Assembly (NCBI GenBank): GCA_007376385.1 | Contig: VMGC01000001.1 | Coordinates: forward strand, 32,001-96,000 | DNA: 64,000 nt | Source of the DNA: Parcubacteria group bacterium Gr01-1014_8 | GTDB lineage: Bacteria; Patescibacteriota; Minisyncoccia; Phycocordibacterales; UBA2100 | Reading direction: 5' to 3' | Part shown: in pieces, positions 1 through 64,000 of the stretch | Layout of the letters: each line of letters begins with the position of its first letter | How positions within the stretch are numbered: position 1 is the stretch's first letter | Position numbers and translations under genes: made by a program | The notes under the pieces: generated by a model | The model's database searches: none | Told to the model about the DNA's origin: nothing | What the model saw: only the letters and a program-made list of their open reading frames with translations

Positions 1-1058
1 CCTGGGTCATAAACGAGAATATATGGATTCCACAGGACCATGCCGAACGCCACAACAGCAAGCGCACGCGATGCTAGATACACGCGGCCAGTCGCCTTTC
101 CAACAGTCGCAATAACCGCCATCGACGCCGCACGCACCGAGGATGACGCAAGACCGGTGATGAGCGCGAAAAATACAGCGACTCCGACACCAAGCGAAAA
201 GCGAACGTAGCGGTGCGTACGGCGAAACAACCACTCAACAAAACCGATGACAACCATGATGTTGTACCCGGAGAGAACCACGATGTGAATCAAGCCGACT
301 GTGCGAAATATATCTGTCATCTCACCGCCAAGCGCGCGTTTATCACCTGCAGTAATGCCGCCGGCCAAACCCGCATGCGGTTCTGGAAGCGCCATTCCTA
401 AACCATATAGATATTGTTGTTTTATCCATATTGCACCTGTCTTGAACGGATTTTTTTGTGCTTCTCCGATTTTCTCAACCTGCGCAAACGCAAGCTCATA
501 GAGCATGCCGTCTTTTGCAAGATACATCGGATAATTAAATTCTCTCCCCTCGCCCAATTCGCCTGCCTGCGCCGTGCCCCGCGCGGCAGGCAGGAAACTT
601 CTCGGCAGCCGCAACGTGCCTTCCGCTCTTACGTGGTCACCATATTGAATGTCGGTGAGAAGCGGCGCGACCACAAGCACGCCTGCGGAGATAGTACTGG
701 TTGCATCCTTGAATATGATGCGCTCTGCATGCATTGAAAGTCTGATGTTACTTTCTCTGTTATCAGGCTCTTCAAATATGTAGCCTTCAAGTACGACCTT
801 TTCCTGTACCTCTGTATCAACTATGGGTTCAGTCACGAGTACTGCCTCGTGCATTCGTATCAGACCCCCAACTGCCGCAAGAAATGCAACCGATAGTACC
901 GCGACTTTTTGAGCGCGAGTCACCCATGAATATGCTGCAAGGGAAAGAGCGAGTACAAGGACGAAGGAAATTTCATACCAATCTACGGATACGAGAGAAT
1001 GAACGAAAACTCCGAGAAGAAATCCGCAGACGATAGCCCACAGATGCCAATGGCTCAT
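1..1058 (-). CDS. comEC: ComEC/Rec2 DNA-internalization competence protein (N-terminal part; gene continues beyond window start)
   Basis: Manual translation of the minus strand from the ATG at 1058-1056 stays open to the window edge. The ATG overlaps the mscL stop as ATGA. The product is a multi-TM protein containing 'LPEPHAGLAGGITAGDKRALGGEMTDIFRTVGLIHIVVLSGYNIMVV', which is characteristic of the ComEC competence domain. It is absent from the ORF track because there is no stop codon inside the window. Confidence 0.7.
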   Translation of the reverse strand, partial: MSHWHLWAIVCGFLLGVFVHSLVSVDWYEISFVLVLALSLAAYSWVTRAQKVAVLSVAFLAAVGGLIRMHEAVLVTEPIVDTEVQEKVVLEGYIFEEPDNRESNIRLSMHAERIIFKDATSTISAGVLVVAPLLTDIQYGDHVRAEGTLRLPRSFLPAARGTAQAGELGEGREFNYPMYLAKDGMLYELAFAQVEKIGEAQKNPFKTGAIWIKQQYLYGLGMALPEPHAGLAGGITAGDKRALGGEMTDIFRTVGLIHIVVLSGYNIMVVIGFVEWLFRRTHRYVRFSLGVGVAVFFALITGLASSSVRAASMAVIATVGKATGRVYLASRALAVVAFGMVLWNPYILVYDP

Positions 1059-1372
1059 TCCTCTTTTGGTTTATCCAACTTATCTAGGCGGAGCAGCCTG
1101 AAGACGAAGTAAATGAGCGCAAGAAGGACGAGGAAATCTATCGAGACGGAGACAAAATCTCCTATAGCAAAGGGGCCAACGGTGAATTTCGAAAAACTTT
1201 CCGCACGTCCTAGAAAAATGTTGATGAACGGGTTCACGATGTCGTTCACAAAAGCGGTTACGACTTTTTGTACGGACGTACCGAGAACAAAACCTATTGC
1301 GAGTCCCATCACACCTCGCTCGCGAACAAAATTTACAAAATTAGAGAAGCCGCCTCTGAGCTGTTCTTTCAT
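1055..1372 (-). CDS. mscL: large-conductance mechanosensitive channel MscL
   Basis: About 105 aa. 'MKEQLRGGFSNFVNFVRERGVMGLAIGFVLGTSVQKVVTAFVNDIVNPFINIFLG' is a textbook MscL N-terminus and TM1, followed by TM2 and a charged C-terminal tail. Start chosen at the internal Met (MKEQ). Confidence 0.9.
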   Translation of the reverse strand: MKEQLRGGFSNFVNFVRERGVMGLAIGFVLGTSVQKVVTAFVNDIVNPFINIFLGRAESFSKFTVGPFAIGDFVSVSIDFLVLLALIYFVFRLLRLDKLDKPKEE

Positions 1373-1376
1373 AACG

Positions 1377-1820
1377 CTACATCCACACCTCAATAATTAT
1401 TCCCATCACAATAAGCGAGACGAGATAGTATCCGCTCTGAATGAACCAGAGTTTCCACGGCTTTCCATCCCAGAGGACAACGCCGACCGTAACCGGTGCA
1501 ACGAAACCAAGCCACATCCAAAATCCGCTGGTGAGACCCGCCATCAGGCCGCTTGTCTGCATGTAGGAGGTCGCGAACACAAGAACGTGCGAAAGTACAT
1601 ATGCCATTACAAGCGCCCCGATTGCCTGAATGAGATACGTTTTCCACCCTTCCTTTTTCATTTTTTCTCTGCCTGCGGAGATTTCTGCCTCTGTCCATCC
1701 CATTGAAGCGATCCATTGCTTACCCAAGATAGGGCCGAACCACAAAAAACCTAACACCATCGATGAAACTGCCGCGACAATAACTGAAAGATAATTTACG
1801 GATACTTCCATACATCTCAT
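1377..1820 (-). CDS. DUF1761-family small membrane protein
   Basis: 'NYLSVIVAAVSSMVLGFLWFGPILGKQW' matches the conserved DUF1761 N-terminus and the protein has four predicted TM helices. The start could be M1 or M4. Confidence 0.65.
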   Translation of the reverse strand: MRCMEVSVNYLSVIVAAVSSMVLGFLWFGPILGKQWIASMGWTEAEISAGREKMKKEGWKTYLIQAIGALVMAYVLSHVLVFATSYMQTSGLMAGLTSGFWMWLGFVAPVTVGVVLWDGKPWKLWFIQSGYYLVSLIVMGIIIEVWM

Positions 1821-1835
1821 TATGCGATTGGCTAA

Positions 1836-1872
1836 TGCAAAAAGTGTAGCACCGGCCCTATATCGGTGCTAC
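1836..1872 (-). terminator. rho-independent terminator downstream of rnhA
   Basis: Perfect 9-bp inverted repeat GTAGCACCG/CGGTGCTAC at 1846-1854 and 1864-1872. On the minus strand it is followed by a U-run (plus-strand AAAAAGT at 1839-1845). Confidence 0.5.
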
Positions 1873-2276
1873 GCCTGGCTGTCGATTGCTTCATTCACCA
1901 GCTTGTCTGCTTTTTTGTTCTTTTCTCGAGGCACATACGCGAATGTAACTACGCCAAAATCCTTTAAAAGATCCCGAACTTTCGCAACTTGCGGCTTCAA
2001 CGTCGGCTCTTTTATTTTCCAATTACCCATTAGCTGTTCTACAACAAGTTTCGAGTCAAGGTAGAACCGTATGTCGCTTCCGGTAAGTCCGAGTTCGAGC
2101 ATTTTTCCAAGCGCAACAACAACTGCCTCATATTCCGCCCAATTATTCGTTTGATGTGCGCCCAAAAATTGCGCTACTTCAGCGATAACCCTTCCATCCT
2201 TGCGGATAATGACGCCTGCACCAGCAGGTCCTGGATTTCCACGCGCACCTCCGTCGGTATAGATAACCACCGACAT
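1869..2276 (-). CDS. rnhA: ribonuclease HI
   Basis: 'IYTDGGARGNPGPAGAGVII' is the RNase H type-1 N-terminal motif. The conserved acidic residues are present and the length is about 135 aa. Confidence 0.9.
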   Translation of the reverse strand: MSVVIYTDGGARGNPGPAGAGVIIRKDGRVIAEVAQFLGAHQTNNWAEYEAVVVALGKMLELGLTGSDIRFYLDSKLVVEQLMGNWKIKEPTLKPQVAKVRDLLKDFGVVTFAYVPREKNKKADKLVNEAIDSQA

Positions 2277-2285
2277 ACACTTTTT

Positions 2286-2936
2286 TTACGCGGCAACGTT
2301 TGAGGTAACAGGTACAACTTCACTTGATCTGTGTTCCAGGGTCCGATAGACGTGAGCCATTGCAAGAATGGTGATAGGAATTGTCACCAAAAGACCAACG
2401 AATAGAGCCAGCGCGCCCACAATATTGAGGCCCGCAATCGCAAGAATGAACAAGAGCAACTGCAATCGATGTCCCTTTGTGATGCGTGCGCTTTCTTTCA
2501 TCGCCTCGATGGGACCGAGGCCTTTATCTATGACCAGATAATTCGAGAACATGAGTATCAGCAGCGCGATGATACCAGGAACAATCAGAAGAATGAGACC
2601 AACAATGACAATAGTGCCGTTTAGGATTTTTACGCCAAGGTAGGACCAAAACGGTAATTTATTCCATCCATCAGAGAATTTTACGGTTTCAGCTGCATCG
2701 TGAGATCTTAGAGCAATGTTGACGAGCATCATGTCGACGAAAATCCCGATAACTCCCGCCGCGATCGACACCAAGAATTGCATACCGCCGATATTGCTCT
2801 TCTCTGGATCTGTAACGGTAGAAAGAATGCCATACACAATGAAGAGGCAGACAATAACACCTATGAAAAACCACGGTCGTTTTGTAAATGTATTCCACCC
2901 GAACTTGATAGAATCGCCTATTGAAAATGTATTCAT
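2286..2936 (-). CDS. polytopic membrane protein (DUF975-like), function unknown
   Basis: 216 aa with five to six hydrophobic helices. I see no catalytic motif. Confidence 0.5.
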   Translation of the reverse strand: MNTFSIGDSIKFGWNTFTKRPWFFIGVIVCLFIVYGILSTVTDPEKSNIGGMQFLVSIAAGVIGIFVDMMLVNIALRSHDAAETVKFSDGWNKLPFWSYLGVKILNGTIVIVGLILLIVPGIIALLILMFSNYLVIDKGLGPIEAMKESARITKGHRLQLLLFILAIAGLNIVGALALFVGLLVTIPITILAMAHVYRTLEHRSSEVVPVTSNVAA

Positions 2937-3104
2937 ACCCCGTTAGAAAATGTGCCTTTGCGGCAGAAGCCTACCGGCTGCCGCGGCGTAATCGATTAAA
3001 AGCTCGACTGTGTTGATTTGTTTAGTTTGGTGATTTGTTTTCATGCGTTGTACAAGCCTAAGGCACATTTCGTTACGGGGCATAGACGGCACTATATCAT
3101 GGAC

Positions 3105-4781
3105 TTATGTGACTCTCGTTATATCCACAAGGCGGAGCGCAAGGGAGTTTTGCCCCCTAAATGTATCGTGTACAAGAGTGGCGAGAACATCCGATTCCTG
3201 GCCGGGCTGCGGCGCAAAAGCAAAATCGCTGGGCAATCTGAAAAAATCGAAAGCGCGGGCCGTCACGCCAGTCGCAAAACAGGATAATGTGACCTCTACA
3301 TGATTCTTTTCCTTGCCAAAACTTCGCACTGAACCTATCGAGGCTCGTGGGATGCGAAATATGGGCTTCAGATTCCCCAGTCCAAACGGCGCTAAGCGCG
3401 ATACATCTCTAAAAAGAGGAAATGAGATCTCCGAGAGAGCCACAGTGGCGTCGTACTCGTCGCGTTTTTGGATCGTGGCAGCCTCTATTTGAGCAGCCGC
3501 ATTTTTGAGCACATCGTGCAGAGTGTGTACTGCTTCATGTGAGACAGAAAATCCGCCAGAGCCATGGTGTCCGCCATATTCTTCAAATGAAAGGGCGGCG
3601 CGCGAAAAAAGCTCGACCACCGAAATGCTTCCGTCGGAGCGGCATGAGCCTTTCAACTCCCCTTTCCCATTTCTCCCCCACATGCACACAAGTCCACCAC
3701 GTTCGCCTACTATGGAATTTGCAACAAGCCCGAGAAGCGCTGGTTTCCATTCCACATCTCCGAGAACAATGACTTGATCGGCGGATGAAAACCGCATTGA
3801 GACACGTTTTTTTGCTTCTCTCACTATGGAACCGACTGCGCCTTTTCGACGTGCATTTAATTCTTCAAGGTGCGCGACTAATTTTTCCGCATCCCGCGAG
3901 TTTTTTGCGACGAGAAGTTGAAATGCTGTTTCCGGATCACCCATTCGCGAAGCCGCATTAATGCGCGGCGCAAACGAAAAAGATATATCATCTTCAGTGA
4001 GTTCACTTTGCCGCAGGCGAAGTTGTGCGCATAGCGCACGAATCCCCGGCCTCTGCGTTTTTCGAAGAACCGTAAGCCCAAAATACGCAAGGGTTCGATT
4101 TTCACCTACTAAGGGCACCATATCCGCTATGGTCGCAATGGCGACAAGGTCCAGAAGCCACTTCTCCCAGCCTTCGGGAATTGCCGTAAACGCAGCAAGA
4201 TTGCGTTTACGGCCTTCGGTAAGAAGCGCAGACGCTAATTTCCAGGCAACAGCCGCGCCACAGAGGTCTCGGAATGGATAATTTCCCAGTTTAGGATTTA
4301 TGATCGCAAACGCATCCGGCAATGTTTCTTTTACTTCGTGGTGATCTGTCACAATGACGTCAATACCTCTCTGTTTCGCATGACTCGCTCCCTCATACGC
4401 AACGGTACCTACATCTATCGTAATGATGAGCGATACTCCTTTCTTGGCTAATTTCTCTATCGCATCTGTATGAAAGCCATACCCTTCCATATCCCTGTGC
4501 GGAATATAGACTTCGATGTTCTCGTAGCCGATTTTCGCGAACGTGTCATACAAAACGGCTGCCCCGGGGATCCCATCGCAGTCGAAATCGGCGTATAGAG
4601 TGATCTTTTCTTTATGTTGCATCGCAGATAGGATGCGCCCGATCGCCCTATCCATTTCTTGCAGTGCCATAGGATCATGCGTGTCGCGCACGAAGTCTGG
4701 CTGCAAGAACTTTGCAATGGTCTCTTCATCCGTTATTCCCCGTTTTGTGAGAAGCGTACGCACTAACTCAGAAACTTCCAT
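3105..4781 (-). CDS. recJ: single-stranded-DNA-specific exonuclease RecJ
   Basis: DHH motifs ('LYADFDCDGIPGAAVL', 'IITIDVG', 'VIVTDHH') followed by a DHHA1 region. Length 558 aa. Confidence 0.9.
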   Translation of the reverse strand: MEVSELVRTLLTKRGITDEETIAKFLQPDFVRDTHDPMALQEMDRAIGRILSAMQHKEKITLYADFDCDGIPGAAVLYDTFAKIGYENIEVYIPHRDMEGYGFHTDAIEKLAKKGVSLIITIDVGTVAYEGASHAKQRGIDVIVTDHHEVKETLPDAFAIINPKLGNYPFRDLCGAAVAWKLASALLTEGRKRNLAAFTAIPEGWEKWLLDLVAIATIADMVPLVGENRTLAYFGLTVLRKTQRPGIRALCAQLRLRQSELTEDDISFSFAPRINAASRMGDPETAFQLLVAKNSRDAEKLVAHLEELNARRKGAVGSIVREAKKRVSMRFSSADQVIVLGDVEWKPALLGLVANSIVGERGGLVCMWGRNGKGELKGSCRSDGSISVVELFSRAALSFEEYGGHHGSGGFSVSHEAVHTLHDVLKNAAAQIEAATIQKRDEYDATVALSEISFPLFRDVSRLAPFGLGNLKPIFRIPRASIGSVRSFGKEKNHVEVTLSCFATGVTARAFDFFRLPSDFAFAPQPGQESDVLATLVHDTFRGQNSLALRLVDITRVT

Positions 4782-4811
4782 TCTCCCTATTGTATCTTAT
4801 ACTCAACAGGT

Positions 4812-5219
4812 ATGCCCCAATGTCTTTTTTGCAAAATAATTCGCGGCGAAATACCGACAAACAAGGTCTATGAAGATGAGAAAACATTTGCATTTCTTGA
4901 TATCAATCCAGTGAACCCGGGACACACGCTTGTTGTCCCAAAAAAACACGCAGTGGATATCTTTGAGATGGAGGAGGAAGAGTGGAATGCTGTTATGAAC
5001 AGCGTGCACAAAATTTCGCATGCACTCGAGAAATCAATCGGCCCGACTGGCATCAACCTCGCCATGAACAACCGCTCTGGCGCAGGACAGCTCGTATTTC
5101 ATGCGCATGTGCACATTATGCCGCGCTTCCCGAACGACGGCCACGAATTATGGAAAGGGAAACCGTATAGAAAAGGAGAGGCCGCGAGAGTTGCAGAAAA
5201 GATACGCACGAACCTCTAG
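4812..5219 (+). CDS. HIT-family (histidine triad) nucleotide hydrolase
   Basis: 'CLFCKII' at the N-terminus and the HxHxHxx motif 'HAHVHIMPR'. Length 135 aa. Confidence 0.85.
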   Translation: MPQCLFCKIIRGEIPTNKVYEDEKTFAFLDINPVNPGHTLVVPKKHAVDIFEMEEEEWNAVMNSVHKISHALEKSIGPTGINLAMNNRSGAGQLVFHAHVHIMPRFPNDGHELWKGKPYRKGEAARVAEKIRTNL

Positions 5220-5221
5220 CG

Positions 5222-5920
5222 CTAGAAGTATTGATTACACTGCGGTGTCGGGAGCGGAAGACTTTGGACGCACATCCCTGTGTACCATGTTGCTGGTCCA
5301 CCTGGATATGAACGCTGGTATCCGCTGCATCCATGCGTCTGCCAGATCTTACAGTTATACGGCATGTTAGAAGGGTCCGAAGATGACGTTTGCGTCGGTG
5401 CTCCCGCCGGGCAATATGAAGTACACAACCACTGACCTCCCTTGCATTGAAATACAGGCAAAACCGCTGTCCTGTTTGGGCAAATCCCCGATGGAAGACA
5501 CAAACTCACGCCAGTCGAGGCTGTCCAGCCACCTTCTGACGTCATCCCTTCAGCGTATATCTGACCATTATATGTACAGGATGCGCCGGTTGTTGTTTGC
5601 GTTGTTGTCGTTGACGGCTTGCAGGCATAACCAGTCACACAGTTGTACGAGTCGTACGAGACTGTGAGCGCTGTTGAACACGATGGTGGCATGACCAGAG
5701 TGCACCTGTGCGTCTGTGCAACTTGCTTTTGCAGGTTAGCTATCTGCGTTTGCAATTTTGTTATCTCCTGTGTCAATTTCAAGACGAGATCTTTTTGCAA
5801 TTGTATTATCTGCTGGAATAGCGCGATTATCTGCGATTGCAGGTCGGTACTCTCGGCAGCTGACACCATGGGAGCAATGAGAAGGAAGCAAATGCCGATC
5901 GCCGTTAGAAGCTTCGCCAT
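5222..5920 (-). CDS. secreted Cys-rich protein, paralog family member 1 (signal peptide + coiled-coil helix + Cys-rich C-terminus)
   Basis: Start taken at 'MAKLLTAIGICFLLIAPMVSAA', a signal peptide. The long heptad helix 'LQSQIIALFQQIIQLQKDLVLKLTQEITKLQTQIANLQKQV' follows, then roughly 18 cysteines in the C-terminal half. It lacks the PG-binding domain that its neighbours carry. Confidence 0.6.
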   Translation of the reverse strand: MAKLLTAIGICFLLIAPMVSAAESTDLQSQIIALFQQIIQLQKDLVLKLTQEITKLQTQIANLQKQVAQTHRCTLVMPPSCSTALTVSYDSYNCVTGYACKPSTTTTQTTTGASCTYNGQIYAEGMTSEGGWTASTGVSLCLPSGICPNRTAVLPVFQCKGGQWLCTSYCPAGAPTQTSSSDPSNMPYNCKIWQTHGCSGYQRSYPGGPATWYTGMCVQSLPLPTPQCNQYF

Positions 5921-5927
5921 AATTCTG

Positions 5928-7466
5928 CTACGGCGTAATGTTGATATCTTGAGGCGGATAGTAAACACCCGTCACGGTTGGCGGCGTAGCAAGGAGAACA
6001 ATAACATTTCCATATATGTCTGTGGTGAACCACCTGCCCTCGCGGCACATGTACAAATGCTCTGTTTGGAATTGATTTGCGCCCGAGTATGCCCTCTGCC
6101 CATTCGTGAAGACGATCCCATTGGCGCTCACGCAGAGCGAGCCCGTGCCGTACGGAACGTATCCATACTGACTGTCCGAACTCCACATGCCATTTTGACA
6201 GGTGAGTGTCACCGATGATGATCCTGTCAAAAGAGCGCATATATTTTCGTTTGGGAAGTCCCGACATGTCTTACCGTTCCCCCCGGAGGGATACGCAGAG
6301 TCGAACAGATTTGGACCCGGCGGAAGCGTGTACGATTGCCCATTGCCGTACACAGTGCCGTTTATCACACACGAATTTACGTCTCCCGTAAGATACCCTG
6401 AACCGATCGAGGGAATGGCGACCCACGTTCCGCCCATGCACTGCAAGAATGGATAACTTGTGCATGAAGAGCTTGATGATGCAGCGCACGCTGGACTTGC
6501 GGTCACTTCCCCATCAGGGTACGTCTTGCTGTTCAGTTTGCATGAACTCCCTCCGATCCCGATATTCGTAAGGTCCGGATCATTCACCTGAACAGAAAGT
6601 GTCGCGGTCGTATCTGCACCACTCGCGTCTTTGGCAAAAACCACGATCGTGAATTTTCCGGTTGAACTATACGCGTGCGAATAGGAGACGGCTGAGCTGT
6701 ATGGTGTGCCCTCGCGAGAGATGTTCAATAACTGGGAAAGAGAAGAACCCTCATCTCCCCACACAACGCTAAAATTAACCACGTTTCCTTCAGGATCGCT
6801 CCCGCTGACCCTCCATGTATTGCTTTTGTTGATGTCAACGGTTGTGGGACCGACAACGGAAGAAATAATAGGAGGCTTGTTGATGGGCGTTACTGTCGTG
6901 TCGACTGCCGACACACAGGTCCATCCTACATGGCAACCCTTCGGGTCATTGTTCTTTTCCCATGTACCTGTACACGTCAACACTGGCTGCGGTGGCGGTG
7001 TGAGGCACTGATTGCTCGGAGGGGGAGGACGCGTACAGTATGTGCTTATCACATACTGGAACGTTCGAGCTCCAAACACGCCGCCATCCGCCGCCTGTGA
7101 AATAATCCCCACTTTCAGCTGAAATTGAATAAGTCCATTCTCTGTTATTGGCCCGAAAAACCCCGTGATGTCTACACTGAAATATCCCTGACTTTTCAGA
7201 AATAGCTGCAACGCTTCAACATCGCCACCGCTATCGCCGCGTTTCAATGGAAATCGTGATATCGAACAAATAACATTCCCGCCAGCGGGCGGTGCAACCT
7301 CTGTGCTTCCCCCTGCTGCGGCAATTTTTGCTTGCAGCTGTGCGATTTGGGCAAGAAGCACTTCTATCTGCGCTTTTACCTCATCAGCAGTGAGTGCGCT
7401 TGAGATAACTGGAACCAAGATAAGCCCCGCGAGAGATGCGCACAAAGCGCGCTTGAAAGTGCTCAT
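5928..7466 (-). CDS. secreted surface protein, paralog 2: signal peptide + coiled-coil + peptidoglycan-binding-like domain + PKD/Ig-like domain + Cys-rich C-terminus
   Basis: Signal peptide 'LAGLILVPVISSALT'. Helix 'VKAQIEVLLAQIAQLQAKIAAA'. A PG_binding_1-like segment 'LKRGDSGGDVEALQLFLKSQGYFSVDITGFFGPITENGLIQFQ'. An Ig/PKD-like segment 'PPIISSVVGPTTVDINKSNTWRVSGSDPEGNVVNFSVVWGDEGS'. Many cysteines follow. Confidence 0.65.
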   Translation of the reverse strand: MSTFKRALCASLAGLILVPVISSALTADEVKAQIEVLLAQIAQLQAKIAAAGGSTEVAPPAGGNVICSISRFPLKRGDSGGDVEALQLFLKSQGYFSVDITGFFGPITENGLIQFQLKVGIISQAADGGVFGARTFQYVISTYCTRPPPPSNQCLTPPPQPVLTCTGTWEKNNDPKGCHVGWTCVSAVDTTVTPINKPPIISSVVGPTTVDINKSNTWRVSGSDPEGNVVNFSVVWGDEGSSLSQLLNISREGTPYSSAVSYSHAYSSTGKFTIVVFAKDASGADTTATLSVQVNDPDLTNIGIGGSSCKLNSKTYPDGEVTASPACAASSSSSCTSYPFLQCMGGTWVAIPSIGSGYLTGDVNSCVINGTVYGNGQSYTLPPGPNLFDSAYPSGGNGKTCRDFPNENICALLTGSSSVTLTCQNGMWSSDSQYGYVPYGTGSLCVSANGIVFTNGQRAYSGANQFQTEHLYMCREGRWFTTDIYGNVIVLLATPPTVTGVYYPPQDINITP

Positions 7467-7587
7467 TCCATCAATCGTAACGCATAAAACTCATATCTTG
7501 TCCGCATAGTGTGGATTGCAAGCTTACCCCAGCGGTATCTCGTGCGAGAATAGGGTTATTATCCGAATTACTCGTCATTCTTTTTTC

Positions 7588-10449
7588 ATGAAAAAGAAAC
7601 TTATTGTTGGCGTCTTACTTTTTGCGCTTATGCCTATCGCGGTGCTTGCGCAAACGAATGAAGAAAGGATCGCGAGTCTTCTTGCGCAAATAAATGCGCT
7701 CACTGCTCTCCTAGCCCAGATGCAGGGAAACACGCAAACTGCCCCGGCTGCCGGAACGTATGGAATTCTTCGCGGAATTCCATCGCTCGTGCTCACCCGA
7801 AATCTAGGGCCCGGCGATACGGGACCTGACGTATCGCGATTGCAAGCGCACCTCGCACTTGACCCAAATATTTATCCGGAAGGATTAGTGACGGGCGGAT
7901 ATCGCAACCTCACGACTGCTGCCGTCAGACGTTTCCAAATAGCGTGCAATATCATTTCATATGGTGACCCAAACACGACAGGATTTGGACGTGTCGGGCC
8001 GGTGACCAGACGCGCACTTCAGTACGGATGCGCTGGCACTCCAACCCCTATCCTGTATCCAACACCGACTCCTCCGCAATCTTCAATAGCCCCAACGTCG
8101 GGACAACCTCCACTGAACGTCGCGATCACTGCTTCGTTTCCCACCATTTCATGCGACGTCGCGGGCGGAGTGAACCAGATCTACCGGCTACAGCTTGGTG
8201 ATGGCACCTTCCAAGAGCTCTATGTATTCACACAAGGAAGAGTGAGCGGAGAGTGCGGGAGAGTCGTAACGAAAACGGTATACCACTTATATACAAAAAC
8301 CGGGACGCACACCGTCATGTTAGAAGAAATGGGTCCGACAGGGGAAGGAGGGTTCGCCGTTCTTTCATCAAAACAGATAGGAACGGTGCACGTGGGCGGT
8401 ACTGCCACACCAACGCCGCCGCCCGGCACATCATACGGCATCCAAGTGCGCCTCCAGAACGGAACGAGCGCGGTTGCTCGCGGCAACGCACTCCTCATCA
8501 ATTGGGACCCGACTGTCATTATTCCTCCATCAAACGCTGCGGTGCGACTCGAATTGAGGCGCGCATCCGACAACACGCTTGTCGGCGAAGGCGGTATCGT
8601 CAACGACCTTGCGATGAACGGCTCGTATGTGTGGAACGTCCCAGTATTCTCCTCTTCGTGCTCGCTTGGCAATGGCCAGCTGTGTTCCAACCAAATAATC
8701 GACAACCAAGACTACCATATACGCGCTGTGCTGTACCAGCCGCGCGGTTCTTGCTTCGGAACTGCATGCAACAATTCTCCAACAATTCTCGCTACAGGCA
8801 GAACTGATTCATTCACCATCCTGCCCACCGGAAGCGCGACTGGAGGAGCACTGCGCGCTAATCCGTCGTCCGGCTCATCGCCTCTCATGGTTTCGTTCAA
8901 TGCCGATGTAAACGCTACGGGTTCGTGTTCTGCGAGCACCAATTCAATTAACTTTGGAGACGGAAGTCTGTGGGAGAATCTGCAAGTCGCCGCAAATACA
9001 TGCAGGCCGCAGACGTTCGTTGTCAACCACACCTATACAGGAAACGCGACGTACACCGCGAAACTCTACAACGTCGCAAGCTCTTCCGTAACGAACAGCA
9101 CCAATCCGATCCACTCGACCACAATCACCGTTTCTGACGGCAGCGGCGCGGGTGGAATGGGCTCGCTTCTCGTGCACGCAGACGGCAGTGACGGCGCAAC
9201 GTCATTCCCGGATAGTTCATCGACAAACAACACGATCACGCGCAATGGGAACGCCCAAATAGATACTGCTCAATCAAAATTCGGCGGTGCGAGCGCGCTC
9301 TTCGACGGGAGCGGCGATTACCTGTCGGTTCCAGATAGCAGCAACTGGTATTTCGGTACCGGCGACTTCACGGTGGACTTTTGGCTTAGACTTAACGGTT
9401 TAGCGGCAACGAACGGTATATTTGGGCAAGGAAGCGGCAGTAATGCGTACCGAATGTATATCGCGTCAGACGGCAGCGTTGTCTTCCAAGTATGGAACGG
9501 CGGCGTAAACACGATCGTACTCTCCGCAGGAGCAGGCACGTTCTCAACCGGTTCGTGGTATCACCTAGCGCTTGTCCGCAATGGAAATTCATTCGCGCTG
9601 TACAAGAACGGTTCATCGATAGCGAGCGTATCCGACTCGGATGCAATGCCTGATTTCGCAGCGCCATTCACCATCGGCGCGTCGGACGGAACAAGCTTTG
9701 TATTGAACGGATGGATAGATGAATTCCGCGTCGTCAAAGGAAGCGCTGCATGGACATCAAGCTTCTCCGTGCCGACAGCTCCATACGGCAGCAATCCGGT
9801 GGTTGAAGGAAATTCCATCAGCTACAACAGTCCGGGTACATTCACATTCACGACTCCTTCTTCCTACAGTTCCATTACTGTGACGCTCTGGGGTGGAGGA
9901 GGAGGTGGAGGAGGAGGCAACGGTACAGTAGAAGGAAGTGGAGGAAATGGCGCAAACGGCGGTTCATCCACGTTCCAAAGTTTAGCGGCGGCAGGTGGAA
10001 GCGGCGGGAGTGGTGTTGTCGGTGGAGCAGGCGGTACAGCTTCCGGAGGCGATGCAAACACATCAGGAAACTCAGGCGGCAGTGCAAACGGCGTAACGAG
10101 CGGCGCAGGAGGAAGCGCGCCAAATGGCGGCGGAGGGGGGAGCGCGGTTACAAGCGGTAATGGCAATGCAGGCACCGCGCCCGGTGGTGGAGGAGGAGGT
10201 GGAGCATATGCAGGCGGCGGAGGTTCAGGCGGGTATGTACGCAAAACGTACTCATCGGGATCGCTGTCAACTAACTCCTCTGTCTCTCTCGCAGTGGGAA
10301 GTGGTGGTAGTGGAGGAGTAGGGGGTATATGTCATTATGGTGATTTACTCAAAGTCTGCGATCGAAGCGGCGACTGGCCTCCAAGCGGTGGAGATATGGT
10401 CTCTGGTGGCAGCGGCGCATCTGGACGAGTAACGATTACGTGGCAGTAA
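7588..10449 (+). CDS. large secreted surface protein, paralog 3: signal peptide + coiled-coil + PG-binding-like + LamG/concanavalin-like domain + Gly-rich C-terminal tail
   Basis: Start at MKKKLIVGVLLFALMPIAVLA. Helix 'RIASLLAQINALTALLAQMQ'. PG-binding-like segment 'LTRNLGPGDTGPDVSRLQAHLALDPNIYPEGLVTGGYRNLTTAAVRRFQ'. LamG-like segment 'LFDGSGDYLSVPDSSNWYFGTGDFTVDFWLRL...WYHLALVRNGNSFALYKNG...GWIDEFRVV'. The C-terminal roughly 180 aa are more than 50% Gly/Ser/Ala and end '...GRVTITWQ'. Confidence 0.65.
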   Translation: MKKKLIVGVLLFALMPIAVLAQTNEERIASLLAQINALTALLAQMQGNTQTAPAAGTYGILRGIPSLVLTRNLGPGDTGPDVSRLQAHLALDPNIYPEGLVTGGYRNLTTAAVRRFQIACNIISYGDPNTTGFGRVGPVTRRALQYGCAGTPTPILYPTPTPPQSSIAPTSGQPPLNVAITASFPTISCDVAGGVNQIYRLQLGDGTFQELYVFTQGRVSGECGRVVTKTVYHLYTKTGTHTVMLEEMGPTGEGGFAVLSSKQIGTVHVGGTATPTPPPGTSYGIQVRLQNGTSAVARGNALLINWDPTVIIPPSNAAVRLELRRASDNTLVGEGGIVNDLAMNGSYVWNVPVFSSSCSLGNGQLCSNQIIDNQDYHIRAVLYQPRGSCFGTACNNSPTILATGRTDSFTILPTGSATGGALRANPSSGSSPLMVSFNADVNATGSCSASTNSINFGDGSLWENLQVAANTCRPQTFVVNHTYTGNATYTAKLYNVASSSVTNSTNPIHSTTITVSDGSGAGGMGSLLVHADGSDGATSFPDSSSTNNTITRNGNAQIDTAQSKFGGASALFDGSGDYLSVPDSSNWYFGTGDFTVDFWLRLNGLAATNGIFGQGSGSNAYRMYIASDGSVVFQVWNGGVNTIVLSAGAGTFSTGSWYHLALVRNGNSFALYKNGSSIASVSDSDAMPDFAAPFTIGASDGTSFVLNGWIDEFRVVKGSAAWTSSFSVPTAPYGSNPVVEGNSISYNSPGTFTFTTPSSYSSITVTLWGGGGGGGGGNGTVEGSGGNGANGGSSTFQSLAAAGGSGGSGVVGGAGGTASGGDANTSGNSGGSANGVTSGAGGSAPNGGGGGSAVTSGNGNAGTAPGGGGGGGAYAGGGGSGGYVRKTYSSGSLSTNSSVSLAVGSGGSGGVGGICHYGDLLKVCDRSGDWPPSGGDMVSGGSGASGRVTITWQ
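9890..9918 (+). repeat. GGN trinucleotide repeat encoding a poly-Gly run
   Basis: ggggtggaggaggaggtggaggaggaggc encodes 'WGGGGGGGGG'. Further GGN-rich stretches lie at 10125-10141 and 10186-10204. Confidence 0.8.
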
Positions 10450-10464
10450 GAAAGGAATGCCAAA

Positions 10465-10500
10465 AACAAAAACCCGCATGTTCTGCGGGTCTTTGTTTTG
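10465..10500. terminator. bidirectional rho-independent terminator between convergent genes
   Basis: Stem CCCGCA (10473-10478), loop tgttc, stem TGCGGG (10484-10489). It is flanked by AAAAACAAAAA upstream and TCTTTGTTTTG downstream, so it presents a U-tract in both orientations. Confidence 0.6.
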
Positions 10501-10513
10501 CGAGTTACTAATA

Positions 10514-12190
10514 TTACGGACACACGAACTGACAGTTCGGTCCAGTGCGTCCTACCCATGTGCCGTTCGGACATTGCATGGCCTCCTGTGTGCAAGCGGT
10601 ATATATTTCACACTGACCTACGTAGAGAAATGCCGCGCCAGCTGCGTTCATGAAGCAACGATTACTGTATGTCGTCGGACCCGGTGTCGCTAACATGCAT
10701 GCAGGAATGGAATGACGACAGGCCGGCTCCGGCGGTTGACCGCATACCGGCGCATATTCACCGGTGCACGCCATACCGCCAGTCACATTAACCGTTGTTG
10801 AGGTCCTCGCTTCCTGCCCGGAAGCATTTCGCACAACGATCGTCACTGTATACACCCTCGCGAATGAATATGCGTGCGTGAATGTCGTCATTTGTACGAA
10901 CGGGCGTTCTGCCATGGATGCATTTGCAGGGATAGGATACGAGTTCTCGTCGCCCCACCGCACGCTATAGCTTAGCCGCTCATTTTCCGGATCCCATGCA
11001 TTCACATTCCACGTGCCGGTCGTATTCACGACGAGTGTCGTCGGGCCGGAGAAACCGGAAATAACGGGCGGTTTGTTGTTGGGAAATTCATCAAACCATG
11101 CCGTGCAGTACGGTGCTCTGTCGGGAGGAACAGTTCCCGGCGCCGGCGCGCACATCATCGCTACACAAATCGGCTCGCCTCCGGGAAACTCACGGTGGCA
11201 AGAGGTCCCGCATACTTTTCCATCGGTCCAGCGTTTGCACTGCGGATCGTTGGCAGGATCCTGCCAGCCTGCGCGGCACTCGCCTGCGTGCATGAATGAC
11301 GCGCCATCGGCTTCCATCATGCATCTGTTGCTGTATGTCTGTTGGATCGGATTGCACGGTGTCGTTATACAGACAATCGGTTTGGAACCGCACACAGGTT
11401 TATATTCTTTCGTGCACGCGACATCTCCGACATATACCTGGACTTTTCCTATAACTTCCCTGCTTATTGGCGCCATGCAACCTTGGGTTACTCCGCACGG
11501 GTTGCTTGTATGAACCAAGAGCGCCATGTAGGTACCATTGGATGTATACGTATGTGTGTTCGTCCCCGGTCTCTGACACCGATCTGTAGGCGCATAGCAA
11601 TTCGCTGCTGACTCGGTCGAACCATCACCGTACTCGATAATGTAATTATCTGCTGCTGAATGGAATCCGCTGATATTCGTGTAGAAGGTAACAGAAAGAG
11701 GAGCAGCGCCCCGTTGCGGAATAACTCTAAAATTCTCATTGCCCCCGCCGCCGCACCATATTCTGAGACGCTCACGCGACATGGGGCCGAATGCGCCGAT
11801 TGCCTGCACGCCTTCTGCTGCTTGCCACTTTGCCACCGCCTGGGTGGTCATGTGCCCAAAGTAGCCTGTCGCGTTCGCGGACAAATATCCCTGCTCATTC
11901 AAAAACTCCTGCAACGAACGAACGTCATCTCCATTCGTGCCTGTTGTCAAATTTCGAACGAGCACAGAACAGATACGATGCTTTGATGGCATAATCGAAC
12001 CTATAATGGGAGGAACTGGCGGCTGCCCGCGCAGTTCGTTCAGCTGTCTTGTGAGGTCCGCTATCTGGGCCATCAATCGCTGTACCTGGGACTGGAGATC
12101 ATCAACCGTGAGAGCTGAAACCGGCACAATACCGATGGAAAACACGAGCGAAGATGCGATGAGACCTCCTATGAGCGCCTTTTTAACCAT
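10514..12190 (-). CDS. secreted surface protein, paralog 4: signal peptide + coiled-coil + PG-binding-like + PKD-like domains + two Kazal-like Cys modules
   Basis: Start taken at M45 'MVKKALIGGLIASSLVFSIGIVPVSALT'. Helix 'LQSQVQRLMAQIADLTRQLNELRG'. PG-binding-like segment 'LVRNLTTGTNGDDVRSLQEFLNEQGYLSANATGYFGHMTTQAVAKWQ'. PKD-like segments 'APLSVTFYTNIS...YIIEYGDGS' and 'PPVISGFSGPTTLVVNTTGTWNVNAWDPENERLSYSVRWGDENS'. Kazal-like segments 'CTKEYKPVCGS...TYSNRCMMEADGASFMHAGEC' and 'CTGEYAPVCGQ...TYSNRCFMNAAGAAFLYVGQC'. Confidence 0.65.
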   Translation of the reverse strand: MVKKALIGGLIASSLVFSIGIVPVSALTVDDLQSQVQRLMAQIADLTRQLNELRGQPPVPPIIGSIMPSKHRICSVLVRNLTTGTNGDDVRSLQEFLNEQGYLSANATGYFGHMTTQAVAKWQAAEGVQAIGAFGPMSRERLRIWCGGGGNENFRVIPQRGAAPLSVTFYTNISGFHSAADNYIIEYGDGSTESAANCYAPTDRCQRPGTNTHTYTSNGTYMALLVHTSNPCGVTQGCMAPISREVIGKVQVYVGDVACTKEYKPVCGSKPIVCITTPCNPIQQTYSNRCMMEADGASFMHAGECRAGWQDPANDPQCKRWTDGKVCGTSCHREFPGGEPICVAMMCAPAPGTVPPDRAPYCTAWFDEFPNNKPPVISGFSGPTTLVVNTTGTWNVNAWDPENERLSYSVRWGDENSYPIPANASMAERPFVQMTTFTHAYSFARVYTVTIVVRNASGQEARTSTTVNVTGGMACTGEYAPVCGQPPEPACRHSIPACMLATPGPTTYSNRCFMNAAGAAFLYVGQCEIYTACTQEAMQCPNGTWVGRTGPNCQFVCP

Positions 12191-12360
12191 ACGAGAGAAA
12201 GAGTGATAAATAATGCCGTAATCATAACAGTTCTGTATGTGTAGACGCGCGTGGGGACATTCCCTTACGGACGGCGTAGAGCGAGCAAAATACAACAAAG
12301 AACTTTTGTATGTTCGAGCCAAGGAGTCCGAACCCTGTCATGTAACGCAGGATTACAGGG

Positions 12361-13737
12361 CTAGAATGTCAGATCTTCCGCCCAATTTGTGTGCGCGCAA
12401 TGTAAATTAATCGCCGTGTCCTCTTGTGCCATCGCACAAACCCCGGGGGCGCCAGCAAAATCTTTACAGATGAGCGAACCGGCTGTTGTTTTGACGGTTT
12501 TGGTTGACATGTGAGAACCACAGGACGAACCAACGAGAGCCATGTAGGTTTGCAATCCCGCCATAGTTGGATTGCTAGCTGGCGGGTAATGTGTCACACA
12601 ATTTGCGCCGGCGGCATCGCATCGATACCATTTGCCGATTACACATTTCAATGTTGGAACTGACATCGGCACACTGCCTTTGAAATACGGATCCGGAGAA
12701 ACGGTATTGCCGCTCGGTACGAGCTTGCTCCCCCAGGGAGTGATGCAGTACGTTACTCCTTCCGGAACAAATATGAGCGAACCCTCCTCGGGAACATCGC
12801 CGTCTGGAGCGGGCGGCTCTGAAATACATCCAGCCCCGCATGCAGGGTCAGAAGCGGCCACGACTTTCACTGTCACTGTTCCCTCTGCCTCTCCTCCCGA
12901 CATATCTCGCACTTTTACCGTAATAATATACGAACCCGTTGAGTAATACGTGTGCGTGAACGAACTTACGGACGAAAATACGCCTTCTCCTGCGAGTTTT
13001 TCGAGCGCATTAAGCGTTGAATTAGCTTCGCCCCATGATACGTGGAATGTGAGGCCGTCGCCATCCGGGTCAGTCGCTTTGATGGCCCATTTTCTCTCTA
13101 TTCCCGCCGCTATTGACGATGGCCCGCTGATATCATGAAGAACCGGCGGACGATTCGGCCCCTTTTGCGGTGCCGCACATTTCCAGGACGCGTTGCAGTT
13201 TTCGTCGTGTACTAATTCCCATTTTACACCGCAGCTTGCCGTCGGCGTTGTTGTCGCTACCGCAGGACAAACTGGCGTAGGCGTTGGAAGGAAAACGGGC
13301 TTCGGTGATAATTTTGCAAGGCATCTCTCCAGGATCTTCGCCCGTGTCCTAGGTCCCACAACGCCCCATCCGTTGAGACTCGGACTACCAAGCCACACGA
13401 TCCCGACATGTGCCTGCCAGTCTTGCACGGCTCTTTCTGTCAGCATCCCAAAAAAACCTGTTATCTCGACATTGAACACGCCTTCTTTTTTTAAGAAATC
13501 TTGCAAGGTCTTGACGTCATCCCCTTGAGATCCTCTCGTCAACGTTCGTGTAAATACCGGACATTGTGTTGCCGAAGGAGGAGCAGCTGGATCTTTAAGC
13601 TGATTTTGCAACAGAGCGATCTGCCCGAGCAATGCCTCTACTTGCGCCTGCATCTCCGGCACCGTGAGCGCCGCAGACACAAACGGAGAAGTGAGACACA
13701 CTGCAGCGACCCCGACAACAAAGGACAAAACACGCAT
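12361..13737 (-). CDS. secreted surface protein, paralog 5: signal peptide + coiled-coil + PG-binding-like + Ig/PKD-like + Cys-rich C-terminus
   Basis: Start at M9 'MRVLSFVVGVAAVCLTSPFVSAALT'. Helix 'MQAQVEALLGQIALLQNQLK'. PG-binding-like segment 'LTRGSQGDDVKTLQDFLKKEGVFNVEITGFFGMLTERAVQDWQ'. Ig-like segment 'PPVLHDISGPSSIAAGIERKWAIKATDPDGDGLTFHVSWGEANS'. Cysteine-rich tail. Confidence 0.65.
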   Translation of the reverse strand: MRVLSFVVGVAAVCLTSPFVSAALTVPEMQAQVEALLGQIALLQNQLKDPAAPPSATQCPVFTRTLTRGSQGDDVKTLQDFLKKEGVFNVEITGFFGMLTERAVQDWQAHVGIVWLGSPSLNGWGVVGPRTRAKILERCLAKLSPKPVFLPTPTPVCPAVATTTPTASCGVKWELVHDENCNASWKCAAPQKGPNRPPVLHDISGPSSIAAGIERKWAIKATDPDGDGLTFHVSWGEANSTLNALEKLAGEGVFSSVSSFTHTYYSTGSYIITVKVRDMSGGEAEGTVTVKVVAASDPACGAGCISEPPAPDGDVPEEGSLIFVPEGVTYCITPWGSKLVPSGNTVSPDPYFKGSVPMSVPTLKCVIGKWYRCDAAGANCVTHYPPASNPTMAGLQTYMALVGSSCGSHMSTKTVKTTAGSLICKDFAGAPGVCAMAQEDTAINLHCAHTNWAEDLTF

Positions 13738-13757
13738 GCATACAGTATGACTTCTCA

Positions 13758-14477
13758 TCAAATAGATTTTTTCCTTGCTGTGGATACGCGCGCGGCAAGC
13801 GCTAGTTCTGCGTACGGAATATCATCGGGACTCGTAATATGAAGTCGGAATGAGATCTCGACAGCAGTTAATGGAATTTTGAATGCCTTTGATGCAGCTA
13901 ACATTGTCTGCGGCAAGCCGTACTCCGTACGACCTTCTAAGAGCACTGGTTCTATTTCGAAAATGCGCGTATCAAGAACGTACAGCCCGACGCCCCCTAC
14001 ACCAGGCCCCCTCGTGTGCTTATCGGCCTCGATGATCTCCGTGATAGTGCCATTGGCATCGATATGCACGCTTGATGACATGTCTAATTCGGGCATGTGC
14101 ATTACGGCGAGAGCCCATTCTTGCTCAATACATTTTCTAACGTCTTCTTTTGTATGAATATCGTCCGCATTGGTCGCAAGAAATTTTCCTTTCAGAATTC
14201 CCTTTGCCTGCAAAAGTGCATCCATAGTTCCCCCCACGGGATTCTCTTGCTCAACGTACGTAATTTTCCTTCCGTTATAGGAATTGCCAAATTGCGCTCG
14301 TATCAATTCTTGCAAGTATCCGACGATGAGTATGACCTCGTCAACTTGATCAGGCAACGCATCAAATTTGTGCTCCAAAAGTGTCTTTCCAGATACTCGA
14401 AGGAGCGGCTTTGGGATATTTTTTGTTTTCTCCCCCATCCGAGTACCCCGACCGGCAGCGAGAATGACAGCCTGCAT
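13758..14477 (-). CDS. sugar-phosphate nucleotidyltransferase (NTP_transferase family)
   Basis: 'MQAVILAAGRGTRMGEKTKNIPKPLL' is the G-x-G-T-R nucleotide-binding signature of glucose-1-phosphate nucleotidyltransferases. Length 239 aa. Confidence 0.75.
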   Translation of the reverse strand: MQAVILAAGRGTRMGEKTKNIPKPLLRVSGKTLLEHKFDALPDQVDEVILIVGYLQELIRAQFGNSYNGRKITYVEQENPVGGTMDALLQAKGILKGKFLATNADDIHTKEDVRKCIEQEWALAVMHMPELDMSSSVHIDANGTITEIIEADKHTRGPGVGGVGLYVLDTRIFEIEPVLLEGRTEYGLPQTMLAASKAFKIPLTAVEISFRLHITSPDDIPYAELALAARVSTARKKSI

Positions 14478-14612
14478 ACGTACAGTCTATCCGAGTGCTT
14501 CAATTGCAGGAAGCATTCCTTTCCCCGCATCGACCTTTGGCTTGGCCAAAAATCCTAAATATTTTCGATATCGTTGACAAGACATAGCTGGTTCATGGGG
14601 CAGGCATTTATC

Positions 14613-15752
14613 TCAACCAAGCGCCTCAATAGCAGGCAGAGTACCCTTGAGCAAGTATTCCAACATCGCTCCACCTCCAGTCGAAAGAAAACCCAAATTC
14701 TCTTGTTTTATGCCGGCACCCTCTATTGCTGCTATGGTATCTCCCCCACCTATCACAACTGATGCTCCATCCGCAAATCTTTTCGCCGTTAACGCCGCAA
14801 CAGCGTGTGTCCACGACGTGTAGCCGTCCTCATACAATCCCGTAGGCCCATTCCAGAGAATGAAATTAGCTTTCTCGATGTATGGAGCAATAAGCGCGAG
14901 AGAATCGGGTCCGATATCAACGATTTTGTCGCCATCCTCGACTTGTTCAGGTTTTTTTGTTTGCGCCTGACCATCTTCTCGTTCGACAACGACATCAACC
15001 GGGGCAAGAAAACCAGGATGACTCAAAACTTCTTTTTCGGGCAATTGCGCTGAAATCCGAGACCGCCCAACCGGCAAGCCTCGCGCCTTGAATACATCGT
15101 TGGCAAGCGCTCCGGTAATGAATACATGATCGTATGTCTGCAGAAGTAACTTGATGAGAGGAGCCTTCGTTTCAAATTTTGCCCCCCCGAGAATCGCAAA
15201 CGATGGTCTTGTCGGCGTGCGAGCCTTCCTCAGAACTTCCAATTCCTCTTCGACAAGAAGCCCCGCATATGAGGGCATGAATTTCGGAACGCTGACGAGC
15301 GACGCATGCACACGGTGGTCGACGGCAAACGAGTCGTTCACATATATGTCAGCAAGAGATGCAAGTTCCTTTGCAAGCGACTCGTCGTTCTTTTTTTCGC
15401 GCGGATCACGGCGAATATTCTCAAGAAGGAGCACGTCTCCTTCCTTCATCTCCGCGATCGCTTCGCGAGCCGCATTACCAACAATATCTGGAACATAAAA
15501 TAAAGAAAAATGTTTCTTCATTGCACGGGCAACCGGTGCCATCGAATCTTCAATATCATTGCCAATATGAGAAAGCAAGATGACTTTCGCACCTTTTTCC
15601 GAAAGGTATTGGATCGTCTGCCATCCGCGCTTTGCACGAAAAAGATTGGAGACCTCGCCCGCTGCATCAAGCGGAAGGTTAAGATCTGTGCGCACCAAAA
15701 CGCGCTTTCCTTTCAATTCGCCCTGAGGAATATCGTTGACGGTTTTCATCAT
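14613..15752 (-). CDS. pgk: phosphoglycerate kinase
   Basis: 'KRVLVRTDLNLP', 'AILGGAKFETK', 'VIGGGDTIAA' and 'STGGGAMLEYL' are all present. Length 379 aa. Confidence 0.95.
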   Translation of the reverse strand: MMKTVNDIPQGELKGKRVLVRTDLNLPLDAAGEVSNLFRAKRGWQTIQYLSEKGAKVILLSHIGNDIEDSMAPVARAMKKHFSLFYVPDIVGNAAREAIAEMKEGDVLLLENIRRDPREKKNDESLAKELASLADIYVNDSFAVDHRVHASLVSVPKFMPSYAGLLVEEELEVLRKARTPTRPSFAILGGAKFETKAPLIKLLLQTYDHVFITGALANDVFKARGLPVGRSRISAQLPEKEVLSHPGFLAPVDVVVEREDGQAQTKKPEQVEDGDKIVDIGPDSLALIAPYIEKANFILWNGPTGLYEDGYTSWTHAVAALTAKRFADGASVVIGGGDTIAAIEGAGIKQENLGFLSTGGGAMLEYLLKGTLPAIEALG

Positions 15753-16501
15753 GAATTTCCAACTGCTTGTAATAGATGCGCAAATTCTACCGCGTTGATG
15801 CTGGCGCGCCCCACAAGAAGTCCGTGAACATCACCATCTTGAAGCATCGCTCCGGCGTTCGTGGCATCAATGGAACCCCCGTAAAGAATTTTCATCTTAT
15901 GTCCCTCTTGCCCGTATGAATCCACGATGGTTTTTCTGATGAAAATCGACATTTCGTGCATGCTGCGCGGGTCCATTGTTTTATCCGTACCGATCGTCCA
16001 GAGCGGTTCGTACACAATGACCACTTTTCCCAATTTTATGGCAGGGACATCAGTGAACGCAACGCGGATCTGTTCGGCAATAAGCGGAAAATAATCGCCG
16101 CTTGCAGTTCTCTTGGTTTCCCCGACGCACAGAACCGGTATGAGACCGTTTGCAAGCGCAGCGCCGACTTTCTGTCTCGTATCGTCATTTGTTTCTCCTC
16201 GTGCCCGTCGTTCCGCATGCCCGATAAGTACGTACCCCGCTTTTGCATCACGCACTTGTTGTATCGAAATCTCTCCCGTATGTGCCCCGCCTTCCTCAAA
16301 ATGTGCGTGCTGAGCAGCAAAGAGAATACGCCGCGAGCGTGATAAACGCCTCAATTCTCGCAAAAAAAGAGACGGCGGAGCTACGACAAGGGATACATTG
16401 GCTTTTTCTGCGGATTTCTTGGTCGCTTCGAGCAGCAATTTTGCTTCGCGAAACGTCGGTGGGTTCATCTTCCAATTCGCGATCACCAGACACTTCGACA
16501 T
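15749..16501 (-). CDS. tpiA: triosephosphate isomerase
   Basis: 'LVIANWKMN', 'GHAERR', 'VIVYEPLWTIGTDKT' and 'ILYGGSI' are present. Start taken at internal M38; the ORF extends further upstream. There is a 4-nt overlap with pgk. Confidence 0.9.
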   Translation of the reverse strand: MSKCLVIANWKMNPPTFREAKLLLEATKKSAEKANVSLVVAPPSLFLRELRRLSRSRRILFAAQHAHFEEGGAHTGEISIQQVRDAKAGYVLIGHAERRARGETNDDTRQKVGAALANGLIPVLCVGETKRTASGDYFPLIAEQIRVAFTDVPAIKLGKVVIVYEPLWTIGTDKTMDPRSMHEMSIFIRKTIVDSYGQEGHKMKILYGGSIDATNAGAMLQDGDVHGLLVGRASINAVEFAHLLQAVGNS

Positions 16502-16683
16502 GCGAAGGATTGTAGCATGCGACACTTCACTTACTTCGCTACGTGACATGAGTTCGAAAGGGGCCGGGAAAACTACAGTTTTCCCGTCGAGAAGAGCAGC
16601 GAGTCCGCACATGTGGCGGACGGGCGTTGAGAACCTTCGGTTCTCAATGTGAAATTCCGCAGGTAAATCCGTGGAATTTTACA

Positions 16684-17604
16684 TTATCCCCCGAAAAGTA
16701 TGGTATCCGATATTGTGCGTGTTTTTTGCTTCAAAAACTCAGCTACAGCTGTGAAGAGAATTGCCTGCACGTCCTCTGCACCTGCAGTAAGAGCGGACAA
16801 TTCTTTGTCAACGACCCCGTCTATTTCTGCTGCAAGAGAGCGCGCTGAAAAGTATTTCCGTATGAAAAAACGGTACCACGGAAGACGTACTCGAACTCTC
16901 TCCTCTGATGTCGCGGCTGCACCCACCACCTCTACCCGCACTGGGAACGAGAACGGGATAATAGCAAACAACGCGCCGCGACTGCGATATGTGATCTCAA
17001 ATCGGGATGCGGAGAGAGCGGCTTTCTCAAGCTGCGCGTCGTCGCCCGCAAGTTCTGCTGCAATGAGCGCATAGTACTGGCCAGTTGATAACTTGCCGCC
17101 ATCAATTTTTTCCTTCGCGCGGCCCCTCAATCCTTTCCAAAATTTCAAGATATCGCGTATGTCAGCATTGCCTTGTATCGCCGCCCGGACTTTTTTTCCG
17201 TCGATGGTTACGCTAAAACCGCCTATCGTTCCTCCGCCAATTTTATACTCGTCGCCTGAATCAGTGACCGTGATCGCCCCTTGCTCTACGAGCGTGTTCA
17301 CTACATCCCCTTCCGTCTCGACGATCGGGCCTGGCAGAGGAGACTCCGGGTTACTTTGTGAGTTTTCTTCAGTTTGCTCTTTCTGGTCGATCGGTGTCTC
17401 AGGCAGAGGTTCTTCGTCCGGATTTTGGTTCAGATTCTGTGTTGCACTCCCGCTTCCGGCGGGAACTTCGCTGGTAAGGTCGAGGATTTCTCCTTTTTTC
17501 AAAAAATATTGGTCATTGAACTGGTCCGCAGAAGCGACGCCTGCATTGAATATCAAAAAAAGAAGTAAAAAACAAAAAAATACCCGCATAAAATGCTGTA
17601 GCAT
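16684..17604 (-). CDS. secreted hypothetical protein (last gene of the pilus operon)
   Basis: Start taken at 'MLQHFMRVFFCFLLLFLIFNAGVASA', a signal peptide. An acidic, Pro-rich linker follows. I recognise no known domain. Confidence 0.5.
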   Translation of the reverse strand: MLQHFMRVFFCFLLLFLIFNAGVASADQFNDQYFLKKGEILDLTSEVPAGSGSATQNLNQNPDEEPLPETPIDQKEQTEENSQSNPESPLPGPIVETEGDVVNTLVEQGAITVTDSGDEYKIGGGTIGGFSVTIDGKKVRAAIQGNADIRDILKFWKGLRGRAKEKIDGGKLSTGQYYALIAAELAGDDAQLEKAALSASRFEITYRSRGALFAIIPFSFPVRVEVVGAAATSEERVRVRLPWYRFFIRKYFSARSLAAEIDGVVDKELSALTAGAEDVQAILFTAVAEFLKQKTRTISDTILFGG

Positions 17605-17615
17605 GCGCGAAAATC

Positions 17616-19112
17616 CTATTGCTCTCTCCATAATACAAATTTGTAGTCGGCCGATGCAGATGGAGTAAAAGGCGGTGGTGCGAATGCGAGTATTCGATCG
17701 TAGTTGTCTATACGAAGGTTGTACCCGGAACAATACACGCCCGGGGAACCACAGAGCCATTTGGTGCCGACGCGTTTGTTGGAGATGACCGAGCCATTTG
17801 TCGTGAGTTGTGATTGCTGTACATATCCATCGTATGCCGAAGGTACTTGGTTCGAGCCCGACGTCGTGTAGTAGTTGCGGCCAAATAGCCCCCCTTGCGC
17901 GACAAAAATGCCACGGATCGTCATCTGGTCCGGCGAAACAAGCGGCACGAGAATAGAATCCTCAGCAATGACCGTGAGCCCGGTCGATCCATCTGCTGTC
18001 GCATAATTAACGTTGTTATTCAGAATAACACTCGGCGCGTACGCACCAGTATCTGCCGTAACAATTGTTATTTTTCCTGACACCGTTCCTTCTATCCATG
18101 TTTTTGCGCTGACAAAAATAACCGCGCAATCCGACGGCGGCGTAAATGTGCCGAGTGAAACTTGTGTGGAAATGATGTCGTAATTCATATACCACGTCGG
18201 CGAGTGCCCTCCGTTATACCCCCACACACCTGAAGTACCAGTAACGCGATAGATAGTGACAGTTCCGTTTGAATTGAACACAAGCCTGTATCCGCGCTGA
18301 TCAGAAGCAGCCACTGATGAATAGGTTCCTCCTTGTTGCACATTATCAACTCGCGTGGTTGTGCCGCTGAGCAGTATTCCATCGAGTTGCGCGTAGCCGC
18401 GAAGCGCGCTGAAGTTTGAGCCGATGCCTTCAAAACTTACCTGGGGAACGGGATAACTCCAGAGCGGACTTCCGGTCCCCGCGCCAAATACGCCCGCCGC
18501 ATTATTATTTGTCGGGGAACATCCGAAACTTGCACCACATATCCATGTCGAAACCGAACTTGTGACATCGGAATTATTTGTTCCGTCCATTCTCACGCCG
18601 CCGTTCGAATGATACGGACCCGTGATATTTCTGTCTGATCCCGCCCAGACATTTTGATTCACAATGTGTGAATACTCCGCGACTGAAGGTCGCATATAAC
18701 GCGCAATAAGTGTGCGTTTAAAGACCGGGTTTTGGTCAGCCCTGCCTTCCGATGCGATGTTTGCGTACTGCGGTACGCCGCAGGCAGTATTCAACGTTGT
18801 CGTAACTGCCGCTTCTCCTACCCGCCCACCCTCTGGATCTTCGACGACATACGTAACTGGCGTTTCAAGGCCGGCGCCGGATAGCATGACATTTGGCGTG
18901 TGCACAAGAAACCATCGATAATACTCAAGTCCTGCTTCTGCTATTTGAATTGCCTGTTCCCGTGCGAACAATGCGCGTCCGTACTTGGCCTGCATGAAGC
19001 TGTAGCTCGTTATTGTTCCCAAAATAAGCGCAAAAATACCCATGTATGCAACAACTAGAATGATGGTCACTCCTCGCGACGCACTCCCTTCGTGTTTCTT
19101 TTTTCTGTTCAT
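17616..19112 (-). CDS. type IV pilus minor pilin / assembly protein, PilX-like N-terminal domain with a large C-terminal extracellular region
   Basis: N-terminus 'SRGVTIILVVAYMGIFALILGTI' is a pilin-like TM helix without E5. 'REQAIQIAEAGLEYYRWFL' follows and resembles the PilX_N motif. The remaining roughly 430 aa are predicted extracellular. Confidence 0.6.
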   Translation of the reverse strand: MNRKKKHEGSASRGVTIILVVAYMGIFALILGTITSYSFMQAKYGRALFAREQAIQIAEAGLEYYRWFLVHTPNVMLSGAGLETPVTYVVEDPEGGRVGEAAVTTTLNTACGVPQYANIASEGRADQNPVFKRTLIARYMRPSVAEYSHIVNQNVWAGSDRNITGPYHSNGGVRMDGTNNSDVTSSVSTWICGASFGCSPTNNNAAGVFGAGTGSPLWSYPVPQVSFEGIGSNFSALRGYAQLDGILLSGTTTRVDNVQQGGTYSSVAASDQRGYRLVFNSNGTVTIYRVTGTSGVWGYNGGHSPTWYMNYDIISTQVSLGTFTPPSDCAVIFVSAKTWIEGTVSGKITIVTADTGAYAPSVILNNNVNYATADGSTGLTVIAEDSILVPLVSPDQMTIRGIFVAQGGLFGRNYYTTSGSNQVPSAYDGYVQQSQLTTNGSVISNKRVGTKWLCGSPGVYCSGYNLRIDNYDRILAFAPPPFTPSASADYKFVLWREQ

Positions 19113-19115
19113 AGT

Positions 19116-19700
19116 CTATTTCAAGTTCCTAAGCGCCGCGGTCGAGCGAAGTGTTAATTGGTTCGGCAACCGATTTGGATCAACGTTCACAATAACGTTC
19201 ATGGTAATGAAACGCACATACGCTATCTGAGCAAAATTTGTTATCTCTGCACCGTTCATATCGTAGTATTGGAATGTCGTTGTCGCTTGCTCGATGTTAC
19301 GAACTGTCTCAGAAATTACCGATGTCGTTTGGGCTGCACCGTACACAGGAGGATCACCCGTGGGGTCTGTTACGTCACGAAGCAATGAAATGCCTTGCAC
19401 ATAGTATCGCACTCTCTCAATAAGCGGATCTGAATCGATGTCAGCGTAAAACGTAACCTCCTGGGGGCCAACCGCGGCAACAGGATATGCGCCATTTGAC
19501 GCATAGGATATCTCTCGCATCGTTTTCACCATCTCTTCGATGCCGCGCTGCGCTGCATTTACAGCGCTTGCTTGTTCTATAACGTATGTATTCGTGCGAT
19601 AGAAGTAAAGTACCGATGAAACAATGGCGAGCATCGCGAACGTAAAGACAGTAATGGATACCAACACTTCAATAAATGTGATGCCGCGTGAGTAGTTCAT
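19116..19700 (-). CDS. type IV pilin-like protein (prepilin N-terminal cleavage/methylation motif)
   Basis: 'MNYSRG|ITFIEVLVSITVFTFAMLAIV' is a class III signal peptide with a Gly cleavage site and Glu at +5. Length 194 aa. Confidence 0.75.
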   Translation of the reverse strand: MNYSRGITFIEVLVSITVFTFAMLAIVSSVLYFYRTNTYVIEQASAVNAAQRGIEEMVKTMREISYASNGAYPVAAVGPQEVTFYADIDSDPLIERVRYYVQGISLLRDVTDPTGDPPVYGAAQTTSVISETVRNIEQATTTFQYYDMNGAEITNFAQIAYVRFITMNVIVNVDPNRLPNQLTLRSTAALRNLK

Positions 19701-19701
19701 A

Positions 19702-21906
19702 CTAATTTAATACGGGAGACAGCCGCGAGGTGCCTGAAACGTCGACGTCGGTTGCTGTGTACGGCTGGAATCCGGCAGCTGTTATGTCTATTGAATATGG
19801 GTTACCGCCGCCCACCGAACCACTCGAAAGTTCGATGAAAAAGGCCTGCCCGCAGGAGTCGGTGGTCATCGTGACGTTGTATCCGAGAGAGCGATATAAG
19901 CGCACTGTCGCGTTTGCTATGAGTCCGCCGTTGCCACGAACATCGACGAGCAGCGAGTTTGTCGTGTGCGGCGCAAGAATAAGTTTCGTTGTTGCATATT
20001 CATTCGGTGCAAGGCTCTCCGGCTGCGGCGCACACGAGGAAGCGATGTCATAACCCGTCGAAGCATCCACCGTTGTCGTGTACGTGTCCCATTCGAGATT
20101 GCCGATACCGACGCCTGCCGTCGGACCCGTAGAAAGGGTTGTCGTCGAATACTTATAGAATGTGCCTCCTGGGCCATTCCCTATTGATTTATTACCTTGA
20201 AGACCAAATGTAATGTTTGGAAGAGGAAGAGGTCCCACGTCATGTGTGACTTCCCACGAAAGAACTTCCGGCGTCTCGCTTTCGTTTGCCGTGCCAAGTG
20301 ACGCATGTAAAGAAACACCTGGGTACGTTGTCGTTGAAATACCCGAAATGTCTACCGGCGATAGGCTGAATCCGGAACTATTACCCGGCAGTTCGGAGTC
20401 CGGAATGAGCGAGCTGCCGTCACTGGAGTACAGACGATAGGCAATGTTTGTCTGCGCCGGTCTCGTATCGACAAAGCGGAGTTGCTTCCACCGCACCAGA
20501 TATTGCGGTGCGATGGCTATCGAGCGCGCTTCGCCCGGAGTTGAATATGGTCCGGGCGCACCGACCAATCGCAAAAGTCCTACAGCAACTTCTGTGTTCG
20601 TGGTGGTAGCAATTTGAGAAGCATCCGCAAACGTATCCGTCGTTGTTGATGTCTTTATTTGCTCGAATGTTTGTACATTTTTTATAGAAACCAGATCGAT
20701 AGAGAATGGAAACGAGGTCGTTTGGTTAAGAGCGACTGTCAGATGCCCTGGCGTCGGATTGGTAATTTCTGCCGTTGCATCGTATGTCTGCGAAGTTGAG
20801 TAACCACTTTTTGTGACCACAATCTTGTAGCCAGCGCTGGCTGGAGCTCCGATGATCGTAACAAGTCCATCATTATCGGAAAAAAGAAGCATGTTTACGA
20901 CCGGATTGGTCGTGGCATTGATGACGGTAACCTGTGCATTCGCGACTGGCGCAGATGCTGCGTCCAAGATTGAAAGAGCGAGAGTCCCGCCCGGTACTGC
21001 TTGTTCAATGCCTACCGGCGAGACTCGTGTCGTCAACGCGACTTTTCGCAACCCGCCATTGTGCGCAGACCATGAAACCTCTGTCTTAACCACTTTAAAG
21101 TCCGCTGGATTCGCATTCGTGTCGGCGGCGCCTGTACCGTCCTTCGGATCATCTCCATACAAAATTATGGTACGGCGAATATATGAGATGCCATTCAATG
21201 TTGCTGTCTCCGTCGCCACGATCGCGCCAGATGGAATTCCCCCAACCGTGCCAACAGAATCGTAGGGTAAGCTGCGAATGAATTCTTGCCGTTCGTTCGC
21301 AAGAGCTATCGCCCCCGCACGGGCCTTGTTATTCGTGACAACATCGACTGAAAGCTGAAACGCACCGGAGATACCGACAAATACGAGCATGAGAAGCGCC
21401 GTGCCAACGATGGTATCGATGAGCGTCACGCCGCGCGATTGGCGGTGTTCACGTCGTCTTGAATACATTTCTGGAATGGTTCTTGTTATCACATGTTTTA
21501 ACGAGTCAGTCGTCGGCATAAATACGCCTTTCGGAAGATATATCCGCCATTGTGAATACCCGGGAACCTCGTTCCATCCATGCATCGCAGGAATCTTTTC
21601 GGCCCCCCTGTGCTCTTCGTCCATATGTAAATATAGCAGCCCCGGTTTCTTCGGTGTGGCAGACTCCAAAAGACGATTGGTTTTTTCCATCATCAGAGGA
21701 AACATGCCCCTTCTCTGGAACTCCGGATAAACCATAGTTTGCTCGGAATAGTAATAGCCATCCAAAGAATCAAACTCGCGATATGCAACAGGTATATTGT
21801 CAGATTTTGTGCGCCAGTCGATTCGCCAACCATCTTTTGTATTGCTGATGATTTCTTTCAACTCTGGCAAAGGCTCTTTGCCCGGATGAATCGTCTCGTC
21901 GCTCAT
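19702..21906 (-). CDS. pilin-like giant protein: N-terminal ~160 aa GNAT-like cytoplasmic domain + internal prepilin motif + ~570 aa extracellular region with carboxypeptidase-regulatory-like beta-sandwich repeats
   Basis: Its ATG lies 2 nt after the pilC stop. Residues 1-160 carry 'VYPEFQRRGMFPLMMEKTNRLL', which resembles GNAT motif A (Q/R-x-x-G-x-G/A). The internal 'YSRRREHRQSRG|VTLIDTIVGTALLMLVFVGI' is prepilin-like with Asp at +5. 'VTVINATTNP...GYKIVVTKSGYSTSQTY' and 'ATVRLYRSLGYNVTMTTDSCG' look like CarboxypepD_reg folds. Confidence 0.6.
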   Translation of the reverse strand: MSDETIHPGKEPLPELKEIISNTKDGWRIDWRTKSDNIPVAYREFDSLDGYYYSEQTMVYPEFQRRGMFPLMMEKTNRLLESATPKKPGLLYLHMDEEHRGAEKIPAMHGWNEVPGYSQWRIYLPKGVFMPTTDSLKHVITRTIPEMYSRRREHRQSRGVTLIDTIVGTALLMLVFVGISGAFQLSVDVVTNNKARAGAIALANERQEFIRSLPYDSVGTVGGIPSGAIVATETATLNGISYIRRTIILYGDDPKDGTGAADTNANPADFKVVKTEVSWSAHNGGLRKVALTTRVSPVGIEQAVPGGTLALSILDAASAPVANAQVTVINATTNPVVNMLLFSDNDGLVTIIGAPASAGYKIVVTKSGYSTSQTYDATAEITNPTPGHLTVALNQTTSFPFSIDLVSIKNVQTFEQIKTSTTTDTFADASQIATTTNTEVAVGLLRLVGAPGPYSTPGEARSIAIAPQYLVRWKQLRFVDTRPAQTNIAYRLYSSDGSSLIPDSELPGNSSGFSLSPVDISGISTTTYPGVSLHASLGTANESETPEVLSWEVTHDVGPLPLPNITFGLQGNKSIGNGPGGTFYKYSTTTLSTGPTAGVGIGNLEWDTYTTTVDASTGYDIASSCAPQPESLAPNEYATTKLILAPHTTNSLLVDVRGNGGLIANATVRLYRSLGYNVTMTTDSCGQAFFIELSSGSVGGGNPYSIDITAAGFQPYTATDVDVSGTSRLSPVLN

Positions 21907-21908
21907 AT

Positions 21909-23126
21909 TTAGATGACTTCCGACAGTTGGTAGATAGGAGAGATCATCGAGACCGCGAAAAATCCGACTGCGCCGCCGATGAAAATCATCAGGAACGGCT
22001 CGATGATCGTCGACATATCTTTCGTCTTTCTATCGACCTCATCCTCATAATAGATGGCGAGACGCTTTAACATTTCCGTCAGTTGTCCTGTCTCTTCCCC
22101 GACCGACATCATCTCCCCCACAAATGCCGGATACATGTCCTCGCGCCGTGTAAATTCTGCGGAAAGGGGCTCTCCTTTTCCAACGGCCGCCTTTGCCTTC
22201 TGAACTATGTCCTTGAAGTAACCGTTCTGGATAACGTCACTCACGATATCGAGCGACGTTAAGAGGTCAACACCAGACGAGAGGAGCGATGCAAGCGTCC
22301 GCGAGGTACGTGCGGCATTCACTTCTCGAACTAATACCCCAATAAGGGGTACTTTCAAGAAAAACCAATCAGCAAAACGTTTTCCAACAACTGTATGAAC
22401 TGCAAAATAAATCGTGCCGACGAACAATACAACAAGCGCAAGCGCAAGCACCGTGTATTCCACAAGAAAATCACTGATAGCAATTATTGTCCTCGTCGAG
22501 GCCGGCAGATCTGCGCCCATTTCGGCGAATGTCGAGGCCAGCGTCGGTACGACTTTTATCATCATCAAGACGCCAATACCGACAATCGCAACAAGAACGA
22601 TCACTGGATAAATAAGCGCCCCGCGTATCTTCTTTTTGAGGTTGTACATCCTCTCCATCTGGTCGGCGATGACGGTGAGCGATTGAGGCAAGTCCCCCCC
22701 TTCTTCGCCAGCGCGAACCATCGCAATGAAAAGCTTCGAAAATATATACGGGAATTTTGCAAGCGCGGCATGCATCGCGTCCCCTCGCCGCACTTCGCTC
22801 GAGAGCTGCGAAATGACATTCGAGAGTTTTGGATTCCTCGTTTGGCGCTCCAGTACTGAAAGCGCTCGTGAGAGCGCAAGGCCTGCCGTGAGCATAGCGC
22901 CTAAATTTCTCGCAAACAGAATGCGTTCGTATTCCGTGACCGTAGAGATCTTCGCATTCCAGTAGGCGATACTGAGCCACTGATTCGCCCTGTCTTCATC
23001 CACAGAAATGATGCGCCCGCCTTCACGGCGCACGACGCTGTACAATTCGAAACGATCGCGCGCTTCTGCGACGCCCTTATAGACTTCGCCGTCCGGCTTT
23101 TCAGCAGTGTACGTAAACCGAGACAT
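21909..23126 (-). CDS. pilC: type IV pilus assembly platform protein PilC (GspF family)
   Basis: 405 aa with two T2SSF repeats and three TM segments. Sequence includes '...GEPLSAEFTRREDMYPAFVGEMMSVGEETGQLTEML'. Confidence 0.9.
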   Translation of the reverse strand: MSRFTYTAEKPDGEVYKGVAEARDRFELYSVVRREGGRIISVDEDRANQWLSIAYWNAKISTVTEYERILFARNLGAMLTAGLALSRALSVLERQTRNPKLSNVISQLSSEVRRGDAMHAALAKFPYIFSKLFIAMVRAGEEGGDLPQSLTVIADQMERMYNLKKKIRGALIYPVIVLVAIVGIGVLMMIKVVPTLASTFAEMGADLPASTRTIIAISDFLVEYTVLALALVVLFVGTIYFAVHTVVGKRFADWFFLKVPLIGVLVREVNAARTSRTLASLLSSGVDLLTSLDIVSDVIQNGYFKDIVQKAKAAVGKGEPLSAEFTRREDMYPAFVGEMMSVGEETGQLTEMLKRLAIYYEDEVDRKTKDMSTIIEPFLMIFIGGAVGFFAVSMISPIYQLSEVI

Positions 23127-23199
23127 TCATTCGATTATACCGTCTAAGCAACAGAAAGAAGCGCGTGCTGTACACAATCGCTCACTGTCACAACATGGA

Positions 23200-24939
23200 T
23201 CACTCTGAGATCACGCGCAACACTTCTTCGATGGTAGTGATTCCCTGTACTGCTTTAAAAATACCGTCTTCCGCCATGGAGAGCATGCCTTCACTCCGTG
23301 CCTGTTTTTCAATGGCATCTCCTGTTGCATTTGCCATGACAAGGTCCTTGATGGTCAACGTAACTGGCAAGACTTCATAGATACCGATGCGCCCGTTGAA
23401 TCCTTGCGGGGTTTCAGTTGATCCTTTTGGTTTATAGAACGGCACTTTGTTCCACGTTGCCTCCTTTGCAACAACTTTTTCTTCTTTCAGGGCCTTGAGA
23501 ACCGCCCCCCCGTCAACAAATTTTTCTAATTGGTTCTGTTCATCGCGAGAAAGCTCGTATGGCTCATGTTGCGCCGTCAATTTTCGGACAAGCCGCTGCC
23601 CGATCACCACGCGCAGTGTCGAGACAAGCAGGAATGGCTCCACACCCATGTCGAGGAGCCTCGCTACTGCGCCAGCAGCAGAATTCGTGTGGAGCGTTGA
23701 GAGCACCAAGTGACCCGTAAGAGCAGCGTTTATGGCAAGCGACGCTGTTTCTTTATCTCGAATTTCACCCACCATGATAATGTCCGGGTCCTGACGCACC
23801 AGCGAGCGAAGCCCGGTCGCAAACGTGAATCCTATCTCTGGTCTCACCTGTGTTTGATTCACACGCGCCATCTGATACTCGATAGGATCTTCGACAGTGG
23901 AGATATTTACATCCGGCGTGTTGATGATATCGAGGAGCGTATAGAGTGTTGTCGATTTTCCGGCACCAGTAGGACCAGTCGTGAGTATCATGCCTGTCGT
24001 TTTTCGCATCGCATCATGCATCCGTTCAAGCCCTGTACCGTGAAATCCGATACTTTCCAACGTAAAGCCTGAGATAGAATCGCGAAGAAGTCGCATAACT
24101 ATCTTTTCACCGTAGTACGTGGGGAGGACTGAGACACGAAATGATATCTTCTCTCCCCCAGCTTCTGCTCCGAAGCGCCCATCTTGCGGCAAGCGATGTT
24201 CATCAAGCCGCATATTTGCGAGAACTTTGATGCGTGCAGTGATAGCCGCTGCGGCATGTTTTGGCAATTCCATCGCGTCGTGCAAGATCCCATCGATACG
24301 ATAACGAATAAGAAGCGTATTTTCCAATGGTTCAATATGGATATCTGACGCATTCTGTGCCCCCGCATGGCGTAATAACGTATCCACAATGCGAACGGCT
24401 GAAACGCCCTCGGCCATCTGCCTTAGATCAGCCTCTCCGACATCGCCTTTCTCTTTTTCGAGCGCTACAGTCTCTCTCTTAATAACGTCGCCAAGCGTAT
24501 CCTTGAGACCCTTCTGATACTGTTTGAGCGAGGATTTGACCGAAGCTGCATCCGTAAGACGAGGCAATATTTTTAAACGCGTCTTTTTCTTAATGAAGTC
24601 GATGGCCGCGAGATCGTCAGTGTCGAGCATCGCAACTTCGAGCTCGTCGCCTTTGTGACTGAAAGAGATGATGTTGTTGCGGCGTGCAACAGGCTCAGGG
24701 ATAAGTGCAAGCGTCTCGTACGGTATATTCGTGCCGACCAGCGAGACAAACGGAATACCGAGGATATATGCATAGGTACGGCGAAGCTCATCCTCGCCAA
24801 TAGAGCCCTTCCCTACAAGAATATCGCCGATCGTTTTGCCGCTTTCTTTCGCTTCTAACTCTGCCACGTCAAAATCCTTTTGTGAGACCAGGTTTGCGTC
24901 AGCCAAAAACGATTTCAAGTGTGTATCAGAAATGTACAT
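23200..24939 (-). CDS. pilB: type IV pilus assembly ATPase PilB (GspE family)
   Basis: Walker A 'TGPTGAGKSTTLY', an Asp box, His box 'GHLVLSTLHTNSAAGAVARL' and an N-terminal GspE_N domain. Length 579 aa. Confidence 0.95.
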   Translation of the reverse strand: MYISDTHLKSFLADANLVSQKDFDVAELEAKESGKTIGDILVGKGSIGEDELRRTYAYILGIPFVSLVGTNIPYETLALIPEPVARRNNIISFSHKGDELEVAMLDTDDLAAIDFIKKKTRLKILPRLTDAASVKSSLKQYQKGLKDTLGDVIKRETVALEKEKGDVGEADLRQMAEGVSAVRIVDTLLRHAGAQNASDIHIEPLENTLLIRYRIDGILHDAMELPKHAAAAITARIKVLANMRLDEHRLPQDGRFGAEAGGEKISFRVSVLPTYYGEKIVMRLLRDSISGFTLESIGFHGTGLERMHDAMRKTTGMILTTGPTGAGKSTTLYTLLDIINTPDVNISTVEDPIEYQMARVNQTQVRPEIGFTFATGLRSLVRQDPDIIMVGEIRDKETASLAINAALTGHLVLSTLHTNSAAGAVARLLDMGVEPFLLVSTLRVVIGQRLVRKLTAQHEPYELSRDEQNQLEKFVDGGAVLKALKEEKVVAKEATWNKVPFYKPKGSTETPQGFNGRIGIYEVLPVTLTIKDLVMANATGDAIEKQARSEGMLSMAEDGIFKAVQGITTIEEVLRVISE

Positions 24940-24989
24940 AGTTGAGAAACGTCTATTTCTTCAGAATCATGCGCACAATTAGTATATCA

Positions 24990-25017
24990 TTGACACGGAA
25001 TATCCGTCTGATACACT
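24990..25017 (+). promoter_or_regulatory. candidate sigma70-type promoter upstream of nusA, followed by a GC hairpin plus T-run in the leader (25031-25054)
   Basis: TTGACA at 24990-24995, a 16-nt spacer, then TACACT at 25012-25017. Hairpin CCGGCCttGGCCGG followed by AATTTTTATT lies 30 nt upstream of the nusA ATG. Confidence 0.3.
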
Positions 25018-25077
25018 CCTCGTACCTGTTCCGGCCTTGGCCGGAATTTTTATTGAAGGTTATACAACACAATCCAT

Positions 25078-26295
25078 ATGGCACTTTTTGACCTAAAAAC
25101 CTTGAATTCTGCACTCGATGAGCTGCAACAAGAGCGTGGGATTTCTCGCGAAAGCGTTATTGATGCGCTCTCAACAGCGCTCGCCGCAGCATACCGCCGC
25201 GAATACGGGAAACGAGGGCAGATAATCAGAGCATCATTCAATCCAGAGACGGGCGACGTTGAATTCCGCCAAGCAAAGATAGTCGTTGACGATTCGCTCA
25301 TCCGAAAAGAGGGCGAAGAGCCGACTGGGGACGACGACCACCGCTCGCGATTCAATCCGGAGCAACACATCATGCTCGAAGATGCCCAGCGCATACGAAA
25401 GGGCGCGATGCTTGACGAAGAGATCTCATTCCCTCTTGAGGCACGAGATGATTTCGGCCGCATCGCGGCACAAGCTGCAAAGCAGGTCATCATGCAAAAG
25501 ATCCGCGAAGCTGAGCGTGCCTCTATTATTTCTGAATATGGCGAACGCGAAGGAGAGATAGTGACCGGGCACGTGCAACGCTTTGAACGCGGTAATTTGT
25601 ACGTCGACCTCGGCCGCGCGACCGCAATTCTGCCCTACGACGAACAGATACCGGGAGAGCGGTACAGACAGGGAGAGCGCGTTCGCGCGCTTCTTCTGCG
25701 CGTAGACGAGGGAGTTCGCGGGACTTTCATCCGACTTTCCCGGTCTCACCCCCGCTTTTTGGAGAAACTATTCGAAACTGAGGTGCCGGAAATGGCAAAT
25801 AAGATCGTGGAAGCGAAAGGTATCGTCCGCGAACCGGGCAGCCGAGCCAAGATAGCCGTACACTCGAAAGATGAACACGTCGACCCGGTCGGCGCCCTTG
25901 TCGGCCAGAGAGGAGTACGAGTAGCGGTTGTCACCTCTGAACTCGGAGGTGAAAAGATCGATGTTGTCGAATGGTCAGAGAACCCAGCTGACTTCGTAAA
26001 GGAAGCGTTAAAGCCGGCACAAGTTCTTGGTATTCAACTCTTTGAGGAAGAGAGCCGTGCAGAAGTTCAAGTGTCAGAAGACCAGCAGTCACTTGCGATA
26101 GGGAGGGGCGGGCAAAATGTACGTCTCGCCGCACGTCTCACCGGTTGGAAGATAGATATTCGCTCTGCAGCGGGCGGTGAGGTCGGAAAACCGATCGAGA
26201 GCGCGGAAACGTCGATGCTTCCGGAAGGATCAAAAACTGAACCTGACGCAACAAAAGTAGATTCCACAGAAAGCGACGAGAAAAAAGCAGCATAA
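25078..26295 (+). CDS. nusA: transcription termination/antitermination factor NusA
   Basis: N-terminal domain, S1 domain ('GEIVTGHVQRFERGNLYVDLG') and KH domains ('LAIGRGGQNVRLAARLTGWKIDI'). Length 405 aa. Confidence 0.95.
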   Translation: MALFDLKTLNSALDELQQERGISRESVIDALSTALAAAYRREYGKRGQIIRASFNPETGDVEFRQAKIVVDDSLIRKEGEEPTGDDDHRSRFNPEQHIMLEDAQRIRKGAMLDEEISFPLEARDDFGRIAAQAAKQVIMQKIREAERASIISEYGEREGEIVTGHVQRFERGNLYVDLGRATAILPYDEQIPGERYRQGERVRALLLRVDEGVRGTFIRLSRSHPRFLEKLFETEVPEMANKIVEAKGIVREPGSRAKIAVHSKDEHVDPVGALVGQRGVRVAVVTSELGGEKIDVVEWSENPADFVKEALKPAQVLGIQLFEEESRAEVQVSEDQQSLAIGRGGQNVRLAARLTGWKIDIRSAAGGEVGKPIESAETSMLPEGSKTEPDATKVDSTESDEKKAA

Positions 26296-26318
26296 TCTGC
26301 TATTGTTAGCGGAAATAT

Positions 26319-26903
26319 ATGGCTACTATCGACCAAAAACCCTCGAAGTACATGCTCAACCTTCTGCATGTGCTCCCTGCGTACGCTAATGAAGAAAAAG
26401 GGATCGCAAACGGACTCGTCGAGATAAACACAAACTCCATCAACAAATACGAATTCATCACTGAGTCGGGCCAACTCAAACTTGATCGCGTCGGCTACTC
26501 ATCGCTTACATACCCTGTGGCATACGGGTTGATACCGCAAACATGGGATCAGGATAACGACATGCTCGATTTCATTATTGCAAACGTGACAGAGCCACTG
26601 GTACCAGGTTCGCTCGCAGAAGTACGCGTCATCGGCGTTATGAAATTCGAGGATGGCGGCGAACGCGACGACAAAATAATTACGGTACTTGCTGATGACA
26701 AGCGCATGGACCACATTGGCTCCTACGAGGATCTCGGCGGACACTGGCAAAAAGAAACGGAACACTATTTCGAACACTACAAAGATCTTAAGAAACCCGG
26801 CACATGCAAGGTACTCGGTTTTTTCGACATACCGGAGGCGCACAAGATAATCAAAGAGTGCACGGAGCGATACGAGAAAGAATATAAGCCCAAACTTTCG
26901 TAA
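26319..26903 (+). CDS. ppa: inorganic pyrophosphatase (family I)
   Basis: 'LVEINTNSINKYEF...LKLDR', 'DNDMLDFII' (the DxDPxD-like motif) and 'KIITVL'. Length 194 aa. Confidence 0.9.
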   Translation: MATIDQKPSKYMLNLLHVLPAYANEEKGIANGLVEINTNSINKYEFITESGQLKLDRVGYSSLTYPVAYGLIPQTWDQDNDMLDFIIANVTEPLVPGSLAEVRVIGVMKFEDGGERDDKIITVLADDKRMDHIGSYEDLGGHWQKETEHYFEHYKDLKKPGTCKVLGFFDIPEAHKIIKECTERYEKEYKPKLS

Positions 26904-27074
26904 ACCGGCATCTGTTTCTGGCTCCTCGGCTCGGCAATGAAAATGAGTACATTTTCATTCCACTCACTCTACGTCGCCAGTAAGTAATCCCCATGCCGCC
27001 GCGCCGTATCGCACAAACCGACGTTTACGTCGTGTTATTCTGATGGCAAATACAACGTTACTCTCATTCATCCT

Positions 27075-27977
27075 ATGAATATCAGATCAACTACCTTCAC
27101 TATTACACTCCTTGGAGTCCTCTGCGCAAGCAGCGCTTTTGCCCATGTTGCGTCCGCACAAGATGCAAACGTAGAAATTGATGCGGACGTCGGTATCTCT
27201 CCCGTCACATTGCCAAACAACCCGTTGAAAAAGCTTCGCGAAAAGGCACAGGGCATCAATAATGCGATACAGGTCCAAAAACAAGAATTCCGCGATGACC
27301 GCAAAGAGTTCATCCAGGAAAAAGCTGACGTAAAAGCCGGGATCAAAGAAGAGCGTAAGGAATTCTGGCAAGACACCGTGGAAGAACGCAAGGCAATGCA
27401 TGCCGAGACAAAGGCAGAGCTCGAAGCCGCAACAACGCCGCAAGAAAAAAAGTCGATCTTGAAAATAGCACAACAACATCGCGCAGAATTTCGCATGCAG
27501 GTGAAAACAGACTCCGCAGCCATGCGCGAGAGTTTCCGAGCTAAACGAAACGATCTGCGCCAAGAAGCGCGCGATCTTATCGCTGATAAATTTGTGATGA
27601 TAATGAATCGGCTTGTCAACGCACTTGAGCGTTTTGACCAGATCCTTGGACGTATCGATTCGCGGATCGAAAAGATGCGAGCGGACGGAATCGATGTCTC
27701 CACTGCCGTTTCTGCTAGTGTCTCCGCTAATCTCTCAGTTGATGCGGCATCCGTTGCAATCGCCGACGCACAGGCAGCTATCGAAGTCGCCGCTTCTTCT
27801 GATACGCCGCGAGACCATTTTGAAGAAGTTCGAACTGCCGTTCGTGCGGCAGTCGATGCAGTAAAGGCAGCACATGAAGCTATCAAGAATGCGCTTCGCG
27901 CGCTGAAAGGCCTCGCAGGGCAAGCAGAAACCTCGGCATCGCTTGAGAGGTCTGCATCAACTGACACATCCAATTAA
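27075..27977 (+). CDS. secreted alpha-helical charged-repeat protein
   Basis: Signal peptide 'TITLLGVLCASSAFAHVASAQ', then E/K/R-rich helical repeats ('KEERKEFWQDTVEERKAMHAETKAELEA'). The fully overlapping minus-strand ORF 27068-27973 is S/R/C-rich with unnatural composition, so I reject it. Confidence 0.55.
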   Translation: MNIRSTTFTITLLGVLCASSAFAHVASAQDANVEIDADVGISPVTLPNNPLKKLREKAQGINNAIQVQKQEFRDDRKEFIQEKADVKAGIKEERKEFWQDTVEERKAMHAETKAELEAATTPQEKKSILKIAQQHRAEFRMQVKTDSAAMRESFRAKRNDLRQEARDLIADKFVMIMNRLVNALERFDQILGRIDSRIEKMRADGIDVSTAVSASVSANLSVDAASVAIADAQAAIEVAASSDTPRDHFEEVRTAVRAAVDAVKAAHEAIKNALRALKGLAGQAETSASLERSASTDTSN

Positions 27978-27998
27978 TAACTATTAACCAGGGATACT

Positions 27999-28340
27999 AT
28001 GGAACAAAGTAGCGCTGTCTCTCCGAATATACCTCAGACGCCCCCAGGGCAGGCGCCTCTTCCGCAACGAGAAAAAAGTTCTATCGGACCTCTGATAGGA
28101 ACGCTCATCATCGTCCTCATTATTGCTGCGGGAGGTCTCTATTTTTGGGGCGCAAAGCTAAATAGCATGAATTCAAATAACCTGCCACCTTTGATCCTCG
28201 GTGATGATTCCGCTGGACTTCCACCGACGTCGTCATCTGATTCCGTGGCAGCCATCGAAATGGATGTCTCAGCAACCGATATGGATACTCTTGAAAGAGA
28301 GGTCGGAGCTGACATGCAGGCAATCGACTCATCGATGTGA
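27999..28340 (+). CDS. small single-pass membrane protein
   Basis: 113 aa with a Pro-rich N-terminus, TM helix 'IGPLIGTLIIVLIIAAGGLYFW' and an acidic C-terminus. Confidence 0.45.
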   Translation: MEQSSAVSPNIPQTPPGQAPLPQREKSSIGPLIGTLIIVLIIAAGGLYFWGAKLNSMNSNNLPPLILGDDSAGLPPTSSSDSVAAIEMDVSATDMDTLEREVGADMQAIDSSM

Positions 28341-28407
28341 TCCCCTTCGCACTGGATCTGCGCGTTACCTATGTGCGAGAGTGTCTCTTTTCTGCTATTC
28401 TCTCGCA

Positions 28408-29475
28408 ATGCACGGAGCAAAAAACGTACAGATCTCAAGAGATGAGTCAAACTGGGAACTTGAGATCAAAGCTGAATTTCCCCCCGAAATTCTGCAACAT
28501 TACCGCAAGGAAGCTGTCAGGGATATCGGAAAAAATGCAAAGATAAGCGGCTTCCGTCCCGGCCATATTCCGGAAGCGGTTCTTGTTCGCGAATTTGGTG
28601 AAACCGCGATACTCGAGCACGCCGCAGAACATGCCATTCAGCATGAGCTCCCAGAAATTCTCGCAGCTGAAAAAGCGAATATAGTCGAAGCGCCGCGAGT
28701 TTCTATCGAGAAGCCTGTTTCTGATAAACCGCTCCGATTCACTGCACGAGCTCCCCTTGCGCCAGAAATACATCTTCCTGATTACAAAAAAATAGCCGGG
28801 GTACGGAACGCGAAACAAGAAACAGTAAGTGTCTCCGACGGCGAGCATATCGAGACACAGACACATTTGCGCAGAGAAAGAGCACGCATCGAGAAGGTCG
28901 AGGGGGGCATGGAGCCGGCCCAAGCGGCAGAAGAGGCTCAAAAAGCGAAGATAGAGGACCTTCCTCCCTTGGACGATGAATTCGTAAAAAGCCTAGGTTA
29001 CGCAAGCGCTGAAGATTTCACCCAAAAACTTCGAGAACATATTAAAAACGAGAAGGAGCTGCAGGCAAAGAGCAAGCACCGCGCCGAGCTCATCGACGAC
29101 ATTGTACGCGAATCACGTGTTTCGTACCCCTCAATACTCCGAGAGTACGAACTCGACGATATGGAAGTGCGCATGCGAGGCGACCTCGAGCGCATGGGTA
29201 AAACGTTTGAAGAATATATGTCAGAAACAAAGAAAACCCGTGATGCTATCCGCTTGGAGTGGAAAGAAGCCGCTGACAAACGAGCCAAAATACGTCTTAT
29301 TCTGAGCGAAATTGCCCGTACTGAAAGACTAGAGCCTGACGAACTTGCACTTTCCCACGAGATCCTCCATGCAAAAAAACACCGTGCCCACGCTGACCCA
29401 AATGTGCTGCGCGCGCACATCGCACACGCGATGCGCAATGAAAAAGTACTTGAACTGCTGGAAAAGCTTTCTTAG
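28408..29475 (+). CDS. tig: trigger factor, short form lacking the central PPIase domain
   Basis: Start at 'MHGAKNVQISRDESNWELEIKAEF'. 'ISGFRPGHIPEAVL' matches the TF ribosome-binding N-domain signature (GFRxGxxP). The C-terminal helical arm domain follows directly with no FKBP-like segment in between. The ORF-track version extends 69 codons upstream over the previous gene. Confidence 0.75.
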   Translation: MHGAKNVQISRDESNWELEIKAEFPPEILQHYRKEAVRDIGKNAKISGFRPGHIPEAVLVREFGETAILEHAAEHAIQHELPEILAAEKANIVEAPRVSIEKPVSDKPLRFTARAPLAPEIHLPDYKKIAGVRNAKQETVSVSDGEHIETQTHLRRERARIEKVEGGMEPAQAAEEAQKAKIEDLPPLDDEFVKSLGYASAEDFTQKLREHIKNEKELQAKSKHRAELIDDIVRESRVSYPSILREYELDDMEVRMRGDLERMGKTFEEYMSETKKTRDAIRLEWKEAADKRAKIRLILSEIARTERLEPDELALSHEILHAKKHRAHADPNVLRAHIAHAMRNEKVLELLEKLS

Positions 29476-29522
29476 CCGTGTTGCAATGAGAGTGCAGAAC
29501 TCTCCCATTAGGTAAGAAAATC

Positions 29523-30053
29523 ATGGAACATACGTCAAAGGCAGCAGAGGCAGAGAAAGCGTTTTTGGCCGCATATGAAAGCCATGCGGACAGCCTATTT
29601 CGCTTCCTTGCCACAAAGGTATCTGATCGCGAGATCGCGCGGGACCTTATGCAAGAAACATTCACGCGTGCGTGGGACTACTGTGTGGAAGGCGGACGGA
29701 TCGAACAATGGAAGCCGTTCCTCTTTCGAACCGCCTACAATCTCGTCGTGGATACGTACCGCAAGAAGCGCACAGTATCATTGGATGCCATGATAGAGGA
29801 CCAAGGATTCGCTATCCCGCACGACGGTGATGTGAAAAGCATCAATCGTGCAGAAATGTCCCGCATCAGAAACGCGATAGACGACCTGGACGATATCTAT
29901 CGAGATGTGCTTATACTTCGCTTTACCGAAGATCTGCCGCCTAAAGAGATAGCGCAAGTACTTCGGCTCTCTGAAAATGTCGTTTCCGTTCGAATACACC
30001 GAGGCTTGGCAAAACTTCGAGAGAATGTGACCGGAGGCGAAAAAAAGATATGA
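29523..30053 (+). CDS. ECF-family RNA polymerase sigma factor
   Basis: Region 2 'DLMQETFTRAWDY' and region 4 'EIAQVLRLSENVVSVRIHRGLAKLR'. Length 176 aa. Confidence 0.85.
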   Translation: MEHTSKAAEAEKAFLAAYESHADSLFRFLATKVSDREIARDLMQETFTRAWDYCVEGGRIEQWKPFLFRTAYNLVVDTYRKKRTVSLDAMIEDQGFAIPHDGDVKSINRAEMSRIRNAIDDLDDIYRDVLILRFTEDLPPKEIAQVLRLSENVVSVRIHRGLAKLRENVTGGEKKI

Positions 30054-31300
30054 ATTTTATGGAACACAATATAGAAGAACAAAAACTCGGACGCTTGATC
30101 AAGGCGGCGACTAATATCGAGCTCTCTCCAGAAGCTCGCGCAGAAACGCACGCAGTTCTGAGCGAGTACCTGAAATTCAAACCGATACGAAAAAGCGCTG
30201 CGAGAACACCATTTTCCAAGGTCACAACGATCTTCACGACTGAGCTGCGAATTCATCCAATGCCGTTCATTGCTGCGATCATGGTCATTGTCGTAGGCGG
30301 AAGCACCGCGGGTGCGGCTGAACTATCATTGCCGGGAGATGTCCTCTACCCTATCAAAGTCAACGTAAATGAAGAGGTGCGCGCCGCACTCACGGTCTCG
30401 ACAAGATCCCAAGCCGAATGGGCCATCGAGAGGGCGGAACGCCGCATGGCGGAGGCCGCAACACTCGCGCTCTCCGGCGAACTTGATGAAGAAACGCGGG
30501 CTGATATCGATTCTCGCATCGAGAAACACATACGGGTTGCCGAGGCAGAGAGCGCAGAGCTTGAAGCGGAAAATGATCTTGCTGCTGCGGCAGAAGTCGA
30601 AGCAAGCCTCGGGGCCACACTTCGGGCCCACGAATATGCGCTCACTGATATTCGCGGAGAAATTCATGATGAGAAAAGTCTCGAACAATTTGACGGCGTT
30701 ATCGCAAACGTCAGTGCTCGAGCGCTTCTGATCAGCGGAATAGAAGATACATTAAACTCAAAGATCGCAGAAAAAGCGGAGGACGATGATGAGATCGAGG
30801 GGCATCGCATTGCGGCTCGTACGCGTATTGACGCATCAGTGCGGCAGCTCTCTCGCTCCTCCCGCGTCAGCATCGATACAAAAAGCCGCGCAAAGGCAGA
30901 GATAAGTGCAGCAAATGATACGTACGACGAAGGAGAATCCGCGATTAAAAGCGGCAAGAAACGTGAAGCATTTACGAGATTCAACTCGGCGCTTCGTTCT
31001 GCGATCGAAACACAGGCCTATTTGAACGCGCGAGAAAAATTCGGGGATTTTGCGGTGAAAATTGAAAGTAAGACACAAAAAAATGAGGAGTATTCTGATG
31101 ACAAGGACTCGGATGCCTCAGGTACCCTAATGACGACCATGGAAATCGGAGTGGCATTTAGCACAACAACTGCGACCTCGACAATAACTAATGACAGCGT
31201 ATCTCATCAAACAAATGGGGACAAGGACAACGGCGATGATGATGGCGATAATTCGGACTCCGGCAATGGAGGAATAAAAATCAAAATCAAGGGAGATTGA
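30050..31300 (+). CDS. putative anti-sigma factor: single TM, long helical extracytoplasmic domain, acidic Asp/Gly-rich tail
   Basis: Its ATG overlaps the sigma-factor stop as ATGA at 30050-30053. Short cytoplasmic N-terminus, TM helix '[19 protein letters not shown]', a helical E/A-rich domain and a tail '...[18 protein letters not shown]'. Confidence 0.55.
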
Positions 31301-31362
31301 CCCAACTCGGAGCTCCCCAAATATTTTGCACAGAAAAAATTCTGGTGGTAAACTCATTGGAT

Positions 31363-31956
31363 ATGAACACTCAGAAATCGCAGATGCTGGTACCGATGGT
31401 CGTCGAGAAAACGTCGTTTGGCGAACGCGCGTACGACATTTACTCGAGGCTTCTAAAAGAGAGGATAGTCTTCCTTGGCGGGCCTATCGATAGCGATGTC
31501 GCCAATCTTGTCGTCGCACAACTTCTATTTCTTGCTTCCGAAGACGCAAAAAAAGATATTTCATTTTACATCAACTCCCCTGGCGGGCATGTCTCTGCAG
31601 GACTTGCGATCCTCGACACAATGAACCATATACAACCGAATGTTTCGACCGTGTGCGTCGGCATCGCAGCATCGATGGCTGCTGTCCTTCTCTCGTCCGG
31701 AGAAAAAGGGAAGCGATTCGCACTTCCGAATGCAGAAGTGATGATTCACCAACCATCAGGGGGCGCAGAAGGCCAAGCATCTGATATCGAAATAACTGCA
31801 AAGCACATTATCGCAACCCGTGACCGGCTGAATAAGATCCTCGCAAAAAATACCGGGCAAATTCTGAAGAAGATAGAGACCGACGTGGATAGGGATTTTT
31901 TCATGAGCGCCGAAGAATCAGTAAAATATGGTATTATCGACAAAGTACTCCACTAG
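31363..31956 (+). CDS. clpP: ATP-dependent Clp protease proteolytic subunit
   Basis: '[30 protein letters not shown]', 'INSPGG', catalytic Ser in '[11 protein letters not shown]' and His in 'MIHQP'. Confidence 0.95.
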
Positions 31957-31961
31957 CTCCG

Positions 31962-32136
31962 AAACAGGATATTATCGATGTTTTAAGGTGGATATTGGGT
32001 TTTTTTGACATTTCTCATACCCTATTCCCTAGTTTCTATTACAGTGCTATACTCGCTTGTACACCATTAATATTTCGTATGAATTTCAACCTTGCTAGCT
32101 GCCTTGCACCCGAAACGAGCGTATCGATGTTTTTGC
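31962..32136 (+). repeat. imperfect direct repeat (two copies ~150 nt apart) in the rny upstream region
   Basis: ccgaaacaggatattatcgatgtttt at 31962-31987 and ccgaaacgagcgtatcgatgtttt at 32112-32135 share the 7-mer ccgaaac and the 12-mer tatcgatgtttt. An extended -10 element, TGcTATACT, lies between them near 32052-32060. Confidence 0.4.
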
Positions 32137-32194
32137 TTCTATAACTGCTGATGATGCTTCAGTAACTAATGCGTTTTGAGTAGGTGCAGACAGC

Positions 32195-33745
32195 GTGTGG
32201 GGAATCCTTACACGTATGTCACTAAAATTAATTCTCGCGCTCCTAGCGCTCTCAGGGATCTTGGGAGTGGGATTCGGGTATTTCCTTCGCTGGATAATCA
32301 GTCTCGGAAAACGCGGTTCGATGGAGTTGGAGATAAAGCAGATGATGCTGAACGCGCAAGAGCGCTCACAGAAAATCACAGAAGAAGCAGAAAATCGTGC
32401 AAAAGAAAAAGAGGAGCAGCAAACGAGCGACTATAAAGAACGCGAGCGTGACCTGAAACAGACCGAAGAGAGGCTTATCCGAAAGGAGGAGCTTTTGGAT
32501 AAGAGACAGACAAACCTCGAAGTCGAGCAAGAATCGCTAAATTCGAAAACAGAAGAGGTACAGAAAGTAAAAGCTCTTGCGGAAGAGGCAGTGCGTGCGC
32601 AGCAAGAAAAACTCGAGTCGGTTGCAAAACTTTCCGTAGACGAGGCAAAGGTAGAACTCATAAAGGCGATCGAGAAACGATATGAAAGTGACATCGAGGG
32701 TCGCATGCACAAGCTTGAGATCGCAGGAAATGAAAAGTTGGAGCAGCGAGCAAAGGAAATTCTTACGACAGCCGTTCACCGACTCGGTAATTCTGTCGTT
32801 TCTGATGTTCTAGCGACAACGGTTAGTCTTCCCAATGACGACATTAAAGGAAAAATAATCGGAAAAGAGGGACGAAACATCCGTTCTTTCGAACGCGCGA
32901 CCGGTGTCGACGTTATCATCGACGACACGCCGGGGACCATTACACTTTCGTGTTACGACCCCATCCGAAGACAGATCGCGCGCATCGCGCTCGAGAACTT
33001 AATCCTCGATGGACGCATCCAACCTGCAAAGATCGAGGAAGCAGTGCAGAAAGCCGAATCCGAGATCAATGCGATCATCAAGAAAAAAGGAACCGAAGCC
33101 GCGTACGAAGCTCGTGTGCCGAACGTTGACCCGAAACTCCTAATGATCCTCGGGCGTCTATATTTCCGCACCAGCTATGGACAGAACGTGCTCGACCACT
33201 CGGTTGAAGTGGCTCACCTCGCAGGCATGCTCGCCGAGCAGCTCGGTGCAGACCCAGGCATTGCTCGCGCCGGCGCACTCTTTCACGATGTCGGTAAAGC
33301 GCTCGACCATGAGGTACCTGGCACGCACGTTGAGATCGGCAGACGTATCTTGCAGAAATTCGGCATGGATGAGCGGGTAGTAAAAGCAATGCAGGCCCAC
33401 CATGAAGAATACCCATACGAGACACCCGAATCGATGATAGTGCAGGTTGCCGACGCAATTTCTGGAGGCAGACCCGGCGCTCGCCGTGATTCAGTCGAGA
33501 ATTACATCAAGAGACTTGAAGAACTTGAGGCACTCGCCAAGCAACATCCGGGAGTTGAGAAGAGCTTTGCGATCTCGGCTGGCCGTGAAATCCGTGTCAT
33601 CGTTAAGCCGGAAGATATTTCCGACCTTGACGCCCGTAAACTAGCTCGCGATATCGCCGACCAAATAGAGAAAGAATTGCAATATCCCGGTGAAATAAAA
33701 GTCTCCGTAATTCGGGAGACCCGCGTTATCGAGTACGCGAGATAA
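32195..33745 (+). CDS. rny: ribonuclease Y
   Basis: N-terminal TM, coiled-coil, KH domain ('GKIIGKEGRNIRSFERATGVDVIID') and HD domain ('HSVEVAHLAGMLAEQLG...ALFHDVGK'). The start may be M8. Confidence 0.9.
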   Translation: MWGILTRMSLKLILALLALSGILGVGFGYFLRWIISLGKRGSMELEIKQMMLNAQERSQKITEEAENRAKEKEEQQTSDYKERERDLKQTEERLIRKEELLDKRQTNLEVEQESLNSKTEEVQKVKALAEEAVRAQQEKLESVAKLSVDEAKVELIKAIEKRYESDIEGRMHKLEIAGNEKLEQRAKEILTTAVHRLGNSVVSDVLATTVSLPNDDIKGKIIGKEGRNIRSFERATGVDVIIDDTPGTITLSCYDPIRRQIARIALENLILDGRIQPAKIEEAVQKAESEINAIIKKKGTEAAYEARVPNVDPKLLMILGRLYFRTSYGQNVLDHSVEVAHLAGMLAEQLGADPGIARAGALFHDVGKALDHEVPGTHVEIGRRILQKFGMDERVVKAMQAHHEEYPYETPESMIVQVADAISGGRPGARRDSVENYIKRLEELEALAKQHPGVEKSFAISAGREIRVIVKPEDISDLDARKLARDIADQIEKELQYPGEIKVSVIRETRVIEYAR

Positions 33746-33785
33746 TTCTCTTTACGAGCTCTCTTGCTCACCCTACAATCGTCCC

Positions 33786-33992
33786 ATGATAACGGACGAG
33801 TTCGGCAGTGGACCGCCTACTGACGTCGGTGCAAAAATAGAGAAGATCGAGGGCAACGTCGTTCATACTAGTGTCGGCACATTCACCAGATTTACCGACG
33901 ACGACATTAAAAAGATGGCGGATAGCGTCCGCGTACCCTATACGATGGTCCATCTCACCCCAATGTTCGACCTTGTGCACTTCAAGCCTTAG
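33786..33992 (+). CDS. small hypothetical protein (68 aa), uncertain
   Basis: The ORF sits in the convergent intergenic region between rny and the prephenate dehydratase gene. A 70 aa minus-strand ORF overlaps it. I have no homology evidence for either. Confidence 0.2.
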   Translation: MITDEFGSGPPTDVGAKIEKIEGNVVHTSVGTFTRFTDDDIKKMADSVRVPYTMVHLTPMFDLVHFKP

Positions 33993-33995
33993 AGT

Positions 33996-34559
33996 CTAAA
34001 CCTTTTCAGCCGCAATGAAACTCGTGTAGTTGAACTTGGAGTCCTGAATCGATTCCTCAAGTATTTTCAGCTTATACATATGTGCCGCAGCGTGTGATGC
34101 GATGACGGCAGTAGATCCTGATAACTTCCCTTCTGAGAGGTCCTCGGCGGCTTTCGCCGTGTCTTCATATTCCCGAACCTTTACTTTTGGCCATCGCCGC
34201 TTCAAATACATTTTGCATTGCTTTAACGCCTGCTCATGAGACGTAATAACCTTGATGGCATGTGCTGCCACCCCCTTCTTGACCAATAGATTATGATGTA
34301 TGTCTATCTCGAAGAGCTTTTTTATTGAAAACTTGTGCCGCGTCATCGCATAAATCGTCTCGAGAACTACGCCGCCGTTCGAATTCTCAATCGGGAATAT
34401 AGCGAGGTCTATAGCACCTTTTTCCAGGCTAGACAGGACGTTTTCAGCAGAAATCAGATAGGCAATACTGTATTTTTTCAGATTTCCGAACTTTCTTGCA
34501 TACACCCTCGCCGCCTCTTCAGAGAAACTCCCCTTGGCTCCCATCACGCCGATTTTCAT
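33996..34559 (-). CDS. pheA: prephenate dehydratase catalytic domain protein (no ACT regulatory domain)
   Basis: 'MKIGVMGAKGSFSEEAARVY' is PDT-type N-terminus. At 187 aa the protein covers only the PDT domain. Confidence 0.7.
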   Translation of the reverse strand: MKIGVMGAKGSFSEEAARVYARKFGNLKKYSIAYLISAENVLSSLEKGAIDLAIFPIENSNGGVVLETIYAMTRHKFSIKKLFEIDIHHNLLVKKGVAAHAIKVITSHEQALKQCKMYLKRRWPKVKVREYEDTAKAAEDLSEGKLSGSTAVIASHAAAHMYKLKILEESIQDSKFNYTSFIAAEKV

Positions 34560-34739
34560 TTAGCTGATACTATCTCGTGCTCATTCTTTCCGCAACCAAA
34601 AAAGACCGAGAATACGCCACATTATTGAGAAACGCGCAAATATGTGGAAATGTTGGGTTAGGCATTGACACCCCGAAATTCGGGCTCAAAATGGTCCAAG
34701 TCGGTCGATATTAACCGCAAAACAAGTCGTTAATTACAT

Positions 34740-35015
34740 ATGGCAAATAAAATGGATCTGGTCGACCGAGTACATTCGACCATTGGCGGCACTAAGGCCG
34801 ACGCAGAACGTGCAGTTGAAGCAATAATCGCTGCAGTCACCGAGTGGCTCAAAAAAGGCGAAGAGGTTTCTGTTGCGGGCCTCGGCATATTTGAAGCCAA
34901 GACGCGAGCAGGCCGAACAGGTCGTAACCCGCGCACAGGCGCAACAATTCAGATAAAAGCGATGCGAGTCCCGAAATTCCGCGCATCCAAGACCTTGAAG
35001 GACGCAATTAAATAG
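34740..35015 (+). CDS. hup: HU-family nucleoid-associated DNA-binding protein
   Basis: 'MNKMDLVD...AGLGIFEAKTRAGRTGRNPRTGATIQI' is the classic HU/IHF fold signature. Length 91 aa. Confidence 0.95.
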   Translation: MANKMDLVDRVHSTIGGTKADAERAVEAIIAAVTEWLKKGEEVSVAGLGIFEAKTRAGRTGRNPRTGATIQIKAMRVPKFRASKTLKDAIK

Positions 35016-35033
35016 TTTTTCAGAAGTTAAGAG

Positions 35034-35060
35034 CAAAAACCCGCGCAGCGGGTTTTTGTG
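35034..35060 (+). terminator. rho-independent terminator after hup
   Basis: AAACCCGCGCAGCGGGTTT hairpin followed by TTGTGTG. Confidence 0.7.
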
Positions 35061-35189
35061 TGGGTCAAAGATTTCGTGTAAAGTGTCTCGATACACTCAC
35101 GTGTGCGAGCACGCGACTGGACAATGACCGCCGAAGCGCGCTCTTTTGTGGGCTTGAAGCCCTCTGTTGTTCAGGCTATGGTGGGCAGC

Positions 35190-35260
35190 GCGGGATTCGT
35201 TTAATGGTAGGACATCAGTTTTCCAAACTGAGGACGGGAGTTCGATTCTCCCATCCCGCA
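35190..35260 (+). tRNA. tRNA-Gly (anticodon TCC), no encoded CCA
   Basis: Manual cloverleaf fold. Acceptor GCGGGAT/ATCCCGC. Anticodon stem TCAGT/ACTGA with loop TTTCCAA. T-arm GGGAG-TTCGATT-CTCCC. Discriminator A. Length 71 nt. Confidence 0.85.
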
Positions 35261-35266
35261 CAAAGT

Positions 35267-36442
35267 ATGAGTCCTCGAATATATGAGATTCTCTCCAACA
35301 TAGGAGCGCTAGGATTCCTTGTCATTGTAGTCCTTTTTCTTGTGGACCCGAGAGGTCTCACGACTCGCATTTCTGCGGTCAATACAGGATCTCAAGGAGA
35401 ACGTAACGTACTGGCTCCAGAAATTCAGCGGATCGGAACAAGCACAACAGAGGAGGGCAAAAAAGTGCCTCAAAGTGAGGACATTATCAGTATCGCTGAT
35501 ATAGTCCCTTCAATAAAATCTGCTGAAGAACAAAAGCAAGGCAACGATGAAGTCACTCGAATCATCGATCCGTATCCTCTCCCTCAGCACGATGCATCGT
35601 TCCTCAATCAGGAAGCAAGGTCAGCTCTTATCAACATTCTGTGCGAGAGCGGCAACTCTTCTCTTAAATCTATAAGCGGCAGCGGTGTCATCGTTGATCC
35701 GCGCGGTATAATCATCACAAATGCGCACGTTGCACAATACGTGCTCCTCTCGAACCACTCCAACGCGGACGTAACATGCAAAATTCGCGTTGGTTCCCCC
35801 GCCAGAGCTATGTGGTATCCAGAAATTGTCTTTTTTCCAAGCAAATGGATATCGAAACATGCCTCAAGCATCGTCGAATCAAGCCCCGTAGGGACCGGAG
35901 AACACGACTACGCGATTCTCCGCATAGCGAGAACGATAGATGGCACCCCTCTCCCAAATACATTCCACTATCTCCCAATAGACACACGCGAAGGCATAGG
36001 CTTTGCAGGCGACCCCATACTGATAGCAGCATACCCAGCTGAATTTGGCGGCAGCGCGGCGGCACGTGATTCATTGTATGCATCTACAGTCTTTACGAAT
36101 ATTAAGCAAATGCTGACCTTCAGTGAAAAGCTTGTGGACACAATATCTCTGGGTGGCACAGTTCTTGCGCAAAGCGGCTCCTCCGGCGGAGCAGTCATCA
36201 ATTATTGGGGCCACCTCATCGGCATCGTCTCAACAACAAGCGAAGGAGAGACGACCCAAACTCGCGACTTACGGGCCATTACGACTGCCCACATAGATAG
36301 GAGTGTTCGCGACCATACCGGGATGAGTCTGACTTCCCTGCTCTCGCAGGATCCCCAAGCCTTCGCACAAGAATTCTCCTCAGAGGCAAAAGTACTCGCA
36401 GGAATTCTGGTCGAAGAGGTAACGAAAAAACAAGCACCGTAG
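35267..36442 (+). CDS. membrane-anchored trypsin-like serine protease (S1 family, no PDZ domain)
   Basis: Start at MSPRIYE, immediately after the tRNA. N-terminal TM helix, 'GSGVIVDPRGIIITNAHV' (His box) and 'AQSGSSGGAVIN' (catalytic Ser in a GDSGG-like motif). The ORF-track version runs upstream across the tRNA. Confidence 0.7.
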   Translation: MSPRIYEILSNIGALGFLVIVVLFLVDPRGLTTRISAVNTGSQGERNVLAPEIQRIGTSTTEEGKKVPQSEDIISIADIVPSIKSAEEQKQGNDEVTRIIDPYPLPQHDASFLNQEARSALINILCESGNSSLKSISGSGVIVDPRGIIITNAHVAQYVLLSNHSNADVTCKIRVGSPARAMWYPEIVFFPSKWISKHASSIVESSPVGTGEHDYAILRIARTIDGTPLPNTFHYLPIDTREGIGFAGDPILIAAYPAEFGGSAAARDSLYASTVFTNIKQMLTFSEKLVDTISLGGTVLAQSGSSGGAVINYWGHLIGIVSTTSEGETTQTRDLRAITTAHIDRSVRDHTGMSLTSLLSQDPQAFAQEFSSEAKVLAGILVEEVTKKQAP

Positions 36443-36472
36443 AGCCCACCGGACCTAAAGAGATTTTCTCTG

Positions 36473-36543
36473 TCGGGGCGCTGGGAATCGAACCCAGTCT
36501 ACTTGCTCCCAAAGCAAGCGTACTACCGGTATACGACGCCCCG
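36473..36543 (-). tRNA. tRNA-Pro (anticodon TGG), no encoded CCA
   Basis: Manual fold of the reverse complement. Acceptor CGGGGCG/CGCCCCG. Anticodon stem CTTGC/GCAAG with loop TTTGGGA. T-arm CTGGG-TTCGATT-CCCAG. Discriminator A. Length 71 nt. Confidence 0.8.
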
Positions 36544-36666
36544 ACAAAACAAACCTCTATTGAATTAGTTTACAAATATTTAACATGCCTATCGCATCCT
36601 AACATAATATTAATAAAGGACACATTTAAATATATCGCGTCCGTTATGATGTCCTATCAAATATCG

Positions 36667-37059
36667 TTACATAATTTGTTCAAACAACCGGCAGCGTGCT
36701 GTTCGTTTCTTTTCGTCAACAAAAACTCCAACAGCGTCTATTTGAAATTCGCGTGAATCGTTTTTCTCATTCATGTATAACTCCGCAGTTCGCGAGATTT
36801 TTTGCAGCTTGACTGGATGGATCTGTTCCTCCGGTCGATAATTCCCCTTTTCACGTGAAATGTCCAAGTTGCTTTCACGTGAAAGAGCCTTCACCTCAAC
36901 AAAATGGATAATATTCTGTTTCTCGGCAATTATGTCTATTTCTCCCCATGGTTTCCTATAATTTCGTTCGACAATCTTATATCCCTTCCTCTCTAAAAAT
37001 ATACTTGCGATTCTCTCGCCGATTTGACCGACTCTTGTTCTTTTGCTGCTAATACCCAT
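36667..37059 (-). CDS. yraN: YraN-family (UPF0102) endonuclease
   Basis: 'GEIDIIA' and 'IHFVEVKA' motifs. Length 130 aa. Confidence 0.8.
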   Translation of the reverse strand: MGISSKRTRVGQIGERIASIFLERKGYKIVERNYRKPWGEIDIIAEKQNIIHFVEVKALSRESNLDISREKGNYRPEEQIHPVKLQKISRTAELYMNEKNDSREFQIDAVGVFVDEKKRTARCRLFEQIM

Positions 37060-37223
37060 GTTTTCACGTGAAATACGTTACTTAAGTACCATTTGTGCTA
37101 TTTTTCTCAAAAACAAAGGACAAAGGACGTATAAATATGTCCTTTATCCACATATCAACATGCTTTTCCACAGCTTCAACATAATTAAGGCGGGAATCGA
37201 ACTCCCGTCGATTACAATAAATC

Positions 37224-37928
37224 TTGATGCGAACTGATAGGCAACTAGCCATAAAGATGAGATCTGAAGGAAAAAGCTACGCAGAGATTTTTCATGAGTT
37301 AAAAATCCCAAGGAGCACACTATCGGGTTGGCTTGGCAATCTCGACTGGTCTACACACATAAAGAAAAGACTGAGCATATTGTCTAACGTCAATAGTACT
37401 ATACGTCTTCGAGAACTAAACAGAATTCGAGGACTTCATTTGATTAGGGTGTACGAACAGGCGAAAAAAGAGGCTGGGGATGAATTTAAGCGTTTCAGAT
37501 ACCATCCTCTATTTATTTCCGGTGTCATGCTCTACTGGGGGGAGGGCGACAAAAGATCCCGTCACCATACGCGACTTATCAATACTGATCCCGAAATGAT
37601 AAAGCTTTTCAGCCTTTTTTTAAGACAGTTATGTAGAATACCTGATCAGAAAATCAAAGCTGCGCTTACTATCTATCCAGATCTAGACGAAAAAGAATGC
37701 CGAAAATATTGGTCCTGGAAATCTGGCATTGATGAGACCAACTTCACTAAGTCCATGATCATCCAAGGACGCCATAAGACCAATAGGCTTTCGTACGGAA
37801 TGTGTACGATACTCGTGACAAGTACCTATTTAAAAGTAAAAATGCTCGAGTGGCTGCAAACGTTACCACAGGAATTGATGAAGCGACAATATTATGAGAG
37901 TATAGGCCGCGAAGCGGATATGGTTTAG
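37224..37928 (+). CDS. HTH-domain hypothetical protein
   Basis: N-terminal 'LAIKMRSEGKSYAEIFHELKIPRSTLSGWL' resembles a resolvase/transposase-type HTH. The rest of the protein is unassigned. Its 3' end overlaps tRNA-Gly(GCC) by 15 nt and a tRNA-like fragment lies just upstream. Confidence 0.45.
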   Translation: MMRTDRQLAIKMRSEGKSYAEIFHELKIPRSTLSGWLGNLDWSTHIKKRLSILSNVNSTIRLRELNRIRGLHLIRVYEQAKKEAGDEFKRFRYHPLFISGVMLYWGEGDKRSRHHTRLINTDPEMIKLFSLFLRQLCRIPDQKIKAALTIYPDLDEKECRKYWSWKSGIDETNFTKSMIIQGRHKTNRLSYGMCTILVTSTYLKVKMLEWLQTLPQELMKRQYYESIGREADMV

Positions 37929-37984
37929 TGGTAGAACGGTACCTTGCCAAGGTACAGATCGGGGTTCGATTCCCCGTATCCGCA
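37914..37984 (+). tRNA. tRNA-Gly (anticodon GCC), no encoded CCA
   Basis: Acceptor GCGGATA/TATCCGC. Anticodon stem GTACC/GGTAC with loop TTGCCAA. T-arm CGGGG-TTCGATT-CCCCG. Length 71 nt. Confidence 0.85.
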
Positions 37985-37995
37985 CACGATGCGAT

Positions 37996-38067
37996 TGCTC
38001 CCGCCAGGATTCGAACCTGGAACGTCAGTTCCGAAGACTGATGTGATATCCATTTCACCACAGGAGC
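37996..38067 (-). tRNA. tRNA-Arg (anticodon TCG), no encoded CCA
   Basis: Reverse complement gives GCTCCTGTGGTGAAATGGATATCACATCAGTCTTCGGAACTGACGTTCCAGGTTCGAATCCTGGCGGGAGCA. All stems pair. Anticodon loop is CTTCGGA. Confidence 0.8.
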
Positions 38068-38119
38068 GTGAGACCCATCATACAGCCCATTTATGTCTGC
38101 ACAATGCTAGAATCTGCAC

Positions 38120-39589
38120 ATGAATAAGGTTCTTCTTTCCGTACCGCAGGAAGTGACTAACCTCCATTCACGTCTCAAAGGAGCTGGTTTTGAGGCCTAT
38201 TTGGTCGGAGGGTGCGTTCGTGACGTTATAGCAGGTAGAATCCCCAAAGATTGGGATATTACAACCAATGCAAAGCCGCAGGAGATCCAAGCGCTTTTTG
38301 AAGAAACATTTTACGAGAACGAATACGGAACTGTCGGTGTCGTTACTGGATCTGATGATCCCAGACTAAAAGTAGTCGAGATTACGCCGTATCGTATAGA
38401 GGGAAAATACTCCAACGCACGCCACCCGGATGAAGTAAAATTCAGCGATACCCTTGAAGATGACCTGAAAAGACGTGATTTCACCATCAATGCTATCGCA
38501 TACGAACCGGACACGGGGGAATTGGTCGACCTGCATGGGGGAAAGAGCGATCTTGAGCGGAAGATCATTGCAACCGTGGGAAATTCGGATGAGCGATTCG
38601 CCGAAGATGCCCTGCGCATGCTTCGCGCGATCCGACTTTCCGCAGAATTGGATTTTGCTATCGATACAAAGACAGCAAGCGGTATCGCGAACAACGCGTC
38701 ACATTTGGCAAAGATATCGAGGGAACGTGTCAGAGATGAGTTGATAAAGATCCTGGAGAGCAACCGACCCATGCAAGCGCTTTATGTGGCTCAAAAATTG
38801 GGTATTTTGAAATACATCATTCCAGAGCTAGAAGAGGGAATTGGCGCTTCTCAAAACCAAGCCCACTCGTACGATGTGTTTGAGCATTCATTGCGGACTC
38901 TACAGCACGCTGCTGACAAGAAATGGCCGCTCGATGTGCGAGTTGGAGCACTCTTGCACGACATAGGTAAACCTGCGACGCGGCAATGGTCTGATGAGAA
39001 AAAAGATTGGACATTTTACGGACACGACGTCGTCGGAGCTAGGATAGCAAAAAGAATTCTCATTGACCTTCGATTTCCGAAAGAACTTATTGAGCGCGTA
39101 CATACCCTTGTGCGTTGGCATATGTTCTTTTCAGACCCAGATAAGATAACACTCTCTGCAGTCAGACGTGTCATAAATAGGGTAGGTACTGATAACATCA
39201 TGGACCTTCTTAATCTGCGCGTCTGCGACCGCATAGGGACTGGCAGACCGAAAGAGCATCCATTTCGCCTGCGCAAATACATGTCGATGGTAGATGAAGC
39301 AATGCGCGATCCTGTATCGGTCTCTATGCTGAAGATCGACGGCGAAGGAATCATTACATTAGGAGAAAGACCTGGACCCCGCATTGGTTGGATTCTGCAT
39401 GCACTTCTTGAAGAGGTACTGGACGACCCCACAAAAAATACCCGCGAATATCTTGAAACACGCTCAAAAGAGATGATGAAATTACCTGAACCTCAATTGC
39501 AAGAGATCGGCGAAAAGGGAAAGGAACGAAAGACGGAAGAAGACGAAGCCGCTATTCAAAAACTAAGAGAAAAACACCACGTACACTAG
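38120..39589 (+). CDS. cca: CCA-adding tRNA nucleotidyltransferase with HD domain
   Basis: 'AYLVGGCVRDVIAG' and 'RRDFTINAIA' (pol-beta nucleotidyltransferase head), plus HD motif 'ALLHDIGK'. Length 489 aa. Confidence 0.85.
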   Translation: MNKVLLSVPQEVTNLHSRLKGAGFEAYLVGGCVRDVIAGRIPKDWDITTNAKPQEIQALFEETFYENEYGTVGVVTGSDDPRLKVVEITPYRIEGKYSNARHPDEVKFSDTLEDDLKRRDFTINAIAYEPDTGELVDLHGGKSDLERKIIATVGNSDERFAEDALRMLRAIRLSAELDFAIDTKTASGIANNASHLAKISRERVRDELIKILESNRPMQALYVAQKLGILKYIIPELEEGIGASQNQAHSYDVFEHSLRTLQHAADKKWPLDVRVGALLHDIGKPATRQWSDEKKDWTFYGHDVVGARIAKRILIDLRFPKELIERVHTLVRWHMFFSDPDKITLSAVRRVINRVGTDNIMDLLNLRVCDRIGTGRPKEHPFRLRKYMSMVDEAMRDPVSVSMLKIDGEGIITLGERPGPRIGWILHALLEEVLDDPTKNTREYLETRSKEMMKLPEPQLQEIGEKGKERKTEEDEAAIQKLREKHHVH

Positions 39590-39605
39590 AGTCATAGAAA
39601 GGTTA

Positions 39606-39694
39606 AACCCCGCTTCACTCAGCGAATAAGTCACTCTTTTTCTGGACTTATCCGCAGTTGTAAAGCGGGGTTCAGTGGATACGAGGTATCCACA
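39606..39694 (+). other. structured RNA/DNA element: nested long hairpin plus adjacent perfect hairpin (terminator-like or small ncRNA)
   Basis: Outer 10-bp stem AACCCCGCTT (39606-39615) pairs with AAGCGGGGTT (39663-39672). Inside it, an 11-bp stem GCGAATAAGTC (39622-39632) pairs with GACTTATCCGC (39645-39655) with one mismatch. A perfect hairpin GTGGATAC-gag-GTATCCAC follows at 39676-39694. Confidence 0.4.
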
Positions 39695-39943
39695 GTTATG
39701 TAGTTTTCCAGAGATTGGTACCTATAAGGATAAGCGAACGGTACTTTTTTTCACATTTGGGCCCTCAATGAGAAGCCACGTTTTGGTGAGTGTACCTGCT
39801 ACCTTGGACCTAAAAGAACTTGGAAAACCGAAGGAAAGGTATGAACCTATCCTCTGTCCTAAAGAATACATGGCTTATGGACACTGTAAAGGACATGCTG
39901 TGGATAATCTTGGCTCATTTTCGACATAATATCCTATCGGACA

Positions 39944-40741
39944 TTACTTCAATTCCAGAGAAATCGGGCAGTGATCGGAGCCAAATATGTCAGGATGAAT
40001 TTCTGCTTTGTGGATTCTTGACGCAAGAGATTTTGAAACAAAAAAATAATCTATGCGCCAACCAACATTACGCGCACGCGCATTTCCGAAGTGGCTCCAC
40101 CACGTATAGAACCCTTTTCCTTTGTGCTCGAGCCTGAACGAGTCTATAAATCCGGCGTCGACCAACATTTGGATACCCTCGCGCTCCTCTTTGGTGAATC
40201 CGTGCTCGCCCTCGTTAGCCTTGGGATTGGCCAAATCATCCTCCGTGTGTGCTACGTTCAGGTCTCCCGTAAAAATGACAGGTTTTTTCTTCTCTAGCTG
40301 TTTTATATAGGACAGAAACGCAGGGTCCCAGTGCTTATGCCGCAACGCCAATCGGCTCAAATCCGGTTTCGCATTGGGCGTATACACGTTCACAAGAAAA
40401 AAATCCTTGAATTCCGCGGCCATAACGCGGCCCTCGGCGTTCGGATCCCCGTATCCGTCACCTGATAACTTGAACTTCTTAGCTATTTCCTCAGGAAGTC
40501 CGAGTAAAAGGCCCAGAGGCTTAACTTTCGTAAAAATGGCTGTGCCGGCGTACCCTTTCTTCCTTGTTGAAGAGTTCCAGTACTCCTCGTACTCTGGCAA
40601 GTCGATTACAGCCTGTCCCTTCTCTGCCTTAGTCTCTTGGAGGCAAATAATGTCTGGTTTCAGAGCTCGGACAAAGGGCACAAAAAGCTCCTTTCTATGG
40701 ACAGCTCGCAGTCCATTCACATTCCATGAAACCAGTTTCAT
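39944..40741 (-). CDS. xth: exodeoxyribonuclease III
   Basis: 'MKLVSWNVNGLRA', 'DIICLQETK' and 'SDHCPISLEL'. Length 265 aa. Confidence 0.95.
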   Translation of the reverse strand: MKLVSWNVNGLRAVHRKELFVPFVRALKPDIICLQETKAEKGQAVIDLPEYEEYWNSSTRKKGYAGTAIFTKVKPLGLLLGLPEEIAKKFKLSGDGYGDPNAEGRVMAAEFKDFFLVNVYTPNAKPDLSRLALRHKHWDPAFLSYIKQLEKKKPVIFTGDLNVAHTEDDLANPKANEGEHGFTKEEREGIQMLVDAGFIDSFRLEHKGKGFYTWWSHFGNARARNVGWRIDYFFVSKSLASRIHKAEIHPDIFGSDHCPISLELK

Positions 40742-40775
40742 GACAAAACACTAACACACCACATCACAGATTGAT

Positions 40776-41576
40776 TTATGCGCTTAAGGTGCTGTCTATG
40801 TAGCGGAACAATTCTTTCATTGTTTTTGCAACCTTTTCATCTTCGATCAGTACTGCGAGAGGATGTTCTTTCGCAAAAGACGCTATAAGGATCTTATTTT
40901 CGTAGATGGCAAGTTCTATATCGAAATCGAACCCGGGCGGCAAGACCTTAGTCAAGCGGAAATCTTTAGAATCGCGTGCCTTTATCCAATGAGGCTCATT
41001 CTTACTGGCTGTTGCAATGTCGAGAAATTCAACTCCGGCTTTTTTTCGGCGAGCGATATAGTATTCTATCCAATCCATATCGATGGATTTCTCACTCAAC
41101 ACTGTATCCGTCCCGGTAAAACCGTATATAACCTTTGATGAATTGTTACGAATCGTATCTTCATATGCCTGTTTCAGCCCTTCCACGCCGTCAAAGTATT
41201 GGATCGCGGGATAGGCTTTGCCACCTGTTTTTCTGACTTGTTCGATTACCGGAACAATGTCCCGCACCCGCTCGATATCAGACGAAAGTCTTTCTCTTGA
41301 TCGCTCAATATAGTCCACAAGGAGGTGCGGCTGGATGGATCGATAAGTTAGGATTCCTCCATCCTCAACTGAAGAAACAAGCCCACGTTTTGAAAGTGTT
41401 TTTAGTATTCCATACAGGGTAGTACGGTTCACTTTCGTATTCTTCGAGATAGTTGAAATTCTCTCTGCACGTCCACTCTCCAACAAGTACGTAAAGACCT
41501 GCCCTTCAGAAGCAGAAAGTCCCAGGTGTTCTAGAACTTCGTTTAGATTGTGTTGCATAAGCCTTGGAGCATGCAT
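40776..41576 (-). CDS. TrmB-family transcriptional regulator
   Basis: N-terminal TrmB HTH 'LNEVLEHLGLSASEGQVFTYLLESGRAERISTISKNTKVNRTTLYGILKTLSKRGLV' plus a TrmB C-terminal domain. The start is ambiguous, at M21 or M27 of the ORF. Confidence 0.75.
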   Translation of the reverse strand: MHAPRLMQHNLNEVLEHLGLSASEGQVFTYLLESGRAERISTISKNTKVNRTTLYGILKTLSKRGLVSSVEDGGILTYRSIQPHLLVDYIERSRERLSSDIERVRDIVPVIEQVRKTGGKAYPAIQYFDGVEGLKQAYEDTIRNNSSKVIYGFTGTDTVLSEKSIDMDWIEYYIARRKKAGVEFLDIATASKNEPHWIKARDSKDFRLTKVLPPGFDFDIELAIYENKILIASFAKEHPLAVLIEDEKVAKTMKELFRYIDSTLSA

Positions 41577-41615
41577 ACTGTTGTCGGAATTTAACAACAA
41601 AATTACCACAAAACA

Positions 41616-41643
41616 TTGACTCTTGTCAAGCGCCACGTAATAT
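41616..41643 (+). promoter_or_regulatory. sigma70-type promoter of the liv-type ABC operon, overlapped by a palindromic operator candidate
   Basis: TTGACT at 41616-41621, a 16-nt spacer, then TAATAT at 41638-41643. The palindrome TTGACtcttGTCAA at 41616-41629 covers the -35 element and the spacer. Confidence 0.5.
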
Positions 41644-41691
41644 TGCCTCGTTATTTTAATAATTTAGAGTTGTATAGCCCTGTCGAATTAT

Positions 41692-42819
41692 ATGGACAAT
41701 TCAGCTAAGTTCATCGGATGGGCCGCAGGAATCGCGGTCGTTGCGGCAGTAATTGTGTTTATGTATGTGGGTACCTCAACCCCTTCTGAGACTGGACCTA
41801 TAACCATCGGCTTTATTGCGCCACTTACTGGGGATGTCGCATCAATAGGCTCCGTCGCACGTACGGCAACGGAGCTTGCAGTAGAAGAGATCAACAGCGC
41901 CGGGGGCATTGACGGCCGACAGCTCAACGTTGTCTACGAGGATGGGCAGTGTTCGGCAACGCCTGCAAACAATGCGGCGACAAAACTCATTAATGCCGAC
42001 AGAGTAATTGCAATAATCGGTGGTGTATGTTCTTCTGAAACCGCTGCATTCGCGCCGACAGCGATGCAGAATAAAATTGTCGTCATTTCGGAATGTTCTT
42101 CTGCGCCGAATCTAAGCAAGACCGGGAAGTACTTCTTCAGAAATTACCCATCCGATGCTTATCAGGGAAAGTATGCGGCGGAGCATGCATATAACATGCT
42201 TGGTGCCCGAAACGCTGCATTGATTTTCCATCAAACTGACTGGGGAACCGGTATTAAAGATGTATTCAAGCAGCGCTTTACGGAGCTCGGAGGCAATATT
42301 GTTGTTGAAGATGGCTCGCCGCAGGAAGCGCGTGATTATCGGACTGCGCTTTCGAAAGTAAAAGTAGCAAATCCTGACTACATCTACGCGCCAACATACC
42401 CCGAAGGCGGAACCGTGCTTCTGAGACAGATAAAAGAAATGGGTATCAACTCGAAAATTCTCGCCGGAGATGCATGGTCTGATACGAGGTTGCAAAAAGA
42501 CGTTGCAAGTTTTGATCTCGACATTCTGTACGTCGAATCAAAAGGAAATGTCACGGATGAGTTCAAGTCAAAGCTTCTAGCGAAAACTGGCGGCGATCAA
42601 GTTCCACTGTGTGCGCCTCAAGTCTATGACGCAACGTACATTCTTGCGGAAGCACTAAAGAAGGCAGGTACTGACCCAGACAAACTCGCTGACGCAATGC
42701 GTGCAACAAAATACGACGGCGTATCGGGACACATTGAATTTGATGCGAATGGCGACATGACGGTCGCAGAATATATCGTTAAACGAATTGAAAACGGCAC
42801 TGCGGCACAAGTTCAATAG
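41692..42819 (+). CDS. ABC transporter substrate-binding protein, branched-chain amino acid/LivK-like (Peripla_BP_6)
   Basis: N-terminal TM or signal anchor, then 'ITIGFIAPLTGDVASIGSVARTATELAVEEINSAGGIDGRQLNVVYEDGQ', typical of LivJ/K-family SBPs. Confidence 0.85.
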   Translation: MDNSAKFIGWAAGIAVVAAVIVFMYVGTSTPSETGPITIGFIAPLTGDVASIGSVARTATELAVEEINSAGGIDGRQLNVVYEDGQCSATPANNAATKLINADRVIAIIGGVCSSETAAFAPTAMQNKIVVISECSSAPNLSKTGKYFFRNYPSDAYQGKYAAEHAYNMLGARNAALIFHQTDWGTGIKDVFKQRFTELGGNIVVEDGSPQEARDYRTALSKVKVANPDYIYAPTYPEGGTVLLRQIKEMGINSKILAGDAWSDTRLQKDVASFDLDILYVESKGNVTDEFKSKLLAKTGGDQVPLCAPQVYDATYILAEALKKAGTDPDKLADAMRATKYDGVSGHIEFDANGDMTVAEYIVKRIENGTAAQVQ

Positions 42820-42853
42820 CTGAAGCGGTACATTCGAAGGTATACTGCCGCTT

Positions 42854-43720
42854 ATGGAAATCGCGGTGCAAATCGCACTGAACGCAGTCATCGCTGGCGC
42901 TCTGTACTCGCTCGCGGCACTAGGTTTCAATCTTGTCTACAACACCGCACGATTCTTCGACCTCGGATACGGAGCAGTCGCGGCAACGGGGGCGTACGCT
43001 GTCTTCTATTTCTACAAAACTCTTCAATTCGATCTTCTTTCTTCGATAGCTCTCGGCATTCTCATAGCCGGCGCGCTTGGTTTTTTAATAGAAAAGGTCG
43101 TATATAGACAGCTTCGGGCACGTAAGGCATCTCAAACGGTTCTCCTCATCGCCTCCCTTGGTGTTTTGACTGTCGTGCAGGCAATAATTGCAATAATTTT
43201 CTCCAGCCAGTTCCAAACGTTGTCACGGAATATCGGAGCAAGTCGCATTTATAACGTATATGGGGGTGTCATGACAGAAACGCAAGTCATTATCTTGTGC
43301 TCGGGTCTCAGTATCATGACGGCACTAGGCATAATTCTGCGCTATACACTATTTGGCAAGGCAATAAAGGCGGTTGCAGACGACGAGGAGGTCGCGCAAA
43401 TAGTTGGCATCAACAGCGAGCGCCTTATCGGCATAGTTTTTTTCATCGGCTCCGCGATAGGCGGCATTGCGGGAATTGCAGTTGGCTTTGACACTGGGAT
43501 TCAGCCGACTATGGGAATGACATTACTACTTTCCGGTGTAGTCGCGGCGATAATTGGGGGAATGGGGAATGTATATGGTGGAGTTATCGGCGCGTTCTTA
43601 CTCGCAGCAATCGAAAATGCCGGCGTTTGGTACCTCTCCGGAGAATGGAAGGCCGCTATCGCATTTGCGATTCTTATTCTATTCCTCCTTTTCCGTCCGC
43701 AAGGACTCTTTCAAAAATAA
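42854..43720 (+). CDS. livH: branched-chain amino acid ABC transporter permease (LivH-like)
   Basis: 288 aa with eight TM segments and BPD_transp_2 signatures. Confidence 0.85.
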   Translation: MEIAVQIALNAVIAGALYSLAALGFNLVYNTARFFDLGYGAVAATGAYAVFYFYKTLQFDLLSSIALGILIAGALGFLIEKVVYRQLRARKASQTVLLIASLGVLTVVQAIIAIIFSSQFQTLSRNIGASRIYNVYGGVMTETQVIILCSGLSIMTALGIILRYTLFGKAIKAVADDEEVAQIVGINSERLIGIVFFIGSAIGGIAGIAVGFDTGIQPTMGMTLLLSGVVAAIIGGMGNVYGGVIGAFLLAAIENAGVWYLSGEWKAAIAFAILILFLLFRPQGLFQK

Positions 43721-43723
43721 TAT

Positions 43724-44590
43724 ATGGAATATCTTGTACATATAGCAGTGCTGATTTGTATATACGGCATTCTCGGACTCTCGTTAAATCTTGCTGTGGG
43801 GCAGGCGGGATTGCTTTCGGTTACTCACGCAGCATTTTACGGAATCGGAGCATACGTAGTTGCACTACTGCTGATAGCAGTTGGGCTCAATTTCTTTATC
43901 GCGGTACCGATTGCAATGATCCTCGCAGGGGTTGTTGCGCTCGCAGTCGGCGTCGTGTTCTCGAGACTCCGTGAGGTGTATTACGTATTCGGAACACTAG
44001 GGTTCAATATCATCGCATATAGCGTCTTTCTCAATTGGGATAGCGTGACACGTGGACCTCTCGGGATTCCGGGGATCCCGCGACCCGAGATTTTTGGTTT
44101 TCGATTCGGTGAGAATGAATTTTTTCTGATTCTTGCGACAATTTTTCTCGCAATTACATATGCGGTATGCCAATTTGTCACATCCTCGTCATTCGGCCGT
44201 GTGCTTCGCGCGATTCGTGAAGACGAAGAAGTAACATCCGTATTCGGATATGCAACGCACTATCATAAACTCGCTGTTTTTGTCATTTCAGGCATGCTTG
44301 CTGCATTCGCCGGAACACTTTTTGCGACGTACATAACATTCATTGACCCCTCGAGTTTTAATTTGAACGAATCGATATTTATTCTTGCCATCATAATCCT
44401 AGGTGGACTCGCATCACATCGCGGCGCGATTCTGGGAGCGTTTCTTCTCATTATCCTTCCCGAGGCACTTCGATTCGTGGGATTTCCCTCGGACGTCGCG
44501 GCACAGATGAGACAGGTAACCTACGGTTTAATTTTAATTTTACTTATGCTCTATCGTCCACAGGGAATTTGGGGCGAGTTCAGGATGTAG
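43724..44590 (+). CDS. livM: branched-chain amino acid ABC transporter permease (LivM-like)
   Basis: 288 aa, polytopic, a paralog of the preceding permease. Confidence 0.85.
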   Translation: MEYLVHIAVLICIYGILGLSLNLAVGQAGLLSVTHAAFYGIGAYVVALLLIAVGLNFFIAVPIAMILAGVVALAVGVVFSRLREVYYVFGTLGFNIIAYSVFLNWDSVTRGPLGIPGIPRPEIFGFRFGENEFFLILATIFLAITYAVCQFVTSSSFGRVLRAIREDEEVTSVFGYATHYHKLAVFVISGMLAAFAGTLFATYITFIDPSSFNLNESIFILAIIILGGLASHRGAILGAFLLIILPEALRFVGFPSDVAAQMRQVTYGLILILLMLYRPQGIWGEFRM

Positions 44591-45332
44591 TCGTCTCGAT
44601 TGCCGGCTTCGATATTTGCCACATCGCTTCGAACATGGCGCGGAAAGCGTTTGCTATATCTTCACTTTCAATCTTTACAGTGAAATATTCTTTTTTTGCT
44701 GAGGTAATCAGTGTCGTATTGCCAAATATGCCTATATCGGTAGCAAAAGGAGAGAATTCTTTTGGCATGAGTCGAACTTGCCGATACGGTCCACTAGCGC
44801 GTCGCGCATAAGCACGCGAAACCTCGCTGTCGTCAGCAATTTCGCGCGTGCGAAATGCGGGCGAAAGAGAAACATACTCGAACTTCTGAAGAGTGCGCGC
44901 AAACACTTCTTGTACCAAATCCATATTGCTCATGTAGAGTATTTCTCCCTTCACAACAAAGCTATCGTCATACGCTCGATCAAGCGCTTCTTTTCCTTCG
45001 AAAACTACCACACGCGGGCGACTATCTTTGTTCAACATCATCGCCTCAAATTGCGGAATCATGTTTTGTATCTCCTTAAGACGAATCTCCGCCTCAGCGA
45101 GAATTTTTCGTGGATGCTGGGGAGCGTAAAGCGTCTGACGTTTTTTCTCTACTCTTGAGACAAGCCCCTTCGATTCGAGCGAATGCAAAATCAAATAAGC
45201 AGTCGGTCGTTTAATTACAGCTTTTTTTGCAATCTTCAAAACAGAAGCCTCTCCGATCTCCAAAAGCGCTAAATAGACGGAAGACTCTTTTTCGTTGAGT
45301 CCGATGTGGCGAAGGGTCTCCCTTGATTCCAT
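44580..45332 (-). CDS. TrmB-family transcriptional regulator (second copy)
   Basis: 'LNEKESSVYLALLEIGEASVLKIAKKAVIKRPTAYLILHSLESKGLV' HTH plus a TrmB C-terminal domain. It is convergent with livM and overlaps it by 11 nt. Confidence 0.75.
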   Translation of the reverse strand: MESRETLRHIGLNEKESSVYLALLEIGEASVLKIAKKAVIKRPTAYLILHSLESKGLVSRVEKKRQTLYAPQHPRKILAEAEIRLKEIQNMIPQFEAMMLNKDSRPRVVVFEGKEALDRAYDDSFVVKGEILYMSNMDLVQEVFARTLQKFEYVSLSPAFRTREIADDSEVSRAYARRASGPYRQVRLMPKEFSPFATDIGIFGNTTLITSAKKEYFTVKIESEDIANAFRAMFEAMWQISKPAIETTTS

Positions 45333-45360
45333 GCACGTAGATTAGCCAAGTTATGTCCTA

Positions 45361-45379
45361 TTGTCAATATTTCTGACAA
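45361..45379. promoter_or_regulatory. palindromic operator candidate in the divergent trmB2 / SBP2 promoter region
   Basis: TTGTCA-atatttc-TGACAA is a perfect 6-bp inverted repeat. It shares the hexamer TTGTCA with the site at 41616-41629. Confidence 0.4.
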
Positions 45380-45515
45380 CACGACATAAAAGATGGTCCA
45401 AAAAGCTTATTAAAAAGGGCTTTTTTGGTCTAAAATCATTGACCCACAATATATAAAAAAGTCAAACTACTGGCCGTGCAGGGGGATTAGCCATAACCAC
45501 CCCCTTCCGAGCTAC

Positions 45516-46682
45516 ATGAAAAACGTACTTGTTTGGGGAATCGGTGGATTGGTAGTGATCAGTGGATTGGTGTTTTATGGAACGGGAATCAGTGGCGGCA
45601 ATCCTTTCACTGCTGCAGTAGGGGGACTTTTTACCAATAGCGATACGATCAGGGTCGGTGCAGCGCTTGGTCTCACCGGGGTGTGTGCCCAATGGGGAGA
45701 AGGGGAGCTGCAAGCCGTTCAGTTGGCGGTGGATGAAACAAATACTAACGGAGGCATCGAGGGGAGACAAATCGAGTTGTTCGTCGAGGATACCCAGTGC
45801 GACCCGAAGGGTGCCGTGAGCGCCATGAAGAAATTGACCGAGGTAAACAGTGTTGAGGCTATCATCGGCCTCACGTGGGGAGACAGCTTCCAAGCTGGAC
45901 ACTTCGTGAACCAAGAAAAGCAAATACTTGCTGTTGCGCCGTCTGCTGCGATGGAAGCGCTGCTTCTTAACAAAATACCGATCACGCACACATTCTCGAC
46001 ATGGTTCCCAGTGCAAACACAAATTGATACACTGCAGGCGTATATGCGAAAGACAGGAAGGACAAACATTGTCGTAGTACATGACCAAGACCCGTATGGG
46101 AAGATGCTTGCGACAGTCTTTGTGAGCAATGCGCAGAAAAATGAGCTCGTGATCATGAGCGAGGAAGAATTTCCTATTGGTTTCGACGATTTCAGGACCA
46201 CCATCATTAAACTCAAGAACACGAAGCCCGATGCGGTCTTCGGCGCGTTCCAATCACCTGATCTTAAAGCCAAATTCTTAAAGCAGTCGCATGAACTCGG
46301 TCTCAAAGTCCAATTGTTCAGTTCTGAAGACATTCAAGATGAAGGCATACTCAAGGAATTCGGCTCGGTAATGGAAGGGGTCATTTATACGTATCCGACT
46401 GCCTCAGGAAACTTCGAAGAGCTGTTTGAAAAACTCAAACAGAAACACGGAGCCGTGCCCGCGGGGGCGAGTGTTGCAAATGCATATGATGCAACGCACG
46501 TGGTAATCCATGCATTAACCGAACACTACAGAAATGGCACCTCTCTTAACGGCGCCGTCGAAGGAATGGCAATCCCCGGCACAGCAGTAAAAGAAATCAG
46601 GTTCAATGAAACGCATCAAATTACCGGAACCGTCTTCCAAGTTAAAACAGTTCGCAACGGCGAATTCGTGGTGATAGAGTAG
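45516..46682 (+). CDS. second ABC transporter substrate-binding protein (Peripla_BP_6 family)
   Basis: N-terminal anchor, then 'IRVGAALGLTGVCAQWGEGELQAVQLAVDETNTNGGIEGRQIELFVEDTQ'. It is a paralog of the 41692 SBP. Confidence 0.8.
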   Translation: MKNVLVWGIGGLVVISGLVFYGTGISGGNPFTAAVGGLFTNSDTIRVGAALGLTGVCAQWGEGELQAVQLAVDETNTNGGIEGRQIELFVEDTQCDPKGAVSAMKKLTEVNSVEAIIGLTWGDSFQAGHFVNQEKQILAVAPSAAMEALLLNKIPITHTFSTWFPVQTQIDTLQAYMRKTGRTNIVVVHDQDPYGKMLATVFVSNAQKNELVIMSEEEFPIGFDDFRTTIIKLKNTKPDAVFGAFQSPDLKAKFLKQSHELGLKVQLFSSEDIQDEGILKEFGSVMEGVIYTYPTASGNFEELFEKLKQKHGAVPAGASVANAYDATHVVIHALTEHYRNGTSLNGAVEGMAIPGTAVKEIRFNETHQITGTVFQVKTVRNGEFVVIE

Positions 46683-46686
46683 CTAG

Positions 46687-47421
46687 ATGGGGTTGTTGGA
46701 AACACGCAAACTCACAAAATCATTCGGTGGAGCTCAAGCGGTGGATCATGTTGACCTCTCGTTCGAAGCGGGAAAGATAACTGCGCTTATTGGCCCCAAC
46801 GGGTCGGGAAAAACTACGCTTATCCATACGATAACCGGCATGATGCCGATGGGTGGTGGCACGGTCGTTATCAGTGATTCAATCGAACTTTCAAAAATAG
46901 CTGCTCAGGACGTAGCATCCTACGGAATCACGCGAACATTCCAGAATTCACGGCTCATCCAGCAAATGAGCGTGCTCGATAATGTGCTGTTTGTTCTTAC
47001 TGAACGAAATTTTTTCGGTTCTTTATTTGAAAGACACGGAACATTTCATCTGGACGCCGCCGAGGATATATTGAAAAAGATCGGACTGTGGGAAAAACGT
47101 GACGAAAAAGCGGAAAATTTGTCGTACGGCCAGCGCAAGCTACTTGAAGTTGCGCGAGCCGTATTGATGAAGGCAAATGTATATTTTTTTGACGAGCCGT
47201 TCGCAGGATTATTCCCTGAAATGCGTAAAACTATTTCAGATATCATGCGCAAATTGAAAAATGCCGGCGCTGCAGTTGTACTTGTCGAACATGACATGGA
47301 ACTCGTGCGCGAACTCGCCGACCACTGTTACGTCCTCGATAGCGGCAAAGTTATTGCCGAGGGAACACCGGAACAGGTTCTCAAGCAAGCTAATGTCGTT
47401 GAGGCGTATTTGGGTAAATGA
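46687..47421 (+). CDS. livG: ABC transporter ATP-binding protein (LivG-like)
   Basis: Walker A 'GPNGSGKTT', signature 'LSYGQRKLLEVARA' and Walker B 'FFDEP'. Confidence 0.9.
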   Translation: MGLLETRKLTKSFGGAQAVDHVDLSFEAGKITALIGPNGSGKTTLIHTITGMMPMGGGTVVISDSIELSKIAAQDVASYGITRTFQNSRLIQQMSVLDNVLFVLTERNFFGSLFERHGTFHLDAAEDILKKIGLWEKRDEKAENLSYGQRKLLEVARAVLMKANVYFFDEPFAGLFPEMRKTISDIMRKLKNAGAAVVLVEHDMELVRELADHCYVLDSGKVIAEGTPEQVLKQANVVEAYLGK

Positions 47422-47422
47422 T

Positions 47423-48142
47423 ATGAAAGACACATTGCTTCAGCTCAAAGATGCATATGTGCAGTACGGCGGAGTAACTGCTCTCGCTGATGCGACTGTG
47501 CGCATAGATGATGGGGAAATTGCGGCACTGATGGGACCGAACGGGGCAGGAAAATCGACTGTTTTAAAGGCTTTATTCGGAATCGCACCGATGACACATG
47601 GAAAAGTTTTGTGGCACGAGCAAGAACTCAAACCTGTGCCGTATGAGATGGCAGCACGCGGAATTGCATATGTTCCACAGGGAAGACAAGTATTTAAAAA
47701 CCTCACTGTCTATGAAAATCTAGAGCTCGGCGGATATGCCCTGCCGAATAGAAAAGACACAAAGAAAAATATCGAGGCGGTATTGCATATTTTTCCTGCC
47801 ATTGAAGAAAAACTCAATACAAAAGCAGGATTACTCTCCGGAGGCCAGCAGCAAATGCTCACTATCGCGCGTGGGCTTGTATCTGACCCGAAAGTACTTC
47901 TGCTCGATGAGCCATCACTTGGACTTGCACCAAAAATTGTGAAGGACGTGTTCGAGAAAATCAAAGAAATAAACGCTATTCGGAAAATTGCGATTGTCGT
48001 CGTGGAGCACAGCGTGAAATCCGTCCTTTCCATCGCGCATCGTGCGTATATTCTTTCAAGAGGAAAGATATTCGCAGAAAAAAGCGCGCAAGAACTGATG
48101 ACAAGTGATACGCTTTCAAAAGCATTCCTAGGAACAAGCTAA
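47423..48142 (+). CDS. livF: ABC transporter ATP-binding protein (LivF-like)
   Basis: Start at MKDTLLQ, 1 nt after the livG stop. Walker A 'GPNGAGKST', signature '[14 protein letters not shown]' and Walker B 'LLLDEP'. Confidence 0.9.
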
Positions 48143-50358
48143 CGACGTCGTTTACCGTGGAAGGCCTTATGAACTTCTCTAAGGTGCTTATCAGTGACGT
48201 GCGTGTACACTTGCGTAGTTGCAATATTTGCGTGGCCCAAAAGTGCCTGAACGGAACGCAAGTCGGCACCATTCTCCAGCAAGTCTGTTGCGAAAGAGTT
48301 GTGAGAAATGAAACCATCGGTAATAAAGTTGTGCGTTGGTTCTACTGTAAAGTCGTAGACAATTGATGGTTCGCTTAGATTCTCAATACGTTTAACGCGT
48401 AACCAGCGAATCGAATCCAGAGAATGTACAAGTCGCAAATGTTCTACGCACAAGTGCTTTACGTTGTTTTCATCGCACGCTTTAATTAAGGACTGTAATA
48501 ACGTTGGCGTTGTGCATATGCGCGTATATCTTTTAAGATATCGAATACCATACTCCTCTCCCAATAGGTGCATAAAACCCTTCTTTTCCAACAAAACTGG
48601 GTACAGAGTCCGCACTATATTTTGTGTTGGCAATGCAATATCGAGGCGCATCCACTTTTTCTTGGACTGTAAATTTTGCTTAAATGTTGGAATTAGTTCC
48701 ACAAATCGATTCTGACTTGGGGGATATGTAACATACAACGTATATATCGTATGTTGAATCGTACGTCCCTGTGGTAATTTAACCATTCTTGTTCTTGGTA
48801 AAAGGATACTCTCAATCGAGAGTCTTAGTAACAACATTTGCACATCCTTTAAGAGTTCTTTACTTGCTGAAAACATTTTTATCGCGCCATTATTTCCTTC
48901 AGCATCGTAATATCCAGCCAAAAATGAACGAATATTTTCTTCTGATTCTTGAAAGAGTTGCGGAGGGACACGTCTGTATTTTGAACGCTGCGTTATACCA
49001 AATGATCGTACTTTTTTAAGAAAATCGACATTGTAAATATTGAGCGCAAAACCATGACCATTTGACAAAGCAACTATTGTTCCGTACCGACCAGTCACAT
49101 GATGCACAATCTCGTTGTACAAATCGATATGTCGCCTGTCTTTGTCGTTCAAGATTATTCCGCGCCTTGCCTCGCTCAAGGTCCCATCGCCGAGAATATA
49201 GCCGAGTAGGCGCCAGAAGTCGGTTGATTCGGTTTCTGCGTGCTTTTCAAGATGCATCTCAATACCGCGCACCCCGGCAACATAATCACCGATCTTCAGT
49301 TCCTGCACCTGAATAGCAGTAATTCCGTTTTCTGTAACTGTGAAAAAACTATGGTACGGAGTACATAGTATTTCCCGTCCATCCGCCCATAGTGAGATCA
49401 TATGGTCGGTTTTATGTGTTTCTTTGTGCGTAATCGCTGCACGGATAAAGCGATTATTGAACCAGTCGAAGCCAAGTACTTTTTTTGTGTCATTGGCGGT
49501 AAATAATTTTTCTGCTGTAGTCAGAGAAGGATTGCCCATGACTCTCGTTTCAGGATGAAGACAATGGCGAATGACGTGAGGAGTCACTTTGCGTGTGATG
49601 CCAGCCCTGATCGCGTACTGTTTCACTATCCGTTCAACAGAGCGGGGGGTGAGCGTCTGAAGTTTTTTGCCAGCTCGCCCATAGCTGACAAACAATGCGC
49701 CCTCCACATCACCGCGCTTCTCCAAATACTCTTTCACGGCTTTCTTTGCAGTAGGAGAGAGAAATACAACGCGGACTTTATCGCCCTTGCCGCGTATTGA
49801 AAATTCATCTCGGGAGAGATCGAGATCTCTATCGAGCGAACAGAGTTCGGAAACACGAAGACCAGTTGAAAAAAATAATTCAAGAATCGCACGGTCACGA
49901 AGTGCCGTCAGCGAATTACCGCTCGGACCTTTCATGAGCCGCTCAAGTTCCGCAGCCGTGATCAAGTCAAGATCCCGCCCACCGACTTTCGCAAGTTCAA
50001 TACGCTCGGGGGAGAGCGATTCAATGTTCTGTTTCCGCATGTATTTCAAAAACGAGCGCAGAGCGATGAGATAGTAATTCTGCGTCTTTTTTTTCATGTC
50101 ACCAGACACTCCCGGTTGACGATTCAACCACAATCGAAATTCGCGAACCAAAGGCTCAGTGAGTTTCGCGGGAGATGCCACCTTCGTATGAGTGAGGAAA
50201 CGAGTCAGATAGCGGTCGTAATTCTCGACCGTTTTTACGCTCCTTCCTTTTTCTATCTCCAAGTATTCGAGAAATTGCGTCTTCATCTCCTGCAAATCGG
50301 ATGCCATGTGTCGATTATACATCCCATGTCGCACAATATTTTTTTCAACCGCCGGCAT
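48139..50358 (-). CDS. xerC: XerC/XerD-family tyrosine recombinase interrupted by an in-frame intein
   Basis: N-terminal SAM-like domain ('[23 protein letters not shown]'). Catalytic domain with '...RVSELCSL', then 'TPHVIRH' | 422-aa insert | '[34 protein letters not shown]', which carries the nucleophile Tyr. Without the insert this is a normal XerC/D of about 317 aa. Confidence 0.85.
48298..49563 (-). mobile_element. intein with LAGLIDADG homing endonuclease, inserted between His and Ser of the recombinase R-H-S active-site motif
   Basis: Starts with Cys ('CLHPETRV', block A) and has 'CTPYH' (TxxH, block B). LAGLIDADG motifs '[11 protein letters not shown]' and '[11 protein letters not shown]'. 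C-terminal '[21 protein letters not shown]' is followed by extein Ser. Boundary codons were checked on the nucleotide sequence: aca = Cys at 49561-49563 and gtt = Asn at 48298-48300. Confidence 0.8.
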
Positions 50359-50484
50359 ATGCTACACTTTCAATATGAAGAGCCACGTAACAATGATGAC
50401 CATGATGGGTATGTAGAGCCCGTGGCTGTCACCGATTAATAAAGCAGCCACGGGCACCGTGGCTTTTTTGATCCAACAACAGCT

Positions 50485-51411
50485 ATGCCCCTCATCATCA
50501 ACAAAAAATTACCCGCCTACAAAGCGCTAAAAAAAGAATCCGTCTTCGAAATATCGCCCGAGCGCGCTTCGAAGCAGGATATACGCCCGCTTGAGATAGG
50601 AATCCTGAACCTCATGCCAAGCGCTGTTGTTGAGCGGACAGAACTGCAACTCTTGCGATTTCTTTCGAACACGCCATTGCAAATTCACCCAACCTTCATC
50701 TATTTCGACGAACACAAATCGAAATCGAAGCAGGGACACTTCGACACGTTCTATAAACCATTCAAAGAAGTACGCTCCCAGGGACTCGATGGTCTTATCG
50801 TAACTGGCGCAAACCTAGAAGAATACGACTTTGAAGACGTGCACTATTGGAAAGAACTTGGACCATTCCTTGATTGGGCGGGAAAAAGCGTGACATCAAC
50901 CATCTTCAGCTGCTGGGCAGTGCATGCATCGCTGTACCGCAGCTATGGACTGCGTGCGCGAACGTACAAAAAAAAGCAGTTCGGCATCTTTCAGCACACT
51001 GTGCATCACGGATCGAATTCGCCGTTTATCCTTGGGATGGATGACGTCACATTCATTCCACATTCGAGATGGCGAGGCGTCGAACGAAAAGATATCGCTC
51101 CGCACAAGGAATTAGAGATATTGATCTCAAGCGAGGAAGTTGGACCGCACCTAATAGTCGGACGAAAAGGCCGCGAGCTCTATATCCAGGGGCATCCGGA
51201 GTATGACAGGGGCGATATAGCGGAAGAATACTTTCGCGACAAAGAAAAAGGCGTACGTATAAACAAACCAAAAAATTATTTTCCTGGAGATGACGAAAAA
51301 CGCACGCCTCTCAAAACGTGGGCGGCGAATGGCCAGGTATTTTACGCAAACTGGATAAACTGGGTCTACCAAACCACCAACTTCGACGTCAAAAAGCCGC
51401 TGATGGATTGA
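50485..51411 (+). CDS. metA: homoserine O-acyltransferase MetA
   Basis: 'EIRPLEIGILNLMP', 'GLIVTGANLE', 'TSTIFSCWAVHA' (catalytic Cys), 'PHSRW' and 'GHPEYD'. Confidence 0.9.
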   Translation: MPLIINKKLPAYKALKKESVFEISPERASKQDIRPLEIGILNLMPSAVVERTELQLLRFLSNTPLQIHPTFIYFDEHKSKSKQGHFDTFYKPFKEVRSQGLDGLIVTGANLEEYDFEDVHYWKELGPFLDWAGKSVTSTIFSCWAVHASLYRSYGLRARTYKKKQFGIFQHTVHHGSNSPFILGMDDVTFIPHSRWRGVERKDIAPHKELEILISSEEVGPHLIVGRKGRELYIQGHPEYDRGDIAEEYFRDKEKGVRINKPKNYFPGDDEKRTPLKTWAANGQVFYANWINWVYQTTNFDVKKPLMD

Positions 51412-51417
51412 GATAAC

Positions 51418-52554
51418 CTACTTCAGGTATTTCTTTTTCTTTAGTTTCTCTGGCAAGTAACTTTCGCTATCGTAGAGCGTATAGCCTTTGTGATATCCCA
51501 AGTCTTTCATCAATTTCGTCGGTGCATTTCGGATATTCAATGGAATCGGAAGATTACCGAATTTTTTAACGTCATCGAGTGCTTCAAATATTGCGTCATA
51601 TGAGCGTCTGTCTTTTTTACATTGTGCGAGATACGCAACTCCATGCGCCAGACTTATCGTCGCTTCCGGATAACCTATCTTGTTGACCGCGTCGAACACC
51701 GCATTCGCGACAACGAGCGCAGTCGGTTGTGCCAATCCAATATCTTCGCTCGCAAAAACAACCATACGGCGCGCTATGAACTTCGGATCCTCTCCGGCCT
51801 CAACCATCCGAGCCAAATAATAGAGCGCAGCATCAGGCTGGGATGCGCGCATTGATTTAATGAACGCCGAGATAGTATTGTAGTGCTCCTCGCCTTTTTT
51901 ATCATATCGAAGATGTTTTGATTGGACGGCCTCTTTCAAAGTCTCGACGGAAATCTTTCCATAAAGTTTGTCCGCAGTTTCGAGAACAGTGATTGCTTGC
52001 CTCGCATCGCCTCCGGCCATCTGTATTAACCAGTCGCGTGCCTCTTTTGGAATTTTAAATTTTGTACGGACTAATATCTTCTCCATTTCCTTCTCGCTCA
52101 ATTCGTTCAAGACGAACGCCCGGCAGCGCGAAAGAAGAGGGGAAATGATCTCGAACGAAGGATTCTCCGTTGTTGCCCCAATAAGTGTGATGTCGCCGCG
52201 TTCTACGAACGGGAGCAAGAAATCTTGTTGTGCCTTGTTAAATCGGTGAATTTCATCAACAAACAGGGCCTTTGGCTTCTGTTTTAACAAGGTGCCGCGA
52301 GCACCAATGACCCTCTTTATGTCATCTTTGCCAGAATCAACAGCCGAGAGCTCATAGAATTCAGCGCCAACGGCGTTCGCATAGATACGAGCCAGTGTCG
52401 TCTTTCCAGAGCCGGGTGGACCCCATAATATGAAGGAAAATAGCTCTTTTTTTTCGATCGCAATCCGAAGCGGCTTACCTTTTCCGACCAAATGTTCCTG
52501 ACCAATGAACTCTTTTAAAGCGGTCGGGCGGATGCGTGATGCCAGTGGTTCCAT
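51418..52554 (-). CDS. rarA: replication-associated recombination protein A (AAA ATPase)
   Basis: Start at MEPLASRIRP. Walker A 'GPPGSGKTTLA', 'LFVDEIHRFNK' and a MgsA C-terminal domain. Confidence 0.9.
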   Translation of the reverse strand: MEPLASRIRPTALKEFIGQEHLVGKGKPLRIAIEKKELFSFILWGPPGSGKTTLARIYANAVGAEFYELSAVDSGKDDIKRVIGARGTLLKQKPKALFVDEIHRFNKAQQDFLLPFVERGDITLIGATTENPSFEIISPLLSRCRAFVLNELSEKEMEKILVRTKFKIPKEARDWLIQMAGGDARQAITVLETADKLYGKISVETLKEAVQSKHLRYDKKGEEHYNTISAFIKSMRASQPDAALYYLARMVEAGEDPKFIARRMVVFASEDIGLAQPTALVVANAVFDAVNKIGYPEATISLAHGVAYLAQCKKDRRSYDAIFEALDDVKKFGNLPIPLNIRNAPTKLMKDLGYHKGYTLYDSESYLPEKLKKKKYLK

Positions 52555-52649
52555 GCCTGGCAGTATACTCTTTGGACTGTAGTACCCGACATACACAAAA
52601 TACCGCGCAGGCCTATTGCACGAATCGGAAAATGCGTTATCGTTTGGAC

Positions 52650-53150
52650 ATGGGAAAAATAATCGCAATTTTAGTTGTCATTATTCTTATTGGCGGAGGT
52701 ATTTATTATTGGATGACCATGCAACCTACTACGGGAGAAACCCCGAATACAGACCAGCAAGCTGAGGCCACTACTGCTTCAGATCAGGTACAAGGACAAG
52801 ATGTGAAAGTTGGTGAAGGAAAAGAAGCGACGCCAGGTTCACAGGTATCGATACTCTATGAGGGCAGGCTCCAGGACGGCACGATCTTTGACAGCTCTGC
52901 CGCGCACAATAATGAACCATTGGTGTTTGTGCTTGGCGCTCAAGGACTTATTCCGGGCTTCCAGATCGGCGTTAACGGCATGAAGGAGGGAGGAGAACGT
53001 CTCATACTCATACCTCCATCCCTTGGATACGGGGAGCAAGAAGTCAAAGATGCGGCTGGTAAAGTCATAATTCCTGCAAATTCGCCGCTTGTGTTCAGTA
53101 TCAAGCTCCAAAAAGTTGAGGCGGCTCCTGCGGCACCAGTGACGCCATAA
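52650..53150 (+). CDS. membrane-anchored FKBP-type peptidyl-prolyl cis-trans isomerase
   Basis: TM helix 'IIAILVVIILIGGGIYYW', then FKBP domain 'VSILYEGRLQDGTIFDSS...LVFVLGAQGLIPGFQIGVNGMKEGGERLILIPPSLGYG'. Confidence 0.8.
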   Translation: MGKIIAILVVIILIGGGIYYWMTMQPTTGETPNTDQQAEATTASDQVQGQDVKVGEGKEATPGSQVSILYEGRLQDGTIFDSSAAHNNEPLVFVLGAQGLIPGFQIGVNGMKEGGERLILIPPSLGYGEQEVKDAAGKVIIPANSPLVFSIKLQKVEAAPAAPVTP

Positions 53151-53284
53151 AGGCTACCCATTGCCCTTGTTGCGTCTTCAGCCAGGATAATAGCGAAGCA
53201 AGCTATCGCTTTGTGGTTTCTCGCTCGCCGCAATAACCTTCCATAGTATTGCAAAATGTGGCGGAATATGATACCTTTTTGGGG

Positions 53285-53551
53285 ATGCTTACTAAGCGAA
53301 AGAAAAAGAACGAGGTCAAAAAGACCCAGCGTCATGATACCGACACCGGCTCGCCGGAGGTTCAGGTCGCGATTTTAACGCGCCGCATCGAAGAGCTTTC
53401 AGCTCATTTAGATAAGAATCGTAAGGATAAGAGTTCTCGCCGGGGCCTGCTCGGCCTCGTCGCTGACCGACGTAAGCATCTTAAATACCTTGAGAGCACG
53501 AATAAGCGAGCATATTCGGCACTCACCAGAAAACTCGGACTTAAGAAATAG
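53285..53551 (+). CDS. rpsO: 30S ribosomal protein S15
   Basis: 'TGSPEVQVAILTRRIEELSAHL...HSRRGLLGLV..RRKHLKYL' is the S15 signature. Start taken at an internal Met. Confidence 0.9.
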   Translation: MLTKRKKKNEVKKTQRHDTDTGSPEVQVAILTRRIEELSAHLDKNRKDKSSRRGLLGLVADRRKHLKYLESTNKRAYSALTRKLGLKK

Positions 53552-53660
53552 TTCGTAGAGAAAAGTCCGCTTTTTTTGTGTCGCATCCAGCTGCGACCTT
53601 CATTATTTATTAGAGATGTAGGTTTATACTACGCTCTACGAACTAGTAATCATATGTACT

Positions 53661-54266
53661 ATGGCAATAATCAAACATTCAGAGCAGCGAGTTGGTGTAT
53701 TCATCGACACGCAAAATCTGTACCACAGCGCGAAGAATCTGTACCGTGCACGCGTTAATTTCAGCAATGTTCTTAAGGACTCCGTAGCAGGACGCCGCCT
53801 TATCCGCGCTCGCGCGTACGTCGTTACGACTGATACAGCTGAAGAAAAGAGTTTTTTCGAGGCACTCGCAAAGATAGGCATCGAAACGCGCACAAAAGAC
53901 CTCCAGGTTTTCTTCGGCGGAGCAAAGAAGGCCGACTGGGACGTCGGACTTGCAGTCGATGCTATTACCGCCGCACCAAACCTGGACACCATCATCCTAG
54001 TAACAGGAGACGGGGACTTCGTTCCTCTCGTTCAGTATCTCCAAGTCCACGACGGGTGCCAAGTGGAGGTTGTTTCATTCGGCCGCTCGACATCAGGAAA
54101 ACTGAAGGAGGCCGCTGATGACTTTCTTGACCTTGATCTCGAAGCAAAACGCTACCTTCTGAACTACAGGCCTATGCGACGTACCCCGGGCCGAGGTGGA
54201 ATGCCGGCAAACGGTCAGCCGGAGAGCGGTGTTGATGAGATAGGCGAAAAATTGGGGGTCGAGTAA
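53661..54266 (+). CDS. NYN-domain (LabA-like) predicted ribonuclease
   Basis: 'VGVFIDTQNLYHSAKNL...IRARAYVV...ILVTGDGDFVPLV' carries the conserved acidic residues of the NYN/PIN-like fold. Length 201 aa. Confidence 0.7.
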   Translation: MAIIKHSEQRVGVFIDTQNLYHSAKNLYRARVNFSNVLKDSVAGRRLIRARAYVVTTDTAEEKSFFEALAKIGIETRTKDLQVFFGGAKKADWDVGLAVDAITAAPNLDTIILVTGDGDFVPLVQYLQVHDGCQVEVVSFGRSTSGKLKEAADDFLDLDLEAKRYLLNYRPMRRTPGRGGMPANGQPESGVDEIGEKLGVE

Positions 54267-54760
54267 CCCGAAAGTTTGAACTTCGAGCTGCTATTCGTCT
54301 TCCACATCGTCCTCCTCATTGGGTTTGAAGTTTCTTTTCTGCGCATCACGCTACGCTCGCGTGGAAACTTGGGCGAGTTTATCTGTGCGATGCGCATCGC
54401 GGCCCGCTGTCTATCTTCAGGTAGCGTGCCTTGTGCGAGCCATTCACGAAACGTCGTAAACCCTCGAGATTCGACATATGCTTGCGCATCATTAAGCTCC
54501 GAAAGAAAAATTGGTGCCGTGTCTTTGGTTATCTCTCCGTCTTTCTCGAGAGAAGCCACTGCCACCGCGACTGACTTATTTCTTCCGATAACTTGTGCAA
54601 TAAAAGCCCTGACATATGAAAAATTCTCTTTCGCAGAAAGTAACGGGAGACGGATCGCATGTTTGAGTTCCGGCGCCTGTGCCGGCCGAACGGTTCTGTC
54701 GAGGGGGGCCGAATGATACCGCTCAAGCTTCGGAAGCTTGTGTTGGCCGTCATCCGTCAT
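54215..54760 (-). CDS. hypothetical protein (convergent with and overlapping the NYN gene 3' end)
   Basis: The 181 aa ORF has protein-like composition in its first roughly 130 aa. The competing plus-strand ORF 54276-54716 looks less protein-like. I have no homology for either. Confidence 0.35.
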   Translation of the reverse strand: MTDDGQHKLPKLERYHSAPLDRTVRPAQAPELKHAIRLPLLSAKENFSYVRAFIAQVIGRNKSVAVAVASLEKDGEITKDTAPIFLSELNDAQAYVESRGFTTFREWLAQGTLPEDRQRAAMRIAQINSPKFPRERSVMRRKETSNPMRRTMWKTNSSSKFKLSGYSTPNFSPISSTPLSG

Positions 54761-54903
54761 GCATAAACTGTATCATGCACTCTGTACGTCTTTCCAATAC
54801 GAAAAATATGCGTATACTGCATCCATTAGCACTAACCGTGGCGCCTGGATAGGCAGCATGGGCACAAAAGGCTCATACTGAAATCTGGTCGTCACACAAG
54901 ACA

Positions 54904-57105
54904 ATGCAAAAGAAGGAATATTCCGTCGAGATCGGCGGAAAAACATTAACAGCTGAATTCAACGATTGGGCGGACCAGGCAAGCGGTTCGGTACTTGTTC
55001 GCTATGGCAACAGCGCAGTATTTGCGACTGCCGTCATGGGAAACAAAGATTCGAACCTTGATTATTTCCCGCTCTCAGTAGAGTACGAGGAAAAATTCTA
55101 TGCGGCAGGCGCTATCTTAGGCAGCCGGTTCATGCGGCGCGAAGGACGTCCATCCGATGAAGCGACGCTTTCAGGACGCATCGTCGACAGAACTATCCGT
55201 CCGCTCTTTCCGAAAGGATTGAAGAGGGATGTACAAGTCATCATCACCGTACTCTCTCTCGAAGATTATGACCCCGATGTGCTCGCCGTGACCGCAGCAT
55301 CGCTCGCACTTGGCACCTCGAACATCCCGTGGAACGGGCCGGTGTCTGCGATTCGCCTCGGCCTTGAAGAGGGAAACGAGGAGTTCATTGTGAACCCGAC
55401 ATACAAACAACGCGAGGAAGAATTGCCGCCAAAAGCGCGCCTCGATCTTCTTGCGTGCGGAAAAGACGGCCTCATCAATATGATAGAAGTCGGTGCGAGA
55501 GAGGTCGGCGAAGATGTGCTTGAGGCTGGATTAAAACGTGCCAGCATAGAGATAGAGCGACTGCAAACATGGCAACAGCAGATAATTGCGGAAAAAGGCG
55601 CCGAAAAAACGACCTTCATCCCGCCATTTCAAGATGACGTGCACCTGGCACCGGCATTCGACGAGATAATCGTCCCGCTTCTGAGCGAAAAGAACGACCG
55701 GCTCGACAAGAAGGATATTGGAAAACTGAAAAGCGAATGGCTCGGCCAAGCTGCTCTTCGATTCGAAGAAATACCTCTCAATCGACTGGAGACATACTAC
55801 GAGCACCGAATGGACCAATACGTGCATGACCTCGCGACAAAAAAAGAAAAACGCGTGGATGGACGCCGGTTTGACCAGGTGCGAGAACTGTATGCGCAGG
55901 CAGGCGGCGTTTCCCCGGTCATTCACGGGACTGGCCTATTCTATAGAGGCGAGACGCACGTTCTCGCCGCGCTCACACTTGGAGGACCAGGAGACGCGCA
56001 GCTCATCGACACCATCGAATACCAAGATGCAAAAAAGCGATTCATGCTCCATTACAACTTTCCTCCCTTCTCTGTCGGAGAAACGGGAAGAGTGGGAGGT
56101 GCAAATCGAAGAATGATAGGGCACGGCGCACTTGCAGAAAAAGCTCTGCGCGCCGTTCTTCCTCAAAAAGAAGTATTTCCCTACACGGTGCGCATCGTAT
56201 CAGAATGCCTTGCGTCAAACGGCTCAACGTCCATGGCGACAGTATGCGCAGGAACGCTCGCGCTGATGGACGCTGGTGTCCCGATCGCAAAACCTGTCGC
56301 CGGTATCGCGATGGGAATGATGAGCGACCCGAAAGCAAAGATATATAAAGTTCTGACTGATATCCAAGGACCCGAAGATCATCATGGCGATATGGATTTT
56401 AAAGTTGCCGGTACCTCAGACGGTGTTACTGCGGTCCAAATGGACGTGAAGGTTGAAGGAGTGCCGATACCAGTACTTGTGGAGGCGTTTGCGCAGGCGA
56501 AAAAAGCACGTCTTGAGATACTGAACGTCATCAAAGAGGCCCTCTTTGAACCGCGAGCAGATATTTCGCCGCGCGCTCCGAAAATAATCACGATGAAAGT
56601 ACAAGTGGATCAGATAGGCCTTGTCATCGGACCGGGAGGAAAGACCATCAATGGCATCCGCGAGCGCACAGGCTGTGAGGACATCACGATAGAAGAAGAC
56701 GGAACCATCTTCATAACTGGCAGGAACGGGACTGCGGAGGCGGCGCATAAAGAGATACACGACCTTACGCGCGAGTACGAACCAGGAGAGCGGTTCGAGG
56801 GTACTGTCACACGACTCATGGACTTCGGAGCATTCGTGAAAATAGGTCCAAATACGGAAGGATTGGTTCATGTGTCGGAGGTCGCACCGTTTCGCATCGA
56901 TGCAATATCCGACGCGGTGCACGTCGGGGACGTTGTTCCGGTCATGCTCAAAGAAATTGACGAGAAAGGACGGTATAATCTCTCCATCAAGGCTGCCGAT
57001 CCGGAGTTTGCTTCAAAGAAGGGGCTGACTCCATCTCAAGGCGGCCCACCACGAGATCATGGCAACGACAGACACAGGAACGAACGGTCCCGACGACGCA
57101 TCTAA
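54904..57105 (+). CDS. pnp: polyribonucleotide nucleotidyltransferase (PNPase)
   Basis: Two RNase PH domains, a KH domain ('GLVIGPGGKTINGIRERTG') and an S1 domain ('GTVTRLMDFGAFVKI'). Length 733 aa. Confidence 0.95.
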   Translation: MQKKEYSVEIGGKTLTAEFNDWADQASGSVLVRYGNSAVFATAVMGNKDSNLDYFPLSVEYEEKFYAAGAILGSRFMRREGRPSDEATLSGRIVDRTIRPLFPKGLKRDVQVIITVLSLEDYDPDVLAVTAASLALGTSNIPWNGPVSAIRLGLEEGNEEFIVNPTYKQREEELPPKARLDLLACGKDGLINMIEVGAREVGEDVLEAGLKRASIEIERLQTWQQQIIAEKGAEKTTFIPPFQDDVHLAPAFDEIIVPLLSEKNDRLDKKDIGKLKSEWLGQAALRFEEIPLNRLETYYEHRMDQYVHDLATKKEKRVDGRRFDQVRELYAQAGGVSPVIHGTGLFYRGETHVLAALTLGGPGDAQLIDTIEYQDAKKRFMLHYNFPPFSVGETGRVGGANRRMIGHGALAEKALRAVLPQKEVFPYTVRIVSECLASNGSTSMATVCAGTLALMDAGVPIAKPVAGIAMGMMSDPKAKIYKVLTDIQGPEDHHGDMDFKVAGTSDGVTAVQMDVKVEGVPIPVLVEAFAQAKKARLEILNVIKEALFEPRADISPRAPKIITMKVQVDQIGLVIGPGGKTINGIRERTGCEDITIEEDGTIFITGRNGTAEAAHKEIHDLTREYEPGERFEGTVTRLMDFGAFVKIGPNTEGLVHVSEVAPFRIDAISDAVHVGDVVPVMLKEIDEKGRYNLSIKAADPEFASKKGLTPSQGGPPRDHGNDRHRNERSRRRI

Positions 57106-58297
57106 GAGTCCTGCTTCGGGAGTGCCGAATATATCTCCCGACAGTGCAAAGAACATTCCCTCGCCATTCCCGCAAACTCCTGTACCAGGAGCATCCTCAC
57201 CGCTGCCAACCGGGACGCCGGGGGAAGGGCCCCCAGGCAAAACGCTACAGACCGATATCGCTCATATACTCGAGGGTGTAAAACTTCCTGAACGAAGAGG
57301 CGCGGCAACAACTCGCGATACGTCAAAGCCTTCCATATATCCCGCGAGCCCTGCGCCAGAGATGGCTGCACCCCCACCGCAAACACAACAACAACCGCTC
57401 GAAAAAAGCTCAGTAACACCGCTCCATACGCTCAAAGATGACCTGCAATCAGTCGTTCGCGATCAAAAGATATCGGTAGTTCACGCAGCGGCGCTTGAAG
57501 AAGACAAGCGTGCAACACAAGCGAGCATCATTGCACACACAAATGTTCATTCCGCCCAGAAAAGACGCGTCGTAAGTACGTTCGCCGTCATTACGGGCCT
57601 CATTGTTCTTGGTCTCCTCGCACTCGGCGCAGTCTTCATGATAATGAACGAGCGCGCAGGAACTACCGCGACGGAGGTCTTTTCGACCGATTCACTACTT
57701 TTCTCTGAACAAACGATACCGTTCCCGATACAAAACAGAAGCGCCGCAGAATTAAAGCGCTTACTTGCAGATGCCAGGGTCTCGGCAAGCTTAACGCTCG
57801 GGGCCATCACGCGGATAGCGCCTATCGTCGAAGACACGAACCTCGAAACGGGGGAGGTAACGGAGAGACTTGCGACAACTGAAGAATTCTTGGATGCACT
57901 CCGCGCTCAAGCCCCCGAAGAACTCGTGCGCGCACTGGGCAGTGAATTCTTTTTTGGGTTTCATACAGTGGATGAGAATGCCCCTGTACTTATCATCCCC
58001 GTAACGTCATATGAGCGCGCGTTCGCAGGTATGCTCCTCTGGGAAGACATGATCAATACAGAACTCTCGCCTGTATTCACAGCAGTTCCATCGCTCATAC
58101 AAGAAAATGGCTTGCTGAAAAAGCGAACCTTCAAGGACCTCGTGATGCGCAACTACGACGTGCGCGCCCTCACAGACGATAAAGGCGAAGTGCAACTATA
58201 TTATTCTTTCCCGACAAGGGAACTGCTCGTCATCGCAGAAAGCTCTTTCTCATTCACGGAGATCCTTTCGCGCTTGCGCGCAGATAGACGTTTGTAG
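57059..58297 (+). CDS. hypothetical membrane protein (Pro-rich N-terminus, single TM)
   Basis: It overlaps the pnp 3' end by 47 nt. TM helix 'VVSTFAVITGLIVLGLLALGAVFMIM'. The start is uncertain. Confidence 0.45.
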   Translation: MATTDTGTNGPDDASKSPASGVPNISPDSAKNIPSPFPQTPVPGASSPLPTGTPGEGPPGKTLQTDIAHILEGVKLPERRGAATTRDTSKPSIYPASPAPEMAAPPPQTQQQPLEKSSVTPLHTLKDDLQSVVRDQKISVVHAAALEEDKRATQASIIAHTNVHSAQKRRVVSTFAVITGLIVLGLLALGAVFMIMNERAGTTATEVFSTDSLLFSEQTIPFPIQNRSAAELKRLLADARVSASLTLGAITRIAPIVEDTNLETGEVTERLATTEEFLDALRAQAPEELVRALGSEFFFGFHTVDENAPVLIIPVTSYERAFAGMLLWEDMINTELSPVFTAVPSLIQENGLLKKRTFKDLVMRNYDVRALTDDKGEVQLYYSFPTRELLVIAESSFSFTEILSRLRADRRL

Positions 58298-58327
58298 CTC
58301 CCTCGTATTTCCGGTACTATTCTACCT

Positions 58328-58687
58328 ATGCAACATTTTTCAAAAGAAGACGCACAAGAATTGCGCAGCGCACTCGAAGCAGAAAAAAATAATCTCGAAC
58401 AGGAACTCCGAGAGCACGGGAAAAAACAAGGCGGCGACTGGCAGGGAACAGCTGCGGGCTTTTCGGGGAACGAACCTGATGAAACAGATCTCGCCGATAC
58501 AATGGAGGAGCTCGCAACAAACGTCCCGCTTGTCGAAGCCCTTGAAGCGCGCTTAAAAGATGTTATGGATGCCCTCGCAAAAATGGACAGCGGCACATAT
58601 GGCATCTGCGAAAAAACAGGCAAGCCCATCCCTATCGCTCGGCTTCGCGCAAACCCAGCAGCACGCACGCACGTTGAACACTCCTAA
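58328..58687 (+). CDS. DksA/TraR-family protein (YteA-like)
   Basis: Coiled-coil N-terminus plus C-terminal 'GTYGICEKTGKPIPIARLRANPAARTHVE', a DksA/TraR-type motif. Only one Cys is retained. Confidence 0.55.
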   Translation: MQHFSKEDAQELRSALEAEKNNLEQELREHGKKQGGDWQGTAAGFSGNEPDETDLADTMEELATNVPLVEALEARLKDVMDALAKMDSGTYGICEKTGKPIPIARLRANPAARTHVEHS

Positions 58688-58691
58688 GTCT

Positions 58692-60218
58692 ATGTCCTTT
58701 GCGCGAGTGTTCGGTGCACAGCCGTCCTTGCCCAAAGCGCATATTGTGAGCGTCGAGGCGGACCTTGCTCGCGGCCTGCACACATTTTCCATCGTAGGTC
58801 TCCCGGATAAAGCAGTCGAGGAAGCACGAGACAGGGTCGCGTCTGCTATAAAGAACAGCGGTCTTGTTTCCCCCAAAAGTCTCAATAAAAAAATAGTCAT
58901 ATCGCTTGCACCGGCCGAACTCAAGAAAGAAGGCTCGACATTCGACCTGCCCGTCGCGCTTTCTTATCTTCACGCAGCTGCAGATATTTCGTTTGACCCT
59001 GCGGGGAAGATGTTCGCTGGCGAAGTCGCGCTCGACGGAACACTGAATCCTATCCGAGGCGCGCTTTCCATAGCGCTTGCAGCTCGGGAAGGAGGATTCA
59101 AGGAGCTATTTCTACCCGATGCGAACGCGGAAGAAGCAGCGCTCGTCTCCTCCATCACCATTTATCCCGTACGAACACTCGGCGACGTACTCAAACACCT
59201 GTCGAAAGACGACTTCACACTGCCCGTGTATAAAAGACGGCACGCAAAACCAGTATTAGATGAGAGCGAGGGTCCGACACTGGATGACATCCGCGGACAA
59301 GAAAGCGCGAAAAGGGGACTCGAGATAGCATCGGCAGGACGACACAATATCGCTCTCTATGGCCCGCCGGGAACAGGTAAAACAATGCTTGCGCGCGCAG
59401 CGAGGGAACTTCTGCCAGACCTCTCCCTCGATGAGACCATCGAGGTTACTGCGATCCATTCGCTTGCTGGGACGTTATCGGGGGGACCCGTGTTTCGACC
59501 GCCGTTTCGCTCGCCTCATCACACATCGTCGTACGCGTCGCTCATCGGCGGCGGCTCCGTACCACGACCAGGAGAAGTCACGCTCGCGCATCGCGGCGTT
59601 CTTTTCCTCGATGAATTCGCGGAGTTTCATCGTGACGTCGTAAATGCACTGCGTGAGCCCCTGGAAGATAAGGTTGTATCCGTGGCACGCGCTCGAGCAT
59701 CGAGCATCTTTCCTGCAAATTTTATGCTCATTGCCGCTCTGAATCCGTGCCCATGCGGACACCTTGGAACAGCGAGGTGTGAATGTTTGCCGCACAACGT
59801 GGAAAAATACAAACGCAAAATTTCTGGCCCCGTTGCAGACAGAATCGATATGTGGGTACAGGTTGGAGACATGCCGCCGGAAGCTCTGACCAAAAAAGCG
59901 AAAAAGGCGAGCGGAGAGGGAGAGAGGACCCGCACGCACATTTCCAGAGCGCGAGAAATCCAGCAGCAGCGATTTAGGGACACTAAAGGGCTTACGACAA
60001 ATGCTGATATGAAAGCAAAACATATAGAAACACATGCAGACCTTTCCGAAAAAGCGGAACAGACACTCGTTGAGGCTGCGCGCCGGCTCAAACTATCGCC
60101 TCGCGGCTTCCATCGAACGATCAAATTGGCGCGCACCATCGCCGATCTTTCTGAGAGCAAAACTATCGAACCCTCTCATATGCTGGAGGCACTGCAGTAT
60201 CGGGTGAGAGAACTTTAA
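58692..60218 (+). CDS. comM: YifB/ComM-family Mg-chelatase-like AAA+ ATPase
   Basis: Start at MSFARVFGAQ. 'VEADLARGLHTFSIVGLPDKAVEEARDRV' in a Lon-like N-domain, Walker A 'GPPGTGKTMLA', 'VLFLDEFAEF' and a C4 Zn motif 'CPCGHLGTARCEC'. Confidence 0.9.
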   Translation: MSFARVFGAQPSLPKAHIVSVEADLARGLHTFSIVGLPDKAVEEARDRVASAIKNSGLVSPKSLNKKIVISLAPAELKKEGSTFDLPVALSYLHAAADISFDPAGKMFAGEVALDGTLNPIRGALSIALAAREGGFKELFLPDANAEEAALVSSITIYPVRTLGDVLKHLSKDDFTLPVYKRRHAKPVLDESEGPTLDDIRGQESAKRGLEIASAGRHNIALYGPPGTGKTMLARAARELLPDLSLDETIEVTAIHSLAGTLSGGPVFRPPFRSPHHTSSYASLIGGGSVPRPGEVTLAHRGVLFLDEFAEFHRDVVNALREPLEDKVVSVARARASSIFPANFMLIAALNPCPCGHLGTARCECLPHNVEKYKRKISGPVADRIDMWVQVGDMPPEALTKKAKKASGEGERTRTHISRAREIQQQRFRDTKGLTTNADMKAKHIETHADLSEKAEQTLVEAARRLKLSPRGFHRTIKLARTIADLSESKTIEPSHMLEALQYRVREL

Positions 60219-60535
60219 ACTTTACGCAGGAATTTTTCACTCGCAGCCGCGTCGATAGCCTCCTCCTCTTGTTCTATGTCTGCCAAGAGTTGCGTCGTCG
60301 GCTCGAAACCAGCAGGCAATGCGCCACTCAGGATCGCTTCTATTTCACCGATAGCGCCCGAAAGCTTTGCTTGTTGGGCGTCTATAGCGCCGTTGACCTC
60401 ATCTACCGCTCTCACAATATTTCCGATGCGTAGACGTCTTTCAGCTCGAAGACTTTCGGTTGCAGTTCTGATGTCGGCTAAGAGCCTCTCCGGTGTATCG
60501 TCTGCTGGGGGAACGTATATTTCTTGTGCTTTCAT
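60215..60535 (-). CDS. hypothetical protein (helical, acidic)
   Basis: Start taken at M19, placing the ATG 4 nt after the upstream gene's stop. No recognisable domain. Confidence 0.4.
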   Translation of the reverse strand: MKAQEIYVPPADDTPERLLADIRTATESLRAERRLRIGNIVRAVDEVNGAIDAQQAKLSGAIGEIEAILSGALPAGFEPTTQLLADIEQEEEAIDAAASEKFLRKV

Positions 60536-60539
60536 ATTA

Positions 60540-61781
60540 TTATGCGGCCTTTTGTTTTTCCTTAAACGCTTCTTTCTCCTCGGCAACACCCATATCAGTG
60601 ATGCCTGATATCACATCTTGGAAATTAACATCGTACAATTCGTGCAGTTTTTTCCCGAACTCAACCAGTGTTAATTCTGTGTCATTGTTCGCTCCGAAGA
60701 TCTTTTTTCCCTTGTCTCCTATCTTATTCTTAGGCGAATCCTCATTTATGCGGTTCCATGCATCGATGAGATTGTCCCTCCCGAATGGTTCTGTCACAAA
60801 TGAAGCATTTTTGAATCGAACCTGCATCAATTCTTTCAAGCTCGCTTCAATATCTGTATTTTCTCTGCCGAGAAGTTCCGCAATTTCCTTGTAGTACTGG
60901 TCGCCTCTTTCTCCAGCTTCTTTCTGCGGGGTGACGCGAGTGCCATCTGGCCCACGCCCTCCTTTTCTTCGCCTCGCATCTTTCAAGTTAACAACTTCCC
61001 CTCCCTTGGACCCAGCGGCCGCGCCAGGCTTCGGCGCTTCTGCTTTCCTTTCTGCAGCAGACGTATCAAATAAGCCGTTCTTTGCAATCTCACCATTACG
61101 CTTTGCCCATCTCGCTGCAGAGCCATGTCGAGCATCCCACTTATCAATCCGAGCACTTGTTGAATCAAGGATGGTATCCACGTCCCTAATATTTTTCTCT
61201 GTGATATTCATTTCGTCTGCGAGTATTGCCATACCTTCTACGATCTGGCGCCTTATATCAGGATTCGCATAGTCCCGTTTTTGTACCAGCGCATCATACC
61301 GGGCCTGAAATTTGACGAATTTCGCACGCTGCTCCGTAAGTTTCGTATCCAATGTACCTCTTTCCTCTCTGCTGGCTTTTATTTTCTCCCTCTGTGTTCC
61401 CATTTCGAGCGGCTCTTTCAACTTTTCTCCATACTTTCGATCCATCACGCCTGCAACGTCGCGCCGCCTGCCTCCCAGTTTCGTTATTCTGTCTATGTGG
61501 GCATTCCGCCTTCTGGTGAGTTCGACAATGCTTGCGGCATCACCACCCTTTTCATTAATCCCATTGATCTGCGCACCGATCGCATCCGCCTCAAGTTGAG
61601 AGTTACCGATCTTCTTTCCAAGACTCTCGACTCTCATACCTGCAATCCAACGCACCCCTGGCGCATCTTGATTCTTGATGCGCTGCCATGTTTTAGTCTC
61701 TCCGATGACCTCCGCGGCTTTTGTTACCGCATCCACGGTGGCATCTTTTGCTCGTTTCACCATCTGTAGCGGACGAATCAT
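60540..61781 (-). CDS. hypothetical highly charged coiled-coil protein (413 aa)
   Basis: K/R/E/D-rich with no TM helix, no signal peptide and no motif I can recognise. It appears to form an operon with the 60215 gene. Confidence 0.45.
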   Translation of the reverse strand: MIRPLQMVKRAKDATVDAVTKAAEVIGETKTWQRIKNQDAPGVRWIAGMRVESLGKKIGNSQLEADAIGAQINGINEKGGDAASIVELTRRRNAHIDRITKLGGRRRDVAGVMDRKYGEKLKEPLEMGTQREKIKASREERGTLDTKLTEQRAKFVKFQARYDALVQKRDYANPDIRRQIVEGMAILADEMNITEKNIRDVDTILDSTSARIDKWDARHGSAARWAKRNGEIAKNGLFDTSAAERKAEAPKPGAAAGSKGGEVVNLKDARRRKGGRGPDGTRVTPQKEAGERGDQYYKEIAELLGRENTDIEASLKELMQVRFKNASFVTEPFGRDNLIDAWNRINEDSPKNKIGDKGKKIFGANNDTELTLVEFGKKLHELYDVNFQDVISGITDMGVAEEKEAFKEKQKAA

Positions 61782-61874
61782 ACCGTTTCCAGCATTCTAC
61801 ACTAGAAAAAACCCGGATCATCCCGCGTGTGCAAAAAATACTCGATGCATATGCGGCTCAACGACCGGACGAAA

Positions 61875-62891
61875 TCAAATACCGTCCTTATTCTCAGAGA
61901 AGAACAATTTGGAGCGAGGAATGCCGAGCGACGCAAGTCTTTTTTGGAGAAACGATTTCATCTCCCTTTCGCTCTTGAAGGGCATGACTCCCCCATTGTC
62001 TACAACTGCCCACGCGCCAACGGCGCGGAGCACATCTACCTTATTGAACACGACATGCGTTACGGCATTCATGCGGATAGCGCGCTCAAGAAGCTGCATG
62101 TCCATCCAGTTTGTTTGCCGACGGCGTCCAGTTGTAGCGCCAAATTCTTCACCTGCGTCAGCAATTTTATTGAACACCTCGCCTTCAGGCTGGAATTTTT
62201 TCTTACCGACATAGGTCTCGTACATTTTTGCGACCCCCCACACTTCCTTCACCGCAGAGTGAGGTACACCGTTCAAAATTGCTCCCCCTACCGTGCAGTG
62301 ACTTGAAGTCACGTATGGATAATCACCCCAGTCGATGTCGAGACCGAATCCTTGGGCGCCTTCGGCGAGCACTTTGACTGCTTTTGTGCCGCCAAACCAC
62401 GCATCATACAGATCAATGAGATAGGGCTTTAGTTCCGGAACATGTTCTGCTCGAATACCAGTCCGGGCAAATTTATCTCGGTACGCAGGACCATTTCCTT
62501 GCCCCGTGGTCCCTACTTTCGTATCTTTGTTATCCTCTGCTTTATGTGCATCGGTGATAATGTGCACATTGTTCGCGACAAAAACAGTATCTCTCGCTTT
62601 TATGCCGCCATCTTCAAGGCCTTGTATCTCTTTTAGGAATTTTTCGGGATCTACGACGCAACCCGGACCAATAACTGATGGGGTTCCTGCAAATACCCCG
62701 GCAGGAACATGGTGTGTCACGAATTTCCTTCCTTTATGGAAAATTGTGTGACCCGCATTGCATCCGCCGTTGTAGCGAAGGACGTGGGTATATTTCCTCG
62801 TTGTGCAGAGATAGTGGGCTACTTTACCCTTACCGCAGTCTCCATATTGGAGATCCACGATGACATCCATCGAAACCGGATTTTTCGACAT
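61875..62891 (-). CDS. purA: adenylosuccinate synthetase (short form)
   Basis: 'VIVDLQYGDCGKGK' (P-loop), 'YNGGCNAGHT' and 'GTTGQGNGPAY'. The start is ambiguous among M20, M23 and M30 of the ORF. Confidence 0.85.
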   Translation of the reverse strand: MSKNPVSMDVIVDLQYGDCGKGKVAHYLCTTRKYTHVLRYNGGCNAGHTIFHKGRKFVTHHVPAGVFAGTPSVIGPGCVVDPEKFLKEIQGLEDGGIKARDTVFVANNVHIITDAHKAEDNKDTKVGTTGQGNGPAYRDKFARTGIRAEHVPELKPYLIDLYDAWFGGTKAVKVLAEGAQGFGLDIDWGDYPYVTSSHCTVGGAILNGVPHSAVKEVWGVAKMYETYVGKKKFQPEGEVFNKIADAGEEFGATTGRRRQTNWMDMQLLERAIRMNAVTHVVFNKVDVLRAVGAWAVVDNGGVMPFKSEREMKSFLQKRLASLGIPRSKLFFSENKDGI

Positions 62892-62993
62892 CTGCCTCAT
62901 GATAACAGGCAGATCGAACGCGAGCAAATTTTTCGCTTTAGCAAAAGAGACGCACAAGGAGAAGCAGATGTTGCATCAGTTGCGGATACATAT

Positions 62994-63986
62994 TTAGAAG
63001 GGATTCCTCGGACCGCCACGGATCTCAAAGTGAACATGAGCGCCTGTCGACCGGCCGGTCGAGCCGACGTACCCGATGACTTGTCCTTGCACTACATGCT
63101 GGCCAACCCCGATGATGAGACTCGAAGCATGAGCATAGAGCGTTTGCGTGCCGTTGTCATGCTTGATGACAACGTACTCACCATACCCGCCGTTCCAACC
63201 AGTACCTTTAGAAACGATGACATCGCCAGGAGCAGATGCAAGGATTGGGGTCCCAGCAGGAGCCGCAAGGTCAACACCGTTATACCCGTGTATGCCCTGA
63301 GAACGGATGCCACCAACGATAGGTCGAAGATAGTACCCTGCGTATTGTGCAGAACTGCCTCCCGACGCTGATAATTTTGGAGTGGCCACCCGAGGCGCCG
63401 ATGCCAATTCACCGTCCGGAATGATGATCTCATCGCCCAACGTCAGCGACGAAGCCGCAATGCCGTTGAAATTTGCAATTTCATCCGCATCGCCATGGAA
63501 TACTTTAGCAATAGAAGCAAGCGTATCTCCCTTCTTAACTTTGTATTTAATACCCGTTACCGGAAGTATGGTTAGGGTCTGGCCGACTCGAATGGTGCCG
63601 CTTGCAGAGATATCGTTGGCCCATTTAATGGTATTCATCGACACGTCAAACATCTCTGCAATCTCCGAAAGCGTGTTGCCTTCCTGCACAACATATATGC
63701 TGATGGATTGATTCTTCGTCTTTACAATGTCCGCTATGGTGCCCGATGGACCTTCATCCGGAAGAAGCGCCGAATCATCGACAACGGTTACGTCACCACC
63801 GCCTTTAGATGGATTAGGGTCAATGTTCATTGCCGCTTTGGGAAGCGGCAACGTTTGTAGGTTCGGGATATTTTGTTCGAGGGCTTCGGCTTTCTTCTCT
63901 TGTGTCATGCTCTCTGTCATCGAGATAAGAAAGCTCCCAACTTTGCCTGCTCCCTCGGATAAGATGCCCAACATAGACGCATGCAC
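62994..63986 (-). CDS. LysM-domain M23-family peptidoglycan endopeptidase
   Basis: Two LysM repeats ('YVVQEGNTLSEIAEMFDVSMNTIKWAN' and 'YKVKKGDTLASIAKVFHGDADEIANFN') plus an M23 core ('HGYNGVDLAAPAGTPILA...GYGEYVVIKHDNGTQTLYAHASS...GYVGSTGRSTGAHVHFEIR'). The start lies 14 nt from the window edge, so the N-terminus may be incomplete. Confidence 0.85.
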   Translation of the reverse strand: MHASMLGILSEGAGKVGSFLISMTESMTQEKKAEALEQNIPNLQTLPLPKAAMNIDPNPSKGGGDVTVVDDSALLPDEGPSGTIADIVKTKNQSISIYVVQEGNTLSEIAEMFDVSMNTIKWANDISASGTIRVGQTLTILPVTGIKYKVKKGDTLASIAKVFHGDADEIANFNGIAASSLTLGDEIIIPDGELASAPRVATPKLSASGGSSAQYAGYYLRPIVGGIRSQGIHGYNGVDLAAPAGTPILASAPGDVIVSKGTGWNGGYGEYVVIKHDNGTQTLYAHASSLIIGVGQHVVQGQVIGYVGSTGRSTGAHVHFEIRGGPRNPF

Positions 63987-64000
63987 CGTACTCGGCAGCA

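Follow-up and report, generated by a model that had tools for sequence, protein, structure and literature searches.

Organization of the locus

The region under study belongs to an uncultured Parcubacteria (CPR) genome and lies in a 64-kb stretch of DNA, analysed here as a whole and hereafter called the window. It contains an amino-acid ABC transporter operon with two substrate-binding protein (SBP) genes, each adjoining its own TrmB-family regulator gene (Table 1). Pfam searches return the complete component set of a HAAT/Liv ABC importer (TC 3.A.1.4), i.e. Peripla_BP_6, two BPD_transp_2 permeases and two ABC ATPases, one of which carries a BCA_ABC_TP_C tail, and the best NCBIfam matches are LivJ/H/M/G/F or Urt paralogs, every one under its equivalog cut-off. 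An initial annotation had already recognized a Liv-type transporter with two SBPs and two TrmB-family regulators, a description with which Pfam agrees (PF01978 in both regulators), and all the features it listed lie where it had placed them. The livF start was chosen by examining the translation and because NCBIfam LivF/UrtE alignments open at residue 55-60. The livM-type gene and trmB2 are convergent, with an 11-nt overlap at the 3' end of trmB2.

Table 1. Genes, predicted promoters and candidate regulatory sites of the locus (positions in the window)
Feature	Position	Strand	Description
trmB1	40776-41576	−	266 aa; PF01978 wHTH, long helix, PLD-like C-terminal domain (Pfam, AF2, Foldseek)
O_T, TTGTCGGAATTTAACAACAA	41581-41600		Candidate TrmB1-type palindrome TTGTYG-N8-CRACAA (here TTGTCG-N8-CAACAA), between P_trmB1 −10 and trmB1 ATG
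P_trmB1 (predicted)	41600-41629	−	−35 TTGACA 41629-41624; −10 TAATTT 41605-41600 (18-nt spacer) or GGTAAT 41607-41602 (16-nt spacer)
Site 1, TTGACTCTTGTCAA	41616-41629		Read as two divergent −35 hexamers in back-to-back overlap
P_SBP1 (predicted)	41616-41643	+	−35 TTGACT 41616-41621, 16-nt spacer, −10 TAATAT 41638-41643; consensus scan
O_S, CTGTCGAATTATATGGACAA	41680-41699		Second candidate TrmB1-type site, over SBP1 start codon; about +31 to +50 of P_SBP1
SBP1	41692-42819	+	Peripla_BP_6, LivJ-like; Pfam 204.5 bits
livH-type permease	42854-43720	+	BPD_transp_2, PF02653
livM-type permease	43724-44590	+	BPD_transp_2, PF02653; ORF list
trmB2	44580-45332	−	250 aa; TrmB1-like architecture
P_trmB2 (predicted)	45339-45367	−	−35 TTGACA 45367-45362, 17-nt spacer, −10 TAATCT 45344-45339, 6 nt to ATG
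O1 (site 2)	45351-45389		Core TGTCA-N7-TGACA 45362-45378 in 16-nt-arm inverted repeat
P_SBP2 (tentative)	45427-45468	+	−35 TTGACC 45439-45444, 18-nt spacer, −10 CAAACT 45463-45468
SBP2	45516-46682	+	Divergent Peripla_BP_6 binding protein; Pfam
livG-type ATPase	46687-47421	+	PF00005 plus BCA_ABC_TP_C
livF-type ATPase	about 47423-48142	+	Start set at Met55 of long ORF

The gene order suggests that SBP1-livHMGF with its divergent trmB1 would be the ancestral unit and that a second cassette, made of divergent trmB2 and SBP2, sits between livM and livG, so that livHM would be transcribed with SBP1 and livGF with SBP2. As in the E. coli LivJ/LivK-LivHMGF (HAAT) system, two alternative Peripla_BP_6 proteins are available for one LivHMGF translocator. 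However, the second SBP gene splits the operon of the window and, unlike in E. coli, thus places permease and ATPase genes in different transcription units; moreover, the E. coli liv genes are under Lrp control, whereas TrmB-type regulators adjoin the genes here.

The closest PDB structures to SBP1 are amino-acid binders (3TD9, 4GNR and LivJ). At the five LivJ positions taken to contact the alpha-amino and alpha-carboxylate groups of the ligand (S79, T102, Y150, Y202 and E226), SBP1 exhibits S, S, W, Y and D in a pairwise HMMER alignment, so that each residue is kept or conservatively replaced. SBP2, which is 27% identical to SBP1, exhibits G, A, Y, Q and E at these presumed contact positions in the same type of alignment: only Y150 and E226 are kept and three of the five are lost.

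Two regulators with TrmBL2 architecture

The PF01978 TrmB HTH domain is detected with 44 bits in TrmB1 and 61.9 bits in TrmB2 (Pfam cut-off 25.6), and the two proteins are 26% identical. Both exhibit the TrmBL2 architecture of wHTH, long helix and PLD-like domain (a class of ~264 aa), and the AF2 model of TrmB1 (pLDDT 90.8) retrieves TrmBL2 (5BPD) as its top full-length match in Foldseek, with an E value of 3e-14. No match to the PF11495 sugar-sensing effector domain was detected in either regulator (Pfam, E<=0.01), the sugar-binding subdomain is missing from both, their predicted models showing the PLD-like subdomain alone, and their length of 250-266 aa compares with 338-341 aa for sugar-sensing TrmB/TrmBL1. 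NCBIfam equivalogs for TrmB/TrmBL1 score the regulators at 18-34 bits, against cut-offs of 600-650, and the TrmBL2 equivalog NF041141 matches only the HTH region of TrmB2 (23.4 bits against a cut-off of 530) and returns no match for TrmB1. The HKD catalytic motif of the PLD superfamily, HxK(x)4D, is missing from the regulators.

The recognition-helix tyrosine Y50 of TrmB and TrmBL2 is important in DNA recognition (PMC4158304). Y46 of TrmB2 aligns with this residue of TrmBL2 and TrmB, the neighbouring Asp being not retained, and the recognition-helix tyrosine is invariant within each family (Y55 in TrmB1, Y46 in TrmB2). Paralog groups differ in the palindromes found next to their own start codons, which is the co-variation expected of a regulator and its operator. 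On the basis of position and co-variation, each palindrome is thus probably the target of the neighbouring regulator.

TrmB2 and its own predicted promoter

The palindrome TTGTCAatatttcTGACAA, at 45361-45379, is the centre of an inverted repeat (45351-45366/45374-45389) with 88% complementary arms. It does lie upstream of SBP2, as initially annotated, but it belongs to the trmB2 promoter rather than to that of SBP2: the O1 arm 45362-45366 (TGTCA on the plus strand, TGACA on the trmB2 strand) falls inside the −35 of P_trmB2, and the predicted start site of SBP2 lies about 105 nt downstream of O1. With 6 nt between the −10 and the ATG, a leaderless trmB2 mRNA is implied; this status, like the transcription start sites, is deduced from consensus spacing.

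The same layout is common to the TrmB2 family, as the O1 core is perfect in 47 of the 48 distinct upstream regions, and in 40 of the 48 a distance of 28-34 nt separates its end from the ATG. In the 1.39 Mb of fetched loci, 70 of the 80 perfect O1-type sites are located at TrmB-family gene promoters. Within the window, TGTCA-N7-TGACA with at most one mismatch occurs four times versus 1.6 expected, which is not significant alone; site 2 is above chance because it is present in 47/48 relatives. Its conservation is independent of the identity of the neighbouring gene, TrmB2 relatives at 53-68% identity having mostly non-SBP, heterogeneous neighbours. TrmB2 belongs to a widespread Parcubacteria family with an invariant palindrome over the −35 of the regulator's own, probably leaderless, promoter, and autoregulation is the one well-supported role of O1.

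It is possible that TrmB2 also controls SBP2-livGF, whose promoter is about 70 bp off, but no full operator in the window supports such control. One way in which it might do so, which we consider less likely than not, is that two TrmB2 dimers cooperate, one at O1 and the other at a weaker site over the −35 of the divergent promoter 65-66 bp away, both promoters being shut together. Nearly all family members do have a TGTCAA element at 65-66 nt from O1, followed by a −10-like box, but TGTCAA equals the reverse complement of the −35 consensus TTGACA. In 19 of 47 regions, including the SBP-linked loci L082, L089 and L099, this element lies within a further palindrome whose score exceeds the 99th percentile of background, and two further loci (L142 and L149) carry two perfect sites 75-77 bp apart. 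By contrast, no second full TrmB2 site was found at the SBP2 promoter of the window, where the corresponding copy scores −16.6 bits and consists of a half-site only, indistinguishable from a −35 hexamer. Likewise, although trmB2-SBP2 synteny is kept in nine loci, which favours a functional link, the heterogeneity of the neighbouring genes in the family argues against it. A weak palindrome, GGTC-N10-GACC (45427-45444), covers the tentative −35 of P_SBP2.

Predicted overlapping promoters and candidate operators between trmB1 and SBP1

The TTGACT-16-TAATAT promoter initially proposed for SBP1 was found, and its −35 and −10 boxes are conserved in all 12 orthologous regions. A −35/−10 pair with 16-18 nt spacing is also present on the trmB1 strand in 12/12 orthologs, so that site 1 is flanked on both strands by conserved −10 boxes in every case. 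The palindrome TTGACtcttGTCAA, which had been considered an operator over the SBP1 −35, does overlap this box, but is best read as the overlapping −35 hexamers of divergent promoters: two sigma-70-type promoters would share a 14-bp core of back-to-back hexamers. Its arms degenerate independently among orthologs (TTGATT, TTGTAT, TTGCAA, TGGACA) while retaining a −35-like character, and in degenerate copies TTG alone survives of each hexamer. Promoter-like sites are not enriched in the region (10 versus 11.1 in shuffles), and the four occurrences of TTGAC-N4-GTCAA with at most one mismatch in the window, versus 2.3 expected, are not significant alone; site 1 is above chance because it is present in 12/12 relatives. 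This case shows that a palindrome over a −35 box may be a by-product of divergent promoters, instead of an operator.

Two other palindromes of this region, O_T and O_S, were not among the sites of the initial annotation. O_T was found in all 12 orthologous regions, is the sole match to its pattern in the window, and all 15 matches to this pattern in the 1.39 Mb of fetched loci are located directly upstream of TrmB1-type genes. The O_S copy of the window scores 11.9 bits on a PWM derived from O_T, a score reached by 0.27% of 140-nt background windows. Equivalents score 11.5-17.1 bits in six of the 12 orthologs (background fraction <=0.003) and about 4.5-4.9 bits in two more, so that O_S is weak or missing in four to six of them. 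Its position relative to the ATG varies, which argues against a coding constraint, and the spacing between O_T and O_S ranges from 63 to 99 bp with no helical phasing, suggesting that looping is not required.

Conservation of O_T and O_S, together with the divergent TrmB1-SBP pairing, suggests that TrmB1 probably acts locally, repressing both its own gene and SBP1-livHM. In the mechanism that we deduce from this conservation, TrmB1 would bind TTGTYG-N8-CRACAA at O_T, just downstream of its own −10, and at O_S, over the SBP1 start. Binding would repress trmB1 and block SBP1-livHM, possibly cooperatively, and a ligand, plausibly an amino acid held by the PLD-like domain, would release the protein.

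O_T is also centred near −60 of P_SBP1, where activators typically bind. TrmB1 might thus have a dual function, repressing its own promoter from O_T and activating SBP1-livHM from the same site, O_S being secondary or irrelevant. The geometry of promoter and O_T fits such a scheme, all 12 orthologs have O_T but not all have O_S, and whether TrmB-family proteins repress or activate is set by site position (review PMC4158304). Nevertheless, we regard a dual function as unlikely, since at least half of the orthologs carry a significantly conserved O_S that lies on the start site or downstream of it, a position suited to repression, and since archaeal TrmB activation uses a different transcription machinery. 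Two conceivable routes to activation are RNA polymerase contact and removal of the competing, overlapping P_trmB1.

Repression of SBP1 by TrmB1, as preferred here, retains one half of the initial proposal, namely that each SBP gene is repressed by its own TrmB paralog through related operators, TTGACtcttGTCAA and TTGTCA-N7-TGACAA. The TrmB1/SBP1 pairing is conserved, both palindromes are real and recur upstream of relatives when conservation is checked (12/12 for site 1, 47/48 for site 2), and site 1 does overlap the −35 of P_SBP1. As a whole, however, this model is improbable. Each arm of site 1 behaves like a separate −35 hexamer with a −10 box of its own, and the half-sites of site 1 are unlike the TrmB1-type palindrome located beside every trmB1 gene. 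Site 2 overlaps the −35 of trmB2, at a distance from the SBP2 start, and is equally conserved where the SBP is absent. Nor are the two palindromes related, as TTGAC precedes GTCAA in site 1 while TGTCA precedes TGACA in site 2, with another spacing. The initial suggestion that the paralogs may sense different ligands concerns proteins in which the sugar-binding part of TrmB is missing.

A regulatory model and its known counterparts

We therefore favour, with moderate confidence, a model in which a HAAT/Liv importer is controlled locally: TrmB1 would repress itself and SBP1-livHM via O_T and O_S, and TrmB2 would be autoregulated via O1. It is very improbable that, in the manner of TrmBL2, the regulators coat DNA globally or act as chromatin proteins of low specificity, with palindromes that are promoter features or sites of other factors: TrmBL2 is the top structural match, neither protein has a recognisable effector subdomain and conservation of TrmBL2 in some bacteria is reported (PMC3031468), but near-invariant, paralog-specific palindromes adjoin each regulator gene, and just two copies exist in the 64 kb, both at this locus.

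TrmBL2 itself (TK0471/PF0496 of Thermococcales; PDB 5BOX/5BPD) resembles the window proteins in size (about 260 aa), in its PF01978 wHTH with a recognition-helix tyrosine, and in its long helix and PLD-like C-terminal domain without a sugar-binding subdomain. In archaea it is an abundant component of chromatin that also acts as a global repressor, and it binds coding as well as intergenic DNA (PMC4158304). The window regulators differ from it in being bacterial (CPR), in adjoining specific candidate target genes and near-invariant palindromes, and in sequence, with only about 17% identity. TrmB and TrmBL1 (Tgr; Pyrococcus, Thermococcus) share with them the DNA-binding domain family, the location of the regulator gene beside a transporter and the palindromes at promoters, which are operators of ABC-transporter operons in the archaeal systems and candidates here. 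Unlike these proteins, the window regulators lack PF11495 and the roughly 70-aa sugar-binding part, the transporter is of the HAAT (amino-acid) and not of the sugar type, the promoters are bacterial sigma-70 promoters and the operator sequences are different. For comparison, the TrmB operator at malE is TACT-N3-AGTA, TGM, at the mdxE promoter, being a distinct motif (PMC4158304).

With respect to layout, the trmB1-SBP1 region recalls bacterial regulators of other families. TetR-tetA and many LysR- or GntR-type local regulators form divergent pairs of regulator and operon in which the promoters overlap and two operators are present. By analogy, a regulator divergent from its target, overlapping promoters and an operator on its own promoter would point to autoregulation in the window as well; unlike in these pairs, the protein family is another one, the −35 hexamers form a palindrome and the proposed second operator covers the start codon of the target.

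Recurrence of the cassettes in relatives

CPR bacteria have tiny genomes and few regulators and rely on imported nutrients. To our knowledge, almost nothing is known about their transcriptional control, and no paper linking TrmB to CPR was found in the literature searched. The present locus provides predictions for this group: two regulator families, candidate operators at base level, the arrangement of the promoters and a trmB2 mRNA that is probably leaderless. It also suggests that the TrmBL2 architecture, experimentally characterised so far only as an archaeal chromatin protein, is probably employed in bacteria for the specific, local regulation of amino-acid uptake. More tentatively, CPR/Patescibacteria may have built on the TrmBL2 scaffold a large family of local regulators that are sequence-specific and autoregulated, with the PLD-like domain as ligand sensor, at least some of them having leaderless mRNAs, and moving with SBP genes as plug-in cassettes. 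If so, one LivHMGF translocator would gain new, separately controlled specificities, and the TGTCA-N7-TGACA regulator (TrmB2 family) would rank among the few conserved Parcubacteria transcription factors.

The pairing of each SBP with a TrmB regulator, as first annotated, is partly borne out in relatives: most TrmB2 relatives have no SBP neighbour, but the divergent cassette recurs, with 19 TrmB-like/SBP pairs, up to five of them in one locus. The inserted-cassette layout is found again in L082/L083; there, no TrmB1 accompanies the SBP1-type gene. TrmB1 is divergent from a Peripla_BP_6 SBP gene in the 12 closest relatives, and the four closest orthologs are each divergent from SBP-livHMGF.

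Gene content and regulator proteins

The genes, promoter and palindromes listed in the initial annotation were all found where it had placed them, the genes by Pfam and the promoter and palindromes by position. These features are listed below with the candidate elements described in the following sections.

Features of the transporter locus (window positions)
Feature	Position	Strand	Basis or remark
trmB1, PF01978 TrmB-type HTH protein	40776-41576	−	Pfam
O_T, candidate palindrome TTGTYG-N8-CRACAA	41581-41600		between trmB1 −10 and its ATG; 12/12 orthologs
Site 1, palindrome TTGACTCTTGTCAA	41616-41629		
Promoter TTGACT-16-TAATAT	41616-41643		
O_S, candidate palindrome CTGTCGAATTATATGGACAA	41680-41699		overlaps SBP1 start codon; 11.9 bits, matrix built from O_T sites
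SBP1, Peripla_BP_6 binding protein	41692-42819		Pfam
Two BPD_transp_2 permeases	42854-43720 and 43724-44590		Pfam
trmB2, PF01978 TrmB-type HTH protein	44580-45332	−	Pfam
Site 2 (O1), palindrome TTGTCA-N7-TGACAA	45361-45379		core of longer inverted repeat, 16-nt arms
P_SBP2, putative SBP2 promoter	45439-45444 (−35)		−35 TTGACC, 18-nt spacer, −10 CAAACT; ~70 bp from O1
SBP2, Peripla_BP_6 binding protein	45516-46682		Pfam
Two ABC ATPases	46687-47421 and about 47423-48142		Pfam

TrmB1 and TrmB2, the only TrmB-type copies in the 64-kb window, share 26% identity over their full length. The genome belongs to the Parcubacteria group (CPR/Patescibacteria), and TrmB2 is identical to the database entry 'transcriptional regulator TrmB [Parcubacteria group bacterium Gr01-1014_8]'. 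AlphaFold models built from the family alignments are confident (pLDDT 90.8 and 88.5). As PDB sequence searches matched the HTH region only, the C-terminal domain required a fold search, in which the best full-length match was archaeal TrmBL2 (Foldseek, E 3e-14). Pfam detects no PF11495 effector domain in either regulator, each is ~80 residues shorter than TrmB, and both keep the tyrosine that TrmB and TrmBL2 have in the recognition helix, where it has a role in DNA recognition (PMC4158304). Both thus belong to the TrmB family and share the TrmBL2 architecture, and are not sugar-sensing TrmBs. HKD nuclease activity of their PLD-like domain is ruled out, as the family alignments show no conserved histidine in it.

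TrmBL2 is thus the closest known protein by architecture, although its described role is very different. In system logic, the archaeal malE operon comes closest: its TrmB is also a local ABC-transporter regulator binding a promoter palindrome, but the effector subdomain, transporter class and transcription machinery all differ in the window. One account of TrmBL2 mentions homologues in 'some bacterial species' (PMC3031468). In the literature library searched, nothing relevant turned up on TrmB in Patescibacteria, CPR, Saccharibacteria or Parcubacteria, and none of its papers links TrmB to CPR. We know of no CPR bacterium in which transcription control has been characterised, and the elements proposed here provide base-level predictions for it.

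Two neighbouring regions deserve mention. The exonuclease III gene (xth, 39944-40741) adjoins trmB1, and in a related locus (L168) xth also lies beside the trmB1 ortholog, with a short 189-aa PF01978 protein encoded between them (2175-2744). Directly downstream of livF is a 739-aa XerC/XerD-type tyrosine recombinase (48139-50358, − strand), split by an intein with a LAGLIDADG homing-endonuclease domain (Pfam Phage_integrase, Intein_splicing, LAGLIDADG_3).

Regulator-SBP pairing across relatives

The TrmB1 family profile, run against 185,579 species genomes, matched CPR-type contigs only. Each of the four TrmB1 orthologs nearest in sequence (58-74% identity) is oriented divergently to an SBP gene; in three of them livHMGF comes after that gene, and the second cassette (divergent regulator-SBP pair) is absent from all four loci. 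This makes trmB1 <> SBP1-livHMGF the simple unit. In L001-L005, L007, L010 and L011, one livHM(G) set is accompanied by recurring divergent pairs of a TrmB-like and a Peripla_BP_6 gene, for a total of 19 pairs including the two of the window. The most expanded array examined (L002 1-12771, Patescibacteria MAG JAZKAU010000002.1) carries five genes of each kind in 12.8 kb, with a single livHM pair. More distant TrmB1-like genes (L006, L008, L009, L012-L014) have no SBP neighbours, so that the pairing is confined to a subclade.

TrmB2 relatives behave differently. Among 80 loci from a metagenome scan, only 9 have an SBP2-type neighbour; two of these loci (L082 and L083) repeat the full layout of the window, SBP1-livH-livM-(trmB2)-SBP2-livG-livF, and in L082 the SBP1-type gene lacks a TrmB1 partner. 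The remaining loci, of similar identity (53-68%), have unrelated neighbour genes. Cassettes are thus modular and confined to certain lineages.

The trmB1-SBP1 intergenic region

Within the window, sites 1 and 2 and promoter-like sites are no commoner than in shuffled sequence. As such counts are uninformative, the significance of palindromes and promoters was sought by comparison with relatives (1.39 Mb of fetched loci).

In an alignment of 12 orthologous regions, the SBP strand keeps a −35 (TTGACT, TTGACA, TTGCAA, TGGACA) and a −10 (TAATAT, TAAGAT, TAGAAT and others) spaced by 16-17 nt. The opposite arm of site 1, read along the trmB strand, is TTGACA, TTGACT, TTGATT or TTGTAT, and all 12 regions have a −10-like hexamer 16-18 nt from it. 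Degenerated arms are still −35-like hexamers and usually retain TTG. As both arms have their own −10 and remain −35-like when degenerate, site 1 is most simply read as a back-to-back overlap of two −35 hexamers, not as the operator it was first taken for.

Two candidate TrmB1-type palindromes had been missed in this region. The O_T pattern has a single match in the window (its spacer is 8 nt; a 9-nt-spacer pattern does not match this site) and 15 in the 1.39 Mb, every one directly upstream of a TrmB1-type gene. The score of O_S is reached by only 0.27% of 140-nt background windows; six of the 12 orthologs have O_S-like sites (11.5-17.1 bits), and two more have weaker ones. These sites lie at the SBP −10 or up to ~36 nt downstream, some overlapping the ATG and some upstream of it, so that coding constraint does not explain them.

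A second cassette group (L001_3973, L010, L011) has a different conserved element, CTGTGGAtTnATTTnGTCA, ~10 nt past the −10 of the SBP promoter; the element is also present in L001_6001, which carries a TrmB1-type O_T.

The trmB2-SBP2 intergenic region

TGTCA-N7-TGACA is perfect in 47 of the 48 distinct TrmB2-family upstream regions (47-70% identity). The 1.39 Mb contain 80 such perfect sites, 70 of them at TrmB-family gene promoters. The arm of site 2 nearer trmB2 falls inside a TTGACA −35, followed after 17 nt by a −10 (TATACT, TAAAAT; TAATCT in the window), and the ATG stands 6-9 nt past the −10 (window 45330-45344, − strand; L081-L163 upstream regions; ~40 homologues), the distance from the end of O1 to the ATG being 28-34 nt in 40/48 regions. 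With no Shine-Dalgarno visible upstream of the trmB2-family genes in the L081-L163 regions, their mRNA is probably leaderless. Given this fixed layout and the concentration of sites at TrmB-family promoters, site 2 is a real, strongly conserved palindrome, but one belonging to trmB2's own promoter rather than to the SBP2 promoter.

A further perfect TGTCA-N7-TGACA (63155-63171) lies inside a 330-aa ORF (62994-63986, − strand) with GC-rich flanks and is probably due to chance. The stretch that separates the two divergent promoters contains a near-palindrome rich in A and T, CCAAAAAGC...GCTTTTTTGG (45398-45428), which is kept in position across the TrmB2 family (consensus aAAAat...c.ttttTt). A G/C hairpin, AGGGGG-N14-CCCCCT (45480-45505), stands in the putative SBP2 5' leader, 11 nt before the ATG, and has no Rfam match; Rfam gave zero matches on 40500-48500 at E<=1, so that no riboswitch or RNA element was found in the leaders. 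Base composition around the trmB2-SBP2 cassette shows no anomaly.

Possible modes of regulation

With gene content, fold and synteny established, together with the conservation and position of promoters and palindromes, regulation may be pictured as follows. TrmB1 would bind both O_T and O_S: at O_T, over the start region, it would repress its own promoter, and at O_S, downstream of the start site, it would block SBP1-livHM, until a putative ligand relieves repression. TrmB2 would regulate itself through O1. Transcription is predicted to start near 41650 (+), 41593 (−) and 45475 (+), and for trmB2 at the A of its ATG (45332, −). The half-sites of the palindromes are centred 14 bp apart for TrmB1 and 12 bp apart for TrmB2.

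Alternatively, TrmB1 may activate P_SBP1, the SBP1 promoter, from O_T, which lies near −60 and is more widely kept than O_S; the O_S-like sites at or beyond the SBP −10 fit repression better. O_T and O_S are 63-99 bp apart, with no helical phasing.

TrmB2 may also repress P_SBP2 through a weak second site. Nearly every family member has, 65-66 nt away from O1, a TGTCAA element (TTGACA on the opposite strand) and, further on, a −10-like box. In 19 of 47 regions this TGTCAA forms part of a second palindrome whose score exceeds the 99th percentile of the background. At the window's SBP2 promoter, a full second TrmB2 site was rejected (−16.6 bits; GGTC-N10-GACC only). Upstream of more distant TrmB2-family genes, L142 (4649-4742) and L149 (2078-2169) each carry two perfect TGTCA-N7-TGACA sites 75-77 bp apart, which would fit an arrangement with two operators in some lineages.

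A non-specific chromatin role, which the TrmBL2 architecture might suggest, is very unlikely; other paralog groups have different palindromes beside their own start codons, as would be expected of regulators that each bind the site next to their own gene. The original operator assignment, with sites 1 and 2 as related operators, is unlikely, site 1 being better read as two −35 hexamers and site 2 as part of trmB2's own promoter.

Transcription units and substrates

The livM (+) and trmB2 (−) genes are convergent and overlap by 11 nt (44580-44590). This places livHM in co-transcription with SBP1 and livGF with SBP2, and livHM transcription would run antisense into trmB2 unless terminated; a terminator scan of the stretch from livM/trmB2 to SBP2 gave no convincing candidate. 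Transport thus needs either both units on or a P_SBP1 transcript reading through antisense trmB2. As permease and ATPase genes are split in this way, fully independent control of SBP1 and SBP2 seems unlikely.

The closest solved structures to both SBPs are amino-acid binders (LivJ/LivK, 3TD9, 4GNR). The LivJ residues that we take to hold the alpha-amino and alpha-carboxylate groups are kept or conservatively replaced in SBP1, and 2/5 are kept in SBP2. The ligand of SBP2 probably differs from that of SBP1.

Follow-up and report, generated by a model that had tools for sequence, protein, structure and literature searches.

The window, i.e. the whole stretch of 64,000 nucleotides that was analysed, belongs to an ultra-small groundwater bacterium. 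Its ORF list holds a single 739-aa ORF (plus stop) at 48139..50358 on the minus strand, intact across 2.2 kb. Translation probably begins at ATG 50307 (M18), which would give a 722-aa precursor, because an identical database protein (P0001, 722 aa, 100% identity) and all homologues begin there; a TATAAT sequence lies just upstream of this ATG. The deposited record (NCBI TSC86972.1) corresponds to this protein at 739 aa and calls it plain 'integrase/recombinase XerC'. In the precursor, ...VTPHVIRH is followed by an insert running from C to HN (aa 266-687) and then by the C-extein, the insert being located one residue past the catalytic HxxR arginine. An earlier note had described this ORF, the 422-aa insert and a series of motifs, all of which were located and confirmed to the base. 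The features are as follows.

48139..50358, minus strand: whole precursor ORF, an Xer-type tyrosine recombinase split by an intein (ORF list, Pfam, NCBIfam).
49564..50307, minus strand: N-extein, aa 18-265, comprising the core-binding domain (SAM-like) and the initial portion of the catalytic domain, ending in ...PHVIRH (Pfam, alignment to 4a8e and 1a0p).
Within 49564..50307, minus strand: N-extein catalytic residues Arg I (R168), the GKGDK lysine (K191), His II (H261) and Arg II (R264) (alignment to XerA 4a8e and XerD 1a0p).
48298..49563, minus strand: intein of 422 aa, aa 266-687, whose HINT splicing domain is interrupted by a LAGLIDADG endonuclease with two motifs and by a helical domain (Pfam, NCBIfam, model, fold matches).
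49540..49563, minus strand: intein block A, CLHPETRV, with Cys266 (Cys1) as predicted first nucleophile (Cys in 121/121 relatives).
49351..49365, minus strand: intein block B, CTPYH, its TxxH being T333 and H336 (conserved in relatives).
49177..49209, minus strand: first LAGLIDADG motif, LLGYILGD391G, with predicted catalytic Asp391 (conservation, model helix 122-134, fold match to PI-PfuI and I-DmoI).
48892..48924, minus strand: second LAGLIDADG motif, FLAGYYDAE487G, with predicted catalytic Glu487 (conservation, LAGLIDADG_3 at aa 475-556).
48298..48360, minus strand: intein C-terminal blocks F and G, with penultimate His686 and terminal Asn687 (TIGR01443 intein_Cterm, conservation).
48142..48297, minus strand: C-extein, aa 688-739, starting with Ser688 (+1 nucleophile) of SFATDLL, with His III (H709) in LLGH and the catalytic Tyr718 in QVYTH (conservation, alignment).

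On the basis of Pfam, NCBIfam, an AlphaFold model and Foldseek comparisons, the insert was identified as a canonical class-1 intein (Cys1, TxxH, His-Asn, Ser +1) with a predicted double-motif LAGLIDADG homing endonuclease. It is in frame and has the block A Cys, the block B TxxH, the C-terminal His-Asn followed by Ser, and the HINT fold. Pfam Intein_splicing (PF14890) scored 72 bits against a gathering cut-off of 35.8, and LAGLIDADG_3 (PF14528) 43.8 bits against 22.5. Phage_integrase was recovered above its gathering cut-off (126 bits) in two separated stretches, the first at aa 133-266, and Phage_int_SAM_1 covered aa 28-110. NCBIfam intein_Cterm (TIGR01443) passed with 28.3 for a cut-off of 15.6, and intein_Nterm, at 18.5, stayed below its cut-off of 24.5. 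The intein model reached a pLDDT of 88.5 and a pTM of 0.88, and its best Foldseek matches in the PDB were all endonuclease-bearing inteins, namely TliVMA 7qss (E 3.5e-27), PI-PfuI 1dq3, PI-PkoII and PI-SceI, with PI-PfuI and PI-SceI matched by the whole intein model. Taken separately, the endonuclease part (elements H122-H298) displayed two alpha-beta-beta-alpha-beta-beta-alpha repeats and matched I-DmoI and I-Tsp061I. Among solved structures, the best sequence match was again PI-PfuI (E 2.8e-11). Assembly artefact was ruled out as a source of this arrangement, the same architecture being present in hundreds of independent assemblies.

Conservation was analysed on 121 full-length relatives with 40-100% identity. 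The boundaries of the insert were always RH/C...HN/S or C (slashes mark the junctions), and intein length in the family ranged from 414 to 430 aa. Cys1, the block B His and the terminal Asn were found in all 121 relatives, as was T or S at the first position of TxxH, and the penultimate His was present in 120 of them. The +1 residue was Ser in 109 relatives and Cys in the remaining 12. The endonuclease residues were kept to the same extent: the Asp of the first LAGLIDADG motif in 120/121, the acidic residue of the second in 121/121 (E in 113, D in 8). The Cys adjoining the block B TxxH (C332) was shared by 102 relatives; the other 19 have V, T or A at this position. Some alleles are broken, one by a frameshift (L071) and another being represented by the two halves of one gene (P0404 and P0407), and not every copy of the family is functional.

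Concerning the host gene, the spliced protein is, from its profile matches, of Xer type (XerA-like), and its assignment to XerC or XerD is not warranted. Over its entire length it could be aligned with the profiles of XerC, XerD and XerA, but it fell below both equivalog cut-offs (TIGR02224, XerC: 246.7 for a cut-off of 335; TIGR02225, XerD: 240.2 for 330) and should thus not be given either name; only the XerA model NF040815 was passed (235.4 for a cut-off of 220, profile positions 2-262 of 263). The 'XerC/D-type' label of the earlier note therefore stood as far as Xer type is concerned, but not in its reference to XerC and XerD. The full tyrosine recombinase set (R168, K191 in GK191GDK, H261, R264, H709 and Y718) was present, together with the SAM-like N-terminal domain, and the nearest solved structures, both matched over their full length, were XerA of P. 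abyssi (4a8e, E 8e-40) and XerD of E. coli (1a0p, E 1e-37). In the window, xer is surrounded by ABC ATPases, metA and rarA, metA lying between xer and rarA. A complete rarA-metA-xer order was found in the intein-less P0122, and rarA neighbours xer in every related genome examined (P0122, L001, L082). Between metA and xer, the intergenic DNA gave no riboswitch or other meaningful match to Rfam. Over 120 orthologues of the host were recovered at 80-90% identity. A tblastn search of the 64-kb window retrieved neither a second Xer or recombinase nor a second intein, and an E. coli-like dif core had no match in the window where 0.43 were expected, this E. coli pattern being uninformative for CPR. 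By homology, this Xer is assumed to act in chromosome dimer resolution.

The comparison with intein-minus alleles suggested in the earlier note was possible, since such alleles were found across related genomes, e.g. L001, P0122 and P0398. As the note had claimed, removal of the insert restores the RHSFAT box: PHVIRH/SFATDLL is obtained, matching intein-less orthologues in the same synteny without any gap. In one of these (L001, 88% aa identity), xer adjoins rarA and the DNA reads CGCCAC/TCGTTC, i.e. RH/SF, without gap; around the junction, its site consists of CATGTCATCCGCCAC on the left and TCGTTCGCGACC on the right. Likewise, the pair L083 and L085 showed gapless host sequence at the DNA level once the intein was removed. 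Among Woesebacteria, an intein-less protein (P0398) was 98.4% identical in amino acids to the spliced exteins of an intein-plus one (P0108), with flanking DNA 88-92% identical. The exteins studied here were 80-90% identical to intein-less orthologues. For the four closest intein-plus alleles, the nearest extein neighbour was intein-minus (89-92% identity, versus 84-87% to the nearest intein-plus).

Comparison with the intein-bearing L082 showed a step in identity exactly at the N junction. The intein DNA was 82% identical (third positions 61%, dS 1.14, dN/dS 0.06), whereas the extein DNA was 70% identical, with third positions at 39% and saturated dS. Against L002-L008, synonymous sites were saturated and gave no ratio, so that the dN/dS value is that of the L082 pair only. 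GC content was 0.41 in the intein and 0.49-0.50 in the exteins of our sequence, and intein/host values in three hosts were 0.41/0.49, 0.455/0.58 and 0.39/0.44. Judging by these divergence data, the host gene predates its intein DNA. The patchy distribution, the near-identical exteins of plus and minus alleles, the younger intein DNA and its lower GC content make the element look mobile; patchiness could alternatively result from repeated precise loss.

The family comprises at least 267 protein clusters with the same insertion site throughout. A genome scan with an alignment of junction-spanning sequences retrieved 88 loci and placed the family in at least 88 GTDB species representatives, DPANN archaea included; scanning genomes with the intein sequence alone gave no matches, the patterns being too specific. 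Intein hosts were many Patescibacteria (CPR) lineages, the XerA of DPANN archaea and divergent, short tyrosine recombinases. Some MAG labels are unreliable, and presence in Gammaproteobacteria was considered doubtful, since these labels were at odds with extein and GyrA similarities. At one of the archaeal loci (L060), a neighbouring gene encodes transcription factor E. In crude neighbour-joining trees, built at about 40% identity and without support values, archaeal exteins, which are of XerA type (SFATHLLE), formed one clade, and archaeal inteins fell into at least three groups among CPR inteins. Identity between archaea and CPR was higher for inteins (mean 0.40, maximum 0.50) than for exteins (mean 0.315, maximum 0.38), whereas the order was reversed within CPR (inteins 0.40, exteins 0.52). 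Occurrence in DPANN XerA probably stems from inter-domain transfer.

Taken together, these data very probably describe a selfish class-1 intein, currently or recently mobile by means of its own LAGLIDADG homing endonuclease, in the presumably single-copy, chromosomal XerA-like gene of a Parcubacteria (CPR/Patescibacteria) bacterium, splicing and cleavage being deduced from conserved residues and population patterns. In the precursor (722 aa, or 739 in the longest ORF), 422 foreign residues lie between the group formed by Arg I, Lys, His II and Arg II and the one formed by His III and the Tyr nucleophile, and the precursor should be inactive because the catalytic residues are separated in this way. 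According to the residues present, Cys266 would make the N-S acyl shift, the resulting thioester would be attacked by Ser688, and Asn687 would cyclise with the aid of His686 and of block B T333 and H336. After an O-N shift, the products would be a recombinase of 300 aa, its PHVIRHSFATDLL box restored, and a free 422-aa endonuclease. The latter may cut intein-less xer genes at the DNA of the RH/SF box, whose repair would copy the intein in. This target is near-invariant in CPR and archaeal Xer and provides the Ser or Cys needed at +1, which would account for the use of one position across CPR lineages, DPANN XerA and divergent tyrosine recombinases. The earlier claim of a LAGLIDADG intein with obligatory splicing at the RH/S box is thus backed by family profiles, fold, residues conserved across 121 relatives and an exact empty site.

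Other readings of the locus were considered. A domesticated intein might serve as a post-translational switch, its conditional splicing (redox, temperature or DNA damage) gating Xer and hence dimer resolution at division. The family is indeed old and diverse, the position one residue from the catalytic Arg II implies that the precursor must be inactive, and a pairing of C332 with Cys1 is conceivable, redox trapping of this kind being known from the MoaA and PolII inteins. However, C332 is not retained in the 19 relatives mentioned above, close relatives with exteins 89-98% identical manage without the intein, and the intein DNA differs from the host gene in composition and in its younger age. 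Moreover, endonuclease residues are as strictly kept as splicing residues, which is expected of a homing element and unneeded for a switch. Such a switch appears distinctly improbable, the evidence favours a selfish mobile element over a regulator, and the coupling of cell division to intein activity put forward in the earlier note is speculation. A broader version, in which the intein is kept in CPR and DPANN symbionts as a conditional (e.g. redox-sensitive) switch on the sole dimer-resolving recombinase while its repeated movement between domains marks direct DNA exchange between co-occurring organisms, seems unlikely.

It is also conceivable that splicing has been lost, xer being effectively a pseudogene in a genome that relies on another recombinase or on none, as the clearly broken members of the family might suggest. 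This is hardly credible for the present copy: its 2.2-kb ORF is unbroken, none of the nucleophiles and assisting residues is missing from this copy and each is retained by 120-121 of the 121 relatives, the intein dN/dS is about 0.06 and the exteins have kept their similarity to intein-less orthologues. The failed XerC and XerD cut-offs, as well as the same intein in divergent, short tyrosine recombinases, might instead point to the integrase of a mobile element (prophage or integron-like element) rather than a chromosomal dimer-resolution Xer. We regard this as very unlikely, given the end-to-end matches to Xer profiles and the XerA score above cut-off, the housekeeping context shared with P0122 (metA and rarA), L001 and L082 (rarA), the number of close orthologues and the lack of a second recombinase in the 64-kb window.

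The selfish, mobile intein favoured here has its closest structural counterparts in PI-PfuI (the RIR1 intein of P. furiosus, 1dq3), TliVMA and PhoVMA (7qss, 7qst), which are likewise class-1 inteins whose HINT domain is interrupted by a LAGLIDADG endonuclease with two motifs plus an extra domain. Fold matches to these ranged from E 1e-20 to 3.5e-27, with only 18-21% identity over the structural alignment. Their hosts are ribonucleotide reductase or V-ATPase of hyperthermophilic archaea, whereas the present family occupies another insertion site, in tyrosine recombinases from CPR bacteria and from DPANN archaea. Inteins that occupy the active site of recombination enzymes, and must splice out before these can work, are known from RecA (Mycobacterium tuberculosis) and RadA (Pyrococcus horikoshii), and the position of the Xer intein is comparable (cf. 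PMC4513877). These hosts are however ATP-dependent strand-exchange proteins whose ATPase domain harbours the intein, unlike a site-specific tyrosine recombinase interrupted one residue after the HxxR arginine.

XerA of P. abyssi (4a8e) and XerD of E. coli (1a0p) share the two-domain layout and the catalytic residues of the spliced extein, but both are without intein. E. coli XerD reads RH/AFAT, and its Ala at +1 is unable to act as a splicing nucleophile, in contrast to the RH/S(F/Y)AT of CPR and archaeal Xer. Recombinase activity hanging on protein splicing has a parallel in the engineered split-intein recombinases, split Cre and split phiC31 integrase (PMC3973285, PMC6868429); these use artificial trans-splicing with DnaE inteins at designed sites, whereas the present intein is natural, would splice in cis and brings its own predicted homing endonuclease.

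The suspicion of novelty in the earlier note withstood the literature search: among the papers searched, none described a naturally occurring intein in XerC, XerD, XerA or another tyrosine recombinase, and Novikova et al. 2016 mention neither Xer nor integrase in their main text. The element itself is not unique to this genome and belongs to a widespread family whose sequences are already deposited (NCBI, UniRef, JGI), papers describing it not having been found. With it, the tyrosine recombinase superfamily (Xer/XerA) joins the list of intein hosts, in line with the rule whereby inteins take up residence at the best-conserved active-site motifs of enzymes that handle DNA. The family is large, intact and apparently still moving. 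Through it, the homing cycle could be studied in a natural setting, in uncultured organisms, and it might further serve to trace gene exchange between CPR bacteria and DPANN archaea. Xer inteins may also be a source of new LAGLIDADG nucleases, predicted to act against a sequence conserved in many recombinase genes. For annotation, it is relevant that the deposited record names only 'integrase/recombinase XerC' and that the split domain pushes intein-bearing Xer proteins under family score cut-offs. Members of the family carry the automated JGI label 'site-specific recombinase XerD/intein/homing endonuclease'.

A single 739-aa ORF was found on the minus strand at 48139..50358 in the ORF listing of the window, exactly where the earlier note had placed it, and its translation ran from ...VTPHVIRH through a 422-aa insert into the C-terminal recombinase part (C-extein). 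All motifs reported by that note were present in the ORF, with coordinates confirmed by back-translation. Translation and Pfam profile scoring of the whole precursor gave the following features:

48298..49563, minus strand: intein, 422 aa, Cys266 to Asn687 (translation)
Residues 28-110: Phage_int_SAM_1, above cut-off (Pfam)
Residues 133-266 and C-terminus, two stretches: Phage_integrase, 126 bits (Pfam)
Residues 292-687: Intein_splicing, 72 bits, cut-off 35.8 (Pfam)
Residues 475-556: LAGLIDADG_3, 43.8 bits, cut-off 22.5 (Pfam)

With NCBIfam, matches of the precursor to XerC, XerD and XerA broke off at residue 266, and the intein C-terminal model exceeded its cut-off. Among solved structures, the best match of the excised insert was PI-PfuI (E 2.8e-11). 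A confident AlphaFold model (pLDDT 88.5, pTM 0.88), for which 16 family members were used, covered the insert and short flanks and ran from N-terminal HINT beta strands through the endonuclease repeats and a five-helix domain to C-terminal HINT strands; its middle consisted of two alpha-beta-beta-alpha-beta-beta-alpha repeats, each opening with one LAGLIDADG helix. The top Foldseek matches in the PDB were all endonuclease-bearing inteins (TliVMA, 3.5e-27; PI-PfuI, PhoVMA, PI-PkoII and PI-SceI), followed, for the middle part, by free LAGLIDADG enzymes such as I-DmoI. On sequence and predicted fold, the element passes every test of a class-1 intein and of a two-motif LAGLIDADG endonuclease, both activities being predicted.

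The true start of the precursor is likely the ATG at 50307 (Met18), because an identical database protein (P0001) and homologues begin with MASDL... or MAGDL..., and because a TATAAT sits a few bases upstream. The spacing of this TATAAT, 5-6 nt before the probable start (50307..50318, minus strand), suggests that the xer mRNA is leaderless or has a very short leader. The same protein is in NCBI as TSC86972.1, labelled integrase/recombinase XerC, a record whose text is silent on the intein.

Counted from Met18, the spliced extein is 300 aa long; it aligned over its full length to the XerC, XerD and XerA profiles, but only the XerA cut-off was reached (235 versus 220), scores for XerC (247 versus 335) and XerD (240 versus 330) being too low. 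The description of the host as XerC/D-type is thus too specific: by profile, it is a Xer-type recombinase fitting XerA. Its nearest solved relatives were P. abyssi XerA (8e-40) and E. coli XerD (1e-37), and alignment to both placed the insert at the active-site RH|S, as had been proposed, one residue past the second catalytic arginine (H261-x-x-R264-H265 | S688). Arg I, Lys, His II and Arg II therefore lie in the N-extein, and His III and the tyrosine nucleophile in the C-extein. E. coli XerD has Ala in place of this Ser and could therefore not host a splicing intein at that point.

When the full precursor was searched, the scored candidates included at least 267 clusters with E <= 1e-10. The top 120 share one domain set and are 695-795 aa long; the two exceptions in length, both shorter, are P0045 (481 aa) and the partial P0064 (672 aa). 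Their sources include Kaiserbacteria, Nomurabacteria, Wolfebacteria, Azambacteria, Brennerbacteria, Liptonbacteria, Woesebacteria, Saccharibacteria and Kazan. When 121 sequences were aligned, junctions were RH|C...HN|S or C without exception; Cys1, the block B His, the terminal Asn and the second LAGLIDADG Glu or Asp were conserved in all 121, the penultimate His and the first LAGLIDADG Asp in 120 each, and intein length ranged from 414 to 430 aa. Scanning one genome per GTDB species with junction-specific patterns confirmed 88 loci, 80 of which were kept, and the same junction was found in each of 70 complete ORFs. Searched alone against 1.84 billion cluster representatives, the intein matched 29 clusters at E <= 1e-30. 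Some were divergent tyrosine recombinases scoring far under Xer cut-offs (P0255, P0257, P0259, P0260, P0261, P0262, P0265), a few of them catalytic-domain-only once spliced (185-230 aa), and in all of them the intein is inserted at the homologous HxxRH|S; apparently it has moved between paralogous recombinase families. The 956-aa protein P0313, of metallo-beta-lactamase fold, contains a related intein (27% identity, N-terminus CLHPETLV) directly past its HxHxDH motif. Another protein, P0148 (415 aa), is a close Xer homologue of the ~300-aa type with no intein and ~110 extra residues matching PF14058 and PF22823.

Intein-minus alleles, which the earlier note suggested comparing across related genomes, were found: more than 120 intein-less proteins of ~300 aa were 80-90% identical to the spliced extein, and RH|SF is unbroken in the DNA of locus L001. 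The exteins of the four closest intein-plus alleles were each nearest to an intein-minus allele (89-92% identity), versus 84-87% for the nearest intein-plus allele. In Woesebacteria, the intein-less P0398 and the spliced exteins of the intein-plus P0108 shared 98.4% aa identity (gene DNA 88.9%, flanks 88-92%). Between the precursor and the intein-plus locus L082, DNA identity rose stepwise exactly at the N junction, from 70% in the exteins to 82% in the intein (third positions, 39% and 61%). Since its DNA is closer than that of the exteins, the intein is younger than the divergence of the two host genes. Its dS was 1.14 and its dN/dS 0.06, indicative of strong purifying selection; extein dS was saturated and dN/dS not computable. 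The insert had 41% G+C, versus 49-50% for both extein parts and 49.4% for the whole window, and intein GC was lower than host GC in three hosts. Mobility therefore appears to be current. A frameshifted intein was seen in a Saccharibacteria MAG (L071:6850-7450), and an intein-containing xer was called as two halves (P0404 and P0407) on one Woesebacteria contig. These breaks reflect allele decay or sequencing error; a few broken copies are as expected of a late homing cycle.

The intein lies in a XerA-type gene with the C-extein S(F/Y)ATHLLE at nine loci whose labels are Nanoarchaeota, Woesearchaeota, Pacearchaeota, Iainarchaeum or "archaeon", and likewise at one Chloroflexi-labelled locus. A transcription factor E gene next to locus L060 supports an archaeal origin for it. 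In a crude neighbour-joining tree, archaeal exteins formed a single clade, and archaeal inteins were split into three or more groups placed among those of CPR. Between archaea and CPR, inteins were more alike (mean identity 0.40, maximum 0.50) than exteins (0.315, maximum 0.38), whereas the opposite held within CPR (0.40 and 0.52). Vertical descent from a common ancestor is thereby rejected, given roughly constant relative rates, and transfer of the intein between the two domains, in either direction, is the somewhat favoured reading. Several MAG loci were labelled Gammaproteobacteria, Pseudomonadales, Nevskiaceae or Chloroflexi (L022, L026, L027, L029, L038, L046, L055, L075, L081; L044). Their Xer exteins and inteins, including the Gammaproteobacteria/Pseudomonadales-labelled ones, clustered with Microgenomates, and L044 with archaea. 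The GyrA of L075 shared 57% identity with one from Woesebacteria; in a plasmid collection including Pseudomonas and Escherichia records, it matched Bacillus best (51%). These labels look wrong.

Architecture, conserved residues, empty sites and population patterns were observed; the splicing steps would follow the established class-1 mechanism. An N-S acyl shift at Cys266, trans-esterification by Ser688, cyclisation of Asn687 and an O-N shift would free the endonuclease and leave an active recombinase of 300 aa. By analogy with LAGLIDADG biology, the endonuclease would cut intein-less alleles at the RH|SF-box coding sequence, and repair would copy the intein in. The precursor should be inactive before splicing, because 422 residues part the two active-site halves. 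Close relatives do without the intein, which argues that it is dispensable, and the suggested coupling of cell division to splicing was not supported by any result.

InBase is not known to list an intein in XerC, XerD, XerA or any tyrosine recombinase. In line with the novelty suggested earlier, a full-text literature search turned up no account of a natural intein in these proteins, and Novikova et al., in the main text of their large survey, make no mention of one in a tyrosine recombinase. Sequences of the family are already public and in part automatically labelled as intein-containing, several being named "site-specific recombinase XerD/intein/homing endonuclease" by JGI's pipeline. The intein itself is otherwise canonical, and what is new is where it sits, both the host family and the insertion site; the breadth of the family, its apparent current mobility and its occurrence in DPANN archaea as well as CPR bacteria add to its interest.

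On one side of xer lie genes for ABC-transporter ATPases, on the other metA and rarA; the order rarA-metA-xer recurs in P0122, and rarA adjoins xer in L001 and L082. No second recombinase or intein was found in the 64-kb window. The xer stop codon overlaps the end of a convergent ABC-transporter ATPase gene (47261..48142, plus strand) by 4 nt on opposite strands (48139..48142). In the divergent xer/metA intergenic region, a strong terminator-like hairpin, AGCCACGG-GCA-CCGTGGCT (50446..50464), with T-runs on both strands, precedes the metA start codon by ~20 nt; it matched no Rfam family and may be an attenuator or operator.
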